Origin: Octopus vulgaris
Lineage: Eukaryota
Length of the DNA: 64,000 nt
Direction: 5' to 3'
Assembly: GCA_951406725.2 (NCBI GenBank)
Contig: OX597823.1
Location: 16,926,001-16,990,000 of the forward strand
The translations under genes were made by a program, and so were the position numbers. The notes under the pieces are model-generated. The model was not told the origin of the DNA. It worked only from the letters and a program-made list of their open reading frames with translations, and did not search any database. Every line of letters starts with the position of its first letter. Positions within the stretch are counted from its first letter, which is position 1. Positions 1 through 64,000 of this stretch are shown one piece after another.

Positions 1-19
1 GCATGTATGTATGTATGTA

Positions 20-92
<73 letters not shown>
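1..92. repeat. (TA)n microsatellite
   Basis: direct read. Confidence 0.95.
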
Positions 93-95
<3 letters not shown>

Positions 96-104
96 CTGTT
101 GCAG

Positions 105-354
105 GTACCAGATGCTGAAAAACAACTCAAGCCAAGGTCACACATCAACACCTCAAGGCTCTAGAAAAGGAAGCCAAAGTCACACATCAACACCTCAAGA
201 CTCTAGAAAAGGAAGCCAAAGTAACACACCAACTCCTCAAGCCAGTAGTAAAAGTAATGACTCTATTCCCATGCAAGATGACAGGTTGGATGACACCTCA
301 GCACCCAGTATCAGATTAGTCCCTCCACGGCAAACCACAGAAATATATTATTAA
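105..354 (+). CDS. Probable terminal coding exon of an unidentified plus-strand gene; S/T/Q-rich tail with 14-aa repeats, ending EIYY*
   Basis: ttgtctgttgcag acceptor after a (TA)n tract, stop-free frame with in-frame 42-bp repeats, TAA followed by ATTAAA motifs; no upstream exons in window. Confidence 0.55.
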
Positions 355-359
355 ATTTA

Positions 360-1640
360 TTCTCATTAAATTTATTAATCTAATTTACATTGAATATTTT
401 TTTTATCGATTACAATAAGTAAAGATTACAACAAATTTTTTTCAGAAATTGCGTAAAAAATCGGATTAAGCACTTTGGCAGCTTGGCTGATTTGGGCAAG
501 TTGGTAGGAGGTCAAAAAATAAAAAGGTCAATAATTGTATAAAAAAACCCCAAAAAATACATATCCTTTGCATGCAAGCAAGGCGGTCATAAATGTATAT
601 AAAAAGTAAATCTCTTTAAGTCTGGCAGCAATGCAGTAACAGAATTTTGAGTATTTTAAAGAACAGTAAAGAATAATTCTAACATTTTCAGGAAGGAGGT
701 AAGAAATTCTATTTAACATACCAAGAGTACGGGTATTTTGTTTTAATAAATTGCTTATATGTGTTTTCAAACTGAGTGACTCATCAATATGAATGCTGAG
801 AAATTTTGTTGATGTTACATGTGAAATTGCTTTACCTGTGGTGAGGACATTAGTCAGAAGCTGTTTGGGCTTTGTGGAGAAAAGCATGGAACAGGTCATT
901 TTTTTATATTAAGGGTAAGCCAGTTAGTGATAAGCCATTGATAAACCCTGTCCAGTTCTGAATTAATTGTATTGAATAGGGAGGGAAGGTCCTGGTGACT
1001 AATAAAAATAGTAGAGTCATCAGCAAAGTGTAGAAAATTTCATAAATTAGTAATGGGCCCAGTACGGACCCCTGGGGGACTCCTAGATTTATAGTAGATA
1101 ATGGTGATTTTGATGTTTGAACAGAAACATACTGTTTGCGCTGTGAGAGGTACGATCTAAACCAACAATATATCTGAATGTACAGAATCGAATGCTTTAC
1201 TGATATCTAAGTAAAGTGCAAGGAAGTATTTAGAGATGTTTAGCGAACTGTTGGCATGATCTAGAAATTCAAGGATTGCATCAGCAGTACTTAAGTTTTC
1301 TCTAAAGCCAACCTGTTTTATAGACTGGAATGACACATGCCATTTTTAGAGAGTTAGGGAATATGCCTTGAGCAACTAATTCAGAAAAGAGCATTGCTAA
1401 TAGGTAAGTTGATTATGTCAACAGACTGTTTGTAAATATATGAAGGGATACTTTCATTTGAGTCTGGTTTATTTTTGAGGGAGTTTATAACGGATCTTAC
1501 TTCGTCTGGGGAAGAAGAAAATGCAAAGAAGAAATTCGGGTTACTAGGGCCCATGTAGAACAATGGGGGCTGGGAGGATAGGGGGGATTTGATTGTTAAG
1601 GTTTGTAGCTATATTAGAGAAGTAATTATTGAAGGCACAG
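360..1640 (-). mobile_element. Decayed non-LTR retrotransposon (CR1/L2 group), RT region and 3' end
   Basis: Minus-strand motifs [38 protein letters not shown], with frameshifts and deletions. Confidence 0.88.
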
Positions 1641-1648
1641 GCTATATC

Positions 1649-1870
1649 TATTTCTTTACTACCCACAAGAGGCTAAACACAGAGAGGACAAACAAGGACA
1701 GACAAACGGATTAAGTCGATTACATCGACCCCAATGCGTAACTGGTATTTATTTTTATCGACCCCGAAAGGATGAAAGGCAAAGTCAACCTCGGCGGAAT
1801 TTGAACGCACAACGTAACAGCAGCCGAAATACCGCAAAGCATTCCACCCGACGTGCTAACGATTCTGCCA
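1649..1870 (-). mobile_element. SINE family C (Nin/Deu-like core GTCGACTTTGCCTTTCATCCTTTCGGGGTCGATAAA)
   Basis: Near-identical to copies at 2170-2401, 13293-13524 and 55465-55700; flanked by GCTATATC direct repeat. Confidence 0.85.
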
Positions 1871-2169
1871 GCTATATCATGTGGGTTGGTAATTTATTTT
1901 CCTGTAAAATTTCATGAGTCGTATGTTTCTTTTTTTGATTGTTTGTGTGTTTCTTGTTTTCCATGTTTTCACTGCATCACCAAGCTGCTGCTGCTGTTGT
2001 TGTCAACTGTGCCGTTGCTGGAGCTGTTGGTGTTGGTGAAGGTGGGGGTGGTGGTAGCATTGGTAATACTATTGCTGTTGCTACTGCTGTCAGAGGTGTC
2101 ATTAGTTGAGCTTATGCTGGTGTTTCTGCTAGGGCCGCCGCTGCTGCTGTTGTTAGTGTTGTTACCAAT

Positions 2170-2401
2170 AGATATTTCTTTACTACCCCACAAGGGGCTA
2201 AACACAGAGGGGACAAACAAGGACAGACAAAGGGATTTAGTCGATTACATCAACCCCAGTGCGTAAATGGTACTTAATTTATCGACCCCGAAAGGATGAA
2301 AGGCAAAGTCGACCTCGGCGGAATTTGAACTCACAACGTCACGACAGACGAAATACAGCTACGCATTTCGCCCGGCGTGCTAACGTTTCTGCCAGCTCGC
2401 C
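2170..2401 (-). mobile_element. SINE family C copy inserted in low-complexity DNA
   Basis: Sequence match to the other family C copies. Confidence 0.85.
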
Positions 2402-2589
2402 GGGTGTCAGCACTGGGTCTGTTTACTGCTGCTACAATTGGTCCTGCCAGTGTGTGAGTGTTGGCAGGTCTTCTACTGTGGACATCAGGGAAGCTGTTGG
2501 GAAGGCTGGTGTTGAAGGCGATGTTAGTGATGATGCTGTCAGGGGTGTCGTTGGTGCTGCAGTTGATGACATCGCTAAAGCTGTCCATG

Positions 2590-3180
2590 GCAGCTACAAC
2601 TACATCAACAACAGCAACAGTGGCAACAACAACAAGTACAGCACCGACATCGCACATCCATGGAAATTCATTCAAGAAACGTTTTTCCCACCATCGGTCC
2701 TCCTTCAGAGTCCCAGAAAGGAGATACGTAACATCGCTGGCCAACCACATTTGGCAACTAAAAGATGATGGAGTTCCATACTTCAGTCTCATGGAAAATT
2801 CTCAAAAACCCAGGCCCCAACATTAATGGGACGAAATACTGCAAGCTATGCATAGGCAAATGCATGAGAATCCTAAGGGACTCAGTTGAGTCAGGGGCTA
2901 TACGTAACACCACAATGGAGATTTTTAGGTTATGTTTGCATTTTAGGAGATTTCTGCAGGGCTTTTGGGAACTGCCAGAAGTTGATAGCTAACAGGAGAG
3001 GAAGATAATGCCCTATTGCATACCCTCACAACTGAATGATGGCAGTATGGGTGGAAGTCAGTAACCATTGACGAAGGGAGATAATCCAGACGTTTTCCGT
3101 CCGTATTTTAAAGAGGTCATAGGTTAAAAGTTCTTGGCAGGTGTCATAAAGTTAAACCCTTTACGGACAGGAAACCCAGA
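2590..3180 (+). mobile_element. Penelope-like retroelement 3' fragment: GIY-YIG endonuclease C-terminus with CxxC...CxH, plus terminal region
   Basis: GNSFKKRFSHHRSSFR..TSLANHIWQLKD, then frameshift to WKILK..YCKLC..CMRIL..EIFRLCLH; this pattern is typical of PLE endonucleases. Confidence 0.8.
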
Positions 3181-3982
3181 ATGTGTATGTGTGTATATAT
3201 ATATATATATTTTTAAAAGTGCATAAAAAATACCCACTACACTCTTGGAGCGGTTGTTTTTAGGAAGGGCATCCAGCTGTAGAAACATTGCCAGATCAGA
3301 TTGGAGCCTGGTGTGGCCTCCTTACTTCCCAGGCCCCAGTCGAACTGTGCCACCGGCACGGAGGCCAGTCGGGGTGGCGTTGGCAACGGCCACGTTTGGA
3401 TGTTTGTCTTACATGCCACCGGCACTGGTATCACAGCTACAATTTCCATTGATGTTGATCGATACAAAGATACTACTCAACAGAGTCTTTATCACAAATG
3501 ATATATTTGCACCATTGTTGAACTCAGTTCTTGAATCTTCAAAAATTATTCACGTGTGCACTGTTGTGCCCTCTTCCTAACAGTCACTTTCACCTTGCCT
3601 GTATCATCAAATCTTTGCCCCTAAAGACTACCTTTCATTGGGCTGAACATTGGATGGGAGACCACTGACCAGCTCAGCTTGTTCATTGCCTGGTTTGTTA
3701 CTAAAGATGCATATGGTCATGTATTGTTATGGTGAATGTTGTCTGTTTTCAATCTCTTGTTCAGTTTTTTTCCTTTCTTCTTTGAGTGTCTCAATGTACT
3801 GCTCACTTTTCTCAGTACTGTCACAACACAGAAAATCAAGGAGAATGATGTCCTTGTAATCCTCCAAAATAGTCACTGTGGCTTTCTGTATCAAACACTG
3901 GCTCTTGAACTTCTTAGGCCTTGGAGATGAGATGTGATGTCATTCTATGAACTAAGCCTTTGTTTCTGGATTATAAAGATAT

Positions 3983-4537
3983 ACTCTTTACTCTTTTACT
4001 TGTTTCAGTCATGTGACTGTGGCCATAGTGGAGCACCACTTTTAGTCGAGCAAATCAACCCCAGGACTTGTTCTTTGTAAGCCTAGTATTTATTCTATCG
4101 ATCTCTTTTGCCGAACCGCTAAGTTATGAGGACGTAAACACACCAGCATCGGGACAAACACAGATAGACAAACATATACACACACACACACACATAAATA
4201 TATATAAATATAAATATATGTACGACGGGCTTCTTTCAGTTTCTGTCTACTAAATCCACTCAGAAGGCTTTGGTTGGACCGAGGCTATAGTAGAAGACAC
4301 TTGCCCAAGGTGTCAAGCAGTGTTGGCGGGGACAAACACAGATGCACAAACATACACACACACACACACACACACATATCTATACATATATACGATGGGC
4401 TTCTTTCAGTTTCCGTCTACTAAATCCATTCAGAAGGCTTTGGTTGGTCCGAGGCTATAGTAGAAGACACTTGCCCAAGGTGTCACACAGTGGGACTGAA
4501 CCCAGAGCCATGTGGTTGGTAAGTAAGCTACTTACCA
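3983..4537 (-). mobile_element. SINE family B (head GGCGCAGGAGTGGCTGTGTGG, central TA/TG microsatellite), here with an internal duplication
   Basis: Matches copies at 19350-19771, 28967-29364, 46631-47038, 47460-47877, 52491-52910, 54606-54940. Confidence 0.82.
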
Positions 4538-5409
4538 CGTCCATGTTTCATACCCTGTCAGCATACATATCAGAAAAAGAATGCGTCTTCATTGGTTTTA
4601 AATGCATCCACCAGATCAGAGTGAACATTTCTCACTTTCAAACTGGATGTCAGTTCCTACAATACCCCCTTTGCATACCCTTTCTAATACCCAAAGTCTT
4701 TCACCATCTTCTGTAATACAAAATAACTGCAGTGCAGTTGAGCAGCAATAATTACGTCCCTTTATTTTTCAGCTCTGATCGCAAAGATCATTGCTCAGAG
4801 GCGAGAAAATAGTACCAGTTATATACTGTATTGATTACCTCTCTCCTCTGTAAGATTGTATGATTTTTGCGCCAATGTAAAGAAGGCATTACGATTGTTG
4901 TTGAACTGTAGATGTCTAATTTTATGAAGTAAAAAGTTTGTGTTACGTAACTATTGCGGATCATTTTCGTTTTCTTCCAACTACTTGAAGATTTTTCAAT
5001 TCTCAATGGATTGTTTTAAAATTTTCCACAACTATATTGCTGCTTTTTGTTTATGATCCAGATACTAGACTCTCTATCTCCCCCTTTCTTTCTAGCGCGT
5101 TCACCTAACTGTCAAACAAGAATCACAGAAAGTGGAGTAACAGCATTGTAAAACTGATGTGTTTCAATGACTTGCAGTGACTTAAATAACTTCAAAAACT
5201 TACTTTAGTTGTATGTAGGTGCTATGAGAAGTAAAACTATCTTTAAAAAAATTACAGATTTTTTTTTTCCAATGAGAGTTACCTCCCCGAATTAGAGCCG
5301 GATTTTTTTTTCCTTTATATAGTTTGATGTTTAGTTTGGCTGCCTGGCTGGATATTCTGTTAGTTGAAACAATCGTTAACTGTTACTATTACTGCTTCCT
5401 ACACCACTT

Positions 5410-6110
5410 GATACAAAGGGCTTCAACAATTTGTCGCTAGCCTTGTCTATTTTGTGCTTCTAATCTGGCCTCCTCTGAGGATCGTTTCTATTGTTCTCTT
5501 TTACTTTAAGATATTAAGCTGGCCTTCAGGTTGTGGCCGAAGTACGTGGCCCAGCTATCGCCACTTTACTCTTCATTATTTCTTCCTTATTTATTTATAG
5601 GAAATTTTCTAGTACTCAACACTTCGTTTCTCAACAATGATGCCTTTTTGATTCCCTAAGATTTCTTTATTTTCGAGGCCCCTAAAACAATTAGTTCTGA
5701 TTTGCTGCCACGGTTCTTCAAATATGTAACATTTCTTAATAGCGACGTATGCATTAAATTTTCATACGAATCCCTAAGATATTTCCATACATTTGAAAGC
5801 ACTCCTTTTACTTGATTTGTCCTCTTAAATCTTTCGTTAATTTCAGCTTCAAAAGCATCTTGTTCTATAAAAGTTTCAAGATATTTAAACTCGTTTTACT
5901 CTTCTCGCAGTTTACCCATCCAATGACACATTTCTTCAATCCCCTTAAGCTTCACAGTTTTAGTTTTAGTGATGTTTATCTTTAAAAGCCACACCTTATC
6001 CAGGCTTGTCTAATTTTTGTAGTATGATCGCAACCTCAAGCTGTATAGTTTACCTTTTCATGGAGGTAACATTCTTTTCAGTTTTGTGAATAATTTCCTT
6101 TATCAATAAA
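5410..6110 (-). mobile_element. Decayed RTE-like LINE RT C-terminal fragment
   Basis: Minus-strand LKINITKTK..NEFKYLETFI..EAEINERF pattern with stops. Confidence 0.6.
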
Positions 6111-6315
6111 TTTCAAGCATAAGTAGAAAAGTCAGTAATGTGCATGTTTTATCAGCAGATTATGTCACTAATTCTCCTTGGATCTATAGTTTCATTCCTC
6201 CAATGGTCTTATGAGAGAATTTGATTTTGAGTCAGAATTTCTTATATTTGTACCAAAAGAATATATCCTTATTGCAAGTGCATGTGGGTGATGGGTAACA
6301 GATTACTAATTCAGA

Positions 6316-6715
6316 GTGTGGGCGCAATGGTCCAGTGGTTAGGGCAGTCATAGGACTCGCGGTCATAGGATCGCGGTTTCGATTCCCAGACCGGGCGTTG
6401 TGAGTGTTTATTGAGCGAAAACACCTAAAAAGCTCCACGAGGCTCCGGCAGGGGATGGTGGTGATCCCTGCTGTACTCTTTCACCACAACTTTCTCTCAC
6501 TCTTACTTCCTGTTTCTGTTGTACCTGTATTTCATAGGGCCGGCCTTGTCACTCTCTGTGTCACGCTGAATATCCCCGAGAACTACGTTAAGGGTGCACG
6601 TGTCTACGGAGTGCTCAGCCACTTACACGTTAATTTCACGAGCAGGCTGTTCCGTTGATTCGGATCAACCGGAACCCTCATCGTCGTAACCGACGGAGTG
6701 CTTCCATCCCCATCC
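6316..6715 (+). mobile_element. SINE family A (tRNA-derived head with A/B boxes), tail type 1
   Basis: A box TGGTCCAGTGG, B box GGTTTCGATTCC, 14-bp TSD ATTACTAATTCAGA (6302-6315 / 6716-6729). Confidence 0.9.
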
Positions 6716-8283
6716 ATTACTAATTCAGAAAAGCAGGAACTGCTATAGGAGTGGGAGAAGGGTCAGAGTATGTGTTGGGGATATAGCACACTGGTGCTCT
6801 ACTCTTTGTGAATGAAGCACCAACACTTGTCTATTACACAATCTCCCAATTACTTACAGCCATGAATTATAATTCCTTTTGGCATATATTATAATTAGGG
6901 AGTTGAGCTATTGAAAAAGTAATACTTTTATTTTTCAGATTATTTCAGTGGTGGTCTATATTGACAAAAACAATAAGTTAATAAGTTCCCTAAAAATAAT
7001 TTTGTATGTAGTGAACAGAGGTGATTATTTCATTTTTTTTTTCTTCAATCTTTGACCCCTCCTTAAATATCAGGATTTACTTCTTTTCAAGAGATATGAA
7101 TTTATTTTACTTTACATATTTTATTGTGGTTAGAGCAGTGGATTCATGGTCGAGGAATCGCGGGTTCAAATCTCAGACCGGGCGATGTGTATTTATGAGC
7201 GAAACACCTAAGCTCCGGCAGAAGGTAATGGTAAACTTCTGCTGACTCTTTCGCCACAACTTTCTCTCACTCTTTTCTCCTGCATCTTGCAGCTCACCTG
7301 CAACGGACTGGCGTTCCATCCAGGTGGGGAACCTATACGCCAAGGAAACCAGTCCTTATGAGCCAGGCATGGCTTGAGAGAAAAAAAAAAATATTTTATT
7401 ACATGTACCAATACCAGTTTTTGATCCATGCATAAATTATTTAAAATGAAGGAAAAATGGCTGTTAAATAAATTAGAAGCAGAAGAAACCAGGATTGCCA
7501 TTATCTTGGGCTGGAGGAAAAGGCTGTACTCACAGCCTGCACAGGATTTCTGAGATTAATGTGGTTGATTTTCTTCTTGAAGAATCTATAAGTTGATGGT
7601 TACAGGAAAACCATAGGCAGGGAGGGAATTCCAGGAGAAAGATGTTCTGGGGTGCAAGGACTGGATGTAAAAGTTAGTGCAGTGTCAAGACAGAGTGAGA
7701 GTAGAAAGAAAATGGTTTTAGGAGAGCAGAGTAAGTAGGATGAATCTGAGTAGAAGTAGTATAAGATCAGCCTGCTACAAGAATCAGAAGCCACTGTACA
7801 AGTTGTAGAAGCAGAGTGGTAAGACAACATTGTCTGTGGATCAGAGTTTGGAGTGTAAGTGTATTGATGAGTGATTGTATGCTAATTAGTCAGGCAGCCA
7901 TTTTGGGGATGCAGACCTCATAGGCTGCATCCCCAGAATGGCCACCTGACATTAGCATTGTATGGCATCAACATTGTCCCACAAAGTATTCTATTGGGGG
8001 CTTCATCTGAGTTTTGTAGAGAGTTAATAATAACTGTTGGGAGTTGGAAGTATTTTCTCACCTGAAAGAGGAACACCAGTATTTGATAAAGTAAATACAA
8101 CTATGAAAAATATTTGCATTTTTATTCTGATTAAACTACCGTCTTTGGAGTAAAGCCTTTAAATGCTGTCACCTGTTTTAGCATCTTGACTGTCACCCAC
8201 TCCCACTCTGTTGTTTTATTCTTCTTTCCTTCAAGTGTGACTGACAGGGCACATTATGAAGTTCTTGAGTTCTAGAAGTACTG

Positions 8284-8620
8284 TATTCCATCCACACGTA
8301 ACAAGAAAACTTTTCACATACCCTACCCCAACAAACCAAACTACATCTCTTCTCTTCTTCACATTTCCTCTTTCATGCACTATGCTTACCTCTCACTCCC
8401 CAATCCTGTCCTCTTGGCTCTCTGTTTCACTGTATCATTGCTCTCCGCTAGCCCCTGATCTGTGTGTTCCACCCACATGTAACAAGAAAACTTTTCCTTC
8501 ACCCTACCCCAACAAACTAATCTACATCTCTTCTCTTTCTCATATTTGCTCTTTCATGCACTATGCTTACCTCTCACTCCTGTCCCTGTTTCTCTGTATC
8601 ATTGCTATCCAGTAGCCCAC
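8284..8620 (+). repeat. Diverged tandem duplication, unit about 180 bp
   Basis: GTAACAAGAAAACTTTTC...CATGCACTATGCTTACCTCTCACTCC occurs twice in tandem. Confidence 0.75.
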
Positions 8621-9696
8621 CCCACCAACTCTATATACCCAGGTTTTCACCACTCACTGCATTCCTCTCAAATCACACTTCTTTGGCAATGTCCTGCCAC
8701 TTATAACATGACATTCAAACCTCAAGAATTCACCATGGCACTTGCCACCATCTATATCTCTCTCTTCCTTTACTTGACCATTCCATTTATATTCTGATTC
8801 CCGTCCCTTGTGAGTATGCCTGGAACTTTGCCACCACCTCTATCTTGTTGTCTCCCTCTCTCTCTCTCTCCTTCTCCTGTTCTTCCCCCAGGTTGGGTAA
8901 CCATGTATCTCCTTTACGGCAGCACACCTGTTTCTGTACTCATCTCTGATCTCTTTCTGGCAGGGTAACCTTGTACCTCTTCTACAATAAGGCACCTGTT
9001 TCTCTCTCACTATAACCTTTCATCATCTGACACAAGATCACCTCCTCCAATGCCCCCTCCCTATCAAAAGATTTTTGTCTTGCAAGGTACTTGGTGACCC
9101 TGTCAATGCAGGTGCTACAAAAAAAGCATCCAGTCTACACTGCAAAGTGGTTGGCATTTGGAAGGGCATCCAGCTGTAAAAACCTTGACAAAACTGACCT
9201 CACCTGTACTTGTGCCATGTAAAAAGCACTCAGTCCACTCTGCTGGGTGGTTGGTGTAAGAAGGGCATCCAGCTGTAAAAATCATACCAAAACAGACACA
9301 GAAGTCTGGTGCAGGCTTCTGCTTGTCTGGCTCCTGTCAAACCATCTCACCCATGCCAGGATGGAAGGCAGAGATTAAATGATGATGAATATATGGCATA
9401 GGAGTGAGCCACACAAAACTTTTACTGGATCACTGTGTCATATGTATACCTAATAAAATAAATTATGACACCGTGAGTACAAGATACCAGGAACAAGGAA
9501 GCTATTGAACTTGTCTGTAATTTGCTACACTAGTTTTTCTTTTAAGTTCAAAATGAATTAATGTTTGGGCACTGATTTGGGGTTTATTTAGCTGTTAACT
9601 TTGGGTTCGCTACAGACACAAAAAATACAGTTGGTTATGGTAGAAAAAGATAGTACATCACTGAATTAGATTGAAAATACATATTACTACTAATAT

Positions 9697-9988
9697 CACC
9701 GTGACCAACCAGGCTATCAGATGTTGCTACATGTTGCTGGTCACAATGCGCTTCACATTGTTTTAGCCTTCAAATCACGCCATCCCACTGGCTAAGCAAG
9801 CAGGCCAACAGAAGAAAGAGTGAGAGAAGGTTGTGGCGAAAGAGTACAGGAGGGATCACCACCACCCCCTGCCGGAACCTCGTGGAGCTTTAGGTGTTTT
9901 CGCTCAATAAACACTCACAACGAAATCGAAACCACGATCCTACAACCGCAAGTCTGCTGCCTTAACCACTGGGCCATTGCGCCTCCAC
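9697..9988 (-). mobile_element. SINE family A, tail type 2
   Basis: Same head as 6316; TSD ATTACTACTAATAT; tail shared with 23325-23622 and 48591-48882. Confidence 0.88.
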
Positions 9989-10073
9989 ATTACTACTAAT
10001 ATAATATACTACTATAGCAGCAACAACAAAATAAAGTTAATATTTCTGTGAAAAATTGTTAAATTCAAGAAAA

Positions 10074-10468
10074 TCTATATATATAAAGCTGAAGTTGTCT
10101 GTGTATGGCAGGCTTGGTAGCCTTCAACTAACACTATCTCCTTCGAGACCCTGCGGCACAAGTTGACCAAAATTGAGAGTATGATAGAAGAAGGATTGCT
10201 CTTCCTTCCATAGAAGATAAAATTCAAATCGGACCATGTTAACACCAAAAATTATTTACATCAAAAAGGTGCTTTTTTTCTATGAAAATCCCTATTTTTT
10301 ATGGTTTTTTGACTGCTGTCGTCATTTTTCGGTGTATTTCAACCAGAAAAATGTTCACTTAAAGAGAATAACAAGCTACATAATGCAAAATTTTTACTTT
10401 TCAAAAAATTCTAATTCTAAAGGGTTGAAAAGAAAACAAGCCCGAGCAATGCTGGGCTATACTGCTAG
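10074..10468 (+). mobile_element. Non-autonomous Helitron
   Basis: A|TCTATATATATAAAG 5' end, subterminal hairpin CCCGAGCAATGCTGGG, CTAG|T 3' end, no TSD. Confidence 0.82.
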
Positions 10469-11265
10469 TTATAAAATAAAATAACAACAGAAACAAATTA
10501 GGAATTTAAAATATAATTTTAAACAAAAAGAAATAAAATTCCACAAAATAAAAAGATTAAAGATTAACAAAAAATATGGAAAACAAAAGTTTATTCACAT
10601 GTTCCTTTATTGTTCCTGAATATAACTGGAATTAATTTAAATTGTACTTTCTGTTTTTTGTTTTTTTTCTGTATCAGGAAGACTTCAGTTACATATTTGT
10701 AAACCTTGACTTATTTTTTTCTTCAATCCAAAACATTTGTCAATAGACCAATGGCAAAATAAATGGAATTGTATTCACTACTCACTCATTCATGCATATA
10801 AACATATACATCCACACACATGGATATTGAGGCAGCTCTATTAATGTAAGTGTGAATACCATAACCCACTGTGCTCATAAATGCATAGTTTGAAAACTGT
10901 CTTTATGTAAGGGGTAAGTACAAGTAGAGTATCCCTTGTTAAACTATGATCATAGGAGTTAAACTTAATACTGTAAGCTAACAAAACACTTCAAAATTAC
11001 TTTGTCATCTTACTGCTCACAACAGTATATTTTACCACACATGGTTCTTAGAGCTAGGTGAACTGGACAATTCAAGAATAAAATTGTCATGATCTCATTT
11101 ACAATGCTGTGCTGGTGAAATTATGCAAACTGTTGAGCACTTTGGCTGCTAGCTTAAATTACCCTTGACTTCACTAATTATGACTTAGCAACATCTTTCA
11201 CTTATCCTTAAGAGAAAAGGCAGTGCTTAAGATCCCTTACAAAGTAAGGAGAGAGGAAGGTATCT

Positions 11266-11493
11266 TTAACCCTTTAGTGTTTAAACCGGCCATATCTGGA
11301 CAAAATATTCTACCTATTTTATGTTCAACCTAGTCAGATATAGTCATTCATAGCTATCTTATTGTGTCATTTTAAAAATAAACAATCACATCATTGAAAT
11401 CTCAAAGCCATGAAATGATACAAGATTAATTTTACATGGTGTGAATACATAAGCTTTACATTTGACAGAATAATCTGAATGCTAAAGGGTTAA
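11266..11493. mobile_element. TTAA-targeting (piggyBac-like) MITE; same family at 34923-35138, 44347-44576, 49974-50591
   Basis: TTAACCCTTTAG...CTAAAGGGTTAA termini. Confidence 0.8.
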
Positions 11494-13292
11494 ACTGGAA
11501 ATCTGGCCCTAATGCTTGAAACAGAGTGGACCCCGTTAAAGGCACCAGTGGACCAGGTAGTGGTGTTAATCTGTGCACTGGATTAAGTCTACCATCCAAG
11601 TAAGCCATGACAAGATTTGAACTCAGAACGGAAAGAGCTGTAAAATTACAGCAACACATCCTGTCTGACACCCTAATGATTCTGCCAGTGTAAATCCTGA
11701 GACTGGCATTTCATTTATCCTTTCCGGAAAGATTAAAAGCTAAGTTGATCTTGGTCAGAACTGAATTCATCTGTCAATTTAGCAACACTGCCAGTTTACT
11801 TCCTAGACTAATTAAACTATATTGGAGAGTTCTAGGTGGAGTCTGATAACCTTCAACTGCCCTGAGACAAGAAGTAAGGAACCAAAACAGATTCCTCACT
11901 TCTCACAATCAATGGACTTAATACCAAGCTCTTCTATGTCCTCTCCAACAGATCAGTTGCTGCTAATGTTGTCAACTCATCATCAGTTTCCTTAGAATCA
12001 GGATTTTACTCCATCTTTGTTCTGCCTTATCGTTTTCCTTTGCAAAATGTCTTTTGTTTTATTTATTTAATTGATAATAAAAAAAAAAATTCACAAGAGG
12101 AAAAAAAAAGGGTGGGGGGAAGCAATATTTCAACTTAAATATTAAATAATTTTCAACAAGCAATAACTTTGGAAAAAACAAAACAAAACAAATTACTTCA
12201 AAATCAAAAAATATAAACAAAATAATGTATACATATCACATTAAATAATTCAACAAATTTATATATATATATGGATATTATTGTATGTATAGGATGGGAT
12301 AAAGAGAGAGAGAGAGAGAGAGAGAGAGAGTAAATGAATTTTAAAAAAAGGAATTTTGATAAAACAAATTATCAACTTTTAATGTTTTTAGGTATTGGGC
12401 CAATTTCATAAGGGGACATATATCAATCAACTCCAGCATATCACAGATACTCGGTTTATTAAAACACCCCTTCCTCAAACCCATGCAACCAAAACATTAC
12501 AGAGGATATTTTTTAGTCCAACAAGGTTTCTTATAAAATCCACAACTTTTATAATAGTAACTCTTAACACTGACAGAGGCCACACATTTTTAGTAGCAGG
12601 GTGGGACAGAGTTAATTTAATCATCAACCCTGTAGATATCTGATGATTATTTTGTCAATCCTGGGAGCCACTACATGGTTGCTTGACCTGCAAGAAATAG
12701 CAGCCAAATCACGCTCAAATATCATCCTACTGTCTTAAGTAAGGAAAGGATACATTCAACAAGTCAGTCTTATATATTTTGTAAATCAAAGAATGGACAT
12801 GTCGGATCTTCATATCAACACCTCCATTCTTGGAATTACTTCTTGGAAAATACTTTATGACTAACAAATTTTTCCTGGAATTTCAGTTCGTATGAAACTG
12901 TTTCCTTTATGGAAAACTGTTCATTTCTATTTTAAGGGAGGGTTACAGCTGATTAAGTAGGTCTCTGTATGCGACTGGTATATACTTTATCAATGGATGA
13001 CAGAAAGAGAAAGTGAAACTTATCAAGATCTGAATTTGGAACAAAAAAAAAAAAAGACATAACTTAACACAAGGAATCTTGTCTGATGCTGTGCTGATTC
13101 TGCCAATCTATTGCCCCTATAATTATTGCTTCTAATTTAGGCACAAGGCGAGCAGTTTTGAGGGAAGGGGTTAGTTGATGCTATTGAGCTAAGTACTAGA
13201 CTTGTATCTTATTTTATTTTGTTTTATCAATCCCAAAATGATGAAAGGCAAAGTTCATATCCTCAGAATATAAAGAACTGGAAGAAATACCT

Positions 13293-13524
13293 ATTTCTTT
13301 ATTACCCACAAGGGGCTAAACATAGAGGGGACAAACAAGGACAGACATAGATATTAAGTCGATTACATCAACCCCAGTGTGTAACTGGTGCTTAATTTAT
13401 CGAGCCCAAAAGGATGAAAGGCAAAGTCGACCTTGGCGGAATTTGAACTCACAACGTAACTGCAGACGAAATACCGCAAAGCATTTCGCCTGGCATGCTA
13501 ACGCTTCCGCCAGCTTGCCGCCTT
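13293..13524 (-). mobile_element. SINE family C, full length, inserted into an older copy of a related SINE
   Basis: 20-bp TSD AAGAACTGGAAGAAATACCT. Confidence 0.9.
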
Positions 13525-13701
13525 AAGAACTGGAAGAAATACCTCAAGGCATTTTGTCCGATGCTCTTACAATTCTGTAGCTGTTTTGGTGCCCTTATAA
13601 CAATTAGAATAATGATTTATAACATAGACAGAAAGGTACAGTAAACTCTATCGACCTTGCCCCAGTGCTGTACTGGAACTTATTGTATCAAATTCAAAAG
13701 C

Positions 13702-13893
13702 TGGTACTTCTTTGGAATTCTCCCTCCACCCTATAACTTTAGAACCAGTAATTTTAAAAAAAAAATTTTTTCAGATTTATATGTTTTCTATATTAGAAAT
13801 TATCATTTAGCAAAAAAAAAAATTTTTTTAAATTTAAATTCCCCACCAATTTATTTGCTTTATTTAGCTGACAAGACATGCTGTCACACACAA

Positions 13894-13937
<44 letters not shown>

Positions 13938-14277
13938 TGATAATGAAATTATTGTGTATAGTGCTCAGGTGCACGACAATTCATCAAAGGTGCGTGTACA
14001 GTACATAGAATTATGTACAGTTGAAATAAAAAATTTTTTTTTGTTTTGCTAAGTATTTTGCCTGGCATGCCAACGATTCTCCCTGCTTGCTGCCTTAATA
14101 ATAATAATAATTTTTTCAAATTTTGCCATAAGGACAGCAATTTTGTTTTTTTTTTGGTGGGGGGGTCGATATCTCCAATAGCAAAAACATATGAATCTGA
14201 AAAAAAAAAAAAATTACTGGTTCAAAAGTTATAGGTGGCAGGGGGTGGGAGTGGGGGTGATTCTGAAGAAGTACCCA
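13702..14277. mobile_element. MITE with about 100-bp terminal inverted repeats, carrying nested LINE/SINE scraps
   Basis: GGTACTTCTT..CCTATAACTTT..AACCAGTAATTTT..TCAGATT mirrored by AATCTGA..AATTACTGGTT..AAAGTTATAGG..AAGAAGTACC. Confidence 0.7.
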
Positions 14278-14619
14278 AAAGCCTAATGACAACATTAGAA
14301 AAAATAATTTTTAACATGGCATGAGGCTACATTTTTCAGGTTTTCTACAAAATCTGAAACCAGCTGTGCTGATAATAAATAGTACAACAATTTTTTATTG
14401 GCCACAAGAGCCCAAAATGTTGGGGAAGAGTACAATGAAGAAATGCAAAAGAAAACAATTGGGGATTTACATCAAGTAAAAGGGTTACATCAACAAAACA
14501 ATAACAATAATGATGACGACGATGATGATGATGATGTTGGTGATTTAAAGGTGAAATACAAAAGAAAGGTAGCAAGAGATGGAGAGGATTGACATCAAGT
14601 AAAAGGTTGAGATCAACAA

Positions 14620-15730
14620 AATAATAATGGTTTCTGATTTAGGAATAAGGTCATCAATTTTTAGGGGGAGGGGTCAGTCAACTACATAAATTCTGGTAAC
14701 TTTATTTTACTGACCCCTGAAAAGATGAAAAGCATGGTTAACGAGGGTGAGATTTGGATTCAGAATATAAGGAGCTAGAAAGAAATACAAGACATTTTTC
14801 TCCTATGCTTTAGCTATTCTTCCAATCTACCAAACAATAATAACAATAATAATAATGATGATAATAATAATAATAATAATCCTTTCTACTATAGGCATAA
14901 GGTCTGGAATTTGTGGGGAGGGAAATAGTCAATCACATCCAATCCCACTACTTGACTGGTACTTAATTTGTTGACCCTGAAAGGATGACAGGCAAAGTCA
15001 ACCTCGGTGGAATTTGAACTTAGAACATAAAGATTGACAAAATGACGATAAGTATTTTGCCCGGCATGCCAACGATTCTCCCTGCTTGCCACCTTAATAA
15101 TAATAATAACAATAATAATAATAATGTTTTCAAATTTTGCCACAAGGGCAGCAATTTTGGGGGAGGGGATGAGTTGATTTCATTGACTCCAGTACTTAAT
15201 TTATTGACTCTGAAAGGATGAAAGGCAAAGTTGACCTCAGCAGAATTTGAACTCAGAACATGGCGATGGGTGAAATACCGCTAAGCATTTTGCCCAGTGT
15301 GCTAACGATTCTGCCAGCTTGCTGCCTTAATAATAACAATAATAATAAGGTTTCAAATTTAGGCACAAGTCCAGCAAGGGCTAATTGATTACACTGACCC
15401 CAATCCTCGATAGTACTTTATTTTATTGACCCTAAAAGGATGAAAGGAAAAGTTGATCTTGGTGGGATTTGAACTCTGAAATGTAAAGAGTCAGATGAAA
15501 AGCTGCTAAGCATTTTGTCTGATGCTCCAGTGCTCACCTTAATAATAATAATAGTAATAATTGGGAGGAGATATAGTTGACTCATTCAACCCTGGTACTA
15601 TTTCCACAAACTTAGGAGAATGAAAGGCAAAGTTAATTTCAACTGGATCTCAGGTGAGAATGTAAAAAGACGTAACTAAAAAGTAAAAATAATTTTATCT
15701 GATGCTCTACCAGTTCTGCCATCTTCCACT
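14620..15730 (-). repeat. Cluster of at least five decayed family C SINEs separated by (AAT)n
   Basis: Recurrent AAAGGATGAAAGGCAAAGTYGACCTC core. Confidence 0.8.
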
Positions 15731-17179
15731 CTAATAATAACAAGGATCATATTTTTGTTTTGAAAGATTTAATATCACTTGAATTGGAAATAAAATGTTT
15801 CACAGTGCATTTAGAGGGAATGTAGACATTTTCATACATACAGGTGTAGAATCAGGAATGCTAAATACATTTTTTAATATTTTTTTTTTACAAAGATTTT
15901 TTTCCACATGAGAAGCTTCATAGTGAGTACTAAACTCCCAAACCTAATCATTTTTTTTTTTTTTTGCAGCACTCAAGCTCCACCTCACATGTTATCACCA
16001 GCTAAATCAATTTTATAAAATTCGACACGCACAAGGGTATTATTATTTACAATGTTTTCTAACACTTCTACACTATTTCTGTCTATTTCATGTTTTCTAT
16101 ATCTGTTACACCAAGAAATTTATTTCAACTTATTGTCAATATTTTATAAAGTTCATCATAACCAGTTTCATTCCTAACAAGGGTATCACTACTAAACACT
16201 ATATATCAGTTAAGACAAAACAGTACATATGTCTACATAATCACTTGATCTACTGCTCAGTGGAGAAACTAAATTTATCTTAAGAAATACTCTATTGTCT
16301 TTATCTTTTTAGTCACTATATTATTTTTGAGTAGATTGTTTACTGTGTTTTAGAAACTAATTTTCATATAATCAAAATTTGAGAGGGATAAATAAAATAT
16401 CTGTAATTTTATTACATATTGGTATATATTATGTTGGTGTTGATCTACTGGAAATTCTCATTATCATTCATGTTATCATTAGATTTTAACTCAAGATTTT
16501 ATTGTAACAAAATTTTGATATAATGCAAGTTAAATAAAGGCTAGCCACTGGATTTGGTTAAAAAGAGACGATGAGCGATGGCTAGAAGGATATTGAGTTT
16601 AACTTTAGAACCAGCTGATCTAGCAAGCGGGGCCTCATATCAGTGAGGGGGGCCAGTGCGCATTGATGCTGTCGAGAGGTAGGCCCCCGAAACGGCGTGC
16701 ATTCTCTCCTGATGACCCCATACACTTGCTGGCTTCCGGTATACGGAGCTTTTGACTGGCTTCCCAGACCCCAGTTGCATGTGCAAGTTGTTTGCAAGAC
16801 ATATGTGTAGTATCAGGCAAGTTGGTATTAAAAGGATTAATACACATTTAAACTATACATTTAAGTCCTGAATGAAAGAGCAGCATATTTACAAGAACAA
16901 GGTAAAAATATACGCCTCCAAAGCACCTAGGGTTATTTTAAGGGGCTAGTGCTTAGTTCTATTTTTATAGTATTAGTCTGCTGAATGACAGATCTCTTCC
17001 TTGTTTAGGAGACAGATCTATTCCAAGGCCACATATATATTTAGCAGGAGGGGTACAGATAACTGACTGAAGTAGCCCTAGTATTTTATTTTATTAATGC
17101 TGAAACAACAGAACGTAGAATTTGATTCCAATGGTATTTGAACTCAGAATGTAAAGGGTGGGAATTAAACATTAATATC

Positions 17180-17602
17180 CTTCTTGGGACACAAAACTCT
17201 ACTTGTGAAGACCTGTTGAGGCAAGTGAAAATCGAAATCGATCAACATCAATGGAAATTGTAGCTGTGATTCCAGTGCCGGTGGCACGTAAGAGAACCAT
17301 CCGAACGTGGCCGTTGCCAGCGCCACCCCGACTGGCCTCTGTGCCGGTGGCACATAAAAAGCACCATCCGATTGTGGCCGTTGCCAGCCTCGTCTGGCCT
17401 CCATGCCGGTGGCATGTAAAAAGCACCCACTACACTCTTGGAGTGGTTGGCGTTAGGAAGGGCATCCAGCTGTAGAAACACTACCAGATCAGACTGGGCC
17501 TGGTGCAGCCTCCTGGCTTCCCAGACCCCAGTTGAGCTGTCCAACCCATGCTAGCATGGAAAGTGGACGTTAAACGATGATGATGATGATGATGATGATG
17601 AT
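17180..17602 (+). mobile_element. SINE-like family D with internal ~60-bp tandem units and a (GAT)n tail of RTE type
   Basis: Matches 30244-30570, 30742-31140, 36820-37112, 43950-44310, 49445-49872, 51310-51783, 60113-60625. Confidence 0.82.
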
Positions 17603-19167
17603 GCATGTACTCTGGTTCTCTGTCATTCCCACAACAGTATCAAATAATACCAGATCAATAAAAAGTTGAAGAACGGAGATTTAACAAACACCAACATATA
17701 AATATGACTGTCAACCTTATGGATAGTCAATATAACCTGCAAACAACAGTGTTCCCAATTTAAAATGCCATAGGCTGTTAAAAACAAAAAAAGAAATAAA
17801 TGAAATCTTTTTTTTCTTATTATTATCCTCCATAGTTGGTTCTAAGTTCTGTAGCTTGTGTTAGTTATCACAGTTAATACAATGCTGAAAGGCTTCCTTA
17901 GCAGAATAAGTTACAATCTGTTGGAGCATTTCCCAGATTTCAAGATAGATTCTAACTGATGTAGAGAAAGAAAAAGACACTTCTGTTCTTGAATTTATTA
18001 CCAAGGACCAAAAGAATTCATTTATTTCCCAAAGTTCTTCTGTTTCAACAATTTTCCATTTCAAAAAATGTTTCTCTATTTTAGATATAGGAATGGCTAA
18101 CTAGTTATGTAGTTTGCTTCTCAACTATGTGATTTCCAGTCAAATTCCACTGCAAAGTACTTTGAAAGAATGTCTTCTATCATAGCCGCAGATTGACCAA
18201 AGCTTTGTAAGTGAAATTTGGTAGATGGAAACTGCATGGAAGCAAGAGAAAGAGAGAGACAAACTGTTCTTGTTCTTGAGAGGTAAACTTAATTCATTGC
18301 CCAGTTTCCCACCACATGACCATTGAGTGTCTTTAGCAGGGACCTTTCTGTTATAAATATTCAGGACAGGTCTCTGGTTCGTGGATAACTTCTTCCCTTC
18401 TTCCTATCAATCATAAATATGCTGCACTTCTGACTTTGGTGTTAAAATTGAAAAAAAAGTTATTAAAAATGAAAACATCGGTGTTGAATTTGTAACAAAA
18501 AAGAAAAAGAAAAAAAAGCATTTCAATTTTATTTTCACACTTCTTGGCTGTTTGATGATCTTTTATTGTTTCAGTTCTGGCAGGAAATGTTAATGCCAGG
18601 AAATCGACAGGAGTAAATCCAAAGAATCGGTCTTTGGTAGTATGGCAGTGCTAATAATGATGATGATAATAATAATATCGCCCTATTATATTGAAGATGA
18701 AGAAGTGTGTAATGATAATATAATGATAGAGTTTCAGTCCAAGGAATTTCTTCTTTAAATATCTTAAAAAAAAAATGAAATGAAGTTGAATATTACAAAG
18801 GTTCACTGTGAGCCTCGAAATATTTGAATGTGCTTCAGCCGTTTCAATTTATGTTGTATTGTGCACAAAACAGATATTGTTTAATATCTTAGTTTTTCAA
18901 TTAAATCTCAACAGAAGAAAGGGAGAAAATACTGTTCAAATAAGATTACAAATCACTCACTCAATATTTATTTATCACAAGAAAGACATGACAAATAAAA
19001 TCCATTACATACAGATTGCAGCCATTTATAACTGGATACCTCTATTATTACCTTCATGAATATGCTTCAACAAGTTATTACCCAGGATAGGATTTGAGCT
19101 CTGTTAAATAAGCCATGAAAATTATACAATATTTCCCCTACTTTTTCTCTCTCTTTCCCTCCCCACC

Positions 19168-19204
<37 letters not shown>

Positions 19205-19349
19205 AAAGATAAAGATGAATATATTTCAGGATACTATTTAACTGTAGTTACACTTCTTGAATTTTCAGAAATAGTATTATTTTGAGGATTTGAAAGATGA
19301 AACTATAATTAAACAATATTTGTGAGTATATATAAATATACACACATAT

Positions 19350-19512
19350 AGGCGCAGGAGTGGCTGTGTGGTAAGTAGTGTGTTTACCAACCACATGGTT
19401 CCGTGTTCAGTCCCACTGCGTGGCACCTTGGGCAGGTGTCTTCTGCTTTAGCCCCGGGCTGACCAATGCCTTGTGAGTGGATTTGGTAGACGGAAACTGA
19501 AAGAAGCCCATC

Positions 19513-19557
<45 letters not shown>

Positions 19558-19771
19558 CGTGTGTTTGTACATCTGTGTTTGTCGCCCTAGCATTGCTTGA
19601 CAACCGATGCTGTTGTGTTTACGTCCCCGTCACTTAGCGGTTCGGCAAAAGACACCGATAGAATAAGTACTGGGCTTACAAAAGAATAAGTCCCAGGGTC
19701 AAGTTGCTCGATTAAAGGCGGTGCTCCAGCATGGCCGCAGTCAAATGACAAACAAGTAAAAGAGTAAAGAG
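19350..19771 (+). mobile_element. SINE family B, full length
   Basis: tRNA-like head, central (TA)n, GAGTAAA tail. Confidence 0.88.
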
Positions 19772-20150
19772 TATACATACTGAAATAAATAAAGTTTTAT
19801 AAATAATTCCACTTTAAATCTCCCAGAGATGCTAATTACAGCCACAAGAATTTCACTAATTACCTCTAGAATCCCAGACCACATTCTCTATCTTCAGGAT
19901 AAAAATCACAAAAAGGATTCAGAGCAGGACTCAACAAGCCATAGAGAATATTGGAACAAAGAAAACCTAAGGGATTTATTGAGCTTGTAAACATTTGGAC
20001 AATGAAATACCTAAAAAAAGGTTAGACATTTTCTTCAGTATGTGTGTGTGTGCATATACATATGAGTATTACACAAGCACATCTATTCAATACTCTTTAA
20101 TACACAAACATATATTTCATTATATTATGCACACACTCATTTATTCCAAA

Positions 20151-20537
20151 CTAGCAGTATCGCCTGGCGTTGCTCGGGTTTGTAAGGGAAATAACTATAT
20201 AAGCATTTTTAGAGAGTTATAGCCAAAAAATAGCAAAAAAATGCATTAAAAATGGAAAAAAAATTATGGTAATTTTTTTTTAAATCGTTGACTCATCGTA
20301 GACATTTTTAGAGAGTTACTTCCCTTATATAATAGCGAAAAAAATGCATTAAAATGGTAAAAAATGATGGTAAATTTTTTTTTAAATCGTAGACTCATAC
20401 TAATACCCAGAAGGGCTTGATATGAATCACGACTATAAGATACCCGGTTTTGGTTAAACTGTACCGCAAAATGTGGGAGTAGTTAGGAATCTAAATCGTA
20501 GGAGACAGACACACAACTTCTCTTTTATATATAAAGA
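20151..20537 (-). mobile_element. Non-autonomous Helitron (second subfamily)
   Basis: TC...hairpin...CTAG ends inserted between A and T; near-identical to 45395-45791 and 50049-50437. Confidence 0.85.
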
Positions 20538-21539
20538 TATGTAGTTTTGATTACAAGGGATCCGTAAAGGATTGAGGCATATATAAATATGAAGGGTTCC
20601 CTTTACTGCTATTCTGGATTTCTGCTCTCAACTGCAACTGAAATCCAAAGTTTAAATTATAGACTTTATGACATCCTAAGATCTTCAGCTGATAGCCATT
20701 CCCAGGTGTAAGAGACATGGCCAATCTAAGTTATTTGTGGTGTTTGAGGTTAAAGTTAGGGTTTAGACTTATTGAAATCAGTGATATAAATCTTGTTGAT
20801 ATACTGTCTAATCAGGTGGGAGCCATTGATGATTTGTAGATTATCATCAAACGAACACACACACACATCATCCCCATATATGTGTGTGTGTGAGAGAGAG
20901 AGATTCAGTATAAGGTTGCCAGAGTGATGATGCTATATGCTTCGTTCATCAAATGTTAACCCATTTGCAATTGGAAATGGCCCTGGAAGATGCTTATTTT
21001 CGTACCTACATTTTAACATAATTTTGAATTTCCTATTCAATATTTTGTACAGCTGCGTAAGAATATTATTATTCTTTCTTAGGCAGACACAACAGATATC
21101 TTCTTGAACCACTTATGTACAGGGTTGCTGTTCCTACATATCTTGGGACAATGTAAGGTCTGGAATTTATAACTTAAACTTTGAATTCTAATCAAAGTGA
21201 AAAGTGCAAAACAGCACCAAAAGAAAACTTCATCTTGAAATAAATGAATAAATTCTACTGTATGTATTGAGCATTTTCCCTGCTAATTTATAAATTCAAA
21301 TGTGTGCATCTGCATATTATAGGCAACATACATTTATGAGCAACAGTTTGAAGTTGAAAACTTAGCAAACCCACTGACAGAAACTGAACACTGCATCTCT
21401 AGCTTACTGTACAAACATACTACCATTTACATCAACCTGAGGTTTGGTGATAATTTTCTTTCTCAAATTAAGATACAAATATATGTGTGCAGTATTGACC
21501 AGTTATTTTGATATCAATTTCATGTCTCTGAGATGGAAC

Positions 21540-21870
21540 ATGTCTGGACATATTTACAAAGTCAGAAAACAGCACTGCTCCCATGACTTCAGGAAACATT
21601 TTTTCACGCTGAGAGTTGCATGGAACAAACTGCTGGCATCAGTTGTTAGTTGTCGGAGCACTGCATCCTTCAAAACTTCCATGCTTTCTGAGATTCGCCA
21701 ACACTACACCTGATTTTCTCCCCTCCATACACACATGGGCATGTATCTGACTCATACATTGTTCGCTTTCCAGACATTTTTACATTACTGCATGTACTTT
21801 ATATGCACTTTCTGACAAGTTGTGGTGCACCTGAGCACTGTATACAATAATTTCATTATTATTATTATTA
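21540..21870 (+). mobile_element. CR1-like LINE 3' end
   Basis: GHIYKVRKQH..DFRKHFFTLRV..WNKL..FK motif, (ATT)n tail; same family at 39641-40020 (-) and 42533-43066 (+). Confidence 0.85.
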
Positions 21871-22437
21871 TAGTATAAATCTATGTAAACATAGGTTTCA
21901 TTAATTAATGTACAAAAAAAAAAGCATGAAATTACATCTTGATTGAATGTACAGACAAGACTTAAACCCAAATGGTAGGAATATATAATAGATTAATAGG
22001 TAATATAAACAATATTGATTTCTAACATCAAACTCAATGTCACATATTTTAAGGACAGGATAAAATAATTAAATGAACCATGAGTATTTGACTGGTACAT
22101 GCTCTAGTATCAGTCATGAAAATTTAAAATGCAAAACTGACCTTAGTAAGATTTGCATGGAGAACATTAAGGGACCTAACTGAATAACACAAAGCACTTT
22201 CTTTATTGCTCTATTGATTCTACCTGATGCTGCCACCCATCAATTAATATGAACAGTAAACATTTAAACTAGCTTGATCAAAGGAGGAAAGTCAGTTAAA
22301 ATGATCTTTTTCAGAGGAAGGAAAAAAATTGATCTTAGACCAGAGACCTGTTTCAAATGCTTGTAACAGAGTGGACTCTGCTCAGGGTATCTAATTGAGA
22401 TTATGCATTTGTTGTTATTCTTAAATAACATGCACAT

Positions 22438-22595
22438 AGGCGCAAGGGTGGTTGTGTGGTAAGTAGCTTGCTTACCAACCACATGGATCCAGGTTCAGTC
22501 CCACTGCATGGCACCTTGGGCAAGTGTCTTCTACTATAGCCTCGGGCCAACCAAAGCCTTGTGAGTGGATTTGGTAGATGGAAACTGAAAGAAAC

Positions 22596-22643
<48 letters not shown>

Positions 22644-23070
22644 TATATACATACAAGCACCAACTAAACTCTCGGAGTGGTTGGCATTAGGAAGGGCATT
22701 CAGCTGTAGAAGCTTTGCCAGATCAGACGTGGAAAAAAGTGATGAAAGTTAATCTCAGCCTTCTGACTCACCAGGCCTCAGTCAAACCATCCAACCCATG
22801 CCACCATGGAAAGCAGACGTTAAATGATGATGATGATGATGATGTATGTGTGTGTATATGTTTGTGTGTCTGTGTTTGTCCCCCCAACATCGCTTTACAA
22901 CCAATGCTGGTATGTTTACATCCCCATAATTTAGTGGTTCGGCAAAAGAGACGGATAGAATAAGTACTAGGTTCACAAAGAAAAAAACCTGGGGTCAATT
23001 TGCTCAAATAAAGGTGGTGCTCCAGCATGGCTGCAGTCAGATGACTGAAACAAGTAAAAGAATAAAAGAA
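22438..23070 (+). mobile_element. SINE family B interrupted by a family D 3' fragment
   Basis: Head at 22438, family D tail at about 22655-22843 inside the central microsatellite, family B tail to 23070. Confidence 0.78.
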
Positions 23071-23324
23071 TATTGTTTATATCCATGAGACATTTGATCG
23101 TGTACTAATAAAATATCAATATTTAATATTGCTTATATTAAAAAGAAAATGGTGGATTAGCAGAATCAACAGAGTCTCCCCAAATATCTTGTGGCATTTA
23201 GTTATATTCAAAATTCAAACCCTTTAAAGTTGACTTTGCTTTTCAAATTTCTGGGGCATTATGTATTGACATCAATATTGCTTATACTAAAACCACATCT
23301 GTTAATGTGTGTGTGTGTGTATGT

Positions 23325-23622
23325 GTGGAGGCGCAATGGCCCAGTGGTTAGGGCAGTGGACTCATGGTTGTAGGATCGTGGTTTTGATTCTCAGACCGAG
23401 CATTGTGAGTGTTTATTGAGTGAAAATACCTAAAGCTCCATGAGGCTCTGGCAAGGGGTAGTGGTGATCCTTGCTGTACTCTCTCGCTGCAACTTTCTCT
23501 CACTCTTTCTTCTGTTGGCCTGCTCGCTTAGCCAGCAGGGTGGCGTCATTTGAAGGTTAAAACAATGCGAAGCGCATTGTGACCAGCAATGTGCAGCAAC
23601 ATCTGATAGCCTGGTCGGTCAC
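23325..23622 (+). mobile_element. SINE family A, tail type 2
   Basis: Sequence match to 9697-9988. Confidence 0.85.
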
Positions 23623-24714
23623 ATAATTCATTTTATGTCAGATAGAATGGTTAAAATATATTCTCTAGAGCTGAATGTAGTCAAACATGTCATGATTCAT
23701 GAGAAATATGTGTCATAATGTTTGTATCTATACGGTATGTCACATTTGTTTTATCAAAATAGACTGAATTTCTGTTTACAAATATGTGTGTGCATGTGTA
23801 CAATGTACAAGGCATTAAGTTACAAATAAAACAAGTCTTTTGATCATGATATTAGTCTGGAAAGATGATAATGTGTCTTTAACAGAAACGGAGATAGCCA
23901 GAATGAGAGGATGACAAAAAAAAAAAAAAAAAACCCAATCCTTATAAAAAAAATGGTATCTTAGGAATGATTAGAAGACATGCAGACCATTACACAAGAA
24001 AATCCTTAGGACTTACAACTATAAGCAATGTATAGAAAATATCACTGCTACAGGGTACTGCACGCATATAAAGAGAATTTCCAATACAATAGGGAAAAAC
24101 CCATTCATAAATATCTGCAAGTACCTATGGTGAGCAGAATTGTGCCTAATTGTGTATTGACAGCAATACAATAATAATAAGACAACCTGTGACAAAAAGA
24201 AAAAAAAGAAGAAAGTCTATACTGAAATATTTCAAAACTATCAGAAACAACTTTCCCTCTCAAACTGTGAGATATTGAACCTAAAAGAAAGATAAAAAAA
24301 ATGAATAAAAAATGTAAATTTTTCCCAAACCTCAGGAAACATCATTACCATCATCACATCATCATCATCATCATCATCATCATTTTACATCTGTTTTTCC
24401 ATGCTTGTTTGGGTCTGCTCCCGTACATCTCAGCACTTGTGTTGTTGTGGCCATTTTGTCATCTCTTTCTGTGAGGTCTAGGATTCTGAGATTAACTTTC
24501 ATCACTTTTTCCCCAGCACATCTTCCTCAATCTTTTACAGACTCTTCCCGCTTGGATCGCTGTTGACATGTGGTCATACAGCATGTCGTAGTTGTGGATC
24601 ATGAAATTTGTACCGTAATTACATGTGGGTCATTAAATGCGCAACCATAAATTTTGTCGTTTAGGATACATGTCCTGCTTTAATTCTGTATATAAGAAAA
24701 TGTGCAGGGCAAAT

Positions 24715-25103
24715 GGGGGGGAAGCACTCCGTCGGTTACGACGACGAGGGTTCCGGTTGATCCGATCAACGGAACAGCCTGCTCATGAAATTAACATGTA
24801 AGTGGCTGAGCACTCCACAGACACGTGCACCCTTAACGTAGTTCTCGGGGATATTCAGCGTGACACAGAGAGTGACAAGGTCGGCCCCTTGAAATACAGG
24901 TACAACAGAAACAGGAAGTAAGAGTGAGAGAAAGTTGTGGTGAAAGAGTACAGCAGGGATCACCACCATCCCCTGCCGGAGCCTCGTGGAGCTTTTAGGT
25001 GTTTTCGCTCAATAAACACTCACAACGCCCGGTCTGGGAATAGAAACCGCGATCCTATGACCGCGAGTCCGCTGCCCTAACCACTGGGCCATTGCGGCTC
25101 CAC
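24715..25103 (-). mobile_element. SINE family A, tail type 1, about 360 bp downstream of the PepT stop
   Basis: TSD GCAGGGCAAAT. Confidence 0.9.
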
Positions 25104-25412
25104 GCAGGGCAAATATTGACTACTGAAAATGTTAAGTAGGGAGGAGAGAAGGAGAGAGATATATTGATAGAGAGAAAGAGAGAGAGAGAGAAACAGACAG
25201 AAATGAACTTTCGTGGTTAGCTGAAACAATTATAATCATCAATTTTTCTCCTGATAATGATGAATAAAAAAAATTCACTAAAAAAGACGAAGAAGTGTTT
25301 TAGCATGAAATTGTCTTTAAATAATCAATAGAAATGATACGAAATGTATTTATACAGAGTTGAGATATGCCGACATATATACATGTTTGCATGTGTGTGT
25401 GTGTTGTATGAT

Positions 25413-25445
<33 letters not shown>

Positions 25446-25462
25446 GTATGTGTTTAAGTATT

Positions 25463-25633
25463 TTATTCCCCAATGCTATCATCAATTGGTGTCTGAACTA
25501 ATGTCAATTTGTCATCCACACCATTGATATATGAGCTTGGCATGTTGTCATTATATCGGTAAAACATTGACATGATGCTATATAAAACCACATCCACAGC
25601 CATCAGGGCAGAAAACAGGAAAAACTCTGAAGC
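25463..25633 (-). CDS. SLC15A1/SLC15A2: PepT last coding exon: ASEFFLFSALMAVDVVLYSIMSMFYRYNDNMPSSYINGVDDKLTLVQTPIDDSIGE*
   Basis: ttccag acceptor, TM12 (EFFLFxxLM...YxY), TAA stop. Confidence 0.94.
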   Translation of the reverse strand, partial: ASEFFLFSALMAVDVVLYSIMSMFYRYNDNMPSSYINGVDDKLTLVQTPIDDSIGE

Positions 25634-26848
25634 CTGGAAGAGATTGAAAAAACATTTAAAATAGAAAATTATAGCATTTTGGTTATGGTTCCTAAAAAAA
25701 TTTTTTTTAATATTTACCTCTAACATTACGTTTTCTTAAATCATTTTATAAACTGTGACATACTAAATATGTCTGCAATAAACAAGACACACTATTCTAC
25801 GTAAATACATCAACATATCTAGTATTGTTAAAATTACGAATGTTTAAACCTTTGTTACCAACCCAGCTGAATCTGGCTCTGAGTACAAATGTCTTGTTTT
25901 CATAAGTTTTGAATTAAAATCTTCCACCAAACCTTAGTCACAATTTATGTTCCTAACACTAGCTTATTGATAACCAAGTTATTTTACTAAATTCTTTGTT
26001 ATATTTAAAGTAATTGAAAGAAACACAGAGCATTTCAAAATAAATACAGTAATGAAAGGGTTAAACAAGGCACATTACTCTTTAGAAATACATTGGTATA
26101 TTTAACATTATGTTTTATGAAAACTAAATTATCAGTACTAAAAAATAATGTAAAGAATCAGAAGAAATGTCACTAAACATATTGTATAATGTGCTAATGA
26201 TTATGTATGGGTTAAATTGTTGTAATTATCATGTTTCTTTCCTAGTGTAGGAAATTCTGCCAAGGTTGACTTTAACTTGCATCTTTTTGGGATCGATAAA
26301 GAAAGTACCAGCTAACTATTGAGGTTGATGTAATCGACTTTTCCCTCTCTTCAAAAACTGCTGGGCTTGTGCCAAAACCACCATCTTCATCATCCTCATT
26401 ATTATTATTATTATTATGGCAGAATTGTTAGTACACTGGGAAAAATGCTTAGCAGCATTTTGTCCGTTGCTATATTCTGAGTTCAAATTCCGCCAAGGTC
26501 AACTTTGCCTTTCATCCTTTTTAGGGTCAATAAATTAAGTACTAGTTGAGTGAGTACTTGGGGTCATGTAATCAACTAGTCATCTCAGGCCTTGTGCCTA
26601 TAGTAGAAAGTATTATTATTATTATTATTATTATTATCATCATCATGGCAGAATCATTAGCACATTAGGAAAAATGCTTAGCAGCATTCTGTCTGTGTCT
26701 ATGTTCTGAGTTCAAATTCCACTGAGGTTGACTTTGCCTTTCATACTTTCAGAGTTGATAAATTAAGTATCAGTGAAACACTTAGGTTGATGTAATTGAT
26801 TAACCCCCTCTCCCAAAATGTCAGCACCTTGTGCCTACCGTAGCAAGG

Positions 26849-26887
<39 letters not shown>

Positions 26888-29800
26888 GAGTGAGAGAGCA
26901 GTGCATGCCATCAAAGTGACACTGGGGTAAATTATACGAAGCCCAGTATACCCATCATGACTACCCGTCTTATAAAGGTACACCAGGCACATGCATCACA
27001 ACCATATATGCGCGACATAGTGATCTCATATCAAGATAAACAGCACATGACCTTGCAGGTGGGGCCCAGTTAGAATTTTCTTCTGGTTGAGTAACCCATC
27101 CCGCTCAAAAGGTCCCTGAATAAGGGTTGTTTAAGGATGTTGAACAAAACACCCATGTTTCCAGAGGTGAATTATTCAAACCCCAAAGAATCCTTCTCAG
27201 CACATGGCTATGATGCTCCCCCACTACTTCTGCTCGTGATCAGAGATGCACATATCATCAGCCACTAAGGGACATGCTCAACTGGTTAAGGCCAAACAAC
27301 TGACAAGCAAATCTGTGGTACTGAGCAGAATATTTGCTGTAACCCATCTTTTATACCAAGACAAAACAATATACATAATAACACTTCCAATCAGTTAAGA
27401 TCAAAAGCCATGAGAGCCAATGTCAGGGCATTTATTAGTATTATTATTATTATTATTATTATTATCTTTTATATGATTTGATAAGTTGAAGCAAGACCCA
27501 TGGGAAAGATGATTCTAGTAGAAATACAGATTGGAACCTTTTCTACTCTAGGTACAAGGCCTGAAATTTTTGGGGAGAGGGCCAGTTAATTAGAGTGACC
27601 CCAATATGCAACTGGTACTTAGTTTATTGACCCCAAAAGGATGAAATACAAAGTTGACCTCAGCGGAATGATACAGATTAGAACATTAGATCAATGGTTC
27701 AAGATCCCCAAAACTTAACTAGTTGGTCACAACACCTGTCATTAAGATTACAGAAGTTAAATATAGCCTTACCTGATTTTCAATAAGTGCTGTTTGAGCT
27801 ACGAACACAACAATAAGATTTCCTACTGCGACTGTCAACAACCAGGCTGCTTGAACAACTGATTTCATTGACACAGGAGCCTGTGGAACAAACAAAGACA
27901 TTCATAAACTAATTGAAAAGCAAGAGAAGTCTAACAGACTGTAATAACCTGTTACTGAGGGCCCACACACCTATATGCTAAAACCATTTCTTTAGGGTAC
28001 AAATAAGCTTCAGTTGCAAAACAGTTGCTCACCTATTACAAGTTTCAAACATGTTTTTTTTTTTTTTTATTTTATTTTATTTTATCTAGTTTCAGCTCAC
28101 GAGCTGTGGCCATGCTGGGACACCACCATTTGGTGTTGCTACATGATTTTACTTCACGAATGCTTTTTAGCAATTGCCATTTGGTGCTTGAGAGAGTTCG
28201 ATGCAGCTGCCCTCATCTGCACCTACTGCCGTGAAGTTGGTTCATCTGGGACACCTGACAGGAAGAGATCCAGTTTTATTTTAAAGACATCTGCATCCAC
28301 CCCATGCAGGTCTCTCAGGTCCTTCAGGAGGATATTGAAGAGCTGTGGGCCTCTGAAGCCCAGGCTATCACAGTATCTTGTCCTACATCTTGATGGTAAA
28401 TTTGGAGTCCTTGGCACTATGCAGTGGCGCCCAGTTCTAGCATTTGTGTAACTCTATGCAAAGATTATGGCTCACATATTCAGATAGTACACCCACCACA
28501 AAAACAGACACATTCCACATGGTAGTCAAGGAAAAACTCATTCTGATAACAGAAATTAATTTATTTGAAGAATAAGGCATTCTACTGATGCATCAATCAA
28601 CTCTGCTTGAGTAGACCTATGACATGATCAATCCATATTCCTTACAATGTGGATAGGAAACATATTGTATACAATGCTCAGATGCACTACAAATCATTGG
28701 ATAGGTCCTACTTTCTTCTGCTCCAAGACTAAGTTGCTTTCTTTTTTTTTGCAATGACTGGATATGTCAAGATTGTGGCAGTGAAGAATGTTGCATCTAT
28801 TCTGCAATCATCTTGTTCATACACAATAAACACTGTTACAAGTTGCAGCAGAGTTTGGAATCATACTTGGTTGGTGTATGATGATAATGATCATCATCAT
28901 CATTTAACGTCTGTTTTCCATGCTGGCATGGGAATATATGATAGATTAATAGGTAATATAAACAACAGGCATAGGAGTGGCTGTGTGGTAAGTAGCTTGC
29001 TTACGAACCACATGGTTCCAGGTTCAGTCCCACTGTGTGGCACCTTGGGCAAGTGTCTTCTACTATAGCCTTGGGCCGACCAAAGCCTTGTGAGTGGATT
29101 TGGTAGACGGAAACTGAAAGAAACCCGTTTATATATGTGTGTATATATATATATATGTATGAGTGTGTGTCTGTGTCTGTCCCCCCCAACATCGCTTGAC
29201 AACCGATGCTGGTGTGTTTATGTCCCTGTAACTTAGCGGTTCGGTAAAAGGGGCCGATAGAATAAGTACTAGGCTTACAAAGAATAAGTCCTGGGATCGA
29301 TTTGCTCGACTAAAAGTGGTGCTCCAGCATGGCCACAGTCAAATGACTGAAACAAGTAAAAGAGTATGGGTTGGATGGCTTGACAGGAGCTGGTAAGGCC
29401 AGGGACCACACCACATTCTTTAGTCTATTTTGGCTTGGTTTCTACAGCTGGATACTCTTCTTAATGCCAGCCACTATACAGAGTGTAATGGGCGATTTTT
29501 ATGTGGCACCCTCACCAGTGCTTGAATATTTAGTATTTACAAGAGACAGGGTGGTACACCAAGAACAGAGTTAAAACAATAAGATATTAGAATATGCAGT
29601 AAAATTGGAAAAAAAATGTGTGTGTGCAGAATATAAATCAAAATACATTTACAGATAGCATGTTTAAAACATCTCCAAGTCTTCCAAAATAGAAAAAAAG
29701 GAAAGTTATTTTATAGAGCATTTTAGCTCCATTTGTTAAAATGTGCATGGGTGGGATCGATTTTATGGAGTAATTTTATTACAAGAGTTAGATACCCTTC

Positions 29801-32800
29801 TTACTGCAAAGCGCTCAGCTTATGAAACTGTGATCACAACATTGTATCAGTCACTCAGATATAAAAGAAGCAAGCAGAGTTATGTACCTTACTTGCAGAA
29901 TTAAAAAACAAAAAAAGTTTGTTGAGTTTTTACTAAGATCACAACTGGGGGAGAGTAATTAACCTCATGGTCATCATCATTTAACGTTCGCTTTCCATGC
30001 TGGCATGAGTTGGACGGTTTCACAGGCGCTGGCTAGGTAGAAGACTGCATGCGCTAGGTTTCAGTGTCTGTTTTGGCAGGGGTTTTTTTCATGGATGGAT
30101 GCCCTTTCTAACTCCAACCACCCTGCAGAGTAGACTGAGTGCTTTTTACACGGCACCAGCACAAGCAAAGTTTTTACAGTTGGATGCCCTTCCAAACTTC
30201 AACCACTTTACAGTGTGGACTGAATGCCTTATATGTTTCTACTGTGCCGGTGGCACGTAAAAAGCACCATCCAAAACGTGACCGATGCCAGCGCCGCCTT
30301 GACTGGCATCCATGTCGCTGACACGTAAAGAGCACCAACCAATCGTGGATGTTGCCAGCCACCTCTGGCCCCTGTGCAGGTGGCACGTAAAAAGTATCCA
30401 CTACACTCACGGAGTGGTTGGCATTATGAAGGGCATCCAGCTGTAGAAACACTGCTAGATCAGACTGGAGCCTGGTGCAGCCTCCTGGCTTCCCAGACCC
30501 CGGTTGAACCGTCCAACCAATGCTACCATGGAAAATGGACGTTAAACGATGATGATGACGATGATGATGAAAATTTTGTTTACAATATTTACATGAAAAC
30601 TACAATTTGATCAACAGTCTTGTGAACAAGAACAATGTTAATTTAGAAATAAATGCCCATAGCTTGAAGTGAGTTTAGATGATGTACATATCAAAGAATA
30701 AGACACCTGATGACAATCAGACACCAAACTGATCAAAACAATCATCATCATCATCGTTTAATGTCCGTTTTCCATGCTAGCATGGGTTGGACTGTTCAAC
30801 TGGGGTCTGGTTAGACAGAAGGCTGCGCCAGGCCCAGTCTGATCTGGCAGTGTTTCTACAGCTGGATGCCCTTCCTAACGCCAACCACTCCGAGGGTGTA
30901 GTGGGTGCTTTTTATGTGCCACCTGCACAGGTGCCAGACAAGGCTGGCAACGGCCACAATCGGATGGTGCTTTTTACATGCCACCGGCACGGAGGCCAGT
31001 CAGGGCGGTGCTGGCAATGGCCACGTTCAGATGGTTCTCTTACATGCCACCAGCACTGGTATCTCAGCTACAATTTCCATTGATGTTGAAAGATTTCGAT
31101 TTCGATTTTCACTTGCCTCAACAGGTCTTCACAAGTAGGGTTTGTGTCACAAGAAGGAAAGGTATGCATAAGTGGGCTGGTTACGTCCCAGGTAGAGGCC
31201 ACGGGTTATGGTCTCACTTATCCTGCCGGGTCTTCCCACGCACAGCATACTTCCAAAGGTCTCGGTCTCTGGTCATTTCCTCGGTGAGACCTAAAGTTCG
31301 AAGGTCGTTCTTCACCACCTTGTCCCAGGTTTTCAATGTAAATGTAAATAACATTTTTTAAAAATTCATCTCTAAAGATGATGATAACGGTCTGAAAGAA
31401 TATGACCTTACAATGATTGTAGTAGCAAGTTGGAACTAATAACCACAAAGTGAGTAGTTGAACATATTAATCTTACAAGCATTGGGTCTACATTGTTGTT
31501 TATTAGTAAATATTAAAAGGTGACTAAGAAACAAATATTTGTATAAGAATAAAATTTTTAAAAAAACACTTACTTCAGAATAAGCAAATGTAAGGCCAGT
31601 CACTGAGAACATAACCTCACCAATAGTAATTAGAAGATACTGTGGTATTTGGAGTAACATTGATACAGTGTGTTCTATTAATCCATGAAATATCTTTATA
31701 TCAAACTGCAATAAAGGAAAGTGGAAACATGCATATGAAAAAATGTTAGAATATGAAACTATTTTATCATTTCATTCGCAAAAGTTAAACTTGTTCTGTA
31801 TTATTAAATACACATTAAGGCCAGGATTTACGAGATTAAACATGCTAAAGAGTCTAACACTTTGTATCACAATATTGCTTTTACTAATAATAATAATAAT
31901 AAGAGTTTCTTATTGACTGACAAGGTTAGCCATTTTGAAGTGTTAAGTTAGTCGGATCTTTACCTTTTGACCTACAGATTTAGAAAATAATTTTTTGTAA
32001 CTAAACGCTTTCAAACTTCGTATACTGGTAGAATGTGTCATATAAAACACCTTTTACTCTTAGCGTTTTTGAGAAAAGTTTATGTTTACAAAGTTATTTT
32101 GTGTTGAAGTTCTTGTATTTCAGTAATTTCAACCAATCAATGACGTGTATTCAGCTGAATAAAATTACTGCCGTTGTTTGTCAACAACAACTATCGGCGG
32201 TGTATTTTTTGTTTGTCACTGGTACTGGTTTTAACTTTAAGGTTTTAGGGTTAGGGGGTTAGGGTTAAGGTTAAGGTTTTACGGTTAGGGTTAGGGTCTT
32301 AGAGTTAGGGCTGTAATAAAAACAGTGACAAATGAAATATACACCACCAGAAGTTCTTGTTGACAAACAACAGCAGTAATTTTATTCAGTTGAATACACG
32401 TCATTGATTGGTTGAAATTACCGAAATACAAGAACTTCAACACAAAATAACTTTGTAAACATAAACTTTGCTCAAAAACGCTAAGAGTAAAAGGTGTTTT
32501 ATATGACACATTCTACCATTATACGAAATTTGAAAGTGGAATTTATTTATCAGTTCCAGTGTATTATACCATCATCATTTAATGACTGTCTTCCATTGTT
32601 GGCATTATTTGATCTATCTCTAAGAAGGCAAGCTGGCAGAATCATTAACATGTTAAACAAAATACTTAATGACATTTTGTCTGCATTTAAGTTGGGAGTT
32701 CAAATTCTGCCAGGGTTGACTCTGCCTTTCATCCTTTCAGGGTTGGTAAAATAAGAACTGGGATCAATATAATTGATTTACCCCCTCCCCACCTCCAAAT

Positions 32801-33127
32801 TACTGGCCTTGTGCTGAAATCTGAAACCACTAGTTTATCTACCTCTGAAGGAAGGAAAGGCAAAATTACTTCTAGCAGGATATATTAACAAAATGTATAC
32901 TCTGTCTCTCTTACTCTTTTACTTGTTTCAGTCATTTGACTGTGGCCATGCTGGAGCACCGCCTTTAGTTGAGCAAATCGACCCCAGGACTTATTCTTTG
33001 TAAGCCTAGAACTTATTCTATTGGTCTCTTTTACCGAACCGCTAAGTTATGGGGATGTAAACACGCCAGCATCGTTTGTCAAGCAATGTTGGGGGACAAA
33101 CACAGACACACAAATGTATACACACAT

Positions 33128-33178
<51 letters not shown>

Positions 33179-36100
33179 TATACGACGGGCTTCTTTCAAT
33201 TTCCGTCTACCAAATCCACTCACAAGGCTTTGGTCGGCCCGAGGCTATAGTAGAAGACATTTGCCCAAGGTGCCACGCAGTGGGACTGAACCCGGAAGAG
33301 AGACTAAAGTAAATAGTGCGAGGCTTTTAATTAAAACAGAATTCTATTTCTGCCATTCTACTGCCCGTTATAACAACAGCAAAGTGAAGCAAATGAGGGA
33401 ACTGCCATGTGCCACATGATTTTCTAGAAAAAGCAGCCAAAAATCCCTCAAATCACAATAACATCTTAAAGGCAGATTGCATAATGTAGTCCTGGATACA
33501 CCAATTAAAAGATGGGGAGGTCACAGTTGGGAACAAGTCTGTTGAATGGGGGTCAAATGACAACAACTAAGTTAATACTTTACCTTATGTTTACGTCCAT
33601 GGGGTACAATGACAACTGTGTATGTAGCACCTGTTAATATTTTTAATATGTGTTGTGTTTTTACCCACTCACTTTTGTTTTTACCTTGGTTATATACTGT
33701 ATACCTGAAAGAGAAATGGTAACATTAGATATGCAGCCACTAGTTACACCAATAACATTTCTCACATTAATAAACAGTTAAGTAGCAAGTGGTTAAGGTG
33801 ATAGACTGACAACCATAAAGACATAGGTTCACATCTAGGACTAGACAGCATGCTGTGATATGCAATGCACTTTGTTTTATGTTGCTCCAGTTTACTCTCC
33901 TGAAAATGAAGACCAGCCTAAAGCTCTTTTACCTTCCAGCTGACATTTCCTTGATGTTCTACTGGGGCAAGGAGTAGGAGAGCAGAAAGAGATTTTATGC
34001 TTGCTCCCAACTATATTGCTAGAAATATTAACAAATTATTCCTCAAATCCCACACTATAGTATTAAAAAAAAAAAAAAGAAGCACTCCATCGGTTACGAC
34101 GACGAGGGTTCCGGTTGATCCGAATCAACGGAACAGCCTGCTCATGAAATTAACGTGTAAGTGGCTGAGCACTCCACAGACACATGTACCCTTAACATAG
34201 TTCTCGGGGATATTCAGCGTGACACAGAGAGTGACAAGGCCGGCCCTTTGAAATACAGGTACAACAGAAACAGGAAGTAAGAGTGAGAGAAAGTTGTGGT
34301 GAAAGAGTACAGCAGGGATCACCACCATCCCCTGCCGGAGCCTCGTGGAGCTTTAGGTGTTTTTGCTCAATAAACACTCACAACGCCCGGTCTGGGAATC
34401 AAGACCATGATCCTATGACCGCAAGTCCGCTCCCCTAACCACTGGGCTATTGCGCCTCCCCTAGATATACTATATCTGAGTAAAAGAAATGATTGTCATG
34501 GCTAGAATATGTGTTCGCAGGTCTGCTTCGTCAATTTTGACCTAGGAAACAGCAGCAGCAGCAATCGCGGTTTCAATTCCCAGACCGGGCATTGTGTGTT
34601 TTTATTGAGCAAAAACACCTAAAGCTCCACGAGGCTCCGGCAGGGGTGGTGGCAACCCCTGTTGTACTCTTTCGCTCCAACTTTCTCTCACTCTTTCTTC
34701 CTGTTTCTTGTCCCCGACTTCCTACGCAACCGCTGAGCCTGGATGAGCATTCATCCAACCGTCGATGCTTTTGGTGTCGGGGGTTGACCTGCTTTCTCTT
34801 CTGCGGGTTTGACGAATAGCAAAGGACCATGTTTCGGACTTCTCCTGAGGCGCGATCTTGCGAGCTCTGAGATGAAGACCACTATGCTCAACAGCTGCAG
34901 CAGCAACACCAACCACATGTCATTAACCCTTTAGCGTTTAAACTGGCCATATCAGGCCAAAATTGTCTACCTGTTTTATTCTCAAACCAGCTAGCTCTGA
35001 CTTCTCACACCTACCCTACAAAGTAATTCTAAAAATAAACAGGGACATCATCAATATCCCAGAGTTACAATTAATTTAAAACAATGTGATTAAACAGGCT
35101 TTACATTTGACAGAGTAATCTGAATGCTAAAGGGTTAAACAGAAAGGCAACATAAATCACAGCAAATAGACCGTCTTCACCATTACACATATACAATAGT
35201 TCAGTTAGTATTTATATAATCAATTACTTTCAACATTAAAAAGCTAATTAAAAATGAATATGTAATGAGGAACTAACAACTAAGAAAAAAATCAATATTA
35301 TTTATATTTTTCCAGAAAGTACAAAAAAAATGCACATTCACACATCTATAAAAATACACATGCATACACATTCACACATCAATGCTTTCTTAATTTACCA
35401 CTAAAGGTTCACAAAAAATACTGGAGATGGTTCAGGACAATACATTGTGGGATTACATAAATAGTAAAGACGATAATATAAATTCTAACAACAAAAAATT
35501 CCCCAAACGAAAGAGACTTCTCTAGAGTGCTCATGGAAACACCACAAAACCACAGTTGCCCTGACCACTAGGACAAGTGCCCTCTCCATATTGTCTTTCT
35601 TCAATCTACAGGCACGTGCACAAAATAGTTCCATTCACTTGGACCATTCTTGCCACATTCTCTCACCTTTGATAAAATTGCTAAGAGGCAGGACTTCCTT
35701 CTCTGCCCTCACCTTCATTTTCAAGTGAAACTTGAAAAAGTTGATAAGGGTTTAGCCAAAGAGGAAAGTGTCTGTCTTCAGCCCTTTCAATCTGGTCCAT
35801 TACAACCTCTTTAGCTAAGGCAACCAGACAAATAAACACTGCCTGACCTTCCCCACAGGACAACCTTCACAGTGAACTCAGCCAATAGCTGGATCTGTCT
35901 TACACATGGCAGTAAGTGTTTGACATAAACCCACAAGTCAGCAATGCAGGGCACAGGATGAGAGTGTACAGAACAGTTTTGTTACTCTGCATACATCTTG
36001 AGCAAGCCCAGTTGATGGCACTTCCAATGCCTGTAGAGTTTATCCTGAACTGGCAACGCTTCCTGGTAGCATTGCCAAGCGAAGGATTATTCTCCATGGG

Positions 36101-39100
36101 CCCTGGCCCAAAAGTCCTCCAAAACAAACCAGCCAGTTGATTCTCATTGATGCCCAGAGTCTCACTGAGAATGTTATCACACTTACTTGCCGCTAATCCT
36201 CAAGAGAATGTGAAAGTGGAACCTCTGCCAACTGCATTGCCCAACTGACAGAGGACTGCAAGTGACTGATGACACTTTAGGTGTCAGGCACTTGCCTTGG
36301 TCTACACTTGATCTAGGATTGTAGCTTAGTCAAAGAGATGAGCCATGGAAGAGTCTGACAAGTAGTGACCACACTAGTTCACCATCAAGGAAACACTGGA
36401 GATGTAGCCTCAGTCCAAGTCTGCACATCAGCAGCCACAGCATGCCAAGCTCTCCATTCGGTGGGAGTTGGCAACAAATGGAAATATATATTACACATTC
36501 ACACATCAACAAAATATATATGCATACACATTCACACATCTACAGAGAAAGAGACTCACTCATGTGTTTACACATCCATGAAATCATAAACAAAAACATA
36601 TACACATTCACATGTAGCTGTGCGATTTAGAAGCTCACTTTTTCAGCTATGCAGTTCTGAGTTCAAACTCACAGAGAGGCACTTTGGGCAAAAGTGTCTT
36701 CTTCTAGAGCTTTGGAGTGACAAAGCCTTGTGGGTGGAATTTTGGATGGTAACTATTTGAAGCCTGTTGTGTCTGAAGCTATCATGTGAGTGTGTGTAGT
36801 GAGTGCATCTTATATAAAGGACCATCCATTTGTGGCCGTTACCAGCTTCGCCTGGCCCCCGTGCCGGTGGCACATAAAAAGCACCATCCAATCGTGGCCG
36901 GTTGCCAGACTCGTCTGGCACCTGTGCCGGTGGCACGTAAAAAGCACCCACTACACTCATGGAGTGGTTGGCGTTAGGAAGGGCATCCAGCCGTAGAAAC
37001 ATTGCCAGATCAAACTGGGCCTGGTGCAGCCTTCTGGCTTCCCAGATCCCAGTTGAACCGTCCAACCCATGCTAGCATGGAAAGCGGATGCTAAATGATG
37101 ATGATGATGATGACTGTACTAGGCATATAAAATACAACCAATACAATCTATAAAGGGGTTGGTGATAGGAAGTGCATCCAGCTACAGACCCGAAACCAAA
37201 ATTAAAATGAAAAAGTGAGATATGGTCTTCTGACCCATTTTGAAGGGCAGTAACTCTGAATAAGATCTGACCTGAGCTGTGATGACTTGTCCAACCCATG
37301 CTAGCATGGAAATCAAATAAAGTCAAGAGGGAGGATATTGTTGTTGTTGTTGATGATGATGATGATGATTGTGTGTGTGCGGGGGGTGTATGTGTATATA
37401 CATACACTTTCACATACATAAACACATCATATACATACAAACCTCACTAGGAAAATGCACACATATACACAGCACAAATTTTCAACTCAACAATACTTTA
37501 CATGCCTCTGTTTCTTTTCTAGATAGTTAAAAATATTATTTTTTTTTTTTACAAAATTTCAATATAAAATAATCTTTCTCTTTTGTTGATTCACTTACTC
37601 TCCTGGATCAATATTCATAAAAGGAGTCACAAACATTTGCGTATTGTTTAAAATGAATTCAGAATCCTCAGACTTCAATTTGATGCGAGAGCTGTAGGAA
37701 TTTGGAAGCATACTGAAGAAGCTGCAATGGAAAGTTGAAAATGATATAATGAAAAATTTAACAAAAATAAGGAAGTCGAAATTTATAAAAAGAGATATGA
37801 AATAGAGAAAAAAAAAATATACCCCAAAATTATACAAAACAAAAATATAGCAAATCTCAGAACTCAATTTTTAGTAAAAATTTTTGACCATTACTGATGT
37901 TGCTCTAGAAATGGTAAATTTTGGCTCCAGCTGCTTTGTAGCTACTCCTGTGGGATGACGTCAGCAGCCGGACGTCAGCCAGCGGGGTGCGTTGACCGGA
38001 AGCTGGGGCAAGCGGAAGGGGTCAGCCGTCAAGCGCGCGCAGGGGGTGGAAGTTGACCTTTCCAACGTGGGTCGTGCTGGCGACAAGACGTGCAACGAAG
38101 TCGCTAAAGGGTTTGGGGCTAGCAGCTGCTATTGTTAGTGTTCGGGTAGGGCTGTGAGGAAGGACCAGCCATCTCTGGAGGATCTCCGTCACCACGAAGA
38201 GAAGGTAGGTGCCTCTATATTCAAATCACACACACTCACTACAACTCCTACATCTGTCTGTTTTCCAGCTGTCCCATACCGCATTACAGGTAGAAACTAG
38301 CCGTTTCAACCTAGCATCGCCACAGTCATAGATTTTGTTTCTTTTTACTCTCAACAGGATACAGCTCAGGAATAGCCCCATGGTATCAATGCGAGGAGTA
38401 TCACTAGAACTTGTATGCCTGTACAGATCTCTGATGATCACATAAGCTTTAGCTAGTTCAGTACATACTAGCTTCTCAATATTTTGTCACAACATTTATA
38501 ATGACCTGAAGGTTAATGTCACTGGCAATGTGACCCTTGTATTCCCTTGGACTTGAAGATGAGACATGCACACACCTATGTGTCCTTCCATGGCTGAAAT
38601 CTCAAAGTTTTTTTGTTTTTTGTTTTTGTTACTATTCCTGTCTGGAAGCACTCCGTCGGTTACGACGACGAGGGTTCTGGTTGATCCGAATCAACGGAAC
38701 AGCCTGCTCATGAAATTAACGTGTAAGTGGTTGAGCACTCCACAGACACGTGTACCCTTAATGTAGTTCTCGGGGATATTCAGCGTGACACAGAGAGTGA
38801 CAAGGCCGGCCCTTTGAAATACAGGTATAACAGAAACAGGAAGTAAGAGTGAGAGAAAGTTGTGGTGAAAGAGTACAGCAGGGATCACCACCATCCCCTG
38901 TCGGAGCCTCGTGGAGCTTTAGGTGTTTTCGCTCAATAAACACTCACAACGCCCGGTCTGGGAATCGAAACCACGATCCTATGACCGCGAGTCCGCTGCC
39001 CTAACCACTGGGCCATTGTGCCTTCACTCATATTCCTGTCTACCAATATACCCACTCTACTATTTCCTGTCAAAATCAATGGTTTTGTGCCAATGATACA

Positions 39101-42100
39101 AATGATCAGCTCCACATTAAGTTGTTAGTAAAGTCAACTGTCTTTATATTATTTTGCAGGAAGGATGTGCACCTGTGATTTGAGAAGGTACCAGAGACAT
39201 TCAGAAAACAATAGCTCTAATGCCCTCCTCCTTCTGTGTTAGTCATTAGCTTTCATCTTAAGAGATTAAACCAATTAAGTCATATTTTAGAGCTCTTTCT
39301 TCTGATGAAGAAAGGTTCAAACTTACCTGACAGAAGTCATATATTTTGGAGGCTTCTCTGGTTGTTCCAAGGCCTACAATGAAAAATATTAACATATTAT
39401 ATATGTGAGTGTGTGTGTGTGTATTTATGTGTGTGTGTGTATTTATGTGAGTGTGTGTATTTACAAGTATAGGGTAAATCAGTTTATGTTACTAGTGGCA
39501 AAATTTTAAAAATGACATAAAATAAATATATAGGCATTTATTATCCACTAAAATTTGTTAAATTACAGTTAAATATATTTTTTTTAAATAGATAAAAATC
39601 AGTGATATATATTGAAAATAAAGTACAGTTTTCATATATATAATAATAATAATAATGAAATTATTGTATACAGTGCTCAGGTGCACCACAACTTGTCAGA
39701 CAGAGCATATAAAGTATATGCAGTAATGTAAAAATGTCTGGAAAGCGAACAGTGTATGAGTCAGATACATGCTTGTGTGTGTATGGAGGGGAGAAAATCA
39801 GGTGTAGTGTTGGCGAATCTCAGGAAGCATGGAAGTTTTCAAGGATGCAGTGCTCCGACAACTAACAACTGATGCTGGCAGTTTGTTCCATGCTTCAGCA
39901 ACTCTCAGCGTGAAAAAATGTTTCCTGAAGTCATGGGAGCTGTGCTGTTTTCTGATTTTGTAAATATGTCCACGGGTGTTAGACAGGTGGAGTTTGAAAA
40001 GGTGCTCAGAGTTATTGTTATATAAAGCCAGACAGTGTGCACGTGGGAACACTGTGCTCATATGATCCTGTAATGTGTATGGATGAGGAGAGCTGCACCA
40101 AGAAGTGCTGATCTCTAATTGTGGAGGGAACATGTGGAAGGGATAGACCCAGGAAGATGTAGGACGAAATGATGAGAAAGGATCTTCAGACGTTGGGCCT
40201 CACAGAGGGAATGACAAAGGACTAAGACTTCTGGTAGTTTGTTGCACTTGAGAAGACACATCAAGCTAAGTAAAACCATGGTGGTCCTTGCATACAGACA
40301 TGTCCCCTGCATCTCTCTTCAGCTGAGCAATCCTAATCTAGGGGGTTTGTGGGTGTTGGTGCCACATAAAAAGCACCTATGGCAGTACCACATAAAAAGC
40401 ACCTGTGCTGGTGCTGGGTAAGAGCACCCAGTACACTCTGTAGAGTGGTTGGCATTAAGAAGGACGTCTAGCTTTTTAGATGGCCAGCGCCTGCCAAACT
40501 GTCCAACCGGTGTCTGCATGGAAAATGGACATATGGTGGTGGTTTTAGAGTCAAGTTTTGGCTGCTATTTCCGGCGTGGTGGTATCTCTTAGATACCCTA
40601 AATTATGATTTTAATAATAATTATTACCTTTGAAGGTTTTTATTCCCATGTTGGCCACCTGATAAGATCGGTATTTAAATAACAATCTTATCATTATTTA
40701 CATATATATATATATTTATTTTTCCGTGTTAATTGTTAACAAGGTTAAAATACACTCATCTATTTATATATATATATATTTATATATATATATATTTTAT
40801 AATTAGGATTCAGCAAAGATTTGCTTTACCACATACCAAAGTTTGGAAATAGCAGTTGAAGAACCTTAGCTATTTCCTCTACTTTAAAAAGAGACTCCCG
40901 AACAAAAACAAAGTACTCGAAAACAATCCACGCAGGCAGAGAGGAAAAATAACGAAAATCAATCAATATTTGATTACCCATGGGAGCACGCCATGTTATA
41001 TATATATATAAACTGTACTTAATTTTCAACATATGTCACTGATTTTTTATCTATTTTTAAAAAATACACACATACACACACACACACACATATATATCCA
41101 TACATACTAGAGAATGTCACTTGAGAATTAAAAAGAGGGAGTACTGAAAGTGAGAGTGACAGGGAGACAAAGAGAGTGTGAGAGAGTAAAAGTGACTGAT
41201 GTCAACAATAAATGATAGACTGATGAAAATGGGTGCTAGTAAGTGAGTGGAGTGATGAATGTCAATGATGAGTGATAGAAGAGGGAGTATGGGAAAGAGA
41301 GAGAGTGATAGCACAAGGGGAACTGAATATCAATAGATGTTATGATTTGATACACAGTTAGTAACAAGGTAGAGGGATAGGCTGACAATAATTAGGCAAT
41401 GATAGGGCAGGAGGTGAGAGATTAAGCAGCATGGCCAGAAGCTGGAGTGTGTCCATAAGCAATCGTGAGTATAGATTGTGAGATAGTCAGTGAAGAGAGT
41501 GAATGTGGTAAATGGACGTTATCAAAGAAGCTTGAGAGGTGGTTGGATGGAACCTACACTCACCTCCTTATGAGAGCTCAAAATCTCTCGTGGAAGCGCC
41601 ATCCAACCAAAATGCAAATATATGGGAAACTACCACCTGTGTCATCTCTTGTGAAAGGTAAGAGAGTCCAGTTTGCTGGACATTGTTGTAGAGCTGAAAA
41701 CGAGGTAATTTCTACTCTTCTCCTCTGGAAGCCATCTACTTGCAATACCAGAGGGCGCATGCTCTCCTACCCTGATGTAATCTCCAGGGATACAGGCATC
41801 CAGCAACAGGACCTCCGTAATGCCATGATGGACCGTGAAGTCTGGCGTAGCATGGTAAATTCCATTGTCTTGACCACGGTCGAACAATGATGAATGATGA
41901 TGATGATGTGGTAAATGGAGATTTAATATGAACATAATTAGCAGCAGATACTTCAATGTAGATATTACATATCTAAATGTCCATTGCCACCACCACTACC
42001 ATCATAATTTTTGTCTACTTTCGCACAGGTAAGACTGTATCTTCCTTTTAGTGTCAGAAAATATTTCAGCCACCAACAGCTGCTGACAGGCACTCCACAA

Positions 42101-44960
42101 GGGTAAAGTGAAATACACAATGAAGTACTGTACCCACATCTAGGACAGTGCTGCTGCTATGTACTCAAACATTAGTACTGTAACCAAAGAAGGACCACTT
42201 GACTGATTGCTATTCAATCATGAAGGGACACACTCAAGCTTGTGGCCAACAAGCAAGCTGCTTCTCTCTCTTTTCTATCATTACCATGATGACCTCTGCT
42301 CCTTGGTGTTTTACCTCTGCCACTCATCACCCTTTGCATTTCCAACCCAACCAACCCTGCATCAACCACTATACCCAATCTTTTCCCACCAGAACATGGA
42401 CCCGTTGGAATCTCTTTCATGCAAGTGTTGAGCTGCTACAGTTTAAACAGAACATTAATGACACTGACCTTACTGGTCTTGGAGGGTCTGCAAAGGTCAT
42501 GACATTGTCCCTTCCTCGAGACTAAGCAAAAGAAAAGATACAACCAGGAGAATATCCTCCATCAGGCATTTGCCATATTCTGAACGCCTTGCTTCCCTGG
42601 GCATGGATACATTGAAACTTTGATGTCTGGCAACTGACTTGGCAGACACCCATAAAATTATCAACCATCTTACTAACAATAACTCTGAGCACCTTTTCAA
42701 ACTCCACCAGTCTAACACCCGTGGACATGTTTACAAAGTCAGAAATCAGCACAGCTCCCATGACTTTCGGAAACATTTTTTCACGCTGAGAGTTACTGAA
42801 GCATGGAACAAACTGCCGGCATCGGTTAGTTGTCGGAGCACTGCATCCTTCAAAACTTCCATGCTTCATGAGATTCGCCAACACTACACCTGATTTTCTC
42901 CCCTCCATACACACACACAGGCATGTATCTGACTCATACACTGTTCACTTTCCAGACATTTGTACATTACTGCATATGCTTTATACGCACCTTTTGACAA
43001 GTTGTGGTGCATCTGAGCACTGTATACAATAATTTCATTATTATTATATTATTATTATTATTATTATTAGAACATGCTTAACAATAAAAGCTTACTAACT
43101 GACCGACTAATTAAACCAGCAAACAAATTTATGTACCGACATACCTCAACTGCATGGATTTTAGTGTCTTGTTCGTAGAAAAATAATCGAGTTGCTTGGC
43201 CTTTGTTAAGCTGAACATCAATTTTGGTCATATTGTCAGACGTACATGATTCAGAATAGTTGACTGTGAAGTTACCAGGATTATTTTTGGTCAAGTTTGA
43301 TGACTGTTTAAAACAGAAAATATAAAAAGTTATAACTAGAAAGTTAAACAAACATTTTCTAGAAAACAAACTATTTTGTTCAAGACTGTTTGGCAGCTAT
43401 TTTGCCAGGCTTACATTTATTTATGAGATGATTTTCGGAAATTTTAGTCATTTATCCTCACCTAACTGCTCAATCATGAAGTAGAAGTGGAATCTATTGT
43501 CAGACAAGCAGACTGAGTCAAATAGGGTTGTGGCATATTTGGGCTTTAACAAAGAATTAATAAACAATTGCAGCGTGGAAGGTGTTTGTAAACCATTTAA
43601 GAAACACACAAAAGCCGTTCGATTCACTTCAACATTTAAGTTTAATTTGTAAAAATATTTTCGGCGCTTTAAGACCGCGACCTGTTCACTGACAACAATC
43701 CGTGCTGCATCTCTTTTTGTCAGTGAACAGGTCACGGTCTTATAGCGACGAAAATATTTTGACAAATTAAACTTAAATGTTGAAGTGAATCGAATGGCTT
43801 TTGTGTGTTTCTTAAATGGCTTACAAACACCTTCCATGCTGCAATTGTTTTCTTTTCAGCACACGATCTCAGATCAAATCACTTGCTATGCAAGTACATC
43901 TCCAAAAAGAATTAATAAAAGTAGGTCAAATACTAAAATCTTTCTTTAAACATCATCATCGTTTAACGTCTGCTTTCCATGCTAGCATGGGTTGGATGAT
44001 TTGACTGAGGGCTGGCGAACCAGATGGCTGCACCAGGCTACAATCTTGATCTGGCAGAGTTTCTACAGCTGGATGCCCTTCCTTATGCCAACCATTCCAA
44101 GAGTGTAGTGGGTGCTTTTACATGCTACCGGCATGGGGGCCAGTCAGGCAGTACTGGCAACGACCTCGCTTGAATGTTTTTACACATGCCACTGGCACAA
44201 GTGCCAGTAAGGCAATGCTGATAACGATCACGCTCAAATGGTGCCTTTTACGTTCCACCGGCACGGATGTCATTTAACCGCTCTGGCAACGATAGCCACT
44301 CTGGCAAAATGGTTAAATCTTGGAGAAAGTCTATAACAATACATATTTAACCCTTTATCATTTAAACCAGCTATATCTGGCCCAAACATTCTACCTGTGT
44401 TATATTCAAACCAGCTAGGTCTGGTCTCGCACATCTACCCAACAATATCATTCTAAAATGTAAGCAATCACACCATGAAAATCTTCAAGCTACAAGATAC
44501 TGCATGGTTAATTTGAGACAATGTGAATAGATAAGCATTACATGTGACAGATTAATTTCAATGCTAAAAGGGTTAAGCTCATTTATCACAGACAAAATAT
44601 TTCTTCTTATATTGGTTACAAAATTCCATGTCTTGTTCCCTAAAAATAATAAAGACATGATATAATAAAGAGTAACCAACAGTTGCGCATCTACAAAAGC
44701 TGCAGGTTTATGGACAGCTTATCAGACTCTATACAAAGACATACTTGCTTTATATAGCTAATAGGTTAAATGAGACATACCTGGCTTCACGGCCGAAACA
44801 GCTGTCAGCTACAATGTAAATGTATTTCTATTTCTTGTTATATTTGTACTATATTAATGTATAATATCATTGCTATTGTGTAGTGGTTTAATAAAGTATT
44901 GATTGGGTATTATCTGATAGTTGATGATTGATTTAGATATATTTCTCCATTTTCTCATTT

Positions 44961-45012
<52 letters not shown>

Positions 45013-46300
45013 TATGCACTCTTTTCAAGCTTAGCCAGTTTCCCGGTTTCTGTGGTGTATGTGTTCTCCCCAGCTGGATGGGATGCCAGTCCATCGCAGC
45101 GTTACTCAAGAAACAAGAAGAAAGAGTGAGAGAAAGTTGAGCGAAAGAGTACAACAGGGGTTGCCACCACCCCCTGCTAGAACCTCGTGGAGCTTTAGGT
45201 GTTTTCGTTCAATAAATACACACAATGCCCAGTCTGGAAATTGAAACCGCGATCCTCTGACTGCGAGTCCGCTGCCCTAACCACTGGGCCATTGCGCCTC
45301 CACATATATTTACATATACATAATAAAAACAGATGAATGGGTTATCTAGTTTTGCCTCAATCCTTTACGGATCCCTTATAATCAAAACTACATATCTTTA
45401 TATATAAAAGTGAAGTTGTGTGTCTGTCTCCTACGATTTAGATTCCTACCTACTCCCACATTTTGCAGTGCAGTTTAACCAAAAGCGGGTATCTTATAGT
45501 CGTGATTCATATCGAGCCCTTCTGGGTATTAGCGCGTGTCTACGATGAGTCTATGATTTAAAAAAAAATTTACCATAATTTTTTTCCATTTTAATGCATT
45601 TTTTCGCTATTATATAAGGGAAGTAACTCTCTAAAAATGTCTACGATGAGTCAACGATTTAAAAAAAATTTACCATAATTTTTTTTCCATTTTTTATGCA
45701 TTTTTTTGCTATTTTTTGGCTATAACTCTCTAAAAATGCTTATATAGTTATTTCCCTTACAAACCCGAGCAACGCCGGGCGATACTGCTAGTATATAATA
45801 TAACTTTTAAGAAACTAACATCAAGAGTTATGTACTTACCTGAAGATATTGGAGGTCTCCAGTAAAATAAACGGACTCTACTGACACTTCACATGAGGCT
45901 ACATTTACAATTGACAGTCCACTTTGGTCAGGAGAAATCTGAGGCTCAGATATACGCTTTAGAAATTACAAAATAAATAAATAAATAAATAAATAAGTAA
46001 ACATGAATAAAAAAATAAAAGAACTATTGTTTAAGTTAAAAAAATATATTAAAATTTTACCAAAAATTATATTTACCAAAATAATATTAGTAATAATAAT
46101 TATTATTGTTTCTACTCTAGGCACAAGGCCTAGAAAATTTTTAAGGAAGGGGGCTAGTCAATTATATTGACCCCAGTGTGTAACTGGTACTTATTTCATC
46201 AACCCCTGAAAGAATGAAAGGGAAAGTCGACCTCGGTGGAATTTGAACCCAGTATGTAGTGGCAGATGAAAGACCGCTAAGCATTTTGACCAACATGCTA

Positions 46301-46344
<44 letters not shown>

Positions 46345-49300
46345 AATGTTTCAAATTTTAGCACAAGGCCAACAGCTTTAGGGAAGAAACTAAGTTAATT
46401 ACTTGAGATGAATGCACAACTGGTATCTATTTGTGCCAGAGAAGGAGCTTATATTTAGCCACCAGACCTGCTTAAGAGTCACCCTAAAAAAGTTTTTGAT
46501 AATCAGGCTTCTATATTTCAAATGTTGAATCTTAAGTAGGACATCATATCTTATAACAAAGACATGTCATAAGATATTTATACATACATACATATACATC
46601 TTAAAACAAGGATATATATATATATATATAGGCGCAGGAGTGGCTGTATGGTAAGTAGTTTGCTTACTAACCACATGGCTCCGGGTTCAGTCCCACTGCG
46701 TGGCATCTTGGGCAAGTATCTTCCACTATAGCCTCGGGCCAACCAAAGTCTTGTGAGTGGATTTGGTAGACGGAAACTGAAAGAAGCCTGTCGTATATAT
46801 GTATATATATATATGTGTGTGTATGTTTGTGTGTCTGTGTTTGTCACCCTAGCATTGCTTGACAACCGATGCTGGTATGTTTATGTCCCCGTAACTTAGC
46901 AGTTCGGCAAAAGCGACAGATAGAATAAGTATTGGGCTTACAAAGAATAAGTCCCGGGGTCGATTTGCTCGACTAAAGGCGGTGCTCCAGCGTGGCCACA
47001 GTCAAATGACGGAAACAAGTTAAAAGAGTAAAAGAGAATAGATATTGTCCAACCCATGCTAGCATGGAAAAACGGACGCTAAACGATGATGATGATGATG
47101 ATGATATACACACAAGCACACAAGTCAGATCACTGGTCAATAATTTCATTCCATCAACTGTGTCTAGAGCAGAGGTTTATCTAAGCAGATCTAATTTAGT
47201 TTGCTCAGACACAAAAAGCATAAAAAAAAACAAGTATTTCTATAAAATTCATGCAATAGTTTTATGTTTGCTAAAAGTTTCTTAGCTTATCAAAAATATG
47301 TGCACTTAATTTTATTGTACGTCTCTCATTTGGTACTGAGGCCGTCCATTTAAAATCCACTTCATACAAGGTCATCACCCTTAATAATTTCACATTGATC
47401 CAGTGAGAGAAGAAACATCTGTCATCTTAAAAAAACATCAACAGGCTTATTTTGCAGATACTCTTTTACCCTTTTAGTTGTTTCAGTCATTTGACTGCGG
47501 CCATGCTGGAGCACCGCCTTCAGTCGAGCAAATCGACCCCAGGACTTATTCTTTTTGTAAGCCCAGTACTTATTCTATCGGTCTCTTTTGCCGAACCGCT
47601 AAGTAACGGGGACGTAAACACACCAGCATCGGTTGTCAAGCAATGCTAGGGGAACAAACACAGACACACAAACATATACACACACATACATATATATATA
47701 TATACATATATACGACAGGCTTCTTTCAGTTTCTGTCTACCAAATCCACTCACAAGGCATTGGTCACCCCGGGGCTATAGTAGAAGACACTTGCCCAAGG
47801 TGCCACGCAGTGGGACTGAACCCGGAACCATGTGGTTGGTAAGCAAGCTACTTACCACACAGCCACTCCTGTGCCTATAAATGATGTTCAATTTCATTTA
47901 AAAAATATGTTCAATTTCTTCCTTTCAAACCCAACCCCAATTCGAATGTTAAGAGACCGTTCCCATGGGACTCCGTGTCCACTATTTCACACACACAAAT
48001 GCATTTAGTGGTGTAGAAAAAAATATCTGAATTGAACTTTTGAAAAAAAAACCTTTTACCTAAAAATGACTATGATTTAAGAGAAATTTATTCTCATTAT
48101 TGTTACGTCATTGTGGTGAACTTACATTGAGATGAAGCTGGACAAAGCCAGCCATTAGGAAAGCTGAGGTTGCAAATGTCATTCCAGTCACCATTCTTTG
48201 TAGAGGCCTAGAAAATAGTACAAGAATAAGAAAATTAATAACTAGAAGGAAAAAAAGAAAAGAAAAGAAACAAAACATTTACCTAGTCTTATTTGAATGT
48301 AACATCTGTTTCTTAATTCTGTAAGTGTGTCCATTAGATGTGGTTAAATTATATCTCAGATATTTTGGCTGATAAATATGGTTATTACTTATTGTATACA
48401 GTGCTAGTGGGGTGTCTGAAATATGACTATTGGCATCATGAAATTGGTGCCAGGTGTACAGAAAAATATTCTACTTAGCCAAGTTATGTTACTGTTGGTA
48501 ATTATTTATTTATTCATTACTTAGTTACACATAAAATTTTGAATAGAGAACCACCATGTTTAGTCAAATTGACACCAATATATAATTGATGTGGAGGCGC
48601 AATGGCATAGTCGTTAGGGCAGCGGACTCGCGGTCGCAGGATCGCGGTTTTGATTCCCAGACCGGGCGTTGTAAGTGTTTATTGAGCGAAAACACCTAAA
48701 AGCTCCACGAGGCTCCGGAAGGGGGTGGTGATCCCTGCTGTACTCTTTCACCACTCTTTCTTCTGTTGGCCTGCTCGCTTAGCCAGCGGGGTGGCGTCAT
48801 TCGAAGGCTAAAACAATGCGAACGCATTGTGACCAGCGATGTGTAACATCTGATGGTCTGGTCGGTCACGTGATCACGTGATATAACTGATACCTATTTT
48901 ATTGACCCTGGAGGAATGAAAAGCAAAGTTGACTGATGTGATTTAAATCTAAGATCTAAAAAAGATGAATATAGTAAAAACTTAACATGGCGCTCTAATG
49001 TTTTTTCCAATATTTTATTTTATTTCTGCCCAAAGCCATAAATTCATAGATTAAAACACAAAAACAAAGAAAAGAAGGAAACAAAACATAAAATTAGTAA
49101 ACACTTTACTAAATTTATGATGGGGAATATTGTTATCTATTTCCCCTGATTTAAAATATAAAGCATTGCACTTTGTCCAAAGAAACCAAAATTATTATCT
49201 AAATGGATTATCTAAAGTTAATAAGAATTCCACAGGTTTGATCAGCTCCATTAAGATTTATCAGCTTAAAATCACAGAAACCACTTTAGTAAAAATACTT

Positions 49301-51910
49301 ATTTAGAGGTATATTCTTTAGGTACTACTCAAAATCAACATTCAACTAAATATACATAACCAACAGGATATTGAAAGACTGCTTTTGGTGGGTAATTACA
49401 AAACTTCAGAGTCCGGTTCCACTTACAGTTATATAGTTGCTGTTATTCATCATCATCATCATCATGATCGTTTAATGCCCATTTTCCGCGCTAGCACGGG
49501 TTGGACGGTTCGACCGGGGTCTGGGAAGCCAGAAGGCTGCACCAGGCTCCAGTCTGATCTGGCAGTGTTTCTACAGCTGGATGCCCTTCCTAACGCCAAC
49601 CACTCCGCGAGTGTAGTGGGTGCTTTTTACATGCCACCTGCACAGGTGCCAGGGGGGGTCTGGCATCGGCCACGATTGGTTGGTGCTTTTAACGTGCCAC
49701 CGGCACGGAAGCCAGCCAAGGTGGCGCTGGCATCGGCCACGTTCGGATGGTGCTTTTTATGTGCCACCGGCACAGAAGCCAGTCAAGGTGGTGCTGGCAT
49801 CGGCCACGTTTGGATGGTGCTTTTTATGTGCCACGGGCACAGAAGCCAGTCAAGGCGGCGCTGGCAACGGCCTGTTAGAAATCATTCAAAAATTAAGCAA
49901 TAATTAGAAGTGAAATTAACTTAGTGAATAAACCTCATCCTGGCTTTGATGAGCGAGATTTCTAGTTGCTCATTTAACCCTTTCGTATTCAGATTATTCT
50001 GTTGAATGTAATGCTTGTTTATTCACATTGTTTTGAATTTATCATCTACTAGCAGTATCGCCCGGCGTTGCTCGGGTTTGTAAGGGAAATAACTATATAA
50101 GCATTTTTAGAGAGTTATAGCCAAAAAATAGCAAAAAAATGCATTAAAAATGGAAAAAAAAATTATGGTAAATTTTTTTTTAAATCGTTGACTCATCATA
50201 GACATTTTTAGAGAGTTAGTTCCCTTATATAATAGCGAAAAAATGCATTAAAATGGAAAAAATGATGGTAATTTTTTTTTTAATCGTAGTCATGCGCTAA
50301 TACCCAGAAGGGCTCGATATGAATCACGACTATAAGATACCTGGTTTTGGTTAAACTGCACCACAAAATGTGGGAGTAGTTAGGAATCTAAATCGTAGGA
50401 GACAGACAGCACACAACCTCACTTTTATATATAAAGATTATCTTGTAGCTTCATCATTTTGATGATGTGTTTGTTTATTTTAAGAACAACATTATAGGAT
50501 ACATGTGAGAGGCTGGATCTGGCCAGTTTAAGCATAAAACAGGTAAAACTATTTTGGCCTGATATGGCCAGTTTAAATATTAAACGGATAACAGAACTAA
50601 CTATTCTTTGAATTATGGTGCCTGAATATTCCACAGACACATGCAGTCTTAACATAATCTTTAGGGAGAATCAGTGTGTGACAAGGTAGGGCTTTTAAAT
50701 TACAAGTAAGAATCCAAAGTGCATTTAATCAGGTATTTGACTACAAATTCATGGATTGTTACTTTATGTCCTGCTACCAGGCACTTTGTGGACTCCTTAG
50801 CACATGACACTAAGCACATTATTATTTATTTATATCCCCACTGAGATAAAATATTAGTCAATTCAAAGTGATTCTGGTAGACAGGTGAATCTAGATATGT
50901 AGAATAGACAATAAACTGAAGTGTGTTTAATACATAACAAAGTGTAAAATATATGATGTACTGAAGTGTGCAGAATACACAGTGCACTAAGGTGTGCAGA
51001 ACATACAATAAACAACATAATTGAGGTGCGTACTATACATAAACCAAAGGTTTGAGTTGTTGGAAGAGAATTGAATTAAATATATTTTAATTCAATACTT
51101 TATCCATTAATCAATTTACTGGCAGGTGTAAAGAATAAAGAAGCAATAACAGAAATGATGGCAATAACAACAAGCAAAATTAAATAACAAACTACCTGTT
51201 AGGGATATGACATCGGTCCAACAATGGGTAAATTACGGTTTCAAAAAGAGGAATCAATAAAATAATCAGGATTGGATTTATAGCCTGAAATAATGAAAGA
51301 AGATAGATAGATCATTATCATCATCATCATCATTGTTTAATGTCTGCTTTCCATGCTAGCAGGGTTGGATGGTTTGACTGAAGGCTGGCAAACCAGATGG
51401 CTGCACCAGGCTCCAATCTTGATCTGGCAGAGTTCCTACAGCTGGATGCCCTTCCTAACGCCAACCACTCCATGAGTGTAGTGGGTGCTTTTGTGTGCCA
51501 CTGGCACGAGGGCCAGTCAGGCGGTACTGACAACAGCCACGCTCAAATGGTATTTTTTCACGTGTCACCTGCACAGGAGCCAGTCCAACAGCAAAGGCAA
51601 TGACCTCGCTCGAATGTTTTTTCATGTGCCAGTAAGGTGACGCTGGTAACGATCACGCTCGAATAGTGCTTTTTACGTGTCACCGGCACAGAAGCCAGTT
51701 AGCCCCTCTGGCAATGATCGTGCTCAGGTGGTGCTCCTAGTGCTCCACCAGCACAGATGCCAGTCATCGAATTTGATTTCGATAGATAAAAGTGATAAAC
51801 TTTATAATGGAACAAATTATCACAAAGGGTGATTTCTCACATCAACACAACAGCCATCAAAATCATCAACATGAACATTCTATCCCTTTTTCTGCAGACA
51901 TTGTGTGTAT

Positions 51911-51964
<54 letters not shown>

Positions 51965-54900
51965 AACTAAATCGCACCCTATCATCTTAAAGAAAGAGGG
52001 CTATATTGGATAATGCAATTCAAAACTCTACTATGTTTGATATCAAGATGGGATGGCCAACACCTGACATATGTTTGACCAAACGAGCTCTAGCTCAGGA
52101 TTCACCTGGAGCTAAACAACAACAACAACAACAACAATAATATTGCTGTGAACAATAATTACAATCGGTACATGTCTTTAGTATTAACAAAGACGACTCT
52201 TTCAAAATACAATGGAAATATCAAGTGTAAAATGAAATTACCTGCATTTGATCAGGTTTCAGTATACCTAAGTGACCCTGCAACAGATGGGAAGAGAATC
52301 ACTATTTACTGAGGAAAATAACAAATAAACACGAAAATGAAATAGCATGATTATGGTAGGGTGCTAATGAGTAACAAGATGGTGGAGAATACAATTAAAT
52401 AAAAGTAGAATACTCAAGGTTTAGTAAGTCAGTGGGATATGCAATTAAATAGGAGTGGAGTACTTAAAGTTAAATAACTTAGTAGAGTAGACAGGAGCAG
52501 GAGTGGCTGTGTGGTAAGTAGCTTGCTAACCAACCACATGGTTCCGGGTTCAGTCCCACTGCGTGGCATCTTGGGCAAGTGTCTTCTGCTATAGCCCCGG
52601 GCTGACCGATGCCTTGTGAGTGGATTTGGTAGACGGAAACTGAAAGAAGCCTGTCGTATATATATGTATATATATATATATATAAGTGTGTGTGTATATG
52701 TTTGTGAGTCTGTGTTTGTCCCCCTAGCATTGCTTGACAACCGATGCTGGTGTGTTTACATCTCCGTCACTTAGCGGTTCGGCAAGAGAGACTGATATTC
52801 TTACAAAGAATAAGTCCCGGGTCGATTTGCTCGACTAATGGCGGTGCTCCAGCATGGCCGCAGTCAAATGACTGAAACAAGTGAAAGGGAAAAGAAAGAG
52901 AGTAAAGAGACAGTCAAATAAGTGTGGAGTACTCATAGCTATGTGAAGGCGCATGGCTCAGTGGTTAGAGCGTCGAGCTTACGATCGTGAGGTTGTGAGC
53001 TCGAATCCTGGAGCAGGCTGCATGTTGTGTTCTTGAGCAAGACACTTTATTTCACGTTGCTCCAGTTCACTCAGCTGTAGAAATGAGTTGCGACGCCACA
53101 GGTGCCAAGCTGTATCGACCCTTGCCTTCCTGGTGGCATGGAGAGGGGAGGCCAGTAAGCATGGGCGACCACTCATCTTCCATACACAACCTTGTCCGGA
53201 CTTGTGCCTGGGAGGGTAACTTTCTAGGTGTAATCCCATGGTCTGTGTTGTGACCGAAGGGGTTCTCAGAACTCATAGCTAAATAAGATGGTAGATTATA
53301 CAGAAGGGCAAAGTACTCATGGCTGAATAACAGTGGATACACAAAGTTAAATAAATAGAATATACGTAACTAAGTAAGGTAGTGAATTGGCCATAGTTAC
53401 ATATGGGTATACATAGTTATAGAAGATAGTGGAGTACTCACAGTTCATTAAGATAGCCTAGTACTCATAGCTATATAAGGTGGAAGAATATTCTTCATTA
53501 TACACGACAATGGAGTAAACTTAGTAATATAACATAGCTGCAGGTGAGTGTTGTAGATGAGAACCTTCAAACAAGCTATTTCTCAAACTCTTGTTTTATT
53601 TCTGGTTGAGCTTTTTCACATATTCCTAACATTTATAATTTCAGACACAACGAAAGACAGATTCCCCAATGAAGTATAACTGATTATGAAGGGTCAAGTA
53701 ATTGATTCTGTTTATCAAATATGAAACATGTGACACATCATCATCATCATCGTTTAACGTCCGCTTTCCATGCTAGCATGGGTTGGATGGTTAACAACTG
53801 GGGTCTATAGCCAAAAAATTGCAAAAAAATGCATTAAAAATGGGAAAAAAATTATGGTAAGTTTTTTTTAAATCGTCAGATCTGGCAGTGTTTCTACAGC
53901 TGCTGCCCTTCCTAACGCCAACCAAAATCCGTGAGTGTAGTGGGTGCTTTTAATGTGCCACCAACACAGGTGCCAGATGAGGCTGGCGAACGGCCACGCT
54001 CGGATGGTGTTTTTTTTATGTGCCACGGACACGTTTTTAATTTAAATATCCACCCAGTGGTAGAATCATGTATAAGTTGTGAGTTGGAAGCTTAATATGG
54101 TAGAGCATAAGTTTAATAAAGAGTAGAGTACTCACAGTTAAGTAGGATGGTGGAGTATACAGTTACGCAAGAAGGGAATACTTTTAGTTAAATAAGATGA
54201 TTCAGTTCAATAAGAGTTCGTACACTGATCATCTGATGCAGTTTTGCAGTCAACACCAGAATAAGAATTGACTAAGACGCTTGACAACTCAGAATCTAAG
54301 ATTAAGTCCTAGAACAGCTTCCTTATTGCTTTTCAGGAACCTGGGATAATATAGTGTGATAACAATACTTACCAAACTCCCATCCATCATTTCTGCTTGT
54401 AGTGTCCACCGAGAACCCTATTAAAATAATGAATAAAAAAAAGTTAAAGGTCGTTTTTTAAAAATAATTTAAATAAATATATAAACAAATATTCTGTATA
54501 CTAAGAGAAAAGTCCTGTTATTGTTGCCCTCTCTGCTTACTATGCTCCTTGGGTTTTGGTGTACCCTAATCAGTTGGTGACCCCTTTATTTTGTATAAAT
54601 TACTATACTCTTTACTCTTTTACTTGTTTCAGTCACTTGACTGCAGCCATGTTGGAGCACCACCTTTAGTCGAGCAAATCGACCCAGGGACTTATTCTTT
54701 GTAAGCCCAGTACTTATTCTATCGGTCTCTTTTGCCAAACTGCTAAGTGACGGGGATGTAAACACACCAGCATTATATGATGGGCTTCTTTCAGTCTCCG
54801 TCTACCAAATCCACTCACAAGGCATTGGTCGGCCCGAGGCTATAGCAGAAGACACTTGCCCAAGATGCCACGCAGTGGGACTGAACCCGGAACCATGTGG

Positions 54901-56370
54901 TTGGTTAGCAAGCTACTTACCACACAGCCACTCCTGCGCCTCCTATAGCATAATATAATTTGTATCTACCCCAGTAGATATATTTGTAGAAGATTCAGTT
55001 ACGATGTTTAAATAACAAAACTAGTATCTATTTCCTAGCAGTGCATAATTTCCATCTATGGAGCTCTGGGTTATGGGCCCAGCATGCATCCAGAGCACCA
55101 CTCTGCTCAACGAGTGATTAAGCAAATATATAATGTGTTATTTCTTTTACTGTCTGTTCTGGGTGTCATTACTTCTGTTACATCCATCCATCATATGTTA
55201 TTTATTTACATATATTGGACTGTTTCAAGTGTTTGAAATATAATAACTACACAACACATGTTGCAGCACTGGGATATTAATTTACTGACTCAAAGGCGAC
55301 ATTTCACTTCCAAGAGTCACATTTGACAATCCACACACATAGATCTGTGCACTGAAAATTTTTCCAGTGTCTTTTTATTTGCCATTTTTAGATCAGCTAG
55401 AAGGAAATCAATCCTATGAAATGTTTCCTCAGTGCATTATAGCAAGCAGTTAATAATAATTAATATATATTTCTTTACTACCCACAAGGGGCTAAACACA
55501 GAGGGGACAAACAAGGACAGACAAAGGGATTAAGTCAATTACATCGACCCCAGTGTGTAACTGGTACTTAATTTATCGACCCCGAAAGGATGAAAGGCAA
55601 AGTCGACCTCGGCGGAATTTGAACTCGGAACGCAATGACAGACGAAATACGGCTACGAATTTCGCCCGGCGTGCTAACGTTTCCGCCAGCTCGCCGCCTT
55701 TTTAATAATTAATAATTAATATACTGTAATTATCATATGTAACATTGGTTCATAGCATTTTATGAACAACACATTACATATAATATCTATAGTATATATA
55801 CTAAGCAAACGAGAGAATCTGCAGAGTTTATGACACAGCTAGAAATAGTAACCAAACCCCTCCCTTAAATCACATCATACTATCTTAAGGATAGGACACA
55901 TTAGATAATATGTCTTTCATATCACTGAAAAGAAGAGATGGTCATGGCTGGAATGCCCTTGATCAATTATCTCCTTGACTAGGGTTGACATGAGGTTAAA
56001 CAACAACACATATTAGCAATGACTTTTTCTGTATGTCTACCCAAGGTAATATTTTTTAACTTTGTACTGTTGTTTATATCTATGTTAGAAATAGCAGACA
56101 AATCTCCCTCAAATCATAGCTTGCCATCTTTAAAAGAAGAAGGTCAAGTATCAACTAATTTAATAAAGTGATATCATTTTTACAGTTCTACTTGTTCCAA
56201 ATGATAGGTAATTATTGGAGAAAAAAGTTAATAGCTGGAGAGGAAAATCATACCTGTTGATCAAAGAGTGCCCAAAATAGTGGAACTGGTAAAAACATGA
56301 CGAGAAGACGCAAAAGGCATTTTATATCTTCCACAAAGACAGCCTAGAAATATAAAGGATATGTGTGTAT

Positions 56371-56419
<49 letters not shown>

Positions 56420-57123
56420 ATGTAGGATAAAATTTTTTTTATCAATTGCCAGCATATTAAAAAATACCTTTAAAGGTTAAAATTATAAACAACTTATAAA
56501 TAAGGGCAAACGAAAAAATTTCTAATGCCAAATATGCCGAAAATTGGACATATTGTCCATTACCATTATATGGTAATGGACAATATGTCCAATTTTCGGC
56601 ATATTTGGCATTAGAAATTTTTTCGTTTGCCCTTATTTATAAGTTGTTTATATATATATATATATGTATATACATACACATATATATAAGTCAGTATGAA
56701 TATATAAAACAGTGAGGATTAAAATAATGTGTACATTAATTTTTAAGACATTCCTGCAAACTTAAATGTGAAGGCCATTCATTGCACTTTCAATTTTCAA
56801 TTTGGCTGCAATCACTTTCTCTAACTCGATCCCCAGGATGGAGCAATAATAATTTTGTTGAACTTAAAGAATGCATTCAGTTAGCAGTGCAGGAGATAAC
56901 TCCTGAAATGATTCAAAATGTGTTGCACAACGCTAAGGACAAATCTGAAATTTGCAGGAATACATACAGAACACATGTTGAAAATTTTCAATAAAGTTTT
57001 GACATAAGATTTAGGAATCAATTTGTTTTGTTATTATAATTAAGTAATAAACAAAACTCTGTCAGTTTTTAAAAAAAATTTCCCCATTTCATTGAAATAG
57101 ATAATTAATTTCAAGACAAATTG

Positions 57124-57159
<36 letters not shown>

Positions 57160-60100
57160 AGAGAAGAAAGGATAACAATTTTCATGCAGAAATACTTACA
57201 TCATATTTATCCAAACCTGCATCAAGCCAATGAGGGTGAGTTGGTGTGTTACTGCGACGCAGAACCCAGTATTGTCTGATTGAATACTGAGACGAAAAAA
57301 AAGAAAAAATAATGATTGATAAACATTGATATAAAACCCCAAAATATGTAAGGCAGGAGTATTTGAATTACCAGACTTTCAGTTTCATCTGGAGAGATGA
57401 AAAGCAAAGTGAATTTCAATAGAATTTGAGCAGAAAATTAAAGCACTTAATTAAATATTGCCTGATGCTCCAATAGTTGTACGAGCTACCACTAATAACT
57501 AAAATTATTATTATTATTTATTATCATTATTATTATTATTATTATTTATTAATAATAATAATAATAAAAATAATAATAATAATAACAATAATAATAATAA
57601 TAATATAAGGTTGTCCCAAAAGTTCATAGAAAGTCTTGGAAAATAATGGTCTTTATTTTAAGGAATAATTTTTGTTGTTTTTGTTAGTACTTGGCGAGTA
57701 AAAATTCAATTTTCGCAAGTGTTTACGAACTTTTGGGACAACCTAATAATAATAATAATAATAACAATGGTTTCAAATTTTGCCATAAGGGCAGCCATTT
57801 TGGGGGAGGGGATGAGTTGATTACATTGACCCCCAAAAGGGATGAAAAGTTGATCTCGGTGGTATTTAAACTCAGAACATAGCAGCAGGTGAACTAATAA
57901 TAATTTTTTCTTTATTAACCACTGAGAGTTCACATAAAAGATTGGGGACGGTACTGTATAATACAAAACGAGTGGGGTTGGGAATGTGTAAATAAAGAAA
58001 AACAATAAAAGTTATAACAATTAAATCCCCAAAAGAGGGAGACTTCCAAGGGCTGCTTGTGGGAACCCCACAAAATCCTCGATCACTCTGACCTCTAGGA
58101 CAAGTGCCCTCTCCTCTTCATCAAATTTTAATCTAGAACCACATGCTTAGAATAGGCCCATTCAGTTGGGCCATTTACACTATATTCACCAGCTTTTTGA
58201 CAAAATTGTTGGGAGGCAGCTGTTCCCACTCTACCCTCACTTTCCCTTTGAAGTGGTACTTGAAAAAGTTGATGAGGGGTTGCCCGAAGAGGAAAGTGTC
58301 TGTCTTTAGCCCTTTCAACCTGGTCCACCACACAACCTCTTTCACTAAGGCCACTAGACAAAGAAACACTGCCTGCCCTTCCTGGCCAAAGGAAGATGGC
58401 AGGGCGATCTTTACAATGGATTCGGCTAATAGCCAGATTTGTCCTACACACGAGAGAAGTGTTCAACAGTAACCTGCAAGTCAGCAATGCTCAGGTACTG
58501 GAAGAGAGCATGCAGAACAGTTTCATCACTCTGCATGCACCTCAAGGAGGCCTGGCTAACTGCACTTCCATGCCTGTAGAGTTCATCCCGAACCGGCAAT
58601 GCTCCTCAGTAACACTGCCAGGCCAGGGATACCTGGAAATTATCCATAGGCCCCAGCCCAAGAGTTCTCTGGAACAGACCAACCAACTCATTCTCGACAA
58701 CCTCCAGAGTTTTCCTGAGAACATAATCACACTTGCCTGCCACCAGCCCTGTATAGAAAGCCTGAGTGGAACTTCCATTGACCATATTGTCTGACTGACA
58801 GAGGGCCTTAAGCACCTAACAACACTCTAGCTGTTAGGCAGCCTGCCTTGGTCTACGCTTGGTCCAGGATTGCAGCTCGGTCAAAGAGACGAGCTGTGGG
58901 AAATCATGTCTGACAAAAGACGACCACACCTGCTCACCGTTTAGGAAGCACAAGAGATGTCATAGCCTAAGAGCATGTCTGGGCATCAACAGCCACGGCA
59001 CACCCAACCCTCGATTCAGTGGGTGTTGACAACAAAAGATGCATCTGACTAATGGAACATGTCCCTTGCACAGGAAGCAGAAGAGTATGTGCTCCAGTTT
59101 GGTCGGGCATAAACTGGGGCAAACCATGATGGTCAGGCTCGAATCGGCCTTTCAGTGATAGCTTGCTCTCAACCTATTTCTGAGTGAGACTGGCCACCCT
59201 ACTTGTCACCTTGTCCCAGTTCTTTTCCACCTGGAGATCTGGACCAAACCAAATCCCAAGCAGTTTAACTGGTCCTTCTGTCCAGCATCCTATGACCCTT
59301 TTTGGATGGCATGGACCTGTCTCTTCAGGTGTCGAGCTGCAGGCCCACTGACTTTTTCTGATTAATTTTTCTTCCTGTCACCACCTTGTATTCTTTAAGA
59401 GCAGTGCCAACCAGGTCAGTGTGCTTGCGGTTCAACACTATCATGGTGATGTCATCCATGTATGACAACACAGTTCTCCTATGTCCTAATAACAATTGTT
59501 TCAAGTTTTGGAACAAGGTTAGTAATTTTGAAGGGAGGAGACAAGTCAATTACACTGAACCCAGTCCTTGACTGGTAATCTATTTTATCAACCCTGAAAG
59601 ACTAAAAGGCAAAGTTGCTCTTGGCAAGATTTGAACATAATGACTCAGAAGAAATGCTACTAAGCATATTGTGAAGTGCTAATGATTTTGCCAGCTTGCC
59701 ACCTAAATAACAACAACAATAATCCTTTCTATTATAGGCACAAGGCCTGAAATTTTGGAGGAGGGGGGTCTAATCAATTAGACTGACCCTGAAAGGATGA
59801 AAAGCAAAGCCAACCTCAGTAGAATTTGAACTCAGAATATGAAGATGGATAGAATGCTATTAGATAGATATCTATTAGTTCAATGTCAGTAAGAGAGTTG
59901 AATCAATATAATACCAGACAATCACTCAGCAGTGTGTGAAGGCAACATATTGTGAACGAATGCATTCTGTCACCAATGGATAAGTCCACCTAAATCTAAG
60001 TAGGTACCACTGGTAGTATAAATCCTACACTGCAAGCAGTAACAGTATAGTAGAATTAACAAGTATTTTGTTGACTTCAAGTGCCGAGTTCCATCCTAAA

Positions 60101-63100
60101 CTAACATCCTGTCATCATCATTTAACGTCTGCTCTCCATGCTGGCATGGGTTGGACGGTTCGACCGGGGATCTGGGAAGCCAGAAGGCTGCACCAGGCTC
60201 CAGTCTGATCTGGTAGTGTTTCGACGACTGGACGCCCTTCCTAACGCCAACCACTCTGTGAGTGTATTGGGTGCTTTTTACATGCCAGGCAAGGCTGGCA
60301 ACGACCACGATCGGAATGGTGCTTTTTACGTGCCACCGGCATGGAAGCCAGTCAAGGCAGCGCTGGCATTGGCCACATTCGGATGGTGCTTTTTACGTGC
60401 CACCGGCACAGGTGCCAGGCAAGGCTGGCAATGGCCACGATCGGATTGGTGTTTTTTACGTGCCACCGGCATGGAAGCCAGTCAAGGCGGCGCTGGCATC
60501 GGCCACATTTGGATGGTGCTTTTTACGTGTCACCGGCACGGAAGCCAGTCTAGGCGGCACTGGCATCGGCCACATTCAGATGGTGCTTTTTACGTGCCAC
60601 CGGCACAGGGATTGGCACCGGCGGAGTGAAGAATTTCTTTCATTATTTAATGCTATGGGATAAGGAGGTAAACGCTGGTTTTATTGATCTTCCAAATTTG
60701 AGCAAAAATTATAAGAAAAGACATGACAGATGTTCTAAACAGAAGGTTAAGTTATTGACTGAACTAACACAACCAACCATTTCAGGAATATCTAAAACAA
60801 AATCCTAATTTCCAATGTTTCCAATACAAAAAAAAAAAAAAAAATCTTAGTAAGACTAACAGCACTGTAAGTCTACAGTGAAATAAATAAAAATCTATTT
60901 ATACTTACAAACACACAATGGCAAACTTTACTTAATAAATGTCCAGTTGGAGGAACCTTTTTATATTTCTTGTTACCAGCAATGAAAAACACTGAAATGG
61001 CAAGAAGCTTTGGTCAATAGATATAATATATATGTATATTTGTCTTAGTCTCTCTCTCTCTCTCTCTCTCTCTCAGTTACACAGTCAGAGTTTAACGTAA
61101 CAGTTATGGATTATTACCTGGTAGGCCACACTGACGAGGCTCAGGGTTTAAACACCCAAAAGCCGAAACCTGGTTTGTGGATATGCCTAATAGCATAATA
61201 TTTTTATTTGTGCTGTTAAGTGTTTTAATTCTTTCTGTTTTCTTCGCATACTGTTTTTCTTTGTTATCTTGGTGCTCTATGGTGGATAAATTTAAGACCT
61301 TAGCTCTTATTTCTAGCAGGTGGATGCTTGTTAAGCATCCTTACGCTTCATGCAAATTTATAATTCATAGCTATTTAATGCTATTGCGCCTGCGACCCAC
61401 CTATGTCACTGCTGGTAATATCATCAATTTTAAAATTTATCCACAGATGATATGAACAGTAGTGACATCTGATTTCAAATCTCAAGATTTGAATGTTTTG
61501 CTTATATATATATATATGTATATATAAAATATCATCATTATCATTTAACATTTGTTTTTCATGCTGGCATGGTTTAGACGGTTTCACTGGAACTGGTATA
61601 CTGGAGGGCTGCACCAGATTCCAGTCTGATCTGGCAGTGTTTCTACAGCTAGATGCCCTTCATAATGCCAACCACTCCAAGAGTGTAATGAGTACTCTTT
61701 TATGTGCCACTGGCACGGGTGCCAGTTATGTGACACTGGCATCGACTGTGACTATGATTTCACTTGGCTTGACAAGCCTTCTCAAGCACAGCATATTGCC
61801 AAAGGGCTCAGTCACTTGTCATCGCCTCCGTGAGGCCCCGACATTCGAAGATCATGCTTCGTCACCTTGTCCCATCTCTTCCTGGGTCTACCTATCCTAC
61901 AGGTTCTCTCTACAAGTTAGAGACTGCATTTCTTTACACAGCTGTCTTCAAACCTAGGCTGGCCTGGAGTTAAAAAAAACAACAACGGCTGCAACAACCC
62001 ATCAAAGCCTGCAGGTATACAAGAATAGATTGGAAAGAAGAGAAATCAATATTTTCAGACTCCTACACTGCAGTTTACATGATAAACCTCTGCATGTTGG
62101 AGTCTTACATTTAGCAGGCTTGTAATGATTTGCACCTACATGTTTCATCAACTATAAATGTGCCATAAATCTGTTCAAAGAGGGCTGACCGAGGCTACTT
62201 AACAACAACAACAACGACAAGACGAATACTTACACAGAGCTATAATCATTAAGACGGCAGGAACACCAAAAGCCAATGTGTAACAATCACCACCAAAACA
62301 CTTGACATCAGCTGTAAAAGGATAAAAAAGACAAAATGAATTTAATGTCAATTATGTCAAAATTTCACTGAGAGAGAATGTGGAGTTTCAAACTGCACAA
62401 AATGTGAAAGAGACCTGGATAGATCAAAACTACAGCAGTTCAGTTTTACAACCTAGATTTTCTTCCTTTAGGGTTGGTCCCAAATTTTGTTTCAGAGTAA
62501 AAGTGCTGTGAAGTAATTGCTTTTATAAAATTTCACTCACAAGGGTTTGGTTGACCTAACATTATCAGCATCAACATTTGATGTCCGCTCTTCCACGCTT
62601 GTATGGATCAGATGGAATTTGATGAGGCAGACTTTCTACAACTGGGTGCCTTTCCTGTCGTCCACCTGTTTCCAGGCAAGCTAATATATTCCCATAGCCT
62701 GACATGTTTTTCATGGAAGACTGGAATCAAGCAACCTTGCTTGTATGACAATGATGCTCATTTACGACCATTATGTTATATCTAGACAAAGATACATACA
62801 AGCGCACATACATGCATATACATGTGTGCGTGAGTGTGTGAGAGAGAGAGAGAGAGAGAGATGAGCTTCTTTCAGTTTTTATCTATCAAATCCACTCACA
62901 AGGTTTTGAATGACCCAAGCCTATAGTAGAAGACAGCTGCCCAAGGTGCCATGCAGTGGGACTGAACCCATGACCACATGGTTGTAAAGCAAGTTTCTTA
63001 ACCAAATGGGCACGCCTGTGGAAAACCCTTACCCCAAATTCCATTGGCAAGATTGAAAGTTGATGAAAATAGACCATGTGATTGAAAAGCAAACTTGTTA

Positions 63101-64000
63101 ACTGCACAGCAATTTGAGATGATTTTTTTTTCGGTAAGTTAATCTTAAGAAATTAGATAGAATAAATGATATTGCATAGCTTACCTCTAAGGACTGGAGT
63201 TAGCAAAGTAGAAAGAAGACTTCCAGCATTGACAGCAAAATAGAAGACAGAGAAAAAACTTTGTACTAACTTTTCCTAAAACAAAAAAAAAAAAAAGGGT
63301 ATTGGAGGAAAGTGAAAGTTGAACTTCTAGTGAGTCAAATAACATTTTCTCTGAAAGAGAAACACTTTAAAATATTATATCGCTATCATATATACATCTT
63401 GATTTCTGATTCAGGTACAAGGTCACACACATTCACAGAAGAAAATGAGATTGTGTGACATTTATGCCTTTTTTTCTGTAAGTGTCAAAAGATATTCTGA
63501 GTAGAATTGAAACTACAACAGCTCAGTTCTTGACAACTGGTTCACTTTGAGCTAAGTTTTAATCCACTCTTTACAATCAGATCAGTTCTGCTTACACTCA
63601 CAATAGATTATTTCATATACAGCGTGAAGTAATGTTGTAATGTATATATATAAACCCAGTGACTTTTTTTCAAAGCATTACCTCCTTTTATATATAAGTA
63701 GCCAATGAGGGAGTCATTGCAAGTGACTATCACAAGCCACACATATCCCTAGTTACCTTAATGATCAGTAGATTACAGAGCATGGAACTCTGTCAAATGC
63801 CTTCTCTAAATTGATGAATGCTAAGTATATAGGCTTACTCTTAGCTAAACATTTCTACAGCTGTCTCATTTAGAAACTACATCTTATCTAGGCTAATTCT
63901 ATTCCTAATCCATTTTGTATTTAAAATAACTAAAAAAGCAAATACAAATGATAATGAATACATACCTCTCCTTTGCCAAATTGGTCTCCTCCAAAGGCTG
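25463..64000 (-). CDS. SLC15A1/SLC15A2: Proton-coupled oligopeptide transporter (POT/PTR2 family, PepT1/PepT2-like), multi-exon gene, 5'-truncated by window edge; 18 exons visible
   Basis: Exons with GT-AG ends join in frame (1694 nt = 2 nt + 564 codons). Family motifs: AFGGDQF, FYFAVNAGSLLS, CYTLAFGVPA, LFWALFDQQGSRWTLQA, PDQMQAINP, IPQYLLITIGEVMFSVTGL, APVSMKSVVQAAWLLTVAVGN. Confidence 0.96.
25844..26064. mobile_element. TTAA-type MITE, second family
   Basis: TTAAACCTTTGTTAC...GTAATGAAAGGGTTAA termini. Confidence 0.65.
27773..27880 (-). CDS. SLC15A1/SLC15A2: PepT exon, 108 nt: APVSMKSVVQAAWLLTVAVGNLIVVFVAQTALIENQ
   Basis: ccacag acceptor, CAG/GTAAGG donor, TM11. Confidence 0.96.
28085..28460 (-). 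mobile_element. CR1/L2-group LINE 3' end
   Basis: SLGFRGPQLFNIL..DVFKIKLDLFLSGVPDEP followed by an A-rich tail. Confidence 0.8.
28967..29364 (+). mobile_element. SINE family B
   Basis: family match. Confidence 0.87.
31574..31705 (-). CDS. SLC15A1/SLC15A2: PepT exon, 132 nt: FDIKIFHGLIEHTVSMLLQIPQYLLITIGEVMFSVTGLTFAYSE
   Basis: ttgcag acceptor, GTAAGT donor, TM10 with conserved GEV glutamate. Confidence 0.96.
31953..32536. mobile_element. Foldback element: ~215-bp inverted arms around a degenerate (TTAGGG)n spacer
   Basis: 32008-32222 is the reverse complement of 32322-32536 (the ORF track shows mirror ORFs); TTAGGG-like array at 32237-32310. Confidence 0.85.
32900..33295 (-). mobile_element. 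SINE family B, 5'-truncated
   Basis: family match. Confidence 0.85.
33584..33704 (-). CDS. SLC15A1/SLC15A2: PepT exon, 121 nt: YTVYNQGKNKSEWVKTQHILKILTGATYTVVIVPHGRKHK
   Basis: tttcag acceptor, GTAAAG donor, GxxYT motif near the end of the extracellular domain. Confidence 0.88.
34079..34460 (-). mobile_element. SINE family A, tail type 1
   Basis: family match. Confidence 0.87.
34562..34900 (+). mobile_element. SINE family A head (5'-truncated) with a third, different tail
   Basis: Matches family A up to CTTTCTCTCACTC, then diverges. Confidence 0.75.
35385..36478 (-). mobile_element. Decayed L1/Tx1-like LINE 3' part
   Basis: Zinc-knuckle-like CSRCMQS..TVLYTLILCP and AVFICLVALAKEVV; homologous to 57905-59478. 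Confidence 0.72.
37599..37721 (-). CDS. SLC15A1/SLC15A2: PepT exon, 123 nt: FFSMLPNSYSSRIKLKSEDSEFILNNTQMFVTPFMNIDPGE
   Basis: ttgcag acceptor, GTAAGT donor; phase 2-2. Confidence 0.87.
37949..38243. mobile_element. Solo LTR (295 bp)
   Basis: TGTGG...CTACA termini, exact 5-bp TSD ACTCC (37944-37948 / 38244-38248), GC- and CpG-rich against AT-rich flanks. Confidence 0.82.
38645..39022 (-). mobile_element. SINE family A, tail type 1
   Basis: family match. Confidence 0.87.
39327..39373 (-). CDS. SLC15A1/SLC15A2: PepT exon, 47 nt: ALEQPEKPPKYMTSVS
   Basis: ttgtag acceptor, CAG/GTAAGT donor; supplies the phase 0-to-2 change the next exon needs. Confidence 0.85.
39641..40020 (-). mobile_element. 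CR1-like LINE 3' end
   Basis: NTRGHIYKIRKQHSSHDFRKHFFTLRVAEAWNKLP. Confidence 0.86.
41505..41907 (+). mobile_element. RTE-clade LINE 3' end
   Basis: WTLSKKLERWLDG..QFAGHCCR..LLLWKP..AMMDREVWR then (TGA)n tail. Confidence 0.85.
42533..43066 (+). mobile_element. CR1-like LINE 3' end
   Basis: LPYSERLASLGMDTL..NTRGHVYKVR..WNKLP, (ATT)n tail. Confidence 0.86.
43145..43303 (-). CDS. SLC15A1/SLC15A2: PepT exon, 159 nt, extracellular domain: SSNLTKNNPGNFTVNYSESCTSDNMTKIDVQLNKGQATRLFFYEQDTKIHAVE
   Basis: aaacag acceptor, GTATGT donor, four N-glycosylation sequons, in frame. Confidence 0.87.
43562..43850. repeat. Palindrome: 134-bp arms (7 mismatches by eye), 21-nt spacer; each arm carries a hammerhead-like motif; probably inverted Penelope-type terminal repeats
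   Basis: 43562-43695 is the reverse complement of 43717-43850. Confidence 0.9.
45020..45303 (-). mobile_element. SINE family A head with a fourth tail type (related to 7126-7380)
   Basis: A/B box head; tail GGACTGGCATCCCATCCAG. Confidence 0.8.
45395..45791 (+). mobile_element. Non-autonomous Helitron
   Basis: A|TCTTTATATATAAAAG...CCCGAGCAACGCCGGG..CTAG|T. Confidence 0.87.
45840..45956 (-). CDS. SLC15A1/SLC15A2: PepT exon, 117 nt, extracellular domain start: RISEPQISPDQSGLSIVNVASCEVSVESVYFTGDLQYLQ
   Basis: ctaaag acceptor, CAG/GTAAGT donor, open frame, phase-compatible with neighbours. Confidence 0.85.
46631..47038 (+). mobile_element. SINE family B
   Basis: family match. Confidence 0.87.
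47460..47877 (-). mobile_element. SINE family B
   Basis: family match; inverted relative to 46631-47038. Confidence 0.87.
48126..48207 (-). CDS. SLC15A1/SLC15A2: PepT exon, 82 nt: PLQRMVTGMTFATSAFLMAGFVQLHLN
   Basis: ttctag acceptor, GTAAGT donor, TM9 PLxRMxxGM. Confidence 0.95.
48591..48882 (+). mobile_element. SINE family A, tail type 2
   Basis: family match, CpG-rich (young). Confidence 0.87.
50049..50437 (-). mobile_element. Non-autonomous Helitron nested in a TTAA MITE (49974-50591)
   Basis: Helitron ends interrupt MITE sequence, which resumes on the other side. Confidence 0.85.
51196..51284 (-). CDS. SLC15A1/SLC15A2: PepT exon, 89 nt: AINPILIILLIPLFETVIYPLLDRCHIPNR
   Basis: tttcag acceptor, GTAGTT donor, TM8. 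Confidence 0.95.
52242..52277 (-). CDS. SLC15A1/SLC15A2: PepT exon, 36 nt: GHLGILKPDQMQ
   Basis: ttgcag acceptor, GTAATT donor, PDQMQ motif; phase 0-0. Confidence 0.93.
52491..52910 (+). mobile_element. SINE family B
   Basis: family match. Confidence 0.85.
52942..53270 (+). mobile_element. SINE family E (tRNA head, Meta-like core TTGAGCAAGACACTTTATTTCAC)
   Basis: A box TGGCTCAGTGG, B box AGCTCGAATCC, TSD ACTCATAGCTA. Confidence 0.8.
54373..54417 (-). CDS. SLC15A1/SLC15A2: PepT exon, 45 nt: GSRWTLQAEMMDGSL
   Basis: taatag acceptor, GTAAGT donor, GSRWTLQA motif; phase 0-0. Confidence 0.95.
54606..54940 (-). mobile_element. SINE family B with internal deletion
   Basis: family match. Confidence 0.85.
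55465..55700 (-). mobile_element. SINE family C, full length
   Basis: family match, CpG-rich. Confidence 0.88.
56254..56343 (-). CDS. SLC15A1/SLC15A2: PepT exon, 90 nt: AVFVEDIKCLLRLLVMFLPVPLFWALFDQQ
   Basis: ttctag acceptor, GTATGA donor, TM7 FWALFDQQ. Confidence 0.96.
56484..56652. repeat. Perfect palindrome: 83-bp arms, 3-nt loop, between (TA)n tracts
   Basis: 56484-56566 is the exact reverse complement of 56570-56652 (checked by eye). Confidence 0.92.
56705..57090 (+). mobile_element. Internally deleted Tc1/mariner-superfamily remnant
   Basis: ELKECIQLAVQEITPEMIQNV...C...THVE* resembles a transposase C-terminus. Confidence 0.6.
57200..57286 (-). CDS. SLC15A1/SLC15A2: PepT exon, 87 nt: YSIRQYWVLRRSNTPTHPHWLDAGLDKYD
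   Basis: tctcag acceptor, GTAAGT donor, HWLDxxxxKYD motif. Confidence 0.94.
57606..57746. mobile_element. Mariner-type MITE
   Basis: TIRs AGGTTGTCCCAAAAGTTC / GAACTTTTGGGACAACCT, flanked by TA. Confidence 0.8.
57905..59478 (-). mobile_element. Decayed L1/Tx1-like LINE, 5'-truncated at the RT
   Basis: SYMDDIT..GRKINQKKS RT motifs, FLCLVALVKEVVWWTR C-terminus, AATAAA plus A-tail at about 57905-57916. Confidence 0.8.
60113..60625 (-). mobile_element. SINE-like family D copy with an expanded internal tandem array (about 5-6 units)
   Basis: Repeated GGTGCTTTTTACGTGCCACCGGCA units. Confidence 0.85.
60909..60991 (-). CDS. SLC15A1/SLC15A2: PepT exon, 83 nt: LFFIAGNKKYKKVPPTGHLLSKVCHCVF
   Basis: tttcag acceptor, GTAAGT donor, YKKxPPxG motif. 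Confidence 0.94.
61122..61189 (+). ncRNA. Type I hammerhead ribozyme motif (Penelope-type, minimal stem III)
   Basis: CCACA-CTGACGA-GGCT..AGCC-GAAA-C-CTG-GTT-TGTGG with a further TAGG/CCTA extension of stem I. Confidence 0.75.
62234..62311 (-). CDS. SLC15A1/SLC15A2: PepT exon, 78 nt: ADVKCFGGDCYTLAFGVPAVLMIIAL
   Basis: ttacag acceptor, GTAAGT donor, CYxLAFGVP motif; phase 1-1. Confidence 0.95.
63185..63275 (-). CDS. SLC15A1/SLC15A2: PepT exon, 91 nt: EKLVQSFFSVFYFAVNAGSLLSTLLTPVLR
   Basis: ttttag acceptor, GTAAGC donor, TM5 motif FYxxxNxGS. Confidence 0.95.
63966..64000 (-). CDS. SLC15A1/SLC15A2: PepT exon (partial): ..AFGGDQFGKGE
   Basis: PTR2-type motif AFGGDQF followed by donor GTATG; phase 0. 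Confidence 0.92.

Follow-up and report, generated by a model that had tools for sequence, protein, structure and literature searches.

Minimal type I hammerhead ribozymes located in the pLTRs of Penelope-like elements (PLEs) were described by Cervera and de la Peña (2014, PMC4209133). That work and a later review (PMC6765202) already cover their 9a base, the palindromic form of helix III and an activity that is low and depends on dimers; the text and Fig. S3 of the former present the extra 9a nucleotide as a conserved trait and U17 as common. Inverted, 5′-truncated copies bearing a tail are likewise a known PLE architecture (PMC8557442), and Frangieh et al. (2024, PMC11167929) have reported that the tail is delimited by two sites within the ORF at which RT starts and that both DNA strands are cleaved and extended. 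Within the hammerhead core, the pair between positions 3 and 8 was proved by engineered C3G/G8C rescue (PMC11167929, PMC8495972, PMC3884650), and the natural covariation that we found in print is U3-A8, which is the form named in PMC4209133 and the only one named in the text available of the work on natural core variants by Perreault et al. (2011, PMC3088659), where 3-8 covariation is also found. Here we analyze a stretch of 64,000 nucleotides from Octopus vulgaris (the window) and the genomic copies related to an insertion within it, and describe a PLE lineage fixed for the G-C form of this pair across thousands of copies and accompanied by a matched C3-G8 sister, providing a natural comparison for PLE hammerhead function.

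The octopus motif shares with the hammerheads of PMC4209133 the pLTR site, the topology, the 9a base, the G10.1-C11.1 pair, the short palindromic helix III, the NUH site with U17 common and the occurrence of dispersed single and opposite-strand copies, but its core is GUGANCA, and none of the 56 motifs in Fig. S3 of that work begins GUGA. G at 9a falls outside the consensus given there (H), yet it is present in Hydra-clade motifs (PMC8557442 file S2). G3-C8 is absent from the same 56 motifs and from file S2 of PMC8557442, and the text available of PMC6155905, PMC7229834, PMC13282606 and bioRxiv 10.64898/2026.07.22.740005 mentions no natural instance; a report of one was not found in the literature text at hand, and Lünse, Weinberg and Breaker (2017) or Przybilski and Hammann (2007) may already list one. 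The Poseidon PLE of Anolis (PAc, PMC11167929) resembles the octopus element in having a hammerhead close to where the ORF begins, a pair of RT start sites within the ORF that set the tail, and AT-rich targets, and its engineered C3G/G8C double mutant has the core pair that in the octopus is natural and fixed. The two differ in their tails (30-40 nt in PAc, 55 nt in octopus) and in the placement of the motif, which overlaps the ATG in PAc and ends about 50 nt before it in octopus.

The sequence-only reading of the window had described a palindrome carrying two core-swapped hammerhead-like motifs, one per strand. The inverted repeat is present, its arms (43562-43698 and 43714-43850) being 94% complementary, although each arm measures 137 nt rather than the 134 first given; the motif coordinates agree (Table 1), and the GUGAACA core, the extra G at 9a, the AAUAUU palindrome and the UUU triplet all read as described. 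The triplet and the extra G had been listed as caveats, and both are seen, but they cease to be oddities given the conserved 9a base and the frequency of U17 in PLE hammerheads (PMC4209133). What had been overlooked is the extent of the inserted unit (43565-43903), with its 14-bp duplication, its 55-nt tail reaching 43903 and its ORF codons. The locus is an ordinary decayed PLE insertion, a retrotransposition scar, whose left arm appears to start at a putative 3′ splice site (AG/ATG). Transporter exon frames occur both upstream and downstream of it, and the insertion is therefore intronic; the proposed minus-strand PepT host gene is supported by PTR2 matches in two of the three frames tested, both under the Pfam curated cut-off.

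Table 1. Coordinates of the PLE insertion and of its host gene within the window
Feature	Position	Strand	Remarks
Host gene, downstream exon frame, POT/PTR2 peptide transporter	31439..31771	-	PF00854 E 1.6e-5, under curated cut-off
Target-site duplication, left copy, 14 bp	43551..43564	.	Identical to 43906-43919
Left arm, 5′-truncated PLE end without tail	43565..43712	-	Putative 3′ splice site to first 3′ end point
PLE ORF first codons, left arm	43565..43596	-	Position matches ATG of full-length copy L154
Hammerhead-like motif, minus copy	43646..43696	-	G3 43689, C8 43684
Right arm, 5′-truncated PLE end with tail	43714..43903	+	From within stem I to second 3′ end point
Hammerhead-like motif, plus copy	43716..43766	+	G3 43723, C8 43728, U17 43759 (predicted cut after)
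PLE RT/GIY-YIG ORF, first 29 codons	43816..43903	+	Frame runs on into long ORF of L154
PLE tail, 55 nt, between two 3′ end points	43849..43903	+	End points from 30 loci
Target-site duplication, right copy	43906..43919	.	Same 14 bp as left copy
Host gene, upstream exon frame, POT/PTR2 peptide transporter	62202..62351	-	PF00854 E 5.6e-5, under curated cut-off

Traced upstream from single copies, the arm leads to a microsatellite-rich 3′ region of about 1 kb and then to an ORF with RT and C-terminal GIY-YIG domains. The suggested PLE origin and adjacency to such an ORF are thus borne out by full-length parents, in which the ORF begins about 90 nt downstream of the motif (counted from G3), and both window arms extend into the first ORF codons. 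The parent L154 has a pLTR-ORF-pLTR architecture with motifs at 2742 and 7003, and pLTRs in partial tandem are found in L154, L147 and L148. The parent proteins of L147 (an open frame of 1,025 aa), L154 and L100 show GIY-YIG above the Pfam cut-off and a YVDD RT motif by direct reading; the Pfam RT family returned no match in these three proteins, and Pfam gave nothing informative on three partial ORFs. An open frame running across the motif itself was rejected as the PLE ORF, which begins downstream in a different frame. The Zn-finger spacing of the linker, compared by eye and on motif spacing alone, resembles the rows of the Nematis clade of EN+ PLEs in PMC8557442 Fig. S2, with which the octopus element shares a C-terminal GIY-YIG and a C-x3-C-x2-C linker with the next Cys close behind, unlike the Neptune rows of the same figure, where a long spacer precedes that Cys. 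Related PLEs in a metagenome scan amounted to one weak locus among 109 stretches.

In the 30 loci that matched the arm best, 44 of the 45 copy ends lie at one of two points 55 nt apart. Half of these loci (15/30) are inverted pairs and half single arms, and 14 of the 15 inverted loci have one arm at each 3′ end point, a rule that provides genomic support for two-strand priming, hitherto observed only in vitro (PMC11167929). The long inverted repeat, together with weak Rfam miRNA scores lying far under the gathering thresholds, could suggest a microRNA hairpin or a MITE-like DNA transposon that resembles a hammerhead by coincidence, but the 15 single-arm loci, the variable junctions and unequal ends of the inverted pairs and the continuity of the arm with the PLE ORF leave such an origin with almost no credibility, and the full-length PLE parents refute both versions of it. 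The 5′ ends of copies cluster near the putative 3′ splice site (26 of 45 within reference positions 21-33, with AG/ATG at 25), and the tail end is complementary to the same 6-7 bases near AG/ATG (window 43700-43713, L001-L030). A possible pLTR intron is outlined by a branch-point-like CTAAC, a pyrimidine run and an AG 20 nt ahead of the motif; no spliced read was seen among the contigs, the only material covered, in a stretch starting inside the putative intron.

The motif itself is not a product of chance, because a 24-mer spanning stem I, core and stem II has 1,115 exact genomic matches and a 21-mer with N7 free and G3-C8 has 5,747, against none for the reversed control of either. The canonical CUGANGA core is absent, and GUGANCA, in 5,747 copies, keeps the 3-8 Watson-Crick pair with its letters swapped. 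The type I minimal-hammerhead topology inferred earlier is upheld by stems I and II, which fold in intact copies (L154, z -3.05), and by two-sided pair changes across families. The same holds for the claim of a natural covariant pair: among 11 natural copies, positions 3 and 8 are C-G in six and G-C in five, 7 of 15 pairs (3-8 included) are altered on both sides, and pairing cells amount to 88.5% compared with 23-43% when partners are slid by 1-3 columns, in a set whose 11 rows represent few evolutionary events. A direct comparison comes from a sister family of PLEs whose protein is 55% identical over 815 aa. It has a C3-G8 hammerhead at the same pre-ORF position, with a CUGAUGA or CUGAUGC core, and shares G9a and the stem II base with the swapped family; the sister pattern has 4,563 matches, and 99 of 100 among the matches listed are truly of that type. 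Two further C3-G8 sisters have CUGAAGA. U4, G5, A6, A9, G12, A13, A14, A15.1-U16.1, H17 and G10.1-C11.1 are the majority in all families, including an old set defined without any motif pattern. Helix III is palindromic in the young (AAUAUU) and old (AAUU) families, with G9a throughout, and an imperfect palindrome (AGAACU) in the sister; the energy of an intermolecular helix III is marginal (-0.2 kcal/mol).

Rfam yields no hammerhead match up to E 10 in the window, and none for L154, L249 or the canonical sister L198. Since a sister with the canonical core is missed as well, the swap does not explain the Rfam miss, whereas the statement that CUGANGA-based searches would overlook the motif is true by construction. 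The G3-C8 swap is a genuine natural variant of the known ribozyme across the whole lineage, and its predicted activity is likely.

Young copies decay evenly by about 2%, so that only comparisons between source families count for conservation, and the anticipated excess of core over flank conservation is accordingly uninformative among young copies but does appear between families, where the core is kept and the spacer is 35/47 identical. Old copies diverge from their majority by 14%, and young copies by 2%. When a search in the old stem II context leaves positions 3 and 8 unconstrained, the old family shows G3 in 23/28 and C8 in 26/28 copies, and C3-G8 in none. Identified by downstream sequence alone, in the 21 of 30 loci that hold the motif region (nine truncated loci being left out), it shows G3 in 12/21 and C8 in 12/21, each a majority, G8 in none and U17 in 20/21. 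The old and young majorities agree at 14 core positions (naive P 0.016) but not at N7 or in loop II, and the palindrome lengthens from AAUU to AAUAUU while pair 2.6-1.6 passes from G-C to U-A; the stem II CpG columns of this comparison were taken from the pattern-selected set, and the loop II variation seen in old copies selected by pattern was left aside as possible neutral decay. A second old family has the majority GTGACCA, with low column support, and three families in succession have G3-C8 as their majority state. A pattern with N7 other than A has 237 matches, against 26 in the control, with N7 as C, U or G and A9 largely kept.

This persistence bears directly on the notion of drift in a dead ribozyme, in which two independent substitutions would have turned out fortuitously complementary. 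Such drift would accommodate both the G3·G8 state, which is present and has spread, and the fact that the swap is a single evolutionary event in this genome, but we deem it very improbable: G3-C8 held its majority through the three families though the spacer changed at 12/47 positions, the stems and the stem III palindrome were preserved through compensating changes, and G8 is missing from the old family. The G3 families also carry U17, and the C3 sisters mostly C17. A G3-C8 variant was reported to be less active with C17 than with G17, as data not shown (PMC3884650); the association of U17 with G3 stems from one event and is therefore consistent with co-adaptation rather than proof of it.

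Cleaved RNA, if reverse-copied, would give insertions starting at the 17/1.1 junction, a site chosen beforehand. Six patterns were used, each retrieving copies that leave the family at one position, and 30 loci per pattern were classed. At the predicted cut, 19 of 30 loci sampled from 118 are 5′ truncations, which scales to 75 +/- 10, compared with 48, 34, 32, 48 and 37 at five neighbouring positions; the cut-site count falls to about 59 once four rows explained by stem I microhomology or duplication are removed. The peak at the predicted cut represents about 1% of copies, and the small excess at U17 is a weak hint of cleavage in vivo. On a more far-reaching reading, which we advance tentatively and would not yet favor, the G3-C8 hammerhead may have worked for tens of millions of years in the whole PLE lineage with U17 co-adapted, the truncation peak at U17 would record cleavage, and PLE families called hammerhead-less may hide swapped cores, because the published descriptors examined fix C3 and G8.

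Several results weigh against an active swapped ribozyme. Of 349 position-8 variants, the 100 listed carry G in 41 rows, U in 41 and A in 18, corresponding to about 140 copies with an unpaired G3·G8 when scaled from this hand count; sources with a broken pair have therefore transposed, as expected if insertion proceeds without cleavage (PMC11167929). The mirror change of position 3 to C occurs in 11 among 100 listed of 176, or about 19 copies, none of them C3-G8. A U·C mismatch in stem II is present in about one quarter of 51 young copies. The young intact sister (1,312-aa frames; L155:2630-2677, L197-L226) has CUGAUGC, with A9 changed to C in 89% of 28 sampled copies, which implies that these cores may be only loosely constrained; A9 is kept in four older-type sister copies. 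The engineered C3G/G8C double swap, for its part, rescues hammerhead activity only in part (PMC11167929, PMC8495972). As separate observations, the G3·G8 copies span several loop II contexts (L286, L288, L290, L291, L297), and CUGAUGC adds another atypical core, carried by a family that is very active.

These results could be taken to mean that a hammerhead-descended fold is retained to serve RNA stability, the initiation of translation or the assembly of the RNP, with the 3-8 pair holding the junction and cleavage lost. In agreement with this, lineages with G3·G8, with a mismatched stem II or, in the sister, with A9C have all spread, and for the anole PLE the portions of PMC11167929 available report hammerhead mutants without effect on insertion in vitro and no reads ending at the cut site. 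We nevertheless regard this account as rather unlikely, because U4, G5, A6, A9, G12, A13, A14, A15.1 and U16.1 are fixed while N7 varies, and because a truncation excess is located at U17.

We consider it probable that the locus is one scar of two inverted 5′-truncated PLE ends, that natural G3-C8 keeps slow, dimer- or protein-assisted cleavage in intact elements, and that the window copies are inert. Under this preferred reading, the PLE protein would nick both DNA strands about 14 bp apart, one cDNA would be primed per strand, the first from one internal start site and the second from the other, and their head-to-head joining would give an inverted pair. In the source RNA, G3 would pair with C8 just as C3 does with G8, the AAUAUU palindromes of two copies would build helix III, and cleavage would follow U17, a residue that would avoid the G3-C17 mispair that C17 would permit; individual jumps could proceed without any need for cleavage.

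At the window locus, the antisense arm would be transcribed first on either strand, and the motif would therefore be trapped in a 137-bp duplex. The region is predicted to fold as one long hairpin (-222 kcal/mol), in line with the earlier proposal that such a hairpin would sequester the motif. The stem mismatches noted previously are seen in both copies: the plus copy has a single A·C mismatch in stem II, and the minus copy is mispaired in stem I (2.2-1.2) and also in stem II (10.2-11.2). Their hammerhead folds are computed at -7.0 and -0.8 kcal/mol, compared with -12.4 and -13.3 kcal/mol for intact copies, and the minus copy (-0.8 kcal/mol) prefers an alternative fold; both window copies are thus predicted to be inert. 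The 137-bp intronic duplex (43565-43850) would presumably suit A-to-I editing well.

The window element also departs from non-LTR retrozymes (PMC7229834; bioRxiv 10.64898/2026.07.22.740005) in being inverted and not a head-to-tail tandem. A likeness to these is confined to the swapped array at L031:4094-9029 (29.7 head-to-tail copies of a 166-bp unit, 97% matches), which is retrozyme-like and where dimers could form, although its unit includes flanking sequence and looks as if a single insertion had been amplified locally.

The contribution of this locus lies in joining a clean swapped core of seven bases with copies in the thousands, a time series of families and a canonical sister that matches it. 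CUGANGA descriptors undercount such motifs, which bears on the PLE clades reported without them (PMC8557442 used seq=cuganga).

The same genome holds other PLE families (L035:6492-7499, L099:5572-7088, L160), among which are Neptune-like frames and canonical CUGAUGA minimal hammerheads with an ACGU palindrome. In L103, an LTR retrotransposon is inserted within a PLE copy. Contig ends from two sequencing runs labelled as other organisms show the GTGAACAG core, and these runs may be from very close kin. Two phage contigs (L375, L449; IMG/VR) contain complete type I hammerhead folds with G3-C8, and 3 of 120 sampled phage G3-C8 matches pass the stem filter (two of them convincing), compared with 0 of 120 for a G3-G8 control. 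Finally, the intron that harbors the insertion also holds a second, larger inverted pair, formed by a common short repeat (46624-47024 and 47472-47882).
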